Assembly: GCA_001179505.1 (NCBI GenBank)
Contig: CDMY01000466.1
Location: 124,001-188,000 of the forward strand
Source: Vitrella brassicaformis CCMP3155
Lineage: Eukaryota > Protista > Chromerida
Direction: 5' to 3'
DNA length: 64,000 nt
The position numbers and the translations under genes are program-made. The notes beneath the pieces are model-generated. The model searched no databases, had not been told where the DNA came from, and saw nothing but the letters and a program-made list of their open reading frames with translations. This document shows positions 1-64,000 of this stretch, in pieces (the first letter of the stretch is position 1; each line of letters opens with the position of its first letter).

Positions 1-209
1 GGGATGACAACACCAAGAGGCTCACGCACTCGGCAGCGTCCATGCTTCTCCGAACACCTTTCAGGACGACATCGTGAAGCGTATATGCCACGAGCGAATG
101 CGTCCCCCATCTCGTCATGCGGGAAGGCCAACGGGGCACGAACACACAGATCGACACAGCCAGCACACTCGCCAGCTGACGAATGACAGACAGAGATACG
201 AACCGTCCA

Positions 210-1751
210 TCATGCTTTCACGCGCGGGCTTACAATAAACTGCGCGACGGCTTTTCTGCCCCAGACGAGGTAGTATTCCAGTTTTGCTCCAGAGGAGAAG
301 TGTTCGCGCAGTGGGTCATCGAGCGGCGGGCTGCAGCACTGCTGGTAGGAGGCTGATTGCATATACGGGTGGAGCTCCTGCTTAAAGAAATGCCGAAATG
401 CGGGCGATAGCAGCGTTAGGCAAATGTAGACCTTCAGAAACACCACCCCGCCTAGCTGCAGCCATCCCTGCACACGGAATTCACCGGGAAGGATGCACAC
501 GAGCACATTCCCATCCACCGGTTAGAATACGTACCATTCGGGTGTGTTGCTCGACGGCCCTGTGCAGTGTCCGTGGGGGCGTGATGAGGCCCATGGCGAA
601 GTAGGGGAGGAAGTGCAGCCCCATGCTCAACCACCATATCACCGGCGAGGGTTTGACATTCCAGGCATAGGGGAAGAACAAAGAGATGCTCAGACACGTC
701 GATATCACATACCTGCAAAAAAGAGGAGAGAGGAAACACAACAGCTTGCTTACCTTCCCGACACCAATGGCTCATTCAGGCATGCGGACGTACGTACGTT
801 CGTTTGAAGAGCAGCAGTGCTGGTGCGAGCAGCCTCCACATGACGAGAGAGCCGAGGTACCACAGGTGATGTGATGGACGCTCAGCACCCGCATAGCTGA
901 CATACACCATGTAAAGGATGAGAGGGAGAGGAGGCATCAGATGCGTGTTTTGTGTGTGTCTCACCATTGTGCAAACGTGACAAGGTCCTTGGCTCTCACA
1001 GAAAAGGGAAGACAATGCGCCAACACCTACAGCACATGAAGTTCATTCCACGTCAGCGGTCACAACAAACCATTTCACCTACTGTGAGCTCGGTGACGAG
1101 CCAGAAGGGGACGATAAGAGAGCTGACCACACGAAACAGCCGCTGGGGGGCGAGGGCGCCCTTTGAGCAATAGCCGCTGGTAAAAGCATACATAGCGATG
1201 CACGGGGGGTTCAGCACCATCTCACGGAAGCCTGGCACCCAACTGACACGTACAGGCAGAAATGGGCGTGGGTACGGTGTGCCGGGTGCGGAGATGAATG
1301 AATGTCCATTCACCTCCATTCGTTCTCAAACGGGAAAGCGTAGAATGGCGACACGTAGTGAGAGGAAACCACCAGACACTGCAAGAGGACACCATCGCCT
1401 AGATGAATGCGCTTGCATCTCTCTACTGACCTGTGCGATGTATTTGAGGTTGTCGAGGTACGGCAGCCGCTTCCTCTCTGCCCCGTCATCACCTGATAGG
1501 GTCTCTGTGTCACTGGCTCCAAGCAGCGACCTGAATGGTTTCTCGTCTCCACCTCCTTCTGTGGCCGGCCTCTCCTCCTCTGCACGACACGCACACAGAG
1601 ACTAGAGGGCACATCAGACAAGATCTTTCGCGCTGGTCTGGTGTGGTGTCCTACCCAGGAGCTTCCCGGCAATGAATGGGACGGCGAGGACAACGCAGCC
1701 CAGAACGGCGCACACAACGGATGCTGGTGTGACTTGGCCAAGTGCTGCCAT
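210..1751 (-). CDS. Acyltransferase-3 family (NolL/fucose 4-O-acetylase-like) multi-pass membrane O-acyltransferase, multi-exon
   Basis: Spliced by eye: ATG at 1751 (MAALGQVTPASVVCAVLGCVVLAVPFIAGKLL, hydrophobic), then RLPYLDNLKYIAQ|CLVVSSH (intron 1379-1430 GT..AG), MYAFTSGYCSKG, LIVPFW and HLWYLGSLVMWRLLAP. These match the AT3 family motifs RxxYLDNLKxxxxxLVVxxH, FxxxSGYxSK and HLWYL. Last exon ends in the ORF 210..518. Confidence 0.8.
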
Positions 1752-1940
1752 GGGGCGGCAGGGAAGGTCAAAAAGCGGCGGGTGTAAACTTCTGAGCGCG
1801 TAAACTTCTGGGGAGGGGAGTAACAACGAAGGGCCGGGAATTGAGCCGATTGAATGGAGGAGACGATGCTACTCATCAATTCACACTTTCTGGCCGAAGG
1901 CACTCTCATATCCACTGACTCATATCAACAACAAGCACCA

Positions 1941-2068
1941 CCATCCTCTTAACCACGGATATTTCGTCAGCGCTGAACTCGTGCGGAGAGGTGCGTGCGT
2001 CAAGCAAGACGCACGCACCTCTCCGCACGAGTTCACGGATGATGAGATATCCGTGGTCGAGAGGATGG
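1941..2068. repeat. Long inverted repeat / hairpin
   Basis: Perfect 28-bp stem (1974-2001 with 2008-2035) and a 6-nt loop AAGCAA. The stem extends imperfectly to 1941/2068. Confidence 0.95.
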
Positions 2069-2135
2069 GATTCAATCGACCTTCCAAACACACACCAAGG
2101 AACAAACCATCGCTCCATCTTCCCTTGGGTCTTGG

Positions 2136-3405
2136 TCAGAAGATGCTCAGCAGCCCTTTGCCCACACCCTCTCTCTCGGCGATCGCCTCGGCCTCCCTCC
2201 GGCTCAGCTCACTGGCCGACCGATGCACCACTTTGGCGGGCCCAATGGGTCGGTATTTGGCCACCTGCCAGTCGTCCGGGTAGGTGCGGAAGAGCACACA
2301 GTCGTTGAATTTGCTGTCCTTGCCCTTGCCCTCGAACAAAAACTTGAGGTTGAAGATGGGCGTGAAGGTCGACCGAAAGTACTCGAGCTCGTCGGCAGTG
2401 AGCTGTCCTTCAGACACCTTGTCCTGCACACACCGAACCGCACGCATCCACACACAACAGAAGCAGCCACAGACAGAGAGAGAGGTGCGTGTGGTGGGTG
2501 TGGTGGGTGTAGCTGTCAGGAATGGCTCACATCTAGCCGTGCGTTGAGGAGGATGATCATGGTCTCGAGGCCCCTGCTGCGCGAGATCTTCTCCACCTGC
2601 CGCAGCTCGGCCGCACCAGGGGATACCACAAGCAACACCTGATTGAATGTGACCATCCACACTCACACCAACATCCCTCTCCGTCCCTCCTTCTCGCTCT
2701 CTCACCTCAGTGTCCTCAGGGATCTCTCCCGGCGGCACCACCATCGATGTCCCGCCCCTCTCCTTCTTGCCCTTGGCCTGCTTCCGCCGGTCAGCGCGCC
2801 TTGGGCGAGTCATGCCATAGACGGCATTCACACGGAAGTCCTCATCTTTCCACACCTCGATGGCCTCCTGGGCCTCCTCATCGGTCGGGAAGGCCACCGA
2901 GATGGCGTCCTCTATCTGACCCCATAGCTCGATGAAGACCCTCGCCAACTCACGGCTGGACCGCCGCATGTTGGCATCGGATCGCTTGCTGCCGGCCGGC
3001 GACTCATCGTCTATCTTGGAACCTGCACACACACGGAACACATGCACACGGCATGTCAGCTGCAGTGACCCATCCACCCGCGTGTGTGCACCCACCTTGC
3101 TTCTCAATTCCGAAGATGGCATATTTTGGCAGTTCGACGTCCATTCGCGAGATCTGTGCTTGGCACCCGGCCTGCACTGCCTTGCCGAGCTGGGACACCG
3201 TGTCCTTAATGTCCCGCGGGACGGACATAGATAGCCTGTGTGCTCGACGCCTCCTGATGGGACCATGAGACCGTTGACAGAGCGCATCGGAGGGGACGAG
3301 GAAGGAGGGCTGGGGATGCGCCTCTGTGCTGCATTGGCCGACCGCAGCGATGAGTTGCAGCATCACCAGAGGGACGAATACAAGATCACGCGGCAGGTGA
3401 ATCAT
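2136..3405 (-). CDS. DUF1995 (LPA3-like) protein, probably plastid-targeted, multi-exon
   Basis: Hydrophobic leader with SFL motif (MIHLPRDLVFVPLVMLQLIAAVGQCSTEAHPQPSFL), then VPRDIKDTVSQLGKAVQAGCQAQISRMDVELP, ISVAFPTDEEA and CVLFRTYPDDWQV, all typical of DUF1995. Stop at 2136. Confidence 0.7.
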
Positions 3406-3494
3406 TGTGGCCACAGATCCACGTCAGACATCCGTCTGACTCACTTTAACGCATAGATCTTGCCCTTTGTTACCCACATAGATTGGCAGAAAGT

Positions 3495-3544
3495 CCGAAC
3501 TTCCCAAAGGGTTTCTGGGGTTGCAGGGTATCAAACCCAGAAAG
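3495..3544. promoter_or_regulatory. 50-bp repeated palindromic element, copy A (contains AGGGT-N3-AAACCC)
   Basis: 49/50 identical to 7145-7194. Internal inverted repeat TTTCTGGG..CCCAGAAA. Lies about 90 bp upstream of the DUF1995 ATG. Confidence 0.6.
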
Positions 3545-4353
3545 CGATGGGTGCAGACCACACACCTCGGTCTCTATTGTCTGTCCTCTCGTCCGATCAT
3601 CATGAGACACACAAACAAAAACAGAAACACAAACACACGCACAACACGCAGAGAGAGAGAGGCATCGACTGTATCAACTCCCCCAGAAGAAGCAAAAACC
3701 CAATTAATCCTCGATGTATTGCCGATCCAGCCATTCATTGCCTGGAGAGAGAGGGGGGCCATGGCCATGGGTGCATGGCATAGACGTGCGTATGTACACT
3801 GTAGAAGTGTGTGTGTACAGACATACAAATAAGTATAGAAGACATTCAGAGCTATAGAGACAGGGCAGCGGAGATGGACCACAGGCGTATGTGAATCTCA
3901 CCCCACCCACCTCATGCGGCAGCCATCACATGTATCTGCACAGCATCAGCAAGGACAAACACCGACTGTCTGAGTGCACACATTCAGAGAGAGAGAGACA
4001 GATATCAGCCGCCAGCCACCACGTGCAACAAACACCAACAAAACCACCGACCGCTCAGCCGATCGATGCAGTCAATCATTCAGGCATTCAGTCAGTCAGG
4101 CAGACGGCGAGAGAGAGGCAAAACATACAGACTGACATGACAATCAGCCACTGATAAATGTATGCATGTGTCCATCAGGCAGATCGACAGAGAGTAACCA
4201 GTCGGAGAACCCAACACGCACCATTGAAGCCATCTATGTGACCGCCAGTGCCCCTCCCACTGTCACCACCACCGCCCAACCTGAGACACACATGGAAAGA
4301 CAGACACCATTGTGGTCGTCGTGTGTGTGTGAGCATCTTCTGCTCGTGTCGTG

Positions 4354-6900
4354 TCAGTCGTGTTTTATGCGAACATACCTCACCTGTCTATTGGTCCCCA
4401 GCACCACACGCGCCAGCCGAGTGGTCTCCGGGAAGCGGTCCTTAAAGGCGCCACCAACATCATACACAGCCGACTCGGTGGTGTGGACCTGGACACGCAC
4501 TGCGAACAGTGACAGGAGAAGACAGCGCATGAGAGTGAGTGCAGGGTGTTCCTGTTTGCTTTGTACCCTCCCTCCTCTTTTGTTGTACCGCGCTGGGCTG
4601 ACCGGTGTTTATGTATTCGCTCCCGATGATGTAGATCGATGCCACGAATGAGTGGCTGGCGCCGGTCAGGACGAGTTGACGATGAGTGTGGCCGCCAGGG
4701 TTGCGGCGTGATGCAGTTGTGGTACATCCCTCCACTGATGTGTGGGGGGACTGTGTCATGATGGTATCCAGCTGGTTGTTGTCGACATGCCTGACACACA
4801 CACATAACACACACTCGTCTGTCGTGACAATGCCCATACAGAGTGATGCCCTGCATCACCTGTCGATCATATGGTTAGTGCTGTTGATTTGGTGAGTCCT
4901 CCTAAAGTGGCGGAGGACGACGGGCCTTGACAAATGACGATACTGACGAGGAGATTCAAGGCAACGCCAGCTGCGCCCATCCCGCGGACGGCCGATATTC
5001 GATGTTGCTGCGGACGGGCGGGTCGTGCGGCTGTCGGTGCTGTTGGTAGAGGTGGTTGGGAGGGAGGGTCTGGTCGGTGTCGATCTCGGGGATGGTCATC
5101 TCGAAGCCGTCCTCGTCCTTGACGGCCCGCAGTGTGTCGCCGTGCTGGAACAGCTGGAAGGCCACGCCGTCGCCGAAGTGGATGTGGGGGCCGACCATCT
5201 TGAGCTGAGCCAACACGCAGGGATCGGCCAAATACGCCTGCACACACAACATATCAACACACCACACACCGATTGAGAGCCATCCTTTCTCCCTCCCTCC
5301 CTCCCTCGGTTGGCTTACCGTCGTGTTTGGGTATTGGTGCAGATCGTCACTAGTGAGCCTCACAGGCAGCTGGCAGCTGCCGCACTGCCCCGCCAGCTCG
5401 ATCGCCCCGCCCATCTCATCCCAGCCGCCCGCCTCAAATCACACACAGCGCCGCCGGCAGGTCACCCACACCCAGCTGCTGCTGGTCGAAGGTCAGCAGC
5501 TGCTGTCCGTTGGCCGTCCGTCGCAGCCCCGCCTCTGCGCTGAGCGAATGGGTGAGCCGCTGCTGCAGCTGAGGCGCTCCGAAGAGGCCTCTGGCCCAGC
5601 TGCAGGACTTCCTCAGACGCAGCACATCCTGCAGCGGAAAATCGCTGCCGCGCTGGGCGAGGACGTACCATACGGGGTGCTGCTGCTGCTGCTGCTGGGG
5701 GTGCTGGATGCCCGTGGAGGCGGCAGCTGCACAACCCGGACCAACCGACCCACCTGAAGGCACCACACAGCACAGCACAGGACAGTAATTACGATATGCA
5801 GTCCACCAACAGCAGCTGATGCTTTGCGTACCTCCGCTATGCCCACCACTATCAGCAGCATGGCTGATGTCTACGCGTCTACGCTTCTTGGCGCCGCCGT
5901 CATCAGCAGGCACCTGACCAGCAAATGATCCACATACATGAGCTCCTGTGGGTGTGGGTGTGAACTTGTGCATACCGCTCTGCCCTGCTGTGCATTGTTG
6001 TCGGTCTCGTTCGGTCCCACAGCACCGCCAGCAGCCATGCGCTAAGACGGACACACACAAGAAAGGGATTGACCGGCCTGTGTGTGCCATTCAGTCATTG
6101 ATCATTCCATCCATTCTCACATGTGTGTTGCAGTCAGTGGCGATCTGCGCCAGCTGCTTGCCGAGGGCCGAGTGGGTATCGCTGAGAGTCTCCAGAACGG
6201 TCGACAGGCTGCCGTCCACCATCTCACCTTCCTGCAACAAAGGCAGAAAGACGGGCTGGCCAGTGAGTGCAGCAGCTCGGCCGTGCGGTCTCTGTGACGA
6301 CCTGTTTGTTGTCGGTATGTGTGGCTATCATCTGTTCGGCCAGATCAACACCAGACAGAAAACTAGAGGCATCCTGAAAGCCAGGAGCGGCGCAGCAATG
6401 TCAGTGTGGATCCCTCCCCTTCTCCCTCCCCATCTCACCGAGCGCATCGCGCGGATCTTCTGCAGAAGGTCACCACCGCTACCACCGCCACTCCCACCTG
6501 TGTGTCACATTCCCGTCAGGCAATGAATGACACACAAACGGGTCGCGCCACGTCCATCAGTCAATTGTGTGGTTACACTGCATGTGCTCTCCATCCATTC
6601 ACCGCTCACCTCTGGTGGACGGCGCCGGGCCGTCACCGTCATTGTTTGTGTCCATCGGGAGAACACGCTCACCTACCTGCACCCACCGAAGAGCCAACAA
6701 CACACAGAAAGGAAATGCGATGAGCGCACCAACAAACCCTCTGTGATTGTCTGTGTGTATTTTGTGCTCTGAGTTCGTAGGGCGGCGGCTTACTGCTTGG
6801 ATTCCGGCGGCAGCCTCCCAGCTGGCACCGACGAGTCATCAATGGGCTGGCAGGCCCGCCACAACTACAAAACCTCTCACTCACGCCGTCATCAAATCTG
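4354..6900 (-). CDS. Lineage-specific (Vitrella-type F-box-like) family protein, multi-exon, with apparent +1 frameshift near 5434
   Basis: Exons include GDLLQKIRAMRS, HPVWYVLAQRGSDFPLQDVLRLRKSC, EAGGWDEMGGAIELAGQCGSCQLPVRLTSDDLHQY and MVGPHIHFGDGVAFQLF. The C-terminal VQVHTTES..DRFPETTRLARVVLG resembles IELHTTERS.. of the 56561-57571 ORF. 5' and 3' ends approximate. Confidence 0.55.
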
Positions 6901-7144
6901 ACACGGAGGCCACACACACGGGTAGTGGTGAAGGGACGGGAGGGCATGTGTGTGTTTTCGTTTTGTTGTTTCCTCGCCTGATCTACCTGCCTGCCCTTCT
7001 GACTGCATCCAGTGCTTTGTCACTGAGTGTTCTATTGCTGGTCGCTGATGGACTTAAGTGCATATGCCTACCGATGATAATAACTTGAGGCATCACTCCC
7101 CCAGCCTGGTGCTTTTGGGGGGTCGTGAACTCACTATTGGCAGA

Positions 7145-7194
7145 CCGAACTTCCCAAAGGGTTTCTGGGGTTGCAGGGTATGAAACCCAGAAAG
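7145..7194. promoter_or_regulatory. 50-bp repeated palindromic element, copy B
   Basis: Near-identical to 3495-3544. Lies in the divergent intergenic region about 130 bp upstream of ATG 7325. Confidence 0.6.
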
Positions 7195-7324
7195 GCAAGC
7201 TCTCAATCGGAAGGGATGAGGGGTTGGAGATCGTCGCCAGATGCTGAGGCTCTTTGCCACGGCACTTAAAATCTCTGAAAACTGCTGAAATGATTCATGA
7301 TCTCTCAACGGCAAGACTCGGTTG

Positions 7325-10300
7325 ATGAAGGAGCGCTGCGGCCACAGATTCCTTTGCCGCCCACTCACATGGCCGCTGCAGCGGCAGATGGCCACACCGC
7401 ATCGCCCTGTCCACACCTCCACTGGCCCTCCATCTGCCACATCAACGGCCGACCAAGACGTGCCGCCCGCAATGAAGCGCCGCAAGCCCCTCACTGTGAG
7501 CCAGCTGCGCCGACGGCTCTACCCCTACGGACTCTTCCGGCTCCGCTCCACCAGCGAGATTCCTTCCCTGACCTGCAGGCAGCTCACTGAAGTGGTGCAA
7601 CAGGCCATGGAGAACAGCGTCCCCGACGGACCATTCTGGCGGCTGCTGTGCCTGCGGGCTCGGTTCCTGGTCGGGCTGCTGTCGCCCAAGGAGATGACCG
7701 CATTCCTCAGTGCGCTGGTGGCCATCGACAGGGCGGAGAGTGAGTTCCTGCGGTCGGCTGTGCCGCACTTGTGCGAGCAGCTGCCGAGCTACTCGCTGGG
7801 GCAGATGGCCGATGTGCTGTATGCCTATGGGAAGCTGGGCGGGCCGTCCAACGAGCTGGTGGAGGCCACTGGCCGCATTTTGCCGTCCAAGATCAAATTC
7901 ATGAGAGAGAAGACGCTCGTCAAGCTGCTCGATGCCTACAAGTGGGCATGACAACGATGCCTCCCTCCTCTCGTATTGTCGGCATGTGTTGTGTTTGTGT
8001 GGCTGGCTGGCTGGTTTGTTGGTGCATTAGGTTGCTGGGTGTGGTTGACGACAATGTGTTTCCCCTGCTGTATGACTTCATGTGCGTCAAGCGGCGGCAC
8101 TTCACGCCTCAGCAGCTGGTGTGTGTGGTGGAGAGCATGGCGGCCCTCAATGCCAGACACAGACCCACCCTGGCGGCACTCACTGAAGGTACCAGAGGGC
8201 ACAGACAGCTTGATGCATCAAGCCGCATGACACGAGAGGCCGCCTGTTGTTTCAGTGCTAGCGGCGTATGAGAACCTCGAGCGTCTGACGCTTGACGAAC
8301 TATCTGTGAGGACAGGACAGCCCAAATGCAGTGAGTGCTGCACCAATCACCATGACGTGGATTCATTTGTGTCAGGTTCTGCTGCACTCCTACGCCTCGC
8401 TGCAGATCTACAGCAACAGCCTCTTCCGCGGCGCAATGAAGGCGCTATGTGTGGCGTCGACCTTCCCCCCCACTCTCCCCCAGCCACCCACGCCCGCCCC
8501 CTCTCTCCCATCGCCATCCATATTCGCATTGCCCTCCCCATCTGCGCCAGCAGCCGATGACAGCACCCTGACCGTTGTCGACATGACTGCTGATGAGCGG
8601 GCCAGGGAGAGGCGTGTTGGTGTTGGGCTGGAGGTCATCGAGGATGTGGCCGATGCGCTGCCGAAGGGCAACAAGAAGCCTGAGGTGGGGACAGATGTGG
8701 GCGGGAGCGTGGGCATGTCGACGACCGTTGGGAGGGAGGCCGCGGTGATGGCGTACGTGGGCGACGGCAAGACGGATGCACTGCTCGGGGTCAGTCCGAG
8801 CACTGCAGTGCCTGTACAGAGGTGGGTAACGACTTCACTTAGATGTATGTCACGGGCATGATATTGGTTTGTGCTCTGTGCTCTGCTGGGTGACTGACAG
8901 TGTGACGCGTTTTCTGGAGACGTGGGCCAAGGTCAACTACTGGCGGGCCCCTCTCCTGCGACCTCTCCTCCCACTGTGCATGGTATCTCCGCACACAAGA
9001 ACAAATGAAGAAACTACTCGCCCCACAGCTGCGCTCCTTCTTTTCTCTGTGTCGTGTCAGTCTCGCCTTGCCCAGCTGCCCCCAGCCACTTTGGCCCTGC
9101 TGATCGGCGGTGCAGTACGGTGCGGCATCCACAGCCACGCACTCTGGCGGCGGCTGCTGGACGCCCTCCCCACACACATGCAGCACATGCGGCCGCAATC
9201 GCTGCTGCTCATCCTGTCGTCTATCCGGCGCCACGCACAAGTGGCGGCAGTCTACACACAGGCGATTGACCGGGCCCCCAGCAGCGGCAGCAAGGCGATG
9301 GTCACAAGGCAGCAGAGGGGAGGTGAAGGCAGCAATGCTCTGGTGGGTGTGGGTGTTGATGGTGGTGCGTCGATCGGTGTGGCTGCCGCCCGTGACGTTG
9401 GCTTGATGGTGGAGTATTTAGTGGAGGGTGTCAATATCGTGCTCGAGTGGGTGCACAAGCGGATCGACGCCATGACCGAGCAGGAGCTCATCAAGACAGC
9501 CACAGAGATGCACGGTCAGTGACGGCAGCACAAACTCAATGCTGCATCCTCAGCCTGTGTCTTGTTTCGCTTGCAGCTTTGCTGTCTGCGATGCGTGACG
9601 TCGGTCGTCATGTGGGGGGTGATGGTGCTGGAAATGACAGCGAGGAGCGGTGGGCGCGTGAGCGCAACCGCTCTGTCGTCAGCCACCTGGCATTCAGGAT
9701 GGCACTCAAACGAGCTGACAACACGGCACTGCGGTCAGCCAATAAACACTGAACGGGGCTGGGCAAGGCCGTCGTCATAAAAATACTCTTTTTTCTCTGT
9801 GTGCGTTGTATGCAGCGACCGATTGCCGCGTGAGTCGTTGGATCGTGGTGTCCTCCGCGACGACCACGCCAAGGCTCTGCTATCCGGCCGCTTCGACCCC
9901 TCTCGGCCCTTCCCCTCTCTCACAGCATTCGCCATGCTCATTCAGCTTCCCCAAAGACAGAAGCCACACCGCAGCAAGAGCCGCAGCAGCTCGGCTGACG
10001 GCAGTACGGGCGATGTGTGTTCGTATGTGGAGGTTGTGGGTTTGCCTGAGGACTATGCGGCTGGTCCTCTGGTGCGCATGTGTCGTGAGCATGAGGTGGA
10101 TGTGTTCAAGACGTACGTGCGGTGGCTGGAGGCACTGCTACAGAGGGATGTCAGCAAGACCAAGAGGGGCGACTCCCCAGATAATGGACTTGTTGGACGA
10201 GAGCAGTCTCGTGCAGCATCTGATGCGAGAGAGGCGGGGGGTGCAGATCGGCTGAGAGGGAGGACGCATGACAGTGAGAGTGGGACTGGCGGTGGGGTTG

Positions 10301-10407
10301 ATGGTGGGGTGGGCAAGAGGGAGAGGAGGCGGCGAAGGGAGCGGCACAAGTGGGATGCCGATGACAGGACGCTGGGCAACATGAAGGTAGCGAGGAAGGT
10401 CTTCTAG
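7325..10407 (+). CDS. Helical-repeat (HPR/RAP/FASTK-like) organellar RNA-binding protein, multi-exon
   Basis: Basic presequence-like N-terminus. Repeated helical motifs such as LSPKEMTAFLSALVAI, YSLGQMADVLYAYGKLG, FTPQQLVCVVESMAAL and MRPQSLLLILSSIRRH. Exons join through GT-AG introns up to the stop at 10407. Confidence 0.6.
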
Positions 10408-10837
10408 ACAGGTCTGTTGCTTGAAAGACGCTGTCTGCGTATTCTATCCTTTTCACAAATTGAGCCGCGTTAACGCGTTCATTCAGTCGGACTGAATGGA
10501 CGCCTTAGCGCTGCTCAGTTCGTGAAGAGAGTAGATCTACGTTCCTGGCACACCGTGACGATCTGTGAGTCAGTCAGTGGCTTCACACAGCCATTTGGAA
10601 TGCGTTCAGTCGCCCCTTCCTGTCCATACCCTTTTTGCGATCGCGAGCTGGGGAATGCGATGGCTTCTGTGGCATTTTGTCACTTGTGTGTTGGGTGCAT
10701 GTGCTCACAAGCAGCCTGCGCGTCTTGCCTTTCATCCTCCCGTCAAGCTTGACACAGCCGGCAGATCTGCGGCGCTCCAGGGGCATCGCGCATCCGTGAC
10801 ACACCGCACCGCCAGACGGCGCAGATCCACCGCCAAC

Positions 10838-13012
10838 ATGGACGATCAAATGGAGGAGGTAAGCGCCACGGGGCGAATCCACTGAGTGCTCATCGGTGTT
10901 CTGTGTTCTGTGTTCTGTGTGGTGTTTCAGTACCGCAAGCGGCAGCGTGAGCAGTACCAAAAGCGGCAGCAGGACGGCACCGAACAGACGGAGGCTCCTG
11001 CTGGTGAGGCCGCCAAGGCACCCAAAGCGCCGCGCAAAGATGCGGACGAGACGGCCGGTGCTGCAGATGAGAAGGGCAACAGCGGCCAGGTGTCTGCGGC
11101 TGCTGCAGCGGATTTGGTGGAGGCAAGTGTGCAGGATGCTGGTGCTGCATCGTCGTCGGCTGGCGCATCTGCGGGGACAGGGGCGAGCCCGCCCTCCGGG
11201 TCGCTGAAACTGGTCACCTGGTATGTGCGACAGAGGGGAGGGAGGGGAAGGAGGGAGCAGTGTGCTTTGCGTATCCTTTATGGTGTTGGTCTGTACGTGT
11301 GTGTGTGGTTTGTTTGCAGGAATGTGGATGGTTTGGATGAGGGTCAGATCCAGCTGCGGCACACGGCACTGGCCGACTGGATCAAGACTCACAAACCCGA
11401 CATCGTCTACCTACAGGAAGTCGTCTACCCGACGCTGGTGCGATACACAAACACACACACGAGAGGCACGCACACTCATCATGTGTTGACGCATCCGTGT
11501 GTTGGTGGCCATGTGTGTGAGCATCCCTCTCCCTCTCTGCTTTGTGGCTGCAGAGGATTTTGCGCAAGCACCTGACATCGACGTACGACATCATCATACC
11601 CACAAACCCACGGTGAGCGACCACCGACTCATCCTTCCAGGCTGAGCGAGCAAGCTGTGTGTTTTGCTCCCTCTCTGTGTCGGTCAGGCCCGACCCGTCC
11701 GATATGGAGAGCCTCACGCGCGGCATTCCGTGTGCCTACTTCTGCGCCGTACTGCTCAACAAACAGTCCATCCAAGCATGCGGTGAGCCTGCACGCCCAC
11801 ATACATGCAATGGACTGACACTGTGGTGACCCCTCCCCTCCCTCTCCTTGCTTTAGGTGCCCCTGACAGCAAATGGTACCCCCAGAGCTGCATGATGCGG
11901 TCGGTACAGCACACGACACATCACACCACACATCACACACAACACAGCACAAGACGACGTGGTCTAGTGCCGATGCACCACACGCACGGTTCGTTCATGT
12001 GTGTCATGGTCACATCGATCAGCCATTTGTTGAGTATTCGGGCTCGGCCGACAGCCGCTAGTGCGAAAGATGCAGAGGTACGGAGACGGAAGCAGCGAGG
12101 AGCCGACCAACAGACGTATACCGATCACCTCACTGCGTGTATCGTCCGTGTGTGCAGTTGTTGTTGGGCACGAGCCACCTGGAGAGCACGGCGGAATAGT
12201 AAGGCGAGATGGGCGCTGACGGCCTCATGTATGGGTCTGCATGCTTGGGTCTCTTTCATGTCAAACGATGCAGCAAGAACGAGCGTGTGAACCAGCTGTC
12301 GATCGTCGCCACCAACATGGAGGGGTGGGTGCGGGGCGGGGCGGGGCGACGAAACATCAAACAGCAAACACACATTTGTGTCTGTAAGTGCGTTCATTCA
12401 GTTGGCTGAGCGATCCCGACACGCCAAGTGTGTGTACCGTCATTGTGGGTGGCGACCTCAACCTACGAGACCCCGAAGTCAAAGCCGCAGGTAACACACC
12501 ACACCCAGTCACATGTCCAGTGGCATCCCCGAGTCCTCGTGTGTGTCTATGTGGTGTGTGTAGGTGTGCCGTCGCACATCCGTGACGTGTGGGAGTTGCT
12601 GGGCAAGCCCGACAGCTGCCGATACACGTGGGACATGGCGGCCAACGACAACCTCGTCATGCAGGGCGGCGGCAAACCTCGGTCAGGAGCTTGACGCACT
12701 CGTGACCACTAAATGAGAACGCACCACAGCATCTCTCTCTGCCTGTCTTCAGTTGTCGCTTCGACCGTCTGTTCATCGGCCAGCGGCCGCAGGGCAGCGC
12801 ATCGCCGCCGTCAGGCCGTTATCGGTGGGTGCCGCAGTCGATAGAGATGGTGGGCACCGACCGCCTGTCGAGCTGCGGGCGGTTCATCTCTGACCACTTC
12901 GGGCTGCTGGTGAAGCTGGAGTTGGCTGTGCCCACTGAGGGGGGTGAGGGAGGCGGCAGCAAGGGGCAGAAGGCGAAAGCCAAGGCCAAGAAGGGCAAAT
13001 AGACTAGCCAGC
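10838..13012 (+). CDS. TDP2: Tyrosyl-DNA phosphodiesterase 2 (EEP family), multi-exon
   Basis: Motifs LVTW|NVDGLD, PDIVYLQEV, TSHLES, GGDLNLRDPEV, YTWD, RFDR and SDHFG assembled across GT-AG introns. TAG at 13010-13012. Confidence 0.9.
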
Positions 13013-13303
13013 CATGATAGCGTAGGACCAGCAGGCAGCAGTAGGTGGGAGTGACGGACGAGCGGACCGCGCTGCATAGCAATGGCTTCTTCCACGTGTA
13101 GAATGAAACACTGAAACAGCGCCATGCTCCGCCGCTACTGAGAAAAATGAGACGGCGAGACGGCGAGAAAAATAGAGACGGAACCCCGCAAACCCAAAAG
13201 AGATTTTTTTCCAGTCCGGTTTTCACGCCTTCCTTCTGTTTTCAGGAGGAAAGGCCTCTACCAGGCATCCGTGGTACGCCAGAATGGATCCCAATGTGAG
13301 ACC

Positions 13304-14300
13304 CCTGCCCTTCTGCACCGACGGCAGCGCGGCTGACGGACATCAACAAGAGCCAACAATCCCCCTGCCGCCGCGCCGCCAGCTGTGGCCTGCATTGGTT
13401 CACTTCTCCTGAAGTGCCAGGTACTGTTCAACTGCCACGCCGAAACGGGAGCCGGTCAGGCAGTGGTTCACGAGAGGGTCTGGAGCAGGTCTGGAGGGCC
13501 AAGAGAGCAGCTGTCGGGACCTTCGCAGTCGCCTCCTCAAAACCTCAAGGTGCACGAGGCGCAGGTCCACCCCACCCAATTGAAGCGCAAGGCCGACAAC
13601 CACAACGGGGCGGGCGAGGCCAAGAAGCCCAGGGCGGCCGGCGCGTGAGGTGGAAGGACGGACTTCAGAGGGGACGAGAGGGGGAGGTGGCGGGAACAAA
13701 GAGGAATCTTCAGCACTGCGCAGTCCGGAGGGCATCTGCAATGTGGAAAGCGTCCACCAAGGAAGGGGCCCGTTCGAGATGAGCGATTGCGAGCTGTACC
13801 GTCAAACCTCAGGTGGCCGCTGGAGAAAGAAAAACCAAGAGGAGAGGGAGATGGCAGCGGCTGATGCGACGGCGGTGGCCTACAAGGCCGAGTACGAGGG
13901 CAAGAAGGCCTTCAAGGCGGCGATGCACCGTCGCGCCGCCCTCAAGAGCGGCCTGCTCATCATCGAGGCCAACGAGGGCGACGCCACGACGTTTTATTGG
14001 GTGCGGCTGTGCGAGAGGGGGTCTGGTGGGTGCCGGGGCCGGCTGATAGAGGAGCGGCTGCTGCAGGTGGACCCCTGCCCTCCTGCGCCGACGGCAGCGC
14101 GGCTGGCGGACATCAACAAGAGCCTGAAGGTGCGCGAGGTGCAGTCGACCGTAGCCGCCCTCTGCCGCAAGTCCCCGGCCCCACCCAACTGAAGCGCAAG
14201 GCCGAGAACAACAACGGGGCGGGCGAGGCCAAGAAGCCCAGGGCGGCCGGCGCGTGAGGTGGCGGGATGGACTTCAGAGGGGACGAGAGGGGGAGGCGGC
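13304..14300 (+). repeat. Local direct duplication (about 13304-13355 vs 14073-14123, and 13570-13690 vs 14180-14295)
   Basis: Shared blocks CCCTGCCC.CTGC.CCGACGGCAGCGCGGCTG.CGGACATCAACAAGAGCC and a block encoding PTQLKRKA(D/E)N(H/N)NGAGEAKKPRAAGA*. Confidence 0.85.
13851..14257 (+). CDS. Possible small hypothetical protein
   Basis: MAAADATAVAYKAEYEGKKAFKAAMHRRAALKSGLLIIEANEG..FYW followed by a plausible GT..AG intron. No recognised domain, and the 3' frame is ambiguous. Confidence 0.3.
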
Positions 14301-14903
14301 GGGAAGAGGAATCTTTAGCACTGTGCAGAACACGACGCCGCCTTCCCCAGGGACGGGACAAGTCGGAGGACACGACAGGCGGGCGGGGGATACATGTGTA
14401 CAATAGCCAGCCGTGTGGCTGCCTGTGTTCCGTTGCGTGTGTGAGGACGGACGGCATAGACAAGCCGTGGGAGTGCGAGTGCGCTGGGCGCATTGCATTG
14501 CTGCCTACGTTTTATATCTGCAGGAGTGTTGTGTTGTTTCATCAAAGCGCATGAGACTCAGAAGGGCAGCGAGACACCATCGAGTGAGCCAGTGCGTTGG
14601 ACGCATACATACGTGACGCCATATATAATAAAAGGGGGTCTGGTCCACACGAGTGTCTACGCACAGTTGCGTAGGCGGCAGACAGACATAAACACACCCA
14701 TGACAAACGCACGCAGCACAAACTGACTGACAGACAGGCACACAGACAGCTGCGCCGTCTATTCCTTGCCACCACACACACATGGTCTATCTATGTCTGT
14801 GCAGCTAGCTATACAGCAACCCTCAACCAGCAGCTACATACATGCCATACCATACATCGCCCACCACTGCACACAGCCCAGGCATAACCACACACGACAG
14901 TGG

Positions 14904-17467
14904 TCAACGCGTCCTCTCAGGTGTCCGTTCATCTCTCTCACTCACCCCCTCCCCCTCCCCAGCCCCCCCTCCCTCACCCTCTGCTACCCACTGCCCATCA
15001 TCTCCCCCCTCGTCGAAAGGCCTGTCGTATCTACTGAGACGCATCTCGATGTCCGTCTCACCGGCAAGACCGCCCACCTCGCCAACGTCGGACTCGTCAA
15101 GCACCTTTGGGCGGCATGTGGGGCAGGTCTGCTCGTTGATGGACAGCTGGATGCCCAGATGAGCGCTCGGGTGCCGACGGTAACTCTCTTCAACCTGATA
15201 TACCCATCCACACCACACACATGACATGGGGCAACCAACCATGCATCCTCATCCCCCCCTTGTGTGTATGGCGCAGGCATCGCATCACGCAGGCACCTGT
15301 GCGACGGTGTCGAATGGTTCCCTGTGCAGTGTGTCGGGTATGCCCAGCAGCAGCAGCACCGCCACACCACCGATAGACCCGAATATCACCAGCGGCAGGG
15401 AGGGAAACAGCCACTGACCCAACACAATGATGAAGGGCACCACACACCCCGCTGCATGGCCAGAGAGGCTGGCTGCCCCCACGGCAGCGTTGCGGACCGA
15501 TGTGGGGAAGAGCTCAGCAGTGTAGAGGTACACTACCGCCAACGCTGCTGCGGCAAACGTCCTGCGACACACATCACATCCGATCAACACACACAAATGG
15601 ATGCAATCAACGGACAGACGCATCGACCCTGTGTGTTTCTCTTTTTTGTCAGTCAGTTACCTGGCGGCGACGGCCGCTCCAGCGAGGAATGGTCCTCTGG
15701 GTATGAAGGGGGTGCAGAAGAAGATTAGAGATGCGATGGTGAGTGAGAAGGACACCACGCCCTTCCGCCCGATGCCGGGGATGTCACTCACACGACATGA
15801 CGTGAAGTTGGCCACACTCTGAAAACCAACACCGACAGACAGGCGTATGTGCGGGTCCTTGTGCCCCTCGTCCTAGCTATCATATCATATCATATCATAT
15901 TTGTGTGTGTGTGTACCTCGATGAGTCCAGCAATTGCGATGGCGGCATAGATGTTGCCCCCTAGCTGGCCGATAGCCAGCGTCGGCCCATAGTAGCCTAT
16001 GCCACAGGCGAACCACACCCACAGCTTGACCCCCGCCCACTCTCTGAGCGGCGTCACGAGCACCAGGCTGCTCATCTCCGCCGGCAGGACGCCCTTGCCC
16101 GCCTCTCTCGCCTCCTCCGCACCCCCCAGCTGCTCCAACACTTCTGCCGTCACCTCGGGCGGGAATATCCGCCTGTTCTGCGCCGCCATGTGCTTGAGAG
16201 CCAGGAGGGCGTTGTCATAGTCCCTCTGCGACATGAGCCATCGGGGTCCCTCGTGCATGATGGGGGAGAGCCACGCCGCGTAGGTGATCCAGAATCCTGG
16301 GAGTGCGATAACGAGCGACAGAAGCCGCCAGGAGAAGATGGTGGATGCGATAAGGGCTAATGAGCAGATGCCCAAAGCAAAGGCCACCGATCCGACGGCA
16401 GCGGGCAGAAAGCGATGCCTCTCAGCAACGATCTCCTCACTGCAGTAGGGAAACAGACACACACAAAGGGGATATGATCCTGAATCTCGGTGTGCCTGTG
16501 ATCCGTTCGGTTCGCTTACACGTGCACAAAGATGACGAGCATGGCGCCACACCCCCCAAAGGCAGTCAAGAATCTGGCGAAGGCGTACATGGCCGGCGAG
16601 GCGGCGAATGCACACGTGACAGCAAACAGCTGACACACGGTGCTCCCGAGGGCGAATGCCGTGTGCCTCCCGAATGTGTCGGAGAGGATGCCGAAGGTGA
16701 AGACGCCCAGGCAGAAACCCACAAAGTAAAAGGCGTTGATGGTCGACACGGAGAAGAACGTCTCCTTGCAGGCCAAGTCAAATGTGGACACGACGGAAAG
16801 CCACGAACTCGAATACCTGCACACAATACACAAGCAATCAGACAGACAGAGGTAGGTGCTGTGTTCCGGTGTGTCTGTCTGCTCCTGCATATTTTCAGAT
16901 CGATGCATCCTCTGCTTACACGTAAGGCGTGCTGCAGTCCCATGGAGGCAGCCGCTTGCTCGCATCGCACTCAGGCACCACCGTGGCGTTCGTCGCGTTG
17001 CTGCTTGATGAGTCATTCCTCGAAACGTCGTCAATCAGCCCCCTTACTCGTAACCTCTCCACAGCCGTCCTCATCTCCCATTCGCCCGTCGTCTGATTAC
17101 TCCCGCCGCCGCCTCCCTCTGCTGCCGTGACATTCGCAGGTCCCTCCGTCACGTTGGGCGGTGCTGGCGGCAACGTCGGGCTGACAGGCAGTGGCGCAAC
17201 GGGGGCTGGCGACGGGGCGATGACTGAGCAGTCAGGATATCGCGGTACGTCTTGTGTGGTGAATGTGAGCAGGACGGTGAGAGCGCCGATATAGCTCCAC
17301 ATGATGCAGGAGAGGAAGTAGAGGACGTTCCGCTGGTACTTGCCCCATGAGCCAACCGCCTCCTCCAGCTCCTCAAATGATTGATATGGGGCGCCGGCTG
17401 TGTTAGGACGGGGGGAAGGCGCCGCACCAGGTACAGGAACGTGGTCCTCAGGTCTGTTGATGCGCAT
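14904..17467 (-). CDS. MFS transporter, SLC22/organic cation transporter-like, multi-exon
   Basis: EELEEAVGSWGKYQ, SVVSTFDLAC, GILSDTFGR, HEGPRWLMSQ, GYYG and VVYLYTAELFPTSVRNAAVG are SLC22 signature motifs. ATG 17467 has an upstream in-frame stop. Confidence 0.9.
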
Positions 17468-17756
17468 ATCAGCAGCTCCGACAGACGCAAGGAGAGACTA
17501 TGAACTCGGATGGAGCAGCTTCACCAATGTTTGCCCGGCATATGCGTCTGCCGACTCATTGGCAGCGATGGAAGGCCTCCGGCCTGAATCCCCTTCCAAG
17601 CCTCCTCGGCGCTCTCTGCGAGCTTCCTTAAAACGAGGGATGAAACTTGGACTTCGACCAGCCAGGCACCGTAGAGATTGACAACCGACAAGACAACACC
17701 TCGGCCCTGAGCCCTCAACTATTCGTCAGCACAAAGCCCACGGCCTTCGCTGAAGC

Positions 17757-20700
17757 ATGGAGCCACTCTTCCCCGACGCCGCTGACCGCGAGAGGCTGCT
17801 CAGCCCGCCATCATCCTTCCCTCGACGGAACACGCGACGGCCGACATTTGATGAAATGATGGAGAGAATGGACGGATCCAGTGGAGATGAAGTCAAATGG
17901 GGGAGCCCACCCGTGGGGCATGCAGCTGATCAACCGTCCTCAGTCCGACACGTTCGCCGCTACCCTGATGCAGCCGACGGCCACGATGACGATCACGTGG
18001 ATTTCAACACCCTTATGTCAGCTGTTGGGACGTCTGCGTCGGTCAAGTTTCATGATTCGATGCGGAGTGACGACGGTGAGGGGAGGATCTTCGATAGGGG
18101 CAGGTGGGTGTTCCCTGAGAGAAGAAGGAAGACGGCCGTGAGGCGGGATGAGCGGGACGGTGGGAGGGTGCGGCCACCATCGGGCCTTTTGGATAACCAG
18201 TCGCCGCTTGTGGGGGTAAGTGAACAGACCCACGGACGAACAGGGCTGGCTCCCCACGAGGTTGATGTGGATATCTGTGTGGTTGTGGTGGCTCCAGAGG
18301 CTCGAGGAGGTGGTACAGCTGCTTGCTGTTCTAGCCAACGCCCAGAATCTGCTCAACAACATTCAGCTGAGACACAGACTCCAAGGATCATCGCCTTCTC
18401 CAGCAAGGGAGCCAGCACCACCATCCCCCTTGCCGTCGCCCCCACGGCACGCGCAGGCCGTCCAGGCGGACATGAAGGGAGACACGTTACGGAAAGGGAC
18501 CAGGAAGGGCGGCGCGGCGCTGTCTCCCATACCGTCGTTCGGCACCCTGCCGAGCATGCAGCAGGGCCCACCTGCTGGTCCAAGTGTCAGCCCCGTCTTT
18601 GAGGCGTCTCAGGCGTCGCCTTCCCGGCCGCCGTCGCCCCTCACCCACTCGCCGCCTTCTCCCCACATTAACGAAGAGGAGCTGGCTGTGCGTGTAGCCA
18701 GCGTGATGCACAAGTTTTGTGAGCAGTTCAACACGTATGCCAAGGAGATAGAGGAGAGGATACGGCTGCTGGACGCTGCTTCCAGGGAGAGGGAGACCAG
18801 AGCACGGCATAGGAGACGCAACAGAGGCGATGAGGGCCGCCAGCCGTCATCCAGCGAGGCGTCGACACCGAGACGGCCGCAGCCTCCCCAACCGCAGGCA
18901 CAGGCACAGCAGCTGCCGTCCGCCCCGCCCCCTCTGTTGGAAGCACCGCCCGAGGGCCCACCTGAGCTGAAAAAGAAGCCACCAGAAGACAAGAAAGAGA
19001 AGAAGGAGAAGGGCAAAGAGGGAGAGAGTAGAGAGAGCATCCCCCAGCTGTCTGCCGACGCCAAGGCGATCATCCAAGCCATATTGTCGCGGAACGGGAG
19101 GGAGCCTGACGAGGTCGACAAGGCACTGCAGAGGGTGATGGCTTCCATGGCCACGGGGGTACACAGCGCCCCGGACATGCACACGAGGTGAGATGATGGA
19201 TGGGCCACGCTGCGAGAACAGACTCGCTTATGCGATCTTGGTTTGTCATCAGCATGTCTCGCCCATGCTCGCCTGCCTCGGCTGCTGGGAACACTCAGGC
19301 CAGCTGGTCGCAAATCGCACAGGTAAGGCTTGTCCGCATACACGACCACGAAATGCAATATCTATGTATCTGTTCGCTTGGTCGGCTGGCTGGCTGGCTG
19401 GCTGGCTGCAGCAACGCCCCGTGAGTCCCTTCAGCGTGCCTGTGGCCCCCTCCACCCCTCCGCACGCAAATGGCGTCATGCCCGTCGAAACATTCAAGGT
19501 AAACGGCACCTTGTCTCATCGATCCCTCACCTCAGACCATTCATGTCGCCCTCCCTCTCTGTTTGTCATCTGTTCAGCGTCAAGTGTCGAGTGTGTGGAC
19601 TGATTCGTCCGCCTCTCCCTCACCCCATCCCCCCCGCCCTCCAAGTGCAGCCATGGCCGTGCCACCAATCCACCCTGCTTACCACTCACACACGCGCCAC
19701 GGACATGAGGATGTGAGGATGAGACAGCCACCGCCGATGGCCCACAGCCAATATCCTTACCCACGGCCTGAGCCTGTGGACACCAACCGTGTGCTGGAGG
19801 ACGGACATATGAGGAGAAGCCATGAGAGGGAACCCAGGGAGCCGCCTCTCCCCCCACGGCAGTCCGCCATGTCTTCTCGGCGATCCTTTGTGCCGCAGGA
19901 CGGCGCTCTGTGGGCGGCATATAACCCCAATCAGGCGAGACGGCAGTCGCCACACAGCTATCAAGAGGGGGAGAGGCTCCAGTCGCCCTCTCCACCCACA
20001 TCACGAGCTCGTCCATCGGTGGCGTACTCGACAATCCCCACCCCTGCTTCTGCTCCGTCCCCCCCTGTCCGCATGGGTCACGCTATTCCGCCTGCAGTGC
20101 TCCCCCAAGACGAGTACTATTCACGGTTCCCCTCTGCTTTGCTCGAGAGTGGCCTGCCCAGCTCCTCAGTGCCGCAGCTTGGGGGAGGGGGGCCGTCCAG
20201 CCCGCAGCCTCCCCGCTTTTCTATCGACTCTTCGTTCAGCCCAAGACACTCCCTCGCTCAGCAAGAGACATCCGGCAGCAGGTACTTCTCCGCCATGCCG
20301 CGCTATTCCGTGTCGCCCGACAGCAGCGTCAACAGGATGTCGATGGCGAGCAGCAACGTGGTGATGATACCCAGCCGTGGGCCACCCCTTCCTGCCGTCC
20401 ACCAGCAGAGGCCCAGTCTGGAGCCACACAGGGCGGGTCGGAGCAGCTTACGAGGGTCTGTGGCGTCGCTCATGGCCCCCATATCCCCCCCTGTCCACCG
20501 TCCGTCGATCGCTGTGGCCACGCAGGTGTCGGACTTCACCGACACTGAAGAGGAGGCGCCTCTCACAGCCAAGGCCAAGATGCCCCCTGTGTCCAAGGGC
20601 GGTGGGGCGCCGCCCCCCTCACCCACAACGCCCTCACCCTCAGTGTCTCCTCCACCATCACCATCCCCCCCACCAGCAAAGAAGGAGGCAGAGGTTAAGA

Positions 20701-20804
20701 AGCAGCCAGCCCCTCCCAAGAGACCTCCCCCACCAAAGGGCAAACAGGTGGTAGCCAAGAAGAAGGAGGGACAGCCACAGGAAAAGACCGTGAAGGTCAC
20801 TTAG
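17757..20804 (+). CDS. Large Pro/Ser-rich low-complexity protein with short coiled-coil segments, function unknown
   Basis: Long ORFs 17757.., 18220..19191 and 19563..20804 are linked by plausible GT-AG introns. Helical stretches RLEEVVQLLAVLANAQNLL and YAKEIEERIRLLD. No recognised domain. Confidence 0.55.
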
Positions 20805-21162
20805 CGCATGTGCAGTAAGTAGGTCAGTGTGTGGCGTGTCTCGCTAGGTCGAATGTCTGGTGAATGCTGTCATGACTTGAGGCGGTGTTGAGAAGAAAGA
20901 CTTTTGTATGTGCAGTAAGTCGACTGCGATGACTTTGGTGTGAATGGAATGTTCACTGGCAGCACGTCGGGCATTAATTGTCCCAGGTAGCTGCCCTGCC
21001 TCATGGCGTCCGCACCTGGGTCGCGCATTCATCCATAGATAGCTCACATGGTCACTCACAAGATCCACACCGTCACATCACGGCATATTGCTACTATACA
21101 AGACGACATGATACCACATGGAACACACACAGAGAGAAAACACACAAGAAGCGCCTCGTTCG

Positions 21163-24126
21163 TCACACAAGCGTCCTGATGTGCACATCAGCCATGTTCG
21201 TCACGAGAGCAGCGGGCGGGAACATCGGGGCGTCAGGGACACGGTGGTGTCCCCAATAGGGCTGGCGAGGGGCTTCTTGGGGAGGCTCAGCCTGCTGGGG
21301 GGGTGGCCGGCCATACTGTGAGTAGGGGTGGGGATGGGGGTGTGGGGCAGGTCTGAGCCCAGGTGGCGGCCGCTGGCTGCTCAGCGTCTCCTCAAGCTCT
21401 TCCAATGTGACGCCTTGGCGCAGTAAGGCCTCGCGGAGCGCCCTGACAGACACGATGGATGACGGACACAGACAGACAAGGGTGGTCGGCTAATTAATGC
21501 AAGTGGTTGTGTTGTGTGCGGCTGGTCTCTCTCGCCTTTGCTGCTTGAAGTTGTTGGCCCAGTACTCGATGGGATCACGGGTGCGGGTGAACACCTACAC
21601 ACAGCAAACACAGCACGGTCGATTCATTCGTGCCTTCGTGAGTGACGTGACGGCATCCATCGTGCTCACCGATGCGGGGAAGAATGTCCGGGCTGATCGG
21701 CCGAAGAACATGGCCTCGCCGAGACTGTCCACCATCTATAGACACATCAAGGAAAGGCACGCCGAGTGGTCTGCTCACTTCACCACTTGTCTTTTCTGGT
21801 GCCTCCCTCACTGACCTTCCTGTGGCTCTGCAGCTGTGCCCTCTCCGCATAGATGGGCCACACCTCGTTGATGCGCCCCGTCAAGTTCTGCCATGCCATG
21901 CAGCAAAGCGGATGACATGAGGGCAACAGACACACCATGCCGCACTTGAACCGTGTGTTGGTTTACCGCGATCCTCTGCTGGTGGGTGGGGTGCGTGTTC
22001 ATCCACGCAGGGATCACTGACGTCGGGTCTGCATGCCACGCACACACAGACATGCGGACGGCAGGCAGGAAATCGGTAAGAGCATCCACACACACGGCAA
22101 ATGAATGAGTACAGTGAGGGCATCCATCGTCACTTACCGACTTCGAACTCAGTGTCACCCAGGTCCTGTGGAACGACACGGCGCGACAAAGGACATGTCA
22201 GTCACACATACACACACGTGCACCCATCATGTTGTTTCGTTACTTACCATCATGGTCGTCCACAACTTGACGGCTGATAGGGGATTGTACCTGATTGCAA
22301 TGACACCACACACACACACAGATGTCTGTCGGCAGCCACATCCCTTTTCCCTTGGCCAGCCCACCCTGCCCTGGCCATGAGTTCGACCCCCATGTCATCC
22401 GCCTCCTTCTCAAGCCAACGCGAATACGGCAAATCTACACACACACACACACGCACGCACACACACACACGCACGCACGCACACACACAGAGAGAGAGAG
22501 AGAGGAATGTACTGCCTCTTTCTTTCTGAGGTTGTGATGTGGCTGACCGGTGAAGAATGTCTGTGCGACCGTAACCATCATGGACGCCACGAATGCCTTG
22601 AAGGTGGTCACGAGGCTCAGCGGCCACGTCAGCTTGGCGATGGGGATCGACGCCACCAGACCGGTGATGACGGCCAGCGCTGAAGCCCTGGAGAGGTTCT
22701 CCATGCCGTGACGCGCCAGCACGTGTGACATCTCGTGGGCCAGCACCGACGCCAGACCCTCCTCGTTGCCCGCAACCTCGATCATCCCCGCGTATAAGAA
22801 GATGGTTCCTGCATCAGATCAAATGTCACACAACAGACAGAACAGGACAGAAGGGGCGTGTCCCATAATGGGCAAAATGCTGTCCATCCATTTGTTTGAT
22901 GCTGAGAGCTCAACTGACCCAGCGGCGTCGCGAATGCGTTTCTTTCCTTTGAGGGCACGATGACGATCCGCCACACGCGGGTCATCAGATCCTCGCGACT
23001 GCACAGCTCTGGCGGCACCGCAGCAAGGATTTTCTGATCACCATACACACACGCGCACACACGTACTTGCATGCTGTGTGTGTGGTGTGTGTGGATCATT
23101 GATCATTCCCACCCGTTTGACGCGGTCGATGGCTAGGTGCAGCTCGTGGTGTTCGGGCACGACGGGGATCTGCTTGCTCTGGAGGTTCTCTATCAGGCCC
23201 TTCACCACCTCTTTGCCGATGTCAGTCTCCTACACCATCACCCACACACAGCACACAAAGAGGTGCCGCTTTCCTTCCATCCGTCCATCCATGGGAGCTG
23301 TGCTCACGTACATTCTCCCTCGTGAACAGAATGACCCGCCACCGCTTTGTCATCGGCTGAAGGAGAGAAACGACACACAGATGAATGAAAGGAGGAATGA
23401 ATAAGAAAGGACACAAACAGGATGTGTGGGCAGTCATGGAGCACCCCGACGCACATTCTGGTCGAAGGAGGTGGCCACGACCGACCCAGACAGTATGAAC
23501 GGCAGCAGCGACACAGCTATCACCACCGGCCTGTACTTGGGCTTCTTGCCCGTCACGCGCCACACAAAGGGCAGGAACCGGCTGGCCATCGAGCTGATGT
23601 TGATGATCAGCGGCTTCAACTTGGCGAACAGCGGGAGCTTGGCGCCCAGCGCCTTGAGAGAGGTAGCCAGAACCGCGAACAGCTTGCCAAGACCCAACTT
23701 GGACAGCAACGCCTTCGCACCGATAACGGCTCCATAGATGACAGGTACGAGAGGGGGGGCGGGGCGGACGGGACTCACATGGACGAATCGACGAGAGGCC
23801 TTGACGACCAGCTGGTGGGTCGGGGCACCCTCCGCTGGTCTCGACAAGATGTTGGCCGTCCGCCTGATGCATCCATTGTCTGACGGGGCGGCCGTGTGGA
23901 ACGCTATCGCCCGCTGCCTCAGCACCGCCCTGTGCAGTGCAGATGGGCCATACGCCGCTCGTGACAATGCCGCATACGGCAAGAAGTGCCGCGAATGAGT
24001 CGATGCTGATGAGGCCGACGTCCTCGAGCAGATAGAGAGGGCATCACTGTGGTCCCGCCTCGGCTGCAGACAGGTGTGCTGCCTGCCTGCCGCTCGCAGA
24101 GCAATGCTGAATCGGTTCCTGAACAT
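21163..24126 (-). CDS. OMA1: OMA1-like M48 zinc metallopeptidase, mitochondrial, multi-exon
   Basis: Arg-rich presequence MFRNRFSIALRAAG. Motifs NAFATPLG|GTIFLYAGMI, LASVLAHEMSHVLARHGME (HEXXH), LPYSRWLEKEADDMGVELMARAG and WMNTHPTHQQRI. 3' end approximate. Confidence 0.9.
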
Positions 24127-24288
24127 CAGAGATCTTCAGAGATGGATCCTCAGAGATAAAGCGCCGTGGGATTCAGTCTGCAAGGCCGTGTTATCGTGAC
24201 GTTTTCATCATCCTTTCAAGTTTGTTGAGCTCGCACAGTTTGCTGAGCTCGCAGTTGCTCCCCCTGAGATCTGCAGCATTCGTCATCA

Positions 24289-24628
24289 ATGGGCAACTTC
24301 GTGTCCAAGATCAACTCAAACCCAAAGCTGCAAAAGGCAAAAGTCAGCACAAACAGCAGCGAATGCACAGACACATGTTTGACGCATCGTGTGCGTGTGT
24401 GTGTGTTGGTTGCAGACGAAGCTGACGAAGTTGGCCAAGGATGTGTATTGGTTGGGCAGCAACACGGTGTGGGTGGCCATCACGGCCTTCATCGTGCTGG
24501 GCGTGCCGGTGTTTCTGCAGTACGAGAAGGAGTGCCAGATGTTCGACATGCAGGCCAACATGATGCAGCAGCAGGCACAGGCAGTAGAGGCAGCCGTGTC
24601 GGCCGTCAAACAGGGCCAGCCTGTGTGA
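24289..24628 (+). CDS. TOM22: Mitochondrial import receptor Tom22 (short apicomplexan/plant-like type), 2 exons (24289-24342, 24416-24628)
   Basis: MGNFVSKINSNPKLQKAK|TKLTKLAKDVYWLGSNTVWVAITAFIVLGVPVFLQYEKECQ..QQQ carries the Tom22 TM signature W..xT..I.LGVP..xxxE followed by a Gln-rich IMS tail. Confidence 0.8.
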
Positions 24629-25083
24629 TTGAGGTGGCAAGTGGTTGGATTGGTGTAAGTGGTTGTATAGATGGTGGGTGGGTGAGGTGCCTAACTGTCC
24701 GTTTTGTGGCAGACGCGCCGTACACGAGCACACTGCTGGGGTGTAGAGAATATCATTGACTGCGTGATATTCATGCTGCTGCAGTGGAAGGATGATACGT
24801 GTCAACGAGTGCTGCCGGTGTGTACACCACATCCATCTGCCTTTCTTCTTCCTTGTGTGCACATGGTGACTTGACTTGCAGTCGACGTGAATGCTCCTAC
24901 TTTCTGTGTACAGCAGCACTGGCAAACCATCCATTCTGAATCGTCTGATTCCACGTCAGCTTCTTCCTTGATCTGACGATCGTGATCACATGTCTGTCTG
25001 CATGCATCGGATGGAAGGCATTCACAGTCGACAACAGACACCGACAGGTATAAAATGCAGGCAGCGATTAAGCAGATTATCCG

Positions 25084-25147
25084 ATTACAATCGGCCCCAC
25101 ACCCCCTCAGTGCCACCAATTACAATCGGCCCCACACCCCCTCAGTG
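25084..25147. repeat. 29-bp perfect direct repeat x2 (period 35)
   Basis: ATTACAATCGGCCCCACACCCCCTCAGTG at 25084-25112 and 25119-25147. Confidence 0.9.
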
Positions 25148-28100
25148 GCACCACCCAGGCAGTCGATCCGCACACAGTCACACTGACCTCTGTCTGCACC
25201 ACATCCATCCATCCATCCATCCATCAGGGCCATCAGGGTGTGATCGATTTGATTGATGGGTGGATGTGAGTGAAAGTGAGTGAGCCACACACAGAGCGGG
25301 GCGGGACATCAAAAGCAAGGTTCGTTCGAGGGAGGAGGGAGGGAGGAAGCAAACAAACAAACCGGTGCACGGATGGATGGATGCATCATCTGACTCACTC
25401 ACTCAAGAAGGTCTGAAATCACAACCCACCCACCCACCCACCCAGCCGGACAGGCACCACAGCAGCCATACCCGCACATCCATCCATCCATATCTACACA
25501 CAGCTGACATGATCAACCCAAATGTGTAGGTAACACACACTACCCATGAATGAGTGCGGGACGGGACCTGAGTCTCCCTCCGTCAGTGAGTGACCACCAC
25601 ACCACAGCACAGCACCGACGACCGACGACCGACACCACCACAGATGCAGACAGACAGATGCAATGCAGCACACCACACCACCATGGACTGACTTGCTGCA
25701 CTTCCCTGTCTTCATCTGTCTGGGGGGCCTGGCTATATATATCCCTCCCTCCCTGCTCTCACACCCTGCAACAAACACTACAGCGGGTGAGTAGGGCCGG
25801 CAAAGTTTGCATCAATCACGGCATAGATGTGAAAGTGAGTGGAAAACATATTCCATCCGATGTAGACACCGATGTAAAATCCATCTGCGTCCCCTCCCCT
25901 TCCCTTCCCTTCCTCCCTCTTTCTCCCTGTCCCTCCATTGCATATCCATTGGCGATATAACACCCACTCGCACACTCATAATCGATTCATCATGGTCGCG
26001 TTGGTGGCGCCTCAAAAATACCCAAAGACCACGCAGGACCGTGGAGAAAACCGCCTTCTCCCTCCCCGCATCCCACACAGTCAGCTGACCTCACTCATGT
26101 CTCCATCCAATGACCTTGAGGGAATCGCTTCTTTTAGCTTCTTTCCGCAGCGAATACTGCTCTTTCTGGCGTGTCTTCGTCTCCTGCGCCACCTGACACC
26201 ATGAGCATCTCCTGGCGGTGATCTGGTGATGGGTCATTACTCCAGCCGCGTCACCCGTGAATGGGAGTCCAGCTGCACATACATTCACGCGACACACTGC
26301 CACTGCTTTTCTTTTGGTAGCCCAACATATACCCATCACGTGGATGTCTATGTTCGTATTGGGGCAGCAAAAGTGCATAAACCTCGTCCAGAGCTGGTGC
26401 ACAAGTCGCGAGGATCACTATCCTCCAATGCCGGCAACGGGACATCAGCGGGGAGGTGAAGGTCGCTCACTGTTACTTCAACGCGCTCAGGGCAGGCTGT
26501 CTTCTGCACTCCTCGCTTTCAGGGCTCCACTGGCTCATTTTCTGGGTAAGTAGATAATGCAGCAATTGGCCGGGAGGGGAAGCCTGCAGATGCAATGCAA
26601 CCAGAGAGAGAGAGAGAGAGAACAGAAGACACAGGTATGTATGTATGTATGCATTTGTGTAGACACGTGTCCTCACTGACTCACATATTTGGCAACTGTG
26701 TTTGGGGCTGTGCGCTGGCCGCCTATGCCCTCCACTCCGCGACCCGGGCATCAGCGTCCCCATCTGCACATGCTGCAAAGCCTCACTACACACACACACA
26801 CACACACACAAGAGAGAGAGAGAGAGAGAGACATTCGAATGTGACAAAATGACTTACTTGCACTCATACAATAAAATGACGCTACATGCAGTGTGGATTG
26901 GCTGCCTACGTCCATTCACTATCTACCTACGTCTTTCTTTCTCCCCGGAGGGCCTGGAGGAAGCTGCAAAACCGCTCGGACGAGACCTCTCAAACACTTT
27001 CTGCATGATGCACATACCGGAGAAACGCGCTTGTCAATTCAGCAGTGAGGAATGCATCGCGCCCGCCCACGCAAGGCTCCGTTCTCTTGCTATTCTGCCC
27101 ATCGCTCCATTCTCTCATGTGCGGTGCTCACCTTCGTCGGGACATTGTGACGGCCAAGCGGCTGCCGTATTGCACTCGAAATCGGACAGACGTCTTGTCT
27201 GTTGCTTACCTGCCGAGAAAGGAAAGACACGATGTCTCAGTGTGTCGCCTACCGCCAGGAATTCAGCAAACGGCAAAATTGCCGTCCTTGGCGATTTGGG
27301 TGGCCTCGGCAACTCGGAAATCACTCCATAAAATGTGAGACACACACCCCACATGTGAGCTGTGGCTGACCGGCGGATGAGTGCATTTGTCCATCTGACC
27401 TTGTCAAGTGGTTAGAGGTGGTTGTCGGGTGGCTGACGAGGTGTGGGATAATGCCGGCTGCTGGCGGCTTTGTCTGATGAGAGTCGACACACCAAATCGT
27501 TTGCAACTCACACACTCACCTGCCAAGCAGTATGTATTCTTGAGAGACACGCAGCGAGCTCTGAGACAAGATCAGCCGCACAGGGGACACACGTGTTTGT
27601 GGTCCATTCGGTGTGCCAGTGTCATGTTGTGATTGTTGTTGTACCATTGGCATACAGTCCATAGGCATAGCTCTTGGCAGGAGGTGTGGGAGTGGGGAAC
27701 GTGCTCTCCTCCATCAGTACGCTGGGCGGCGGCAGAGATGGTCAAATCCTTGATCTGCCTGAATGGCGCACAATCACAGTGGGCTGCAGCTCTCCTTTTG
27801 TGCGGGGACTCACTCACAGCGAGGCCGTGGAATGGATGGTGGGGAGTACGCGAGAACCCAGGCAGGGCTTCAGTGCTGAACACGACCAAACTTGGACACT
27901 TCAATTCTCACGTCAGATGTTTGGTGTGACGCCCTCGTTCACCTCATCACGTAAGCACGTCGACGAGAGAGCGTCAGAAGCGGTCGACACAGACTGCTGG
28001 ATATAAAATGTAGGCGGCGATTGATTGACTTGCAGCACTGAGGAACATAAAGACATGAATGTGACACACCGAGGAGACCGAACCAGACACTCCATCTTTT

Positions 28101-28149
28101 TATGGACGCTGTGGAATCAATCGGTCAAGGCATGTGGCCCCCATGTGAG

Positions 28150-29127
28150 CTTACGGGTTCTGTGTGGTAGCGTATGATGCGGTGTGCTGCGGCGACATCG
28201 ACACTCGGGCGGCTCGCGTCATCGGGTTCCACCACGACATCCGGCTCCTGACACGAAAACGAAGGGAGTATGTGTGTGTGTGTGCGTGTATCTGTGTGTG
28301 TACCCACTCCCTCCCTTCCCACTGACCCCAAAGATTCGCCTCTTGGTCTCCTCATAGTGCAGCTCTCGCTTCTCGAATGGCACTGGCTGACCTTGGGGCT
28401 CATCGCGGCGGCCTCGCCCGTCTGTCGGTGGGCTCGTCATGGTCTCGAACCTGGAGCCGCACTTGCAGCAACCCCTTCTCGGCGTCATCCACCCACTCTG
28501 GCATCGCCGGCTTGTCGAACGTCAGCGCCTCCTCTTCGGGGGGCTTCCAGGTCCCAACCACAGCCAGCCGTCCACTGATCCTCCTCTCGATGAGCTCCTG
28601 AGCGTCCTTGACGGCGGCAAGAGGGCCCTTGATCGTCACCTGAGTGCACAAGCACACACACGCACACACGCGCGCCCGCAGAGAGAGAGAGAGGTGTCTG
28701 TCTGTCTCGTCTGTGTGTCCTTCCTTGACTCTCGGTGTGGTGTGTTTGGAGCCTACGGTGCGATATGGTGCGGTGGACAGCGGCCCCTCACTGATGATGT
28801 GGACGCTGGTGGCCGACCTGCGCTCGATATCCCTGACCGTCCTGCCCTGCCTGCCGATGATCCGTCCCACCAAGCCAGCCGGCACCACACACTCCCGAAC
28901 CACAGTCTCGTTGTCAGTCACCTCCGCCGGCGACCTGAGTGCGGGTGGTGGGCTGTGCTGCTGCTGCTGCTGCTGCTGGTGGGGGTGGGGGTAGGGGTGG
29001 GGGTGTCTGGGGACTGCGGGGGTCTTGTGTGGGTGTGTGCCAGCGGGGGTGTGGGGGTCTCGTCGAGCAGTTCGTTGAGGCGGATCACGGTGCGGGTGGA
29101 TGAATTGCTCCTCTCACGATACATGGC
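28150..29127 (-). pseudogene. KH-SUZ-VDV module, unit 4 (frameshifted)
   Basis: KH: VVPAGLVGRIIGRQGRTVRDIERRSATSVHII|VTIKGPLAAVKDAQELI. SUZ-like FEKRELHYEETKRRIFG lies in a different frame (shift near 28405). Next exon is SVDVAAAHRIIRYHT. Confidence 0.75.
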
Positions 29128-29189
29128 CTGATGGACACACACACGCAAAGACGCACACCAATGGCCTGGCCCCTGTTTGGTTGTGATGT

Positions 29190-30070
29190 CTCTGTGTGCA
29201 CCGTTTGGACACTGTTTGCATCGGTATGTGATGGCGAATGGAGCGCTCGGCGGCCTCGACATCGACGCTTAGGCATCTCTGCAAGCAACACATACAAACA
29301 GAGAAAACAGACAGAGGCAGTGCATGTGTGTGTGTCCACTCCCTCACTCCCTGCCCACTGACCCCGAAGATCTTCCGCCTGGTTTCGTCGTAGTGCTCCA
29401 ACCGTTCCTCGATAGGCTTGTCGGTACGGACGGGCTCCTCTCCATCCCTCCGCCGGCCGGCCTGGGCGGCGTCCGGGGGCCGCTTCATGATGGCCACATC
29501 GCCCGCCGTCGCATTGCGCCGTCGCGCGGTGGATCCATTCAGGTTGCGGCGGGCGGGCGAACTCTACCGGCTCGTCTTCAAGAAAGGCTGCTGGGCGGTA
29601 GGTGGCGACCTCCAGGATGGGCGACTTGATCTTGGCCTCGATCAGCTGCCTGGCAACCGTCATCTGAGTGGCGCACACCCACACACAGCGCAGACAGAGA
29701 GACAGACAGAGAGACAGCGGTTTGTCTGTCTGTCAGTCATGTGTGTAGAGCGTATGTACCATGCGGTGTGGTGCGTTGGGCGGCACGTTATTGAGCACCT
29801 GGATCTTGGTGCCCGAAATCTGCTGCGTCTCCCTCACCGCTTGGCCCCCGCAGCCGATTATCCGCCCCACCACTGCAGCCGGCACCACAAAGTCGGTAAC
29901 CACGACACAGTCGACCTCCTCATTGAACTCCTCGTGCCGCGGCTGCTGGTGGAAGTGGTGCTGGTGGTCAAGCGGAATGGGCGCCCGGCCCTGCCCTGGT
30001 GTGGGAGCTGGAGTGGTGGGGGCGGCTGCACGTTGTGAGGGAGGTGTGCTGGGCTGCGGTCTTGATTGAG
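29190..30070 (-). pseudogene. KH-SUZ-VDV module, unit 3 (frameshifted)
   Basis: KH: FVVPAAVVGRIIGCGGQAVRETQQISGTKIQV. SUZ KPIEERLEHYDETRRKIFG is out of frame because of a 13-nt duplication at 29504-29525. VDVEAAERSIRHH exon follows. Confidence 0.75.
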
Positions 30071-30399
30071 TCCTGCACACTCAGGGCGTGAACGAGACAC
30101 GAAACAAAGCACTGAGGCGCCCATATGTGCGCCACTCTATTACCTCCTCTCAACAAGTCTACACGTGGGAGAGCGTCAAGGTGTCGAGCAAATACGTCCA
30201 CGGATATAAAATGTAGGCACCGATTGCAACCTACGGACACGATAGGATGCCCAGAAGACACAAACATTGGATACACACGACAGTGTTGTGCAGGAGTGTC
30301 GACTTACTGCAGCCCAAGTTTGGTCGATGAATCTAGTCACCCACCGATTCTGGTGTACATGGAGCCTACCGTGCGGCGGTTGCATGTGGTGGTGGATCA

Positions 30400-30574
30400 T
30401 CGAATCGTCAGCTGAGTGCACAAGCACACACACACACGCGCGCGCGCAGAGAGAGAGAGAGAGAGAGGTGTCCGTCTCCTCTGTGTGTCAGTGTGTCCTT
30501 CACTCCTGGGGTGGTGTTTGGAGCCTACGGTGCGATATGGTGCGGTGGAGAGCGGCCCCTCATTGATGATGTGC
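30400..30574 (-). pseudogene. KH module fragment, unit 2, truncated by gap
   Basis: HIINEGPLSTAPYRT|LTIR* matches the end of the KH exon of units 1 and 4. The 5' part is lost in the N gap. Confidence 0.6.
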
Positions 30575-30874
30575 NNNNNNNNNNNNNNNNNNNNNNNNNN
30601 NNNNNNNNNNNNNNNNNNNNNNNNNNNNNNNNNNNNNNNNNNNNNNNNNNNNNNNNNNNNNNNNNNNNNNNNNNNNNNNNNNNNNNNNNNNNNNNNNNNN
30701 NNNNNNNNNNNNNNNNNNNNNNNNNNNNNNNNNNNNNNNNNNNNNNNNNNNNNNNNNNNNNNNNNNNNNNNNNNNNNNNNNNNNNNNNNNNNNNNNNNNN
30801 NNNNNNNNNNNNNNNNNNNNNNNNNNNNNNNNNNNNNNNNNNNNNNNNNNNNNNNNNNNNNNNNNNNNNNNNNN
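30575..30874. other. Assembly gap (300 N)
   Basis: Run of N. Confidence 1.
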
Positions 30875-32015
30875 GGAATCAATCGGTCAAGGCATGTGGC
30901 CGCCCATGTGAGCTTCGGGTTCTGTGTGTAGCGGCGGATCATGCGGTTGGCGGCGTCGACATCGACGCGGATGCGGTCGTCCTCCACATCGGGCTCCTCA
31001 TCCTTCTGCATGGATACATAGATACATACCAGACACGGAAACAGAGGCAGTGCATGTGTGTGCGTGTGTGTACCCACTCCATCACTCCCTGCCCCACTGA
31101 CCCCGAAGATCTTCTTCCTGGCCTCCTCGTACCGCCTGTCTTTCTCAAGGAGTGGCGCCGGCTGGCTGTCGGGATCCTCGCTGTCAGGGGCTCGCTGGTG
31201 GATGGGCATGTCGGGCTCTCGATCCTGGATCCTCACCTGCACTTCGCCTTTCTCGGCTTCCTCCACCCAGTCGGGCATCGGCGGCTTCTCGAACTGCACC
31301 GGCTCCTTGTCCGCATCTGGCGGCTTCCACGTCCCAACCACAACAGCCGGAGCCTTGATCCTCGCCTCGATGAGCCTGTGGGCGTGCTTGACGCCAGCGA
31401 GCGAGCCCCTGATGGTGAGCTGAGTGCACAAGCACACATATACACGCAGAGAGAGGGAGAGAGAGGTGTCTGTCGGTCTGTCTGTCTGTCTGTCTATCTG
31501 TCTGGTCTGTGTCGTCTGTGTGTCCTTCCTTGACTCTCGGGGTGGTGTGTTTGGAGCCTACCATGCGGTGCGGTCCGGTCGATGGCGGCACCTCTTTGAT
31601 TATGTTGACCTTGGTCGTCGACTGGTTCTCGATCTCCTTAATCGTCCCGCCGCCTTTGCCGATGATGCGCCCCACCAAGCCAGCGGGAACCCGACACTCA
31701 GTCCACACCTCAACTAACTCCCTCCCACTAGCTCTCACGCCGCCACCAACATCAACACCAGCACCAGCACCCACCCCCACACCCACCCCGCCGCCCTCCA
31801 CCTCCGCCGCCCTCTCCAACGTGCTAATGCCACTGCCCCCAGCTGCCAAGGGGGCGAGGATCCTCACTTGGCCGCTGTCTGCAGCTTGCATTCACCATCA
31901 TCATCTGGCACGTGCGACGGGTGAACGTGCCTTGAGTGAGCTCACCCGTTGTGTATTCTGGCGAATGATTCGCTTTGCGGTGGCGCCGTCGACCCGCGGC
32001 GACTCGCATCCTGCC
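30875..32015 (-). CDS. KH-SUZ-VDV module, unit 1 (reading frame appears intact), part of a larger multi-exon gene
   Basis: CRVPAGLVGRIIGKGGGTIKEIENQSTTKVNII|LTIRGSLAGVKHAHRLIEARI is a type I KH domain with a GKGG loop. It continues in frame to LLEKDRRYEEARKKIFG (SUZ-like) and then VDVDAANRMIRRYT. The preceding exon encodes PRVDGATAKRIIRQNT. Confidence 0.75.
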
Positions 32016-32122
32016 CCTGTGACACATACATATCAGACACGAAAACGAAGGGACTGCAGTACCACACGAGGACTCCAACCCCTTCCAAGGCAAATCTGGT
32101 AGGTGCGCAGGGACTGCCCGGT

Positions 32123-32790
32123 GTCGCTGCAGCTTGCAGCCAGTAGATGGCCGCCGAAGCGGCCAAGAGTGCGTTAAAAAACAGATAAAACAGAGGAGAC
32201 ATGAGCAAATCTACATGCTATTTTCTTCTTTCTGTCTTGCTTACGTACCTGAGCGGCTTGCCGCCAGATTCCTCTCGTCAGCTGGGTGACAGGTCAGACA
32301 AACATCTGAAGGATGGCGCAGATGATGGACTGATTGAAAAGTATCGGTGATCATTCTTAACGTGCACGTGACGGGGGTACCCGGCTCTCTCTGGTTGCGA
32401 GGGTGTGGTTGTTTCGTTGGACCAAAGCATTGCCTTTCTGAAAAGCAGAAACGAGAACACTGTCGCCAACAGCTCCACAGACGGCAGGGCAGTACCAGTT
32501 GAGACCTCGCCGAGGAAGAAAGTGGCGGGTGACGTTCGGTTCGGACGAGCTGGGAAGGGTCCTGTACAGGACAATAGAAGGAAACAGAAGGCGAGCAGGT
32601 CAGACAATGGCTGCCTGCAGCAAGTGCTGTCAGATTACCTGGAGTCCGCTTACCTTAATGATGACTTTGCGCGGGCTCATTGACGTCGTGCAGAAGAGGT
32701 TTTGAAAGGTCCGACGGATATAAAATGTAGGCACCGATTTGCAGGCGCACACAGAGGGGACGAGAGACATGACTGTGCACAGTGGCAAGA
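32123..32790 (-). repeat. Copy 1 of a ~670-bp direct duplication carrying a degenerate F-box-like exon
   Basis: Colinear with 36414-37070. Encodes ALPSVELLATVFSFLLFRKAMLW on the minus strand. The splice acceptor CTGCAG of copy 2 reads CTGCAA here. Confidence 0.85.
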
Positions 32791-32859
32791 CAGCGGACGG
32801 TTGGCATGAAGTGAAGAGTCGGCCAGACATGACATCTATAAAGAACCTTATATATGTGT

Positions 32860-33340
32860 GCGCTTACGCTGTCGGTGTGTTGTGGCGAATGATGCGCCCG
32901 GCGGCGTCGACATCGACCCTCGGGCGGCCCTGCAAGACGGGAAACACACGGGGTGCATGTACGTAATGTCCGTAATAGACAAATATCACTGACCCCATGG
33001 ACCGGCGCCCCTCTCTTGCTCTTCGACACCACCGCCTGCTTGGCCTTGGGCGGTGGTGGCCTCTTGGTGGGCGGCGAGGAGTGCCTCTTGGCCTGTGGCT
33101 GCTTCTTGGCTGGCGGTGGCGGTGGAGGCGGCGACACTGATGAGGGTAAAGAGGGTGCCATGAACTCGAGCAGCACCAAGGGCGACGGGCTCGTCTGCAT
33201 CAGCATGGCGTTGAGGTCGGGCCGCACCTCGTTACACATGTCCAGCAGCTTCTCCAGGCAGCCGGGGTCCCGTGCCCAGATGGCCTTCAGGACCATGAAG
33301 AAGCGCCTGGGCAGCTGCATGGTCACTCGCCGCCGCACAG
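32860..33340 (-). pseudogene. Related module fragment (Pro/Lys-rich exon plus VDV exon)
   Basis: The exon ends at a GGG|GTCAGT donor like the SUZ exons. The next exon is GRPRVDVDAAGRIIRHNTPT. Confidence 0.5.
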
Positions 33341-34869
33341 CCTTGGGTTGAGAAAGGCACAGCGGTCCCAGGTCTGGAGCTCCTGCGGGTGCGTGCTGAT
33401 AACGTGCACGTATTGGCCTGAGACCATATCACGTATTGGCCTCACAAGTAACACGAAAAAACTCGAATGTGAGCAACCTTCCAATCTTCAATTGATGCAT
33501 ACCCGAGCCATTCCTGAAGTTCTCGAGCTGAAACTGCGCGGCGGCCTCCGCCAACTTATCAAAGAGGTCCTGCCGCACACACACATCACCATCAAGGAAG
33601 GGAATGCACCCATACTCGTTTTCATCCGTGCGTGCAAGGAGGAATGCATCTGTCTGTCTGATGTCGAGGAATGCATCCGCCTCCCGTCGCCACAACGGTC
33701 CCTTGTGTGGCTATTCTGCCTCCCTCGCTGCCTCACTGCCCTTACCTCATCCATCGTGTTGTGTCGCGTCGTGACAAATTGCAATAATCCTGGCCCAACT
33801 GCAATAAGACATGGTCCACTCGTCGATGTACACATTGAGCTGTCTCGGTCTGATACACACACAAGACAGAGACCGGCCAAGCTGCAGGGAGACATGTGCT
33901 CCTCTGTCTTACTTCAGCGGGCGGTGCATACGAATTGGACTGACGTGGGAATCCGTATGAGAGTCTCACAGATATAAAACGTAGGCAGCGATCTGTCTGC
34001 AGACACAGAACAGGAGAGACACAGCAGATTGTCGATGAGCCTCGCCGTGATCTTGATAGGCCGTCAACTAGTTGCTCGCACACTCTGAAGTAACCGAAAC
34101 AACAGACAGAGAGACAGACACATCGATCGCCTCCACAGCAGATGTTTCTATGCATCGTGTTGCTCTCACTCCTCACCTCACCAGCGAAAGCAGATCAGTC
34201 GGTGATCGCGACCGCCCCGTCTCCCTCGCTGCCACTGACCGTTCCCCCCTGCCCTCCTGCTGCTGCTGCTGCTGCTGCTGTTGGCGGCGTTGGTCACGGT
34301 GTGCGGGGAGGGCAGAGGGAAGGCCACGGGCCGCCCAACGGGCCCCGCCCCCTCGTTGCGGCGCCACCATGGCCGGCGGCACGTCGCCCATGCGCTGGCC
34401 GCGCAGAATCACCCCGGTCACCGCAGGATCCATGGCCACGCCCAGGGCTGCGGCTTCAGACACTGACATACATAAAGACAATAAATATGTAACATCATAC
34501 ATACACGATGAATGAATTCAATCGTCGGGGCCCGGTGCAGACTGAATGAACGAATGAACGAATGAATGAATAAACGAATGAATGAGTCCCCCCTCCCTCC
34601 ATGCGCACCTACCAGATTTGCCTTCGAAGGGGTTCAAGTCCTCGTGTGATACTGGGCACGCTGCAACACGTGGCTCGACTGCATGGACAAGACGAGACGA
34701 TACGATACGAGACGAGACGAGACGACCCAACGAACGAGAGGAAAGGAAGAACGAAGGAAGAGAAAGTCTTAATTACAAGTTGTGAATGAATGCATTCATG
34801 ATCCACGGATTGGATTCGTGCGTCCCTTGGCTGTCTGTCTGTCTGTCTCCTCCCTATTCTCCCCCTCCC

Positions 34870-36400
34870 ACCCCGCCTACTTACCTTTCCTCCAAACGCG
34901 ATGGCCACCACCGCCGCCCCGCACAGCCGCCACCGTCCCTGAATGACCGGTGCTGCGCCACGTGGCGTCGTTGCATGCCGGTCTTGCCGAGCCCATGATG
35001 CGCTCCCTGGCCGCCGCATACTCCATCTCCTTCTCGTCCAGCGTGGTCGGCTCGCCACTCCGGCCCCCGGTATCAACACCACACTGCACGCACACACACA
35101 CACACACACACAGAAAACACGCACACAGAGAGAGACAGACATGTGAGAAACAGATAGATGTATGTAAAGGTGCCAAATGAATGACTAACCTCCTTTGACG
35201 AATCCTCGAGAATGCGGCGGCAGGCGTCACGGTCGAATCGACCACTGCAGGGGCGGTAAGGGCAGGTGAAGGTCGAGCTCCTGGGGTCCCCTCAGCGAGA
35301 GAGACACAGTCACCCCACCTCCCACACAGCACGATCCCGCAACACGAGGCCCTGAACGTCCGCGGCTACGGCTGGGCACACTCTGGGCGCCTGGCGCTCC
35401 GCGTGGAGGTTTGTGGCGGCAGTGGGGGTTGGGGCATTTGGTGTGTGTGTGGCGGCTGTCGACGGGGGCGACGGCCTCGAGTGCGGCCTTTTTGATGAGC
35501 GTTGGGGGCTGCTGGGCGACGTCTTCGCGCACCGTCAGCGCGGCCAGCCGGTTGATGTCCTCTCCTCGAGCGATGAGCGCCGTGAGCCTGTCCATCAAGA
35601 GCCGCACTCTGAGCTGCCCCACCGACATGACGTCGGGCGGCAGCTGCAGGAGGCGAAGCACGGTTGTCCAGTCTTTGTCAGGCACGCCTGCATACATAAT
35701 CAATCATGCATGCAACACAAATCAATCAATAGAGAAAAAGGCCCGCCTTTGCCCCACCCACCGAACCGACCGACCTGTCATGCCCTTGAACGTGGGTTGC
35801 GCCTTCCGTATGAGGACGATGTGTGCCGAGATAAGCGCCGTGCTTGCGTTGCGCTCCATGCTAGTACGGAGGGTCTCCTCTCACTCGTCACAGAAATCCT
35901 GATGGATGGATGGACACAACCAAAGGAATGGATAGACACCCATATATGGGTGTGGGTGTGGGTGTGGGTGTGGGTGGGTGAAATGTGTGATGTGTTGGTG
36001 GATGGATGGTTACCTACCTGTAGTTTGTGCAGGTTGGGGCGGAAGTCCAGCCACGTCTGGGAGGCAATCTCCTCAAGACCACTCACAAAACTCTCAAACA
36101 GCGCTTGGCTTTGTACTACCTGAACGAATAATTGCGGCACACGAGGCAAGAGAGAGACATGAGAACACAATGTTATATTGCCCATTCCTCCCCATCCCTA
36201 TCACTCACTCGGCTTCTCGGTCACGTTTGGGGAGGTCGGCCAAGTACTTAGCGTGCTGCTGATCCTGCATAAGGACACACACGAAAGGGACGACACGGAC
36301 ATCACACGAATGAGATGAGTGGGCGCTTCGTTCGTTGATTAACACATACCAGCTGCTGTGAGGTGCAGTATCTGTAGAATTCCTTGCCGGCCTCGCTCGG
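34870..36400 (-). pseudogene. Multi-exon SUZ- and Cys-motif-containing gene with an in-frame TGA
   Basis: Exons EAGKEFYRYCTSQQL, VVQSQALFESFVSGLEEIASQTW, DFCDE*EETL (TGA 35881-35883), DWTTVLRLLQLPPD..KCPNPHC, TCPYRPCSGRFDRDACRRILE and PTTLDEKEMEYAAARERIMG (SUZ). Confidence 0.55.
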
Positions 36401-36413
36401 GCGTTGCACTTGG

Positions 36414-37070
36414 TGTCGCTGCAGCTTGCAGCCAGTGAATGGCCGCCGAGGCGGCCAAGAGGGCATTGAAAAAAAAGGAAAACGGAGAAGACATGAGCAA
36501 ATCTATATGCTATTCTCTTCCTTCTGTCTTGCTTACGTACCTGAGCGGCTTGCCGCCAGATCCCTCTCGTCAGCTGGATGACAAGTCAGACAAGCATCTG
36601 AAGTATGGCGCAGATCAAGGATCGATTGAAAAGAATCGGTGATCATTCTTAACGTGCACGTGACGGGGGTACCCGGCTCTCTCTCTAGTCGCGAGGCTGT
36701 GGTTGTTTCGTTGGACCAAAGCATTGCCTTTCTGAAAAGCAGAAACGAGAAGACTGTCGCCAACAGCTCCACAGACGGCAGGGCGCGGCGCACTTCCAGT
36801 TGAAGGGACGAGACGGACCTCATAAGCCGATAAATAGCGAAAAATCTCGCGGCACATCTACAGGACGACAGCAGGTCATAGAAGGCGAGCAGGTCAGGCG
36901 ATGGCTGCTGCAGCAACTGCTGTCAGATTACATGGGGTCCGCTTACTTTAATGATGACTTTGCGCGGGCTCATTGACGTCGTGCAGAAGAGGGTTTGAAA
37001 AATCCGACAGATATAAAATGTAGGCACCGATCTGCAGGCGCACACAGAGGGGACGAGAGACATGAGTGTG
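36414..37070 (-). repeat. Copy 2 of the ~670-bp duplication (F-box-like exon)
   Basis: Colinear with 32123-32790. Also reads CREIFRYLSAYEVRLVPST in another frame, so it is frameshifted. Confidence 0.85.
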
Positions 37071-40000
37071 CAGAGTGAGACTCGGGATCCTGCACACGGC
37101 AGAAGATGACCTTTCCTCTGTGTGTGTCCGTAACCCCTGATGCGATCGTTGCTTTCTGCCTTCTTCTCATCTCGCGGGGCGATGAGGGGGAATCTGACAG
37201 AGACGGCAGGAGAGGAATGCACTGTGTGTTGGCCAGCAATTGTCATGTGCTCTCTCGCTCATTTTCCCCTGTTGTGGTCTCCATCATCGAGCGGCACCAC
37301 GAGCATAACTGCGACACAACCTGACTGACACACCCACATCAGAAGAGAGAGAGAGAGAGAGAGACGCCATCACAAGTTGATCCAAACATTGAAGGCCATG
37401 ATTAGGGGCCATCGTATCGGTGTCGTTTGGTGCTGTCCTGTTGCTGACTGTGTGTGAGGGGGGGACGCGCAGCATCCACAGAAGCTAGAGCCCCGAAGAC
37501 CTTAAACGAGCACAGCGGTCTGCAGACACGGGATCGCAGAGACACCATCGTGCCAAGTTACATGTATCGTGAGGCGCTCCTCAAAGTACTTCACAGCGCA
37601 GCGCATCGGTCGATTTGGCGTAAAGAATCCGCCGAATATAAAGCGTAGGCAGCGATTCTGAACACGACCAGACATGCAAACACAGTTTCAATGTGACTTG
37701 TTCGAAGGCGGGTTGAGCTCGTCAGAGTTGGACGTTATGATTGATGACGTGTGGGTATTTGCCTGAGACCACATACACACACAAGTAAGACGAGGAATCC
37801 CGAATGTGAGCGACCTTCCATTCTTTAATTAATGAATACGTACCTGATCCATTCATGAAGGTCTCGAGCTGAAAGTCCGTGGTGGCCTCCGCCAACATAT
37901 ATGAAACATGGCAGTAGTACACTTGGACGTCGCGCGGGTAAGGGTAGATGACATGTAGGTATCGGCCTGAGACCACATACACACACAAGTCAGACACGAC
38001 AAATCCCGTATGTGAGCGACTTTCCATTCTTTAATTAATGCATACCCGAGCCATTAAGGAAGTTCTCGACCTCAAACCTCGTGTAGGCCAATGCTAACTT
38101 ATCAAACACCTCCTGCCGCACACACACATCACCATCAAGGAGGGGAATGCATGCAATGCACCCATACTCGTTTTCTCCATCCAGGCAATGAGGAATACAT
38201 CTGTCTGTCTGATGTCGAGGAATGTTGGAGGAATGCATCGCTCCCGTCGCCACAAAGGCACTCTCTCTTGCTATTCTACCGCTGGCATCGCTCTCTGCCC
38301 TCCTTGCTCCGTCCTTTGTGTGTCGTGCTCACCTCCTCTACGTCGTTTGCCTCGGTGGCCATGTGGGCGGGGGTTGCGGCGACGGCCATCCGGCTGGCCG
38401 TCCCTCCCGCACACATGGCCACGTACGCAGAAACACTCTCAAAGAAAGGCATTCTCACCAAATGCCGCAGCCGTCCCAAAAGCACTGAAGCGATCGCTGG
38501 GGGCGGAGAAGCCCGCTGAGCGGTTCCCAAGAGATATTTGCCCTGCTTATGACGAGTCGTGAGATATTTGGCTCTCGGCTGTCTGTCTCTTGTGGCCGCC
38601 GGGGGGGCTGAGCTCGTCGAGTAGGACTTTGCAGTAGTAGACCTGGAACTCATGGGTGTGGGTGCTAATGATGTGGATGTATTCACCTGAGACCACATAC
38701 ACACGCACACAAGTAAGAAGAGAAATCCCGAACGTGAGCGACTTTCCATTCTTTAATTAATGCATACCCGAGCCATTAAGGAAGTTCTCGACCTCAAACC
38801 TCGTGTGGGCCAATGCTAACTTATCAAACACCTCCTGCCGCACACACACATCACCATCAAGGAAGGGAATGGATGCAATGAGGAATGCATCTGTCTGTCT
38901 GATGTCGAGGAATGCATCCGCCTGCCCTTGCGTGGCTATTCTGCCCCTGGCCTGCATGCATGGCCTCCCTCGATGCCTCCCTCATCTCATTAATCGTGTT
39001 GTGTCGCGTCGTGCTGTTCACCTCAGCTAGTCGGCTGACTACCTCGACGCCCTGATGCATTCATTCATTAATGCGCACACCCAGACACACAGAGGGACCG
39101 ACCGGCATTCACATTGATGGTCGTTTGTTTTTCGTCGGCTCTCCGTTGTCTGTGTCCTGTGTGTGCCGGGCGGGTTGAGCTCGTCGATTAAGACTTTGCA
39201 GCAGTAGACCTGGACCTCATGGGTGTGGGTACGGATCACGTTGATGTATTCACCTGAGACCACATACGCACACAAGTAAGAAGAGAAATCCCCAATGTGA
39301 GCGACTTAATGCATACCCGAGCCATTCATGAAGTTTTCCATCTCGAACTGCGCGGTGGCCTCCGCCAACTTCTCGAAAAGGTCCTGCCGCACACACACAT
39401 CACCATCAAGGAAGGGAATGCACGCAATGCACCCATACTCGTTTTCTCCATCCAGGCAATGAGGAATGCATCTGTCTGTCTGATGTCGAGGAATGTTGGA
39501 GGAATGCATCGCTCTCGTCGCCACAAAGGCACTCTTTCTTGCTATTCTACCGCTGGCATCGCCCTCTGCCCTCCATGCTCCCGTCCTTCGTGTGTCGTGC
39601 TCACCACGTCGCTATCGTCTGCCTTGGTGGCCATGTGGTCGGGGCTTACAGCGACGGCCATCTGGCTGGCCGTCCCTCCCGCCCACATGGCCACGTAGGC
39701 GACGAAACTCCCCAACTGACAGAGAGGGCCTCACCAGAGAGAAACCAGCCGGAGAAGATAACTGACTTGAGAGAAAAGACGACGAAAACGAAAGAAAACC
39801 CCCAGAAAAAGACGCAGTCTCGCGTCGAGAAATCTCGCCTAATTTGAGAAGTGACGAAGGGACAATAGTCTTCGATGTACAATGACGGCTCCTCACCTGC
39901 GTAGCGATGGGCTCTTTTTGAACAACTTTTTGGTCTCTGCCTCCGCCTTGGTGCTTCCTTCACCTTCACTCTCAGCAGGTCAGGTCGATATGAAGTCCCG

Positions 40001-41005
40001 CCTCTTGAAATATGTTTCTGCGAGGGAAGAAATCCGGAGAATCGACTTGGACACTGCACAGTGACGACTCGCCTTACCGACACACTTACCACCTGTGGAG
40101 AAGTGTGCCGAGAAATGAGACAAATCAGACTGCCTTTCTCCGCCACCTTATCTGCACACGTCAGGAGTGGCCACAGCCGATGCGCGTGCGCACACATTTA
40201 GGCCTCTGAGTCACTTGCACCATGCACCACACAGCGATTGCCACACACACGAAGGAATACCCAACCCAACCACCACAGTCGACAGGACTGACCTGAACCA
40301 GGCTTCCACGGGGGAGAGAGAAGGCACGTGTCCTCAGCGTAGCCGCACCCAGGCGCCACGCTCTCGGCAGGCGGCAGCCTGAGGGCGCCATGGCTGCCGG
40401 CAGGCTGCCGGCAGGAGGCGAAACCAAGATGTTGCGGCCGGCCTCCAGACGAGCGGGAGGGCTCGGGAGGGTCTTGGGCGAGCCACATAGGATGACAAGC
40501 AGCCCGAAAGAGAAAGAAATAGAGGAGCTGTGGCCAGGAGAAGGCAGATGGAGAGGAAAACCGCAGCGGTGGTGAAGAAGACAGCGAAAGTCGAATAAGT
40601 GAATTGTCCCGTCTCTCGCGTCGAGAAAATCTCGCCGAAGAAGAGTGAAAGCGACAGGCCGAATGACAAGTCTGGCAGTGCTTCAGTTCCTTCACAGTGG
40701 AGTGGCGAGTGCATGGGGGCGAAGGGCTGCGTCTCAGGCCCCCAGGATCGGCCGCATGCATCATTCATTCATTTCTGATCTTCAACGTCCGCCTTGTAAG
40801 GCCAGCCTGAGTGCAAGGCCAGCCCTACAGACACAAGGCTGGCCTTGTGAATGAAGTCTGACGGCAGATCTTGCAGCCTCGTGTCTGCTGGCTTTGGATC
40901 GGATATCGCCGGTATTGCAAGTTGCCGAACATCAAAGTACAGGGATCAAGGATGAAAACAGGCCACGTCTTACAAACACATCACACACGTCCATCCGGAT
41001 CCCTC

Positions 41006-42538
41006 CTATTTCCCGGCCCTTTTGGCCCTGACGATTATCTTGTGTTTTCTCATGGCGTCGAGGACGTTCCAGATCAGCTCCACAAAGTCGTTCTCCGTGT
41101 TGTTGAGAGTACCTGCAAAGACGAGCCCGCCCTCCGGCCACAGCACGGCGAAGGAATTGCCGTGGCCAGTGTGGCCCACCAAATGGCCAAGGCCGTCATC
41201 CAACACAGTGCTCATCACACCTAAGGACACACACACACATACACACATGAGATCGATGGCTGGGTGTGTCCCGTGTGTGACGTGGCTCCCTGGCTCACTT
41301 ACCTAGTCCATAGGTGATGTCTGTGGTGTCGAAGTAGTTCGCCGTTGGGCCGCACTCGCGCATCGCCGCCAATGTGCTTTCATTGCCAAAGACGCCGCCC
41401 GTGAAGAGCCCACGCACAAACCGACACAGATCCTCACACGTGCTGCCAAACAAGTCCGTCCGTCATGACGCAGACACACACACAGGCACACAGATTGGGA
41501 CAGGTATACACACATCGATAGGTCTGTGCTGACCTGATGACTCCGCCGCCCGCCCACTCCGCCGTCTGGCGCCGCTGTCCCCAGATGTCATCCTTGCCCT
41601 CATACCGATGGCACACACACAACTCGCACCTTCAAACACACAAACACACGTAGATGATTCGATCGATGATGGGTCAGGTGCATCCTTGTCTTTATGTGTG
41701 TCACCTCGGCGGTTCTCTGTAAGCCGTCCATGTGTGTGTCATGCCCAGGGGAACGAAGAGCCTCTCGCGCAGCACCTGCTCCAGTGGCCGGTTCTCGATC
41801 TTCTCAATCAGCAGACCCAGCAGCACGTAGTTGGTGTCGGCGTAATAGAACCGCTTCGTTTTGGCCGGCAGGGCGGCCGCATACGGCAGCACCTCCAATG
41901 GCGACCACTCGCGGTGCTCATCGGCCTCAAAGACCTGACAACAAACAGATAAATGGGCACAGACAGATTTCAGCGGAGATGCAGCCAATTGCTGACTCTG
42001 ATGAACTGCTTGCTGGCCCAGTACTCGGGCAGTTTGCTCGTGTGGTTGAGGAGCATCCGCACAGTGACCCTCTCGACGTCCAGCCCCCCCAAGGCATCCT
42101 CACTTAGGTGGTCGGCCACTCGGTCGTCCAGCCCCAGCCGCCCGCCCTCCGCCAGCAACAGCACACACGCCGCCGTCATCATCTTGCTCGTCGACGCTAT
42201 CTCGAAGGGCTGCGATGCACTCAATGGCTCGGTGCACTGATCGGCCCGCTGCGCCAGAGTGCCGTGGGAACCTTCGAACAACAGGCGGCCATCGAGGGTC
42301 TCGATGCGCATCAGGCCAGGCCCATAGCCGCGATTGGCACCCACCGTCTTGACCAAAAGGCTCTGCGCAGACAGCATAGCGCACAACGCGCAATGACAAG
42401 ATCTGGATCAAATGATTCATCTTTTGTCAGATCTTGTGGCTGTGTGTTGTGTGATTGCCGTGTGCCTGCCTGTGTTCGGTGTCTGACGCCCTCAAGGTCA
42501 TCCTCGGCGACGATGAAGCCGTCGCACTGGCCACTCAT
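41006..42538 (-). CDS. Beta-lactamase-family serine hydrolase (class C / R61 DD-peptidase-like), multi-exon
   Basis: FEIASTSK (SxxK), VTVRMLLNHTSKL, FYYADTNYVLLGLLIEK, LFVPLGMTHT, EWAGGG, YGLG| and VGHTG motifs. Confidence 0.9.
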
Positions 42539-42651
42539 GGCACTGTCACCGGCAGCACCAGCAGCAGCAGCACCACGGTGGGCGGACCGTGGAGGAAAGC
42601 AGCACAGATGGCCTCCTATCGTGAGATAGGGAGGGAAAGGAAGGCAAACTT

Positions 42652-42704
42652 GGTTCAAGGGTTCTAAAACCCTGGTAGGGTGAAGGGTAGGCAAACCCTG
42701 AACC
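42652..42704. promoter_or_regulatory. Telomere-like palindromic element (two AGGGT-N4-AAACCC units within GGTTCA(A)GGGTT..AACCCTGAACC)
   Basis: About 115 bp upstream of the serine hydrolase ATG. Same core as 3495, 7145, 57587 and 61907. Confidence 0.5.
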
Positions 42705-42958
42705 CCACCGTGAGCATCAAACCAGCATCAAACTGTTTTGACGAGGAGAGTCCCGTTCATCATTGCATCCCCTGCCTCCCATCTTGGTGTCAGTCTCCCA
42801 CACGAACAGTTCTCGCCATCAAAATGTCAACAGCAGCACCGAACGGGCCGAGCCCCATTTGCATTCTCAGTCACGGCACATCGACAGACATGTACAGTAC
42901 CCATACGAACACGGCATCCCCTCTCATCTCATCTGATCTCATCCCATCTGATCTGATC

Positions 42959-45694
42959 TCATCCCTTCATGTCGGCCTCTTGTCTCTCGGACCGACAAAT
43001 GTAGAAAACACTCAGAGCAATGAAGCACGTCAACGCTGCACCGACACACAGAAGAAATCCGTGCCACGCCGGCTGCCCGACCATTGTGTGTATGATGGCA
43101 CCTGCGATGTGGCACCACTTGTCGGCCAGAACGATCATCGCCAGAGAGGGCAGAATGCCTGCAAGAGATGACAGAAGGGACAGATCGTTTCAGCACACCG
43201 ACCCCCACGTACTCTGGTGGCTCACATGCTGCACACAAGGGCACGGTGGCCATCAGACCTCCAGGCACATGATACAGTGGCTCTCGGCCGGACCCTGCAC
43301 ACACACACAATGCATGAACCACATGGGCAGACTTCTTTGCGCATCTTTCAGGCGGATGCCTGGCGTGTTTCATACCGGGGTTGTTGTCTGGCGGCTGTGA
43401 TATCTCGGTGGAGAGGGTGGTGGACCGCCGCAGAGGGGCCGTGTCGTCGTCATTGTCTGTCGGTCCCCTCAGTCGCAGCACGAGAAAGGCCGTCAGGAAG
43501 ACTGTCAGGGCCAACGCGTCGAAGTACATGGCCGCATTCACTGCACCACACAGCGGACGAGACACATCGTATGGTAGAGTTTTGGTGGTTTGTGTGTGGG
43601 GCATACCGAGCTTTGAGAAGTCGTTGATGCAGCATAGGACGGCTGCAGATGACAGTCAGTCACACGGATGGCGTCGTGCATGACGCATGCGACCGGTATA
43701 CCTGTCAGCAAGGTGCTCGCAGCGATGACACGATAAGGGGTGCCATACTGCGGATGCAACGCACCTGAAAACGACAGTCGGGCAGGCAGCTAGGTGCTCT
43801 CATCGACCATGTCTCTCTCTTTGTCTGTCCTATGTGAGTGGTTGGTTACCGATCCAAGAGGGCAGGACCGTCGAAGTGCTGCAGATGGCCGCGAACTCAC
43901 GGCTGTAGGCGCAACCCAACACTGACGGATGAAGCAAGCGTGTGCGTCCGTTATGGCCACCATCACATCATCGACCCACACAGATCATACATACCGATGA
44001 GCTGTCCAAAGGCAAGGGAGGCACCCTGACACACACACACACACACAAGCAGTGCAAACCGTCGCATTACCGACCGATGCAGGATGCCATGATATCATCC
44101 CCTGCCCACCGTGATGCCGATGAGCTGAGCGAATGGTGCACCGCCCATCTCATGCGCCAGCTGGGAGTAGAACCTGCACACAGACGCACCAGGCGTCACT
44201 CACTGCACTCACCCATGGATGCCTCTGTCGTGTGTGTGTGTACCCAGGTTGCCATTGGTGCAAATCTAGCCATGGGCTGTGTCCCTGCAGCAGTCGGACC
44301 TGCCAGAAATACCCAACAGATGCGGCGAGAGGGATGACCATACTGCATGTTGACAGCAGCAATGCAACCCTGACACAATCACGACCGCGACATACGTATA
44401 CACACACACACACACACACACTGACTCGCCGTGGCCTCTGTTGCCTGTCTGCCTTGCCCAACTTGCTTACGTCATGGCTCTCGGGAAGCTTCGAGACGGC
44501 CTGTGGACCTCTCCACCGCAAGACGCGGCCTGGTCGAATCCGCTGCTGTTCCACACAAGCAGCGAGACGAAGGTGCTCCACGTCAGGGTCGGCAGCCGCA
44601 CGCTCGTGGTGGGGTGAAGCCACTCGAACGCCTCCAACACGTGACCATGACTGAAGAGCCAGAAACGAAGGAAGCCCACCTTCTTCACAAGAACGTCAGC
44701 ATGGTCAGCAGGAAATCCAGCATCGGTCTGACCTGAGCAAATGCCTGATTGCCACGGTCGTGAAGGCTCCCACGGTGGTCAGAGAGACGCAAACGAGAAT
44801 CTCACTGCACCTGCCGACCAACCTCACGCCCCGGTAATTGGCCACCAGCATGATTAGCAGCAGCACCCCAGGCAGTGCCACACGAAGGGCCATCCGTAGC
44901 GACGGCGGCTGTGTGGCCCAGAGTGGTTCGAGGTAGGAGAGCAGTAGGGGCGGGATGGACGCCATATTGATTTGGTTGGCTGCACCGCTGAACCTGCAGA
45001 CGCACACGCAGAGATGATGAGTCGGGGCATGTGTGTGGGATGCCAGGCTTACAGGGCGAATATGAAGGAGGTGAAAGGACCCAGCGTCTTCTCGACTGCG
45101 ACAACTTGGGAGCCCTGCAGTGCATTGCATTGTGTTGCGCCACACAGAGAAGTCAGGAGGTCGTCAACAAAAGGTGTCCGTCTCAGCAGACCATGTATGG
45201 GTATCTTGACGTTAGCTCCGATGTCATCAGTCCGACAGGAAGGGCCCACAGCAAGGGCATCAGCACCGCCCCACACACAGCAAGCAGCGGCCCCGCCAGC
45301 TGCACCGATTCCTCCACACCGAAAGGCCCGCCGTTGCAGAAGAACAGCATCGCCACCAGCTCAGTGCAGCCAAGAATTCTGCACACATACACACAGCACA
45401 GCCCGGGACAGCCATTTCATTCGGCTCTTCGTGCGCCTATCGTGTCTGCTCACCTTCTCTGCTTGCCCTTTGCAGGGTCGATAGAAGCGCCGACTCCCAC
45501 CTCGCCGTCGCCATCGCTGTCTGAAGCCTTTGCACTGCCCCTCTCCGCTGCATAGTGGGCCGATTCTTCCGAGGCCCCATCTGCAGATAGGGCGCGACGG
45601 ACGACGGCCGCCTTAGCCCTCTCCTCGCTCAGAAGGGGCAGGGTCGCCTCTGAATCGCCATTCTCAGGGAAGAACCACGTCAACAGGGATGGCA
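42959..45694 (-). CDS. APC-family amino acid/polyamine transporter (plant PUT/LAT-like), multi-exon
   Basis: LFFCNGGPFGVEESVQLAGPL, PLLWALPVGLMTSELTSRYP, YLEPLW, LVANYRGVRLVG, LVWNSSGFD, HPQYGTPYRVI and LYHVPGG. Last exon ends EADMKG*. Confidence 0.9.
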
Positions 45695-45855
45695 TGTCGG
45701 AAAAGTGGGGAGCACACAAAAAGGTGAGCTCGCATTCGTGCGAGCTTTTTGGGAAATAACGCTCCCGTACACGATCGCATTTGGGCGTGAGCGGACGAAA
45801 GACGGCAGGGGAGTGAGTGTGTGGCCAGCGCGTGACCCCCCCACCGATCCTCACC

Positions 45856-47219
45856 ATGACCAAAGCAACGACAGTCGTCCTTCTCATCGCCCTGTGCGTG
45901 GTGTCCTGTTCGGCACAGGACCGCCGCCGTCGGAGAGATCGGAGCGAACCGACGTTCCGCAGATGCCCCACCGACACAGTCATCATCCAGACGGACCCGG
46001 GCAAGAGCACCGGCACCATCAAGTATCCCGACTTCGATGTTCACGTGAGTGGGGGGTGGGGTCGCAGGGGAGGGAGGGAGGGGGGCCGTGTTAGCCAGAG
46101 AGGGGGTGGATGGGGCAGATACGGATGCTCCCGTACGCTTCCGTACACACGGGGAGAAGCGTCGCATGCACGTGGTGAGGAAGGATTGTGTGGTGTGCCC
46201 ATCCGTGCATCAGGACCTGGACGAGGAGGGCAACACGACGCCCGTATCCAAGATCAAGCTTGACTTCCGCCGCAACTCGCCCAAAGCCGGCGACCAGAAG
46301 GAGGTGGGCCTCTACCCGGTGCACGTCGTGGCCACCGACCCCTCCAACAATGCCGCCACCTGCAAGTTCACCGTCCAGGTCGTCGACCAGGAGTCGCCCC
46401 GCTTCACAGCCTGCAAGCCCAACAAGACCGAAATCATCGTCTCCCGCGGCGACCAGAGCGCGCTCCTCCAGTACGAGCAGCCGAAGGCGATCGACAACGT
46501 CGATGGTGAGGACGTCAATGTGACCTTCGTCGAGGGGGTGAGGTCGGGCGAGGTGCTGGAGAACCTCGAGGAGACCACTGAGGTCGTCTGGGAGGCCACC
46601 GACTCCGCGGGCAATCGGGCCTTCTGCAAGTTCTTCCTCAGACTCAGACGTAATAACCACAACCACACGCATGGCCAGGAGAATGAATGCACCGATTTGC
46701 CGTGTCTCGTGTCGTGCAGAGACCGTCATGAGCGAGACGGAGCTGCAGGCCATGATGGATGACCTGCCCAACGCCGTGATGGCCGTCCGCAGCGTCGCCT
46801 CGCCCGCCGCCCCCGGTGAGCTGAACGACAACGACCTTACCGCTGGCCTCTTCGAGACCAGCGCCGTGCGAGAGCGACAGGAGCGGATGCCCAACCGCAT
46901 GGACCTGCCTCTGACGGCCCGTTCGGGCAGGGGCGACAACATCCACATCCTCTCCAAGCACATGAACATCGCCGTGGCCGACCTGGGTCCCAGCATGCCA
47001 AGTGAGGGCGAAACCCTCGAGGGCGACGACCTGCACGCCCTGGCCCTGTCGGCCACTTCCTTCAGGAAGCCGACCACCGTGGAGAAGAAGCATCGCGTGG
47101 GTCTGCTGGACGAGCCCAGCGAGAGGCGTCTGCAGCAGGGGCGGATCTTCAATGGCGACGGCTCTGGCCTTGGTAAGAGCAGTGACATCATCAGGAACAG
47201 CAGACCGCTGGGGCGATAG
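45856..47219 (+). CDS. Secreted protein with two HYR (hyalin-repeat) domains
   Basis: Signal peptide MTKATTVVLLIALCVVSCSAQD. DRSEPTFRRCPTD...VATDPSNNAATCKFTVQV and DQESPRFTAC...ATDSAGNRAFCKF match the HYR consensus. Confidence 0.85.
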
Positions 47220-47782
47220 GAGATAGGAGACAAGGAGGAGAGGCGGGGGAGGGAGGGAGGAAATAAGAGGTGGTGGAAGTGAGGCGATGTGTCGTATGTG
47301 TGTTGTGTGTGCGTGTTGAGTGAGTGTGCATGCTCGTGTGTCTGTCCATATTTGTTGTGCCGTCATAGCGCGCTGGCCACACAGAGTGAGTGAGGGAGGG
47401 AGGGGGGGAGGGGGAGGGACGCATTGTGTTGCCTGCGATGGTCGATCGTGAAGTCTTTCTCTTTCTGCCCACCATCACGAGACGAGTTACTTTTGGCCTT
47501 ACTACTTATAGTCGTTAGTTTTCGTTTTTGTCGGCGTGAGTGAGTGTGGGAGTGAACGGACTTACTGCCTCGATGGATGGTCTTCTGTCGGTCGATGATC
47601 AGAATTAACGCACGGTTCGTCCGGTCCTCTCGCTCGTTGCCTTTTGCCTACCACACACGCGCTAGATTGTGCCTGCCTTCATGTACACGACACACAACCT
47701 GACCTGACCACTAATTATTCACCCGAGAGACACCAACTTAATCCGGCTTTGTTTGGTCTGGTCTGTGTGCTGTTGATCGATC

Positions 47783-49786
47783 AGCCGCTGCGGGTGATGC
47801 GGCCAAGTCCATCCTGCAAGTCGCCAACACCCTGATGAGCAGCAACGGCGGCGGCGCACCGGCCGCACCGGCAGCAGCTGCAGCAGCACCGGCAGCAGCA
47901 CCGGCAGCCCAGGCAGGAGGATCAGACATTTCGGCTATCATGGGTGCGCGCACACTCACGCACTCACTCAGACAGAGAGACTCCTCACCTCCATCCCATC
48001 TTTCCACCGATCTGCACTTGGAGACATTGTCTTGTCTGTGTGTGTGTGTTGTGTGTGTCAGCCGCGGCGGGTAAGGGTCTTGCCTCCCTCGCCAGCGGGA
48101 TCGACAACGCCACGGCCAACCCCGGAGGTGCGGCTGCGGCTGGAGGTGCCACACCTCCCACCGGCATCGCTTCCCTCCCAATGGTGGGACCTGCCGGCAA
48201 CGCGTCTACAGGCGGCAACGCCTCGGCTGAGGCCGGTCCCAAGTTCGCTGGTTTTGCTGGGGGCGGCGTGCCAGTGCAGCATGGGGCAGCCCCAATGGAC
48301 CCCACACAGGCTCTCGCCGGTGAGTGAGTCGCGAGACACGTGTGACATGTGGGCCACTCAGCGAATGCGTGCCCGCCCTACTGTGTCTCTTCCGTCTGGT
48401 TGGGTGCAGATTTGGCAGCTCGTGGCATCGGCAACTTGGTGGCCAACACCCAGCAGGCGATGGCCAAGCAGGCCACTGCACTCATGCAGAACGGCGTGCC
48501 TGAAATGTACACGGCCAACCTTGGCGGTGAGCCTCTGCACCCACTCAGCACACAAATGACCCATCTCTCTTGACCTTTGTGTATGCACAGATCTGACCCG
48601 CACTCGTATGGGCAAGCGATTTCAGGACAGCCCCAGCGCCGCGCGTCAGCAGGACCTCATGAAGGAGCTGGAGCAGAGGGCCGGCAACATGCCCCAGCCC
48701 CAGCACCCCTCATCCTTTGTCTACAACAGCCCCAGCAAGCCCAACAAGGCCGCCAGCGAGGGCGAGGCAGCCACGCCAGACCTCAACCAGCTCATGTCCC
48801 TCTATGACATCCGCCAGCAGCGGCCCCTAGTCAACGAAGCCGAGAGGAGGATCGACGGCCGACTCAACCAGCTCAATGATATTGCCTCGGCGCGCCCCCT
48901 CACCAGCGTCATCGCGTCGGCCGCAAACACGGCCGCATCCGCTCTGCCCGTCTTCAGCTCTTTTGGCCCCGCAGCCACGATGACGGGCCAAAAGAGGCAG
49001 CTCAAGGCCGAGGACGGCATGGCTGCCCTCAACTCCCTCCTCCCCGGCCTCACTGCATCGTCAGCAAGCGACTCCCGGCCAGTCATCCAGACCATTGTTG
49101 ACGGAGAGGAGGAGGACGGCACCATCACCGCTCTGCAGGCCGACAGCGAGAACCCCACGAGCAGGCGGAACGCCGCCGCATCCCCCGAGCAGGGGGGCCT
49201 CCTCGGCGGCCGTCTGTTCGGCGGGGGCGGTGGCGGTGGCGGGATTGTGCAGGGCCTGCAGAGCATCAACGTCGAGGAGGGCCTCAAGACGGCGGCGGGC
49301 ATCGCGAGGCAGGCGGGCAGCGTTGTCAAGGGCATCGGGGAGTTCCGCAACACCGTCGCCTCATCCCTCGCCGCAGAGGACGAGGAACTCACGTCGCTTC
49401 AGTGCGTCGAGATGGGCGGCTGTCCTGAGTACTCGACCTGTCAGTACAAGCCGCTTGAGGCCGCCGAGGGCCGGAAGAAGGTGCTGGGGAAGGCCATGAC
49501 GACCATTTTTGGTCTGGAGGAGGGCGAGGGTGTGTTCGGGGGCAACAGGGGGCGGGAGGTGGAGAGGGAAATTGAGTGCTTGGGCTGCATCGAGGGCTCC
49601 AAGATGAGAATGAAGCGGAGTGGCGGATACACATGCTCAAGGGTAAGCGGGCAACCGAGCCACCAGTGACGTTGGAGAAATCCATGTCTGTGTTGTGTAT
49701 GTCGTGTGTTCGTTCAGCCAAGGCGCTCTGAGCGGCCGACTGCAGCAGAGGACAAGAAGCCAGCCAAGAAAGCAGAGAAGAAGTGA
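47783..49786 (+). CDS. Ala/Gly-rich protein with a C-terminal six-Cys cluster, unknown function (5' end uncertain)
   Basis: Exons are linked by GT-AG introns, including ORF 48608..49669. C-terminal CVEMGGCPEYSTC..CLGC..YTC. Last exon ..KKPAKKAEKK* ends at 49786. Confidence 0.6.
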
Positions 49787-50126
49787 TGGATCCAGTGCAT
49801 GATTGATGTGGCGTGCTGAGGTGTGCTGTGCTGTGCTGTGGTGTGCTGCACCATCAAGGGGGAGACGTTAGGCCAACCACAGCCTCCCTCCCTCCCTCCC
49901 TCCCTCAATGAATCGAATCATGGCATAGTGTAAACACGCATGCGATGCGATGCGCAATTCGGTAGTTTTATTTTCCCTACTCCCCTCCCTCGTGTGGTAC
50001 CTGTGCAGTGCTGTGAGTGCAGCATGCGAGGGAGGGGCGATCGTTTTTACGGAGCGCTGACGAGACGTACGGGCTGCGGGTGACTTGTCCTTTTCTTTTG
50101 CTCGGTAGGTGCTCGTGTGGGGGGGG

Positions 50127-50426
50127 NNNNNNNNNNNNNNNNNNNNNNNNNNNNNNNNNNNNNNNNNNNNNNNNNNNNNNNNNNNNNNNNNNNNNNNNNN
50201 NNNNNNNNNNNNNNNNNNNNNNNNNNNNNNNNNNNNNNNNNNNNNNNNNNNNNNNNNNNNNNNNNNNNNNNNNNNNNNNNNNNNNNNNNNNNNNNNNNNN
50301 NNNNNNNNNNNNNNNNNNNNNNNNNNNNNNNNNNNNNNNNNNNNNNNNNNNNNNNNNNNNNNNNNNNNNNNNNNNNNNNNNNNNNNNNNNNNNNNNNNNN
50401 NNNNNNNNNNNNNNNNNNNNNNNNNN
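50127..50426. other. Assembly gap (300 N)
   Basis: Run of N flanked by poly-G. Confidence 1.
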
Positions 50427-51344
50427 GGGGGGTGGTTGGGTGGTTGGGTGGTTGGGTGGTGTCGATACGATACGATAGGCGGGGGGAAGGAGAGAGAGAG
50501 AGAGATGCGTTTGTGTTGAGTTGTCAGTGAGTGTGCGAGTGCGAGAGGGTATGTGTAAGTGTATGTGTTGTACCTAGGGTGGGTAGGTGAGGCGGTCGGC
50601 GATCGGGTAGGTCAGCTTTTTGTGAGTGCCTCACTCGCTCCTGCAATTATCATCATCATCCTTATTGTGTAGATACACATGTCATAAGGGTATACAGGGT
50701 GGGGTACGTACGTAGTCACTCTTCTTGTAGGTAGGTAGCTCACTCGCCACATTTTTCCGTCTGTCTGTCTGTCTGTGTATCTGTGTATCTGTGTATCTGT
50801 CGGTCGGTGATTAATGTGGGCTGGCTGCGGTGCGGTGCGGTGCGGTGCGGTGCATGTGAGTGTGAGGGCCACAGACATGCACCTCACGTCACGTCACGTC
50901 ACGTGTGTGTGTGTGTGTGGATGTGGCTGTACAGTGCAGAGTGTGTTTGTAGGAGGGGAGGACTATCATAATAACACACACACACATGGATTGATGGATG
51001 AATTCACCCACTGCTGCAGGCCTGGCAGGTGTGCAGCAGTGCAACCAATCAATCGCATGATGGACGTGTGGGTGTTGTTGGTGTGGATCATGTGTATGCC
51101 GTGTGGTGTGGTGTGGTGTGAGAGACGCGATGCAATCCGACACTTTATTGAACATTCACTCACCGATGCACACAAGAGTGAGTACAAAGCATAAGCAATT
51201 GTTCGGTCGGTCGGTCCAGTGAGCTCTCCGCTCATACACCAGCCCTCTTCCCCCCCCCCTCGCTGCAGCAGCGCTATGCAACCCTTTTCTATGCACACAC
51301 TCCTCATAAGGAACACAGAGTGGATCGGCCCATCCAGGCATCCA

Positions 51345-51644
51345 NNNNNNNNNNNNNNNNNNNNNNNNNNNNNNNNNNNNNNNNNNNNNNNNNNNNNNNN
51401 NNNNNNNNNNNNNNNNNNNNNNNNNNNNNNNNNNNNNNNNNNNNNNNNNNNNNNNNNNNNNNNNNNNNNNNNNNNNNNNNNNNNNNNNNNNNNNNNNNNN
51501 NNNNNNNNNNNNNNNNNNNNNNNNNNNNNNNNNNNNNNNNNNNNNNNNNNNNNNNNNNNNNNNNNNNNNNNNNNNNNNNNNNNNNNNNNNNNNNNNNNNN
51601 NNNNNNNNNNNNNNNNNNNNNNNNNNNNNNNNNNNNNNNNNNNN
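51345..51644. other. Assembly gap (300 N)
   Basis: Run of N. Confidence 1.
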
Positions 51645-51986
51645 GGTCGCCAGCCCGCCCTCAAAGCGCGTGTTGACGAAAAATATGTACACTCGACCAC
51701 TCCCCTCGCATCTCATCTCATCTCATCCCATCTCATCGCATGACAAACACCGAACGATGGACGAAAAATGCCCTCCTCTCGGTGTGATGCTAGCTACTGT
51801 CGCATGGACTGACAGACTGGCGTGATTGATCTACACATCTTTCACTTCTCTCTCTCTCCCTCCCCCTCCCTCTCTTCATTTCGGCAACAAACACCAACAA
51901 CACGCAAAAAGGTACGCACAGACGAGTGGAGAAGCTCTCTTGAAGGCATGTGTGGGTCAAATGGAAGAAAGGTGCTTTACTTGTCT

Positions 51987-53479
51987 TCACTTTGGCGCCG
52001 CTACTGCTGCTAGTGCTGCTGCCGATGCCGCTGAGGGCGGGGAGTAGCCCATGTTGTGGCTCTTGGAATACCTCTCCATGAAGCGCATGAAACGGTCCCA
52101 CTGCTGCTGACCGTACATCACAAACCGGGCCTGCACACACACGTGACACAGAGAGAGAGAGAAAGAACCGTCGTGGACTGCGTTCTCCTCCCCTCTGTAT
52201 CTCCCTCTCTCTCCCCCCCCCCCNNNNNNNNNNNNNNNNNNNNNNNNNNNNNNNNNNNNNNNNNNNNNNNNNNNNNNNNNNNNNNNNNNNNNNNNNNNNN
52301 NNNNNNNNNNNNNNNNNNNNNNNNNNNNNNNNNNNNNNNNNNNNNNNNNNNNNNNNNNNNNNNNNNNNNNNNNNNNNNNNNNNNNNNNNNNNNNNNNNNN
52401 NNNNNNNNNNNNNNNNNNNNNNNNNNNNNNNNNNNNNNNNNNNNNNNNNNNNNNNNNNNNNNNNNNNNNNNNNNNNNNNNNNNNNNNNNNNNNNNNNNNN
52501 NNNNNNNNNNNNNNNNNNNNNNNCCCTCTCTCTCCCCCCCCCCCTCTCTCTCTGTTGGACGGACCGCCCCTACCGTCATTTTTGTGGGTTCTCCGTCGAC
52601 GTATCTGAAAGCAGAGGGTGGATCGGATAAGCACTGCCTGCCTTGTATACCCCCCCATTCATCGCCTCACGTGCATCTGACGTCTTTGCCCAGCTGGACC
52701 CCCTCTTCATCGATGAGGTACATGCCCTGCACGTTGCCCATCTCAGGCTCCAAATCAGCAAACATCTTGCTCTTCTGCAGACAGACAGACAAACACGCAA
52801 CAGAGGGCATAGCGTACGTCATGTCCATCTATGCGATGCATGAGTCGACTTGGCGCTCTCCCGCTGAAACTCACGTTCCAGATGAAAGTGGCCCTGCACA
52901 AAACAGCACAACACAACACGTGACGACAGCAGTGGCAGACACATGACTGACGGGCGGCACGGCATGAGTGTGCGGTCGGGTGGTTGCTTACGTTGAGACG
53001 GTACCGTCGGGTGCCCTCTTGAGTCTCACCTCCTGCGGCACATACTCCTCCACCCCTTCCATGAACTCGATGCGGGCACCTGTCGCACCGCCACCGCCCT
53101 GACACACAACAGGAAGGCACAAACCATACAGACTGACAGGCTTGTGCCTTCCAACTGATGGAACACGTCGTCTGTGTGCGCGGTCGCCTGGCGCCCGCCT
53201 GTCTGTGCGTGCGGTGGTGTGTACCTCAGGTGTTGATGCAGCAGCGGTTGCGGACAGATCTCTAAGGCGGCGGTATGGCCGGACAGCCGCGCTGCGGATC
53301 ATGGGGGCGAAGCTGTAGGCCATCCCTGCACACACACCACACACACACAGACAGCAGCAGCAGCAGCAGCAGCAACAGCAACAATGAGATGAAACGGAGA
53401 TCTCTTCTCACGTTTGCTGGCTTCTCCCACCAGTTATGGGCAGCAGGCCGCAGATGAGGAGGAAGGTAAGACGCGCCAT
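51987..53479 (-). CDS. psb28: Photosystem II assembly factor Psb28, nucleus-encoded with bipartite plastid leader
   Basis: MARLTFLLICGLLPITG|MAYSFAP (signal peptide plus Phe motif), RIEFMEGVEEYVPQEVRLKRAPDGT, GMYLIDEEG, YVDGEP and WDRFMRFMERY are diagnostic Psb28 motifs. Confidence 0.95.
52224..52523. other. Assembly gap (300 N) inside a psb28 intron
   Basis: Run of N flanked by C/CT tracts. The flanking exons join in frame without it. Confidence 1.
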
Positions 53480-53674
53480 TTTTCACCAGACAAGTCACCA
53501 GATGCACCAGATATGTATCTTGCAGGCCTCAACAGCTACACTGAGCCCTCAGGCAAACGGATGGATGGGTTTTGCCCTTTTTGGGTCACGATCGCGAGCT
53601 GAGCCCGCAGAGGGTAGGAAAGCAGCTGAGCGGAAAAGACGTCGTCAAAGGCAGCGGGTTGTCCCGTCACTTCA

Positions 53675-55812
53675 ATGCTCAAGTGCGTTGGGAGCATTTT
53701 CGCCCGGGCAACCAAATCGTCACTGATCTCATCATCCTTATCATCCTCATCAGCAGCAGGTCCTGGTTGGTGCAATGTGTGGTGCGTCCTCCTCACGCAG
53801 ACAAGAACATACTTCTTCGAATCAGCGTGAGATGGAAAAAGAGCTCACCATGGTTGAGGCGATGTTGGCATGTGTGTGTGTGCGCGTCTGTGCTGCCAGG
53901 AAGCACATCATCCCCCATCCGAACAAGAAGCTCAAGGGCGGGGAAGATGCAGCCTTCTGCGGATACAGGTCAGATAGATGGACGGATGAAAGGCATGCAG
54001 CCCGCACCACCACAACGTGTTGTTGTGGCTGTGCTGTTGCTGCTGTGGTGATGTGTGTAGGTATTTGGGCGTGGCGGATGGCGTGGGTGGGTGGGACTCG
54101 GTGGGCGTGGACGCTGGACAGTACTCAAAGGAACTGCTGCAGAGGTATCAAGGGAGGAAGGAAGGCACACACACAGAATGACACACAAGCGTGCCTTTGA
54201 CCTGCTCTTTGTCTGTCTGGTGTGTAGGGTTGAGGAGGCGTTGCGTGAGCACGGGAGGCGTTCCCGCTTCACCCCCTCCCCTCTCGAGATACTCAAGGCG
54301 GCATACCACAAGACACAGGCCATAGGATCATCGTAAGCACCATTACATGACAGACAGACAGACAGCCAGGCAACATTATTCTATTAATGTCTGTCTGTCT
54401 GTCTGTCTGTGTGTGTGGATGCTGTTCAGTACGTGTTGTTTGGTGTTTCTTGACCACTACAGCCGGTCCGTCCGCACCGCCAACCTGGGCGACTCGGGGT
54501 TCCTCCTGTTCAGGTCGACGACCACTGGACTTCTTTGGCCTCCTTCCATCCATCTATCCATCTATCCATCCATCCATCCACTTGTTGATTCGATTCATCT
54601 GCTTGTGTCGTGTCGGTCGTGTGTGCAGGCCGTCGGTGCATGAGGTGGTGTTGAAGTCAGAGTTTCAGTGCCACGACTTCAACTTCCCTGTACAGCTCGG
54701 TCGGTACACGCTCTCTTCTTTGCCGTGCATCCGGGATGAGAGTGTGCGCATCATTCGTTTACTCTCAGGCACGGGCTCCTCTGACCTGCCGGAACACGCA
54801 GACGTCACGGTACGATGATGCTCGCTCGGGCGGCAATGCGACACCCACTTAGTTATTCGTGTGTGTGTCACGGTTCGTTGAGGCAGGAGGCGCCCACTCA
54901 GCCGGGCGATTGGGTGTTGCTTGCGTCGGATGGTGTGTGGGACAACCTGTATGACGACGACATACTGCGCGTCCTCGAGAGGGCCCCCAACCCCGTGGTG
55001 AGTGAGTGGCAAGTCACGTGAGGCAGGCGGAGCGGGCGGGGGTCAGCCAAGGGAGGGGAGAGAGACAGACAGAGAGGGTGTGATGCAGCCAATGTTGACC
55101 ATCAAATGCTGATGTAGCTACTGCTGGCTGATGGAGACAACCATTCTTTTACCTGATAGCTGACCCCACACACCACACCACACCACACCACACACCCACG
55201 TCTGATGTCTATGTCGTATGTATGAGTGTTGGTATGTCCGTCGATGTGCTATCCTCTGGTCTCTCTGTGTGCTGTCCATCAGTTGGCCGCCGAGGAGATC
55301 GCCAAGGCCGCCTACAACCACTCACTCGACACGTAAACACACGCCATCCAGCACACGACGGAAGGTTGATGGACTGCCCTTTGGGAGTGTGTGTCTTTGT
55401 GTGCAGCAAGCGTCGTTCGCCCTTCACTGAGCGCGAGAGGAGTCACAGCATGCAGAACAACACCACCGGCGGCAAACCCGACGACATCTCCGTCGTCGCT
55501 GCCAAAGTCAAGTGTGTATACACCCAGACACGCACACCACACAAAGGCAGCCCATACACCACACATACTCACACACGTCGCATCGCGTATGTATGTCTCC
55601 GTCTAACCCATCTGTGCAGGGATCCTTACCAGATGCGCCGTGAGGATGTGCCCGACGAGGTGGCCCAGCTGATGGGGCTCGACGCCAAGGCAGCCCAGGA
55701 CGGGCAGGAGCAGGAGGCCAAGCGGGGGTTCCACAGAGAGCTCAAGAAGATGAAGAAGCACAACCGGGCAGAGGAGTGGCGGGCGGTGATGCGCGGGGAA
55801 CACTCGTCATAG
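53675..55812 (+). CDS. PTC7: PTC7-type PP2C/PPM protein phosphatase, multi-exon
   Basis: MLKCVGSIFARATKSS.. presequence-like start. Motifs FFESA|KHIIPHPNKKLKGGEDA, GVADGVGGW, ANLGDSGF, QCHDFNFPVQLG, LASDGVWDNL and GGKPDDISVV. Confidence 0.9.
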
Positions 55813-56560
55813 GCATGATAGCGGAGTAGGGAGCTGGACGAGAGGAAGAGGAACAGAGAGGGAGAAAGAGGGAGAAAGAGGGAGGGAGGGAGGGAGGGAG
55901 GGGGTTTGTCTGTCTGTCTTTCTGTCTGATGGAGACTTCTGCCAACGCAGGGATGACGAGTTTTTTGCCTCCTCATGCAGTGCATGGCTCCAGATGGCTG
56001 GCTCAATGGGGTGACTGACGGTACGTGATGGAGGGATGCGCCTGTGGGTGTGCGCGTGTGTGGTGTGTGACTGCACTCTACTGCACTGCCAAAGGGACTC
56101 TGGCATGTCAGACGTGTCAATTAACTGCTTGTGAGGGTCTTGCTTGCCACTCCACAATTCTCGGACACAACGGATGTGTTCCCGTCGGATCGGATGACAT
56201 ACGCGAGACGATTCATATTGTCACAAGCACTCACGTCGGCAGGAAGTCAGCACGTGCACCACACCCAGGGAAGAAAGCCACCAAGGCAGATCGATCAGAT
56301 ACCCACCGACCCACCGACAGACAGACACATCCACCAGCCAGAGCTGATGGATGGATGGATGGAAACACAGTCATATATACACACACGGCACCGTCACCGT
56401 CACACACTCACATTCATATCGTGGGCAATCGTCCCTCTCGGCAGTCACCGGCCCGCCACAGACAGACAGCTATACATACCTACCTACCCTGACGAGAAGA
56501 AGACACACGTCAAGAGAGAGGGACAAACACACCACATCCACCTTTCCCTCCCTCCCTCAG

Positions 56561-57571
56561 TCACACATCCACATGAACCCTCCCCCTGTTGATGGTGTGC
56601 TCCAGACCAAATCGCCTCAGCACACTAACAGCGCGGCCCATCGACACATTGAGGCGAGTGTCACCAGCAGCAGACCGCTCCGTCGTGTGCAGCTCAATCG
56701 CCCCCGCCACCCACTCCACCAGCAGATGCGCCGCGATGGTCTCGCCACGCCGATAGCCGCTGACAATGACAATACGCCATTCATCCATGGGCCCATGGAG
56801 GTCACCCCGGTCCCAGCAGTAGTCCACGACAATCCCCTCGTCTCTGTCGATCTCGCCGGCCAGCAGCGAGAGGTAGCCCGGGTTGTCTCTCCGAATGTGT
56901 GTCCGCAGGGTCGCGTGTGGTGCGCCACACGACCACACACGACACAGGCTTCGCAGAAGGAATGACGTGAAAGACGGGAAGAGCCAATCAGACCGAATCA
57001 CCGGATCTTTTCTGTCGTAGGTGCCAGCGTAGCGGTGGCCTGCCGGCAAGGCGCCCAGCGGCACCACTCGAACGCTCAAATTGCCGATGTGATATGCCCC
57101 GTTGGCGGATTGCTGCAGGGCCAGGGTGTGTCCGTGGTGAGTGAGGTGGTGGCCGAATGTGCTGTAGATGGCCATGGCGAGGGGCAATCGGTCGAAGGCC
57201 GCTCTTGTGCGCAGGTTGGCGGCCATCCAGTCAGCGGACAGCACCAGAGGCAGCCTTGGGGTTAGTCCATATATGGCGGCAAGTTGGATAAACATGCCCA
57301 TCAAGCGCCATTCCCTCTCTGCTCGTTGCAGGACCCATGCGCACCGGAGCAGGTAGGCAAATCTGCCCAGCAAGGAAGCGCAGCGGTTGACGTCGATGAG
57401 GCCATTCAGCGAGCGGCAAGAGATCTCGGCGTCGATGATCCGCAGCAACTCATCACAAGTGACCGCGTCGCCGACTGCGTGCGATGTGCTGCGGAGGTTC
57501 ACCAGCTCCCTGAGGGTAAGAAGGGGCACCACACGCCCGCCCCAGAGCTCGAGAGGTAGAAACCATTCCAT
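56561..57571 (-). CDS. Intronless lineage-specific protein with N-terminal F-box-like motif
   Basis: Single ORF from ATG 57571 (MEWFLPLELWGGRVVPLLTLRELVNLRSTS, F-box-like LPxELW) to the stop at 56561. Related to the gene at 4354-6900. Confidence 0.7.
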   Translation of the reverse strand: MEWFLPLELWGGRVVPLLTLRELVNLRSTSHAVGDAVTCDELLRIIDAEISCRSLNGLIDVNRCASLLGRFAYLLRCAWVLQRAEREWRLMGMFIQLAAIYGLTPRLPLVLSADWMAANLRTRAAFDRLPLAMAIYSTFGHHLTHHGHTLALQQSANGAYHIGNLSVRVVPLGALPAGHRYAGTYDRKDPVIRSDWLFPSFTSFLLRSLCRVWSCGAPHATLRTHIRRDNPGYLSLLAGEIDRDEGIVVDYCWDRGDLHGPMDEWRIVIVSGYRRGETIAAHLLVEWVAGAIELHTTERSAAGDTRLNVSMGRAVSVLRRFGLEHTINRGRVHVDV

Positions 57572-57586
57572 ACTCCCTGACAGCAG

Positions 57587-57650
57587 CAGGGTTTCCAAAC
57601 CCCTAGACCCTCAAAACCCTTCCGCTTTGTGCCATGAAAGGTGGTGGCAG
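57587..57650. promoter_or_regulatory. Telomere-like element CAGGGTTTCCAAACCCCTAGACCCTCAAAACCCTTCCGC
   Basis: Lies between divergent ATGs 57571 and 57884. Paralogous to 61907-61973. Confidence 0.55.
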
Positions 57651-57883
57651 CCTAACAGTATGCGCCCAGAGGTCCTGTGTATTACTTCCGAGGGTGAGAG
57701 ACGAAAAATACAGAAAGAACCATCGAGAAGCGCTATGGTGCTCGCTGGTTGGTTGTGCTGCTCGTTGCAGGTGCTGGTCTATTCATCCTTTCATCCATCT
57801 GGCGTCGGGCTCCCATGTGGCAGCGCGTCTTGTCGGCCAGCCTCCTTAGCGCCATGAATGAGGGCTGATCTACGCCAAGGGGT

Positions 57884-60800
57884 ATGACCAACTTGGGTCC
57901 TCGCCCAGCTCTTGTCGTCGAAGCGGCCATCCGTCTCCTCTCGTCGCCAGGGGAGCTGCCAGAGGGTGCCCTCGAGAGCAGCCTTGAGGCGCTGGGCGTT
58001 GCCAAGAGGCTGGGCCAGGGTGGGTGCGAGGCCCTGAGGAAGAATTTCCGCAATGGGCGACTCCTGGAGCGCGTGTTCGATGCTTTCACCGACAGCGGCA
58101 ACACGGCCAGCCAGGACGACGCGGCAAACATGTGCGCCGTGCTGATCCAGAGGGCAGAGGCGCACCTCACGCACGACATCATCCAGCTGTGTGGATCGCC
58201 TCAACGGTTCATCGGCAGGCTGGCCACACTGCTGACAGAGACCGACAATGACAACATCGCGGACGTCGCCTTCGCGCTGCTGCATGCGGCCATACCAAGG
58301 GCAGGAATGAGGGCAATGCGGCCGACTATCGAGACCATTGTGTGCAGCACCACCCCGCCATCTTCGACAAGGCAGTGGCGCTTTCGGGCAAGACGGGGGT
58401 CAGTGCAGCAAGTCTGGCCTTCCTGCTGTCGGCCTTTTCGACGGATAATGAATTCGGCCCGGCCTTCCCCGGCCCTGCTGCCGTGCCTCCTCTGGTGTGG
58501 GTGGGGGTGTTCCGGACAGTCGTGGGCGTGCTGACGTGTGAGGACCAGGCAACTCGGGACAAGTTGTAAGCGACTATAGATGACACACAGGCAGACAGCT
58601 GCATTTCCTTCCCCTCTTTCTTTGATGTATGACTGCTTCAGTGCTGCCTGTTTTGAGCACGCCGTAGCACTCGTCCGCCACCACATGCACCGCGTGACCT
58701 TCACAGGTAGGAAGTAAAGTCAGTCAGACATACAGACAAACTCACACCACTTTTCCGCCACCTGACTCCTTGTCGTCTGTCGGCTGGCGCAGGGTCGGAT
58801 GATGAGCGTGCTGCGTACCTGGCTGCCATCCGTGAGGACATCTGCCCCCTCGTCGACACGTTGGCGGCCACCCTGACATCCTCCGACGCAGACAAGGCGG
58901 TGCGTGGGGGGGCCAAGGTCTGCCTCGAGTTCATCTTCGGCTTCTGCTGCGATTTCAAGAATGTCACACAGATTGGTGGGTGAAAGGGCAGACAGACGGC
59001 CCGCTCCGAGTGTGACCTCAGTTGCTGAATGCGTGTGCCCGTCCTTGTGTGCGTCTGTGCAGATGCCGAGTGCTTCAATGATGCCGACGGGCCCGTCCAG
59101 CGCTTGATGAGAGTGCCCAATGCGCTGCAGGCGTACGTCGCGGGCGTCAAGAGCCCCACCAATACCCTTGCCTCTAGGATTAGGATCACCACGCTGCCCC
59201 TGGCTCTCCCGCAGATGCTGGCCGGTGGGCGAATCAAACGAGGGATGCATGAGAGGGAAGTGAATGAATGCCTCCCTGTGGATGTGTCGCATAAACGTCT
59301 GCAGACTGTGGCCATCGTGATGCCGTGTACTCTTCCGGATGCATCTCGATGGCGTCGGATATCGCCAAGCGCCTCGACAAGGAGTCCGATGAAAAAGTGG
59401 CATTCTGTGCGGGCACTCTTTGGAAAATCGTCGGAAGCGACACAGACCTCACCGACGCGCGCGCCCGGGTCAGTCCCGCAGGCCGAAAGGCAGCACGGAT
59501 GGATGGATGGATGCGGCCATGGCCATCGTGTGGTGCTCATTTTCAGATCGCTGTGCGTGAAGGCCTTCCAGGAGCCCTGTGTGAGATGACCATCGCCTGC
59601 ATCAAGGGTCAGATCGACCAACACAAGGTGGACGGCTTCATCAACTTCGCTATCAGAGCTCTGCGCGCACTCGTCAGGTACGCACACACACACGCCTGTG
59701 GTGGAAGATAATGTGTGGATGTCTTCTCGGTGCAGCTACGGTGATCGCATGAGCAGCCGAGGGGGCAGGTTCCGTCCCGACAGCGTCACGCAGGCCATCC
59801 TCCAGCACGAGGCCGTCAAGGCCATGCGCGTGGCCGGGCGGCAGCCAGGTAGACGCAAGGGACACCAGCGGCAGCAGCAGCAGCAGCAGCAGGCGACAGT
59901 GCCCAAGGAGGTGGGAAATGATCCGCACGTGACGCCTCACACGGACAGTGTCCATATCAGTGTATGTGTTGTGTGTTAGCTGTTGGAGCTGTTTGACGAG
60001 ATAGAGAGTGCGGCCAGCGAGCGGACCGAGAAGATCATCGCAGAGCTGGACATTGAGGGCACGCAGGAGGGGGCCGAGGACACCAACGGCAGTAAGGGCG
60101 TCAAGAAGAAGACCAAGGGCAAGAGGGGCGGCAAGGGAGCCTGTACCAAGGAGTCGCCATCACCATCCAGGTGACCGCCAGATAGGGAAAGAGCGCATCC
60201 ACAAAAATGAACGGAATGCGTGTGTGTGTGTGTGCCGATCGACAGCTGTGGTGCCATCGGCACATCCGAAGACCGCAGCGAGCAGCCGGAGGAGGACGCA
60301 GAAGATCCTTATGGTCTGCCCGGCCCTCCCAGCCCGTCGCCCCCCTCCCCTCCCCGACCCTCATGCTCATTCTCGTCTGCATCGGCGGCTGCGGCTGCTG
60401 GCAGTGGGCAGCAGGTGGGGGCGGGCGATGGTGGTGATGTCGAGGGCGGCGGCTTCATCACCGTCGGCCGCAAGAAGAGGGGCGGCAAAGGCACTGGCGG
60501 CCACACACAGCAGCAGCAGACCAACACGGCTGACAAACGAGATGACAAGTGAGACCGACCAAAGCACTCCACCACACTCAGCACTGACTACTCCGGTGTG
60601 CTTGTGTGTTCAGCTCGAGAGTCTTCCCGTCTTCGTCTTCGTCTTCGTCCGAGTCGACGCGGCCCTCCTCATCGCACTCGTCTGTGTCTGGCGGCCCCCA
60701 CAACGCGCCGCCCCTGCCCTTCCCTCTGCCGCCCCGCCCGGCCGCCCCGCCCCCACGGCCTCCCAACCAACACACATCCACGCCAGCACCGTTCAGTAGC

Positions 60801-61454
60801 CGTGCTGGCTGTGACGAGCAGGGCCTTGCCCCCTTAGCAGCTGGGGGCAGTAGCAGTAGCAGTTTGGAGAGGGCGGTGGAGTCGGAGGGCCGCAGTGGTC
60901 AGCACAGGTACGTTTTGACGGACAGAGCAGCCGAGGAAGGGGGACGGGCAGACAGAAAATAGCCACTGTGCCTGTGTGTGTGGTTGCGTGTCTGCAGGTG
61001 TGGTGGTGAGGTCAGCGAGTTGGAGTTGATGCGCCAGCAGCTCGAGGCCATGCGGCTGAAGAACGAGGCCATAGAAAGGGAGAACAAGAGGTACGTGAGG
61101 CGACGCCACACACCCGACCTGCAGTGGTTGCATGCCCCTCTTTCGTGAGTGTCTGATGGGTGGTTTGCTGCCCACAGGCTGGAGGAGGAGCGCGAGAGCA
61201 CTGAGTGTGACATCTGCATGGCCTCAAAGAAGTCCATCGTACTCATCCCCTGCGTAAGACAGCTCACAGGCACAACGGCTCACCTGTCCCTCTCAGCCAT
61301 GCGCTGGCCACGTGTGTGTGTGTGTGTGTGTGTGCAGCGTCACTTCTGTCTGTGCGGTGGTTGTGCTGCGGCCTTGATGCGGCGTCCCGTAGACCAGCGG
61401 CTGTGCCCCAGGTGCCGACAGGCCATCACGGCCACTCGACACGTCTATCTGTGA
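57884..61454 (+). CDS. ARM-like helical protein with C-terminal C3HC4 RING (putative E3 ligase), apparent 1-nt deletion near 58300
   Basis: C-terminus CDICMASKKSIVLIPC|RHFCLCGGCAAAL..CPRCRQAI*. The N-terminal helical region aligns with the paralog at 62278. The frame breaks between LLHAAIP and NEGNAADYRDHCVQHHPA. Confidence 0.75.
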
Positions 61455-61906
61455 GTGCGGGGCCATGCTGTTAGCGACCTACTCGTCTGGTGCTACGACG
61501 CACGAGAGTCACATGCTGGCGGTTGGATGAGTGACATGCCGACAGACGAGCCCTTCATGTTGGGGGGCGGGTGTGGTGGGTGGGTGGCAGCTGTGTTTGC
61601 ATAGCATAGATGTGACTCACTGGCTGGCGGACTGAGAGAGAGGCGGAAATATGGTCGGCCGGCCGATCGATGTGTACAGACTTACTTACTTTCCCTGGCT
61701 GGCTGCCTTGCTGGCTGGCTGGCTGCTTCGTTCATCTCTCTGGTCACACGAATGACGCAACCTACAACACCGCTGACTGACTGATGACCCATGTTTGTGT
61801 ATGTGGAAGGGCCCACACATGCCGACACCTACAGATGCAGCAGGGGAGGTGATTGGCTTTCACGGAAGCATGGGCGACCAGCACGTCTGATCTAGAGTCA
61901 ATATGG

Positions 61907-61973
61907 CAGGGTCTCAAAACCCTAGACCCTCAAAACCCTTCCGCCTTTTAAAAGTGAAAGGTGGTCGTCGCAG
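61907..61973. promoter_or_regulatory. Telomere-like element CAGGGTCTCAAAACCCTAGACCCTCAAAACCCTTCCGC
   Basis: About 330 bp upstream of ATG 62278. Duplicate of 57587-57650. Confidence 0.55.
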
Positions 61974-62277
61974 CTCAAATCGCCGCAGGTGCTTGTCCCC
62001 AGCCGTCCATCTGCCAGGTCCATCTGGGTGGCGCCAGTGGGCGCTGGATGCAGCCGCACAGACCGCCCACAGTTCCGGCCTGCCAGCACCGATCCAGAGA
62101 TCCCGGCCTTTGGTCGATGGAGAGCGCAGCAGTCATCTGAATAGCTTTTGAGAGGTATGTTGCGGACGGAAACGGTGAACAAGACCACATTATGTAACTC
62201 ATTGCCCATCCATCTGCGTTGTGTTCCAGGGTGACAAATTCACTCTTTCATCCGTCGGTTGGCGGCCACCTGCTCGC

Positions 62278-64000
62278 ATGGATACTTCTCGTCGCCCCTT
62301 CGACATCGACGTGGCCATAGAGCACCTCTTGTCACCCGACCAGCTGCCAGATGCCACACTCGATAGGAGCCTCACTCAGGTGATCAAGTATGCCACAGCT
62401 GTAGCGAGCGGAGAACTGAGGTGCGGGGCCGTCGAGAAGAACCTCTTCGACCAGCGTCTGTTGCGGCGGCTGGTTGGCGCCATGACCGACGTCAGCAACA
62501 CGACACGCCGGGAGATGGCAGCGGTAGTGCTGAGGTGGCTGTGGAACCTAGAGGCCGACGCCGGCGCGCGATTCGCCGGGCGACTCATCTCAGCTCACGG
62601 CTCGCCCCGGAAACTCATCAGCGCCCTCGCCGCTGTGCTGCCGCAGCCCGAGGAGGAGGAAGCCGGCTTCACCCTGCTGACGAGCACCATGCGTAACGGA
62701 CGGCGCGAGGGCAATGCAGCCGACTATCGAGACTATTTAGTGCAGCACCACCCTGCCGTCCTCGAACGTGCTTTGGCGCGCGTCGAGGGGCTCGGGGAGG
62801 ACATGCCCGTTGGCGTCTTGGCGCTGGCCTTCGTGCGGTCGGTGTTTTGCACGGATGGTCGCGACGGCCCTCCCTTCCCGCCGAGTGTGGCCATGTCGAG
62901 CGGCTGCTGGTGGGTGCGGATCTTTCGGGTGATGGTGGTGGTCATGTCACGGTTGCCGGCCAAGACCCGAGAAAACATGTATGTGCTGACAGTGCACTAA
63001 ACCGCACTGCAGCAGTTCATCGGACCTGCTGTTCCTTGTCCTTCAGGTGCGATGTTGATGTCAGTGTTCTTTCTAGCGTTCGCATGCTGGCCACAGGGGC
63101 CGCCATGAAGCTAGAATCTGCGTTCGAAGAAGGTATTATGGCAGACAGACAGACACATAGACAGACAGACAGACAGACACCGTGTTTCATGGGATGCGGC
63201 GGCGTGTATCCATGAATCACCGAATCAGGGTCTGATGCTGATATCGTTGGGTACATCGATGCACTCCAACAGCACATCTACCCCTACGTCGACACGTTGG
63301 CCGCCACGCTCACCTCCGACGCAGACGAGCCAGTGCGGTACCGCGCTGCCTTGTGCCTCGACCACATCTTCCTCTCCTGCCTGGCTTTGCAGCATCGCAA
63401 AGGTACCACGGCAGTCACGCGTCTTTTCGCGAACCCCACATCTGTCAATTTCCGCATCTCTCTTCGCCCACGCATGCCGTTCTTTCACTACTGTCTGCAG
63501 ATCCCCTGAGCGACGGGCCTTGGCACCGTTTCATGCGAGTTCCCAGGGCGCTGGAGGCGTACGTTGCGGCCGTCAAGAAGGGCGCCAGGTGCACCAACTT
63601 TCTTGCGCCTGACTGCGTTTCTGTGCCAGTCGTCCTTGCCGGTGGGTGAGGAGGGATCGGCACACAGCAGCCAGTAGAGACAGCACAGCACATCAGGTCT
63701 TCTCATCCCCACTTGCTCATCCATCTGCGCTTCATCGATGTCTCAATTGCTGCAGAGTCTGGATTCCGGGACGACGTGTACCGTTCCGGATGGTTCGCAG
63801 TGCTGTCAGAGTTGGCCCCTGAACGACGCGTCCTCCTGCCGCAGATCGTCGGAAATGCCGCAGACCTCACTGTCGAGAGTGGGCGAGCCAAGGTGACAAT
63901 CGATCTAGGAGAGGCAGCGTTTCATGTCAGCAAGAGAGAGCAGTGGGGTGGGTGTCTGTTGTGTGTGGTGTATGGCTCGCAGATTGCCGTGCGTGACGGC
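62278..64000 (+). CDS. Tandem paralog of the ARM-like(/RING) gene, runs off the window end
   Basis: MDTSRRPFDIDVAIEHLLSPDQLP..VQHHPAVLE.., then YVDTLAATLTSDADEPVR and HRFMRVPRALEAYVAAVK, which match exons of 57884-61454. Confidence 0.75.

What the first reader, a model, noticed from the sequence alone, without database searches (positions are those of the whole stretch)
28150..35100. Tandem KH-SUZ-VDV array: candidate undescribed RNA-binding module under birth-and-death expansion
Seen: on the minus strand a three-part cassette repeats, with three complete KH domains (loops GKGG, GCGG, GRQG) and a fourth cut by a gap. Each KH is followed by a conserved linker (GTWKPP..FEKP.MP.W) and a SUZ-like helix (EK.R.YEEARKKIFG), always ending at the same GGG|GTCAGT donor. 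A short VDV exon comes next. A fourth SUZ (TLDEKEMEYAAARERIMG) is at about 35000. Established: type I KH domains bind ssRNA through the GxxG loop, and SUZ occurs in RNA-binding proteins such as R3H-SUZ (Encore/ARPP21) and SZRD1. Inference: I do not recognise a KH+SUZ repeat architecture as a named family. One intact unit among decaying copies suggests a fast-evolving post-transcriptional regulator family.
Basis: partly seen in the sequence, partly recalled or inferred. Interest (0 to 1): 0.75.

Follow-up and report, generated by a model that had tools for sequence, protein, structure and literature searches.

The report
Decaying KH-SUZ gene cluster in Vitrella
In the alga Vitrella brassicaformis a small cluster of duplicated genes joins a common RNA-binding domain (KH) to a SUZ domain, a pairing our searches found nowhere else. 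Only one copy is intact, and the public annotation merges three copies into one doubtful protein.

Summary
On the minus strand of 28.1-31.9 kb lie three KH_1-positive units (A, B, C) and a relic (D) beside the N gap. Each unit has a KH exon, an exon with the KH C-half, a Pro/Trp linker and a SUZ domain, and a short 'VDV' exon. SUZ is real: unit B scores 32 bits (cut-off 25), and both conserved SUZ blocks align with five other Vitrella SUZ loci.

Only A is intact. B has a 27-nt deletion in the KH and a frameshift. C has a frameshift and a premature stop. D is a stub. The SUZ near 35 kb belongs to a separate gene without a KH.

The locus is already public as one 605-aa 'K Homology domain-containing protein' (CEM15534.1). 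That model jumps the gap and splices out homologous coding sequence to avoid the frameshifts, so I read it as a chimera.

Exon 2 has no relative among 1.84 billion representative proteins, and none elsewhere in this genome. My reading is a young, species-private tandem gene cluster, mostly pseudogenes, patched by gene conversion. Its KH+SUZ pairing mimics R3H+SUZ regulators. Expression is untested.

The cluster lies in a same-strand array punctuated by a 22-nt motif that this scan had already noted on other DNA of this genome. Interest is modest.

The parts
31562..31891 (-). Unit A exon 1: ATG, a low-complexity N-terminus and the KH N-half (loop GKGG). It ends in phase 0 before GTAGGC.
   Evidence: KH_1 41.1 bits. 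Equals residues 1-110 of P0001.
31102..31419 (-). Unit A exon 2 (318 nt): KH C-half, linker (31267-31335), SUZ N-block (31213-31242) and SUZ C-helix (31102-31146).
   Evidence: SUZ 17.8 bits, profile positions 4-53. Alignment with other Vitrella SUZ loci. Only three matches in the genome, all in this array.
30875..31005 (-). Unit A VDV exon (to about 30916) and its 3' flank. The conserved GTAAGC has lost its T, so the frame runs into the gap.
   Evidence: Alignment A1. Flank 40/40 identical to unit C.
30575..30874 (.). Assembly gap (N run) between the end of unit A and the middle of relic D.
30397..30573 (-). Relic D: the last 15 codons of a KH exon 1, the intron, then 4 codons of exon 2 and a stop. 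The rest has been replaced by unrelated sequence.
   Evidence: Its exon tail is 93% identical to C.
30203..30224 (-). 22-nt genome-wide motif between D and B. The public model translates it as coding sequence.
29760..30080 (-). Unit B exon 1: KH N-half (loop GCGG). There is no in-frame ATG upstream.
   Evidence: KH_1 31.6 bits. Frames.
29363..29663 (-). Unit B exon 2 (301 nt): a 27-nt deletion in the KH C-half, a degenerate linker and a frameshift. SUZ lies in the shifted frame.
   Evidence: SUZ 32.2 bits in the six-frame search.
29222..29278 (-). Unit B VDV exon, which lacks the acidic lead-in.
28757..28921 (-). Unit C exon 1: KH N-half (loop GRQG). There is no in-frame ATG upstream.
   Evidence: KH_1 37.8 bits.
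28327..28639 (-). Unit C exon 2 (313 nt): intact KH C-half and linker, then a frameshift and a TGA at 28400-28402. The SUZ helix is out of frame.
28125..28247 (-). Unit C VDV exon and a short read-through tail to a stop at 28125-28127.
28000..28021 (-). 22-nt motif about 110 nt downstream of unit C.
31946..32017 (-). Orphan VDV-like exon upstream of unit A.
32864..33569 (-). Neighbour gene G1, with no KH. Its penultimate exon ends at the same GGG|GTCAGT. Its VDV exon (32867-32929) ends in an in-frame TAA inside GTAAGC.
   Evidence: No Pfam hit.
34885..35083 (-). C-terminal half of the SUZ domain of a separate upstream gene, with no KH nearby.
   Evidence: SUZ 31.5 bits and 30.7 bits. KH map.

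Best explanation
This is a species-private tandem cluster of small three-exon genes in Vitrella brassicaformis. Each ancestral unit encoded a protein of roughly 250 residues with these parts:
- a low-complexity N-terminus;
- one type I KH domain, split by an intron;
- a Pro/Trp-rich linker;
- a full SUZ domain;
- a short acidic-plus-basic 'VDV' tail ending at a stop codon.

Duplication, unequal crossing-over and gene conversion produced the units A, D, B and C. D is a stub, B and C are pseudogenes, and only A keeps all three exons open. The public 605-aa three-KH protein is a chimeric gene model.

Inferred mechanism for an intact unit: the KH domain binds single-stranded RNA through its GxxG loop. 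The SUZ domain contacts UPF1, as it does in SZRD1 and ARPP21. The protein would then modulate nonsense-mediated decay or translational repression of the mRNAs it binds. That would make it a KH-based analogue of R3H-SUZ proteins.

What is shown: the domains, the lesions, the restriction to this locus and the mosaic similarity. What is inferred: the one-gene-per-unit structure, expression and the UPF1 link.
For: Domains:
- KH_1 hits on three exons, 128 bits over the public model.
- SUZ is above the cut-off in unit B (32.2 bits). Both SUZ blocks and their spacing align with other Vitrella SUZ loci.

Lesions:
- Second-exon lengths are 318, 301 and 313 nt. C has an in-frame TGA, B a 27-nt deletion, and D is truncated.

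Chimeric model:
- P0001 maps to A+B+C. It skips 30228-30957 including the gap, reads the 22-nt motif as codons, and removes 85 nt that are homologous to A's coding sequence.

One gene per unit:
- The VDV exon ends in an in-frame TAA in neighbour G1. It would also do so in A but for a 1-nt loss.
- The motif that recurs between genes genome-wide sits after D and after C.

Private to the species:
- Exon 2 finds only P0001 among 1.84 billion representatives. The four other hits are bacterial repeat proteins that match a Pro-rich stretch.
- It has only three matches in its own genome.

Recombination:
- The exon 1 tail is 93% identical between C and D but 70% between A and C.
- The start of intron 1 is 98% identical between A and C but 75% between C and D. 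Fisher p is 0.006 and 0.0008.

Mechanism:
- SUZ is needed for UPF1 binding and for relief of NMD-linked repression (PMC10470013).
- A UPF1 gene is present.
Against: - B and C have no in-frame ATG of their own, and no motif lies between B and C. That fits a multi-unit transcript.
- GTAAGC after the VDV exon also looks like a splice donor. In C and in the orphan exon the TAA/TGA is out of frame.
- Unit A has lost that stop. Its SUZ N-block carries Asp where the Lys of the UPF1-critical Lys-Arg pair sits (PMC10470013).
- dN/dS between A and C is only about 0.55, and about 1 or more against B.
- No transcript evidence was available.
- Near-identical patches next to a gap could partly be assembly artefacts.
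Confidence: 0.55

Rival explanations
1. The annotation is right. A, B and C are exons of one gene that makes a 605-aa protein with three KH domains and two SUZ domains. The apparent frameshifts are real short introns.
For: The public model exists. B and C lack start codons of their own. There is no 22-nt motif between B and C.
Against: The model needs an intron across an unsequenced gap and the D relic. It codes through the intergenic motif. It removes sequence that is coding in A. It stops at C's frameshift-induced TGA before C's SUZ and VDV. The exon-2 length differences are typical of indels.
Confidence: 0.15
2. The whole cluster, unit A included, is non-functional debris. It would be one of the same-strand patchwork arrays of broken, fast-changing gene pieces that the 22-nt motif punctuates across this genome. 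On this reading the KH+SUZ junction never served as a protein.
For: There are seven same-strand motif copies across 25-38 kb. The region holds duplicated, inverted and orphan exon pieces. A has lost its stop and the SUZ Lys. There are no relatives anywhere. Earlier scan notes describe such arrays elsewhere in the genome.
Against: A keeps 246 codons open over three exons with intact splice sites. dN/dS of about 0.55 between A and C in both the KH and the linker hints at past constraint. KH, linker, SUZ and tail stayed collinear in three copies.
Confidence: 0.25
3. The SUZ resemblance is chance: just a charged helix after a KH domain.
For: Unit A alone scores 17.8 bits and the public model 22.5 bits, both under the 25-bit cut-off. 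The precomputed Pfam list for P0001 lacks SUZ.
Against: Unit B scores 32.2 bits over profile positions 5-54. Two separate conserved blocks with the family's spacing align with five other Vitrella SUZ loci.
Confidence: 0.05

Closest known systems
R3H-SUZ proteins (Encore, R3HDM1/2, ARPP21; yeast Rbs1; Neurospora PRD-2)
   Same: A single-stranded nucleic-acid-binding domain is followed closely by a SUZ domain. These are post-transcriptional regulators that act through UPF1 (PMC10470013, PMC7708074, PMC7746235).
   Different: KH stands in place of R3H, and no R3H was detected here or by the six-frame scan of the genome. The protein is much shorter. It is a single locus in one species. The Lys of the SUZ N-block is lost in the intact copy.
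SZRD1 / SZY-20 (SUZ plus SUZ-C)
   Same: A small protein with a SUZ domain followed by a short conserved C-terminal tail.
   Different: It has an N-terminal KH domain. The VDV tail gives no Pfam hit at all, SUZ-C included.
Multi-KH proteins of the PCBP / Nova / FUBP type
   Same: A type I KH_1 domain with a GxxG loop. These are the nearest sequence and model neighbours. The nearest paralogue in the genome is a multi-KH gene on contig C234, at 46% identity.
   Different: One KH per unit, followed by the linker, SUZ and VDV, which none of these proteins carry.
CEM15534.1 / UniProt A0A0G4FMX5, 'K Homology domain-containing protein' of Vitrella brassicaformis CCMP3155
   Same: It is this very locus, covering units A, B and C.
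   Different: The public model is one 605-aa chain with no SUZ annotation. I read it as a merger of one intact gene and two pseudogenes.

Membership tests
KH_1 (PF00013), type I KH | Profile score above the gathering cut-off of 21.5 bits | tested here: met
   41.1, 31.6 and 37.8 bits on the first exons alone. 128.5 bits with three stretches in P0001.
KH_1 (PF00013), type I KH | GxxG loop between the first two helices | tested here: met
   GKGG, GCGG and GRQG are read in the translations.
KH_1 (PF00013), type I KH | Complete domain, including the C-terminal strand and helix | tested here: inconclusive
   A matches profile positions 5-65 of 66, and C aligns in full with A. B lacks 9 residues of that part. 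D is a fragment.
SUZ (PF12752) | Profile score above the gathering cut-off of 25 bits | tested here: inconclusive
   Unit B scores 32.2 bits and the 35-kb gene 30.7-31.5 bits, both above the cut-off. Unit A scores 17.8 bits and the whole of P0001 22.5 bits, both below it.
SUZ (PF12752) | Both conserved blocks, the N-terminal hydrophobic-Lys-Arg-Pro block and the C-terminal Tyr/Arg helix, at the family's spacing | tested here: met
   Alignment A3 with Vitrella SUZ loci L004, L007, L008 and L009. In A and C the Lys is replaced.
SUZ (PF12752) | Binds UPF1 or RNA | not testable with these tools
   This property is known for SZRD1 and ARPP21 (PMC10470013). A UPF1 gene exists in the genome.
SUZ-C (PF12901) | Profile match of the C-terminal tail | tested here: not met
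   No Pfam family at E up to 5 for four VDV exons.
R3H-SUZ proteins | R3H domain upstream of SUZ | tested here: not met
   No R3H hit on the exons. The six-frame scan of the genome found none. A KH occupies that place.

The most novel reading that the evidence does not exclude
Unit A is an expressed, functional KH-SUZ protein. On this reading it is an independently invented counterpart of R3H-SUZ regulators, tethering UPF1 control to KH-recognised mRNAs. It would have been born and be turning over inside a Vitrella-specific kind of array that shuffles exons between neighbouring genes and is punctuated by the 22-nt motif. The VDV tail and the GGG|GTCAGT junction are shared with an unrelated neighbour gene.
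Probability: 0.15. Interest if true: 0.6.

Novelty: new variant of a known kind. Interest (0 to 1): 0.3.

Why it matters
If unit A is expressed, it would show that the SUZ module can be re-used with a different RNA-binding domain. That would support the view that SUZ is a portable effector for UPF1 and NMD control rather than part of an R3H-specific unit.

The locus is also a compact example of gene birth, exon sharing, gene conversion and decay in a chromerid genome. On the practical side, it flags a public protein model (CEM15534.1) that probably does not exist as annotated.

As things stand this is a single, mostly broken, species-private locus without expression evidence, so its weight is modest.

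Tried and rejected
- Word search with the 174-aa ORF over A's exons 2 and 3 found nothing.
- Word search with P0001 found only generic KH proteins such as Nova-2.
- Word search restricted to A's SUZ region found only P0001 itself.
- Both ESM Atlas look-ups gave generic KH neighbours or noise.
- Single-sequence AlphaFold of P0001 gave a mean pLDDT of 37, which is unusable.
- Pfam on the VDV exons, on G1's exons, on the upstream ORFs and on four plus-strand ORFs gave nothing meaningful.
- Rfam over 27.5-38 kb gave no match at E up to 1.
- The conserved intron patch and the 3' flank are not repeated elsewhere in the genome, so they are not a mobile intron or transposon.
- The look-up of contigs encoding P0001 returned no record, so neighbouring public gene models could not be read.
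- A test of splice-like context around the 22-nt motif showed only weak enrichment: a donor within 70 nt in 44% of copies against 27% of controls.
- No paper links Vitrella to spliced leaders in a way that bears on the motif.
Exons were searched one by one by reference, and the public model was used by its id.
I left that step out and derived the coordinates.
Full report
**Source.** The window is contig C466:124001-188000 of a 72.7-Mb, 1064-contig assembly. The protein that the locus matches is CEM15534.1 / A0A0G4FMX5 of Vitrella brassicaformis CCMP3155. That agrees with an earlier scan note on the neighbouring DNA. The region is intron-rich and about 58% G+C.

**Anatomy.** Reading the minus strand downwards from 31.9 kb, there are four related units.
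- Unit A has an ATG-initiated exon 1 (31891-31562, phase 0, donor GTAGGC), exon 2 (31419-31102, 318 nt, ending GGG|GTCAGT) and the VDV exon (31005 to about 30916).
- Relic D follows the N run. It keeps 15 codons of a KH exon, the intron and four codons of exon 2 before a stop (30573-30397).
- Unit B spans 30080-29222.
- Unit C spans 28921-28125.

**KH.** Pfam KH_1 is significant on each first exon (41.1, 31.6 and 37.8 bits against a cut-off of 21.5). Over the public model it reaches 128 bits.

**SUZ.** Unit A's exon 2 alone gives 17.8 bits, under the 25-bit cut-off. In the six-frame scan of the genome, unit B's copy gives 32.2 bits over nearly the whole profile. An alignment with four other Vitrella SUZ loci shows both conserved blocks at the usual spacing in A and B. 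I accept the SUZ assignment.

**VDV tail.** The short VDV exon has no Pfam match, SUZ-C included. A back-translated pattern finds it only at this locus.

**The gap.** The last letters before the Ns are the 3' flank of unit A, 40/40 identical to the flank of unit C. The first letters after the Ns lie in the middle of a KH exon and are 97% identical to C. The gap therefore separates the end of one unit from the inside of the next. There is no frame to preserve across it, and the long ORF that the ORF list shows across the Ns is an artefact. What the gap hides cannot be recovered with these tools. It should hold the end of A's open frame, any intergenic signal, and the first half of D's KH.

**State of the copies.** A is open through all three exons.
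- B lacks 27 nt of the KH C-terminal strand and helix. Its exon 2 is 301 nt (3n+1), so its SUZ lies in a shifted frame.
- C's exon 2 is 313 nt (3n+1) and runs into a TGA at 28400-28402, 24 codons before its SUZ helix.
- D is truncated.
- B and C have no in-frame ATG.

A is not pristine either. The T of the conserved GTAAGC after its VDV exon is missing. Its SUZ N-block has Asp where the other loci have the Lys of a Lys-Arg pair. That pair is part of the four residues needed for UPF1 binding in human SZRD1 (PMC10470013).

**The public model.** P0001 (605 aa) is the only real hit of exon 2 among 1.84 billion representative proteins. The other four hits are long bacterial repeat proteins that match a proline-rich stretch. 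Mapping P0001 back to the window shows four problems.
- It chains A, B and C.
- It leaves the VDV exon of A early and jumps over the gap and D to an 'exon' that is the translated 22-nt motif region.
- It removes 85 nt of B that are homologous to coding sequence in A.
- It ends at C's frameshift stop.

I read it as a predictor's way around pseudogene lesions.

**One gene per unit or one long gene?** Three points favour separate small genes.
- In the neighbouring non-KH gene G1, the VDV exon ends in an in-frame TAA inside GTAAGC.
- A would do the same with the lost T restored in the alignment.
- The motif that recurs between genes lies after D and after C.

Three points count against this: the missing ATGs of B and C, the absence of a motif between B and C, and the donor-like look of GTAAGC. 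I put 0.55 on separate genes with B and C dead, 0.15 on the annotated fusion and 0.25 on the whole cluster being dead.

**Evolution.** Between A and C, exons are 67-72% identical in the four-way MAFFT alignment, or 76-80% in pairwise alignment. NG86 gives dS of about 0.5 and dN/dS of about 0.55 for both the KH exon and the first part of exon 2. Against B the ratio is about 1 to 1.5. Counts are small.

The similarity is mosaic.
- The exon 1 tail is 93% identical between C and D but 70% between A and C.
- The first 50 nt of intron 1 are 98% identical between A and C but 75% between C and D.
- Intron 2 is 81% identical between A and B but 60% between A and C.
- The 3' flank is identical in A and C.

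Fisher p values run from 0.006 down to 4e-6. This incongruence points to gene conversion or unequal exchange among the units. Part of it could be an assembly effect beside the gap. The conserved patches occur nowhere else in the genome and match no Rfam family.

**Context.** The cluster is part of a larger same-strand stretch (25-38 kb) with several rearrangements.
- A 660-nt leader is duplicated, 32120-32784 against 36412-37077.
- There is an inverted exon fragment at 32057-32113.
- There is an orphan VDV-like exon at 31946-32017.
- The first exons of G1 form a tandem array at 37742-39700.

G1 shares the GGG|GTCAGT junction and the VDV exon with the KH units, so exons have moved between neighbouring genes. 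The upstream gene carrying the 35-kb SUZ has no KH. The only KH hits on this contig are A, B and C, and none of the five other SUZ loci has a KH beside it.

A 22-nt motif occurs seven times on this strand in 25-38 kb. Its 16-nt core occurs about 672 times in the genome with at most one mismatch, against 4 for a reversed control. Its flanks are unrelated. Among the first 100 listed places I count 15 same-strand and 2 opposite-strand neighbour pairs within 10 kb. Earlier notes of this scan describe what seems to be the same signal at other arrays of broken genes in this genome, with no agreed function. My own test of splice-like context was weak.

**Function.** This part is inference. KH type I domains bind single-stranded RNA at the GxxG loop, which is established knowledge. 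SUZ is required for the UPF1 interaction and for relief of NMD-linked translational repression by SZRD1 and ARPP21 (PMC10470013). Related R3H-SUZ proteins act on UPF1 in yeast and Neurospora, as cited there. Vitrella has a UPF1 gene. An intact KH-SUZ unit would therefore most likely work like an R3H-SUZ protein, with KH supplying the RNA contact. It is not a member of that family, because R3H is absent.

**Novelty.** I found no KH+SUZ relative and no paper on the pairing. I could not run a full count of domain co-occurrence. The locus is already in the public databases as a KH protein.

**Verdict.** This is a new variant of a known kind. It is real but local and mostly decayed, and its interest is about 0.3.

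Noticed in passing
window 28000-28021, 30203-30224, 32717-32738, 33971-33992, 37010-37031 (minus); weaker copies at 25047 and 37635 (minus) and 14503 (plus): A 22-nt motif whose 16-nt core occurs about 672 times in the genome (reversed control: 4). Its flanks are unrelated, and copies often lie in same-strand clusters between genes or gene pieces. Its role as promoter, RNA end or short exon is unresolved.
   Followed up: partly
window 37742-39700: A tandem array of four to five diverged copies of the first exons of the non-KH neighbour gene (33374-33773), 73-86% identical.
   Followed up: no
window 32120-32784 and 36412-37077: A 660-nt segment beginning at the 22-nt motif is duplicated at 85% identity. 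It forms a shared leader in front of the unit A gene and in front of the SUZ-only gene.
   Followed up: no
window 32057-32113 versus 34598-34654: An inverted, 91% identical copy of an exon of the SUZ-only gene sits upstream of unit A, next to an orphan VDV-like exon.
   Followed up: no
window 31512-31561 versus 28707-28756; 30875-30915 versus 28113-28154: An intron patch and the 3' flank are 98-100% identical between units A and C, while the adjoining exons are about 70% identical. The switches fall close to the splice sites. This is either gene conversion or an assembly effect.
   Followed up: partly
window 31213-31242: In the only intact unit the SUZ N-block has Asp where other Vitrella SUZ loci have the Lys of a Lys-Arg pair. 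That pair is required for UPF1 binding in human SZRD1.
   Followed up: partly
G000 contigs C276:45098-45406, C336:162017-162148, C1064:93955-94074, C33:201168-201302, C897:83046-83165: Five other SUZ-like loci in the genome, two above the Pfam cut-off. None has a KH hit nearby, and the six-frame scan found no R3H anywhere in the genome.
   Followed up: partly
P0002-P0005: Long bacterial surface-repeat proteins score against the Pro/Trp linker through a repeated proline-rich junction. I judged this similarity to be compositional, not homology.
   Followed up: no
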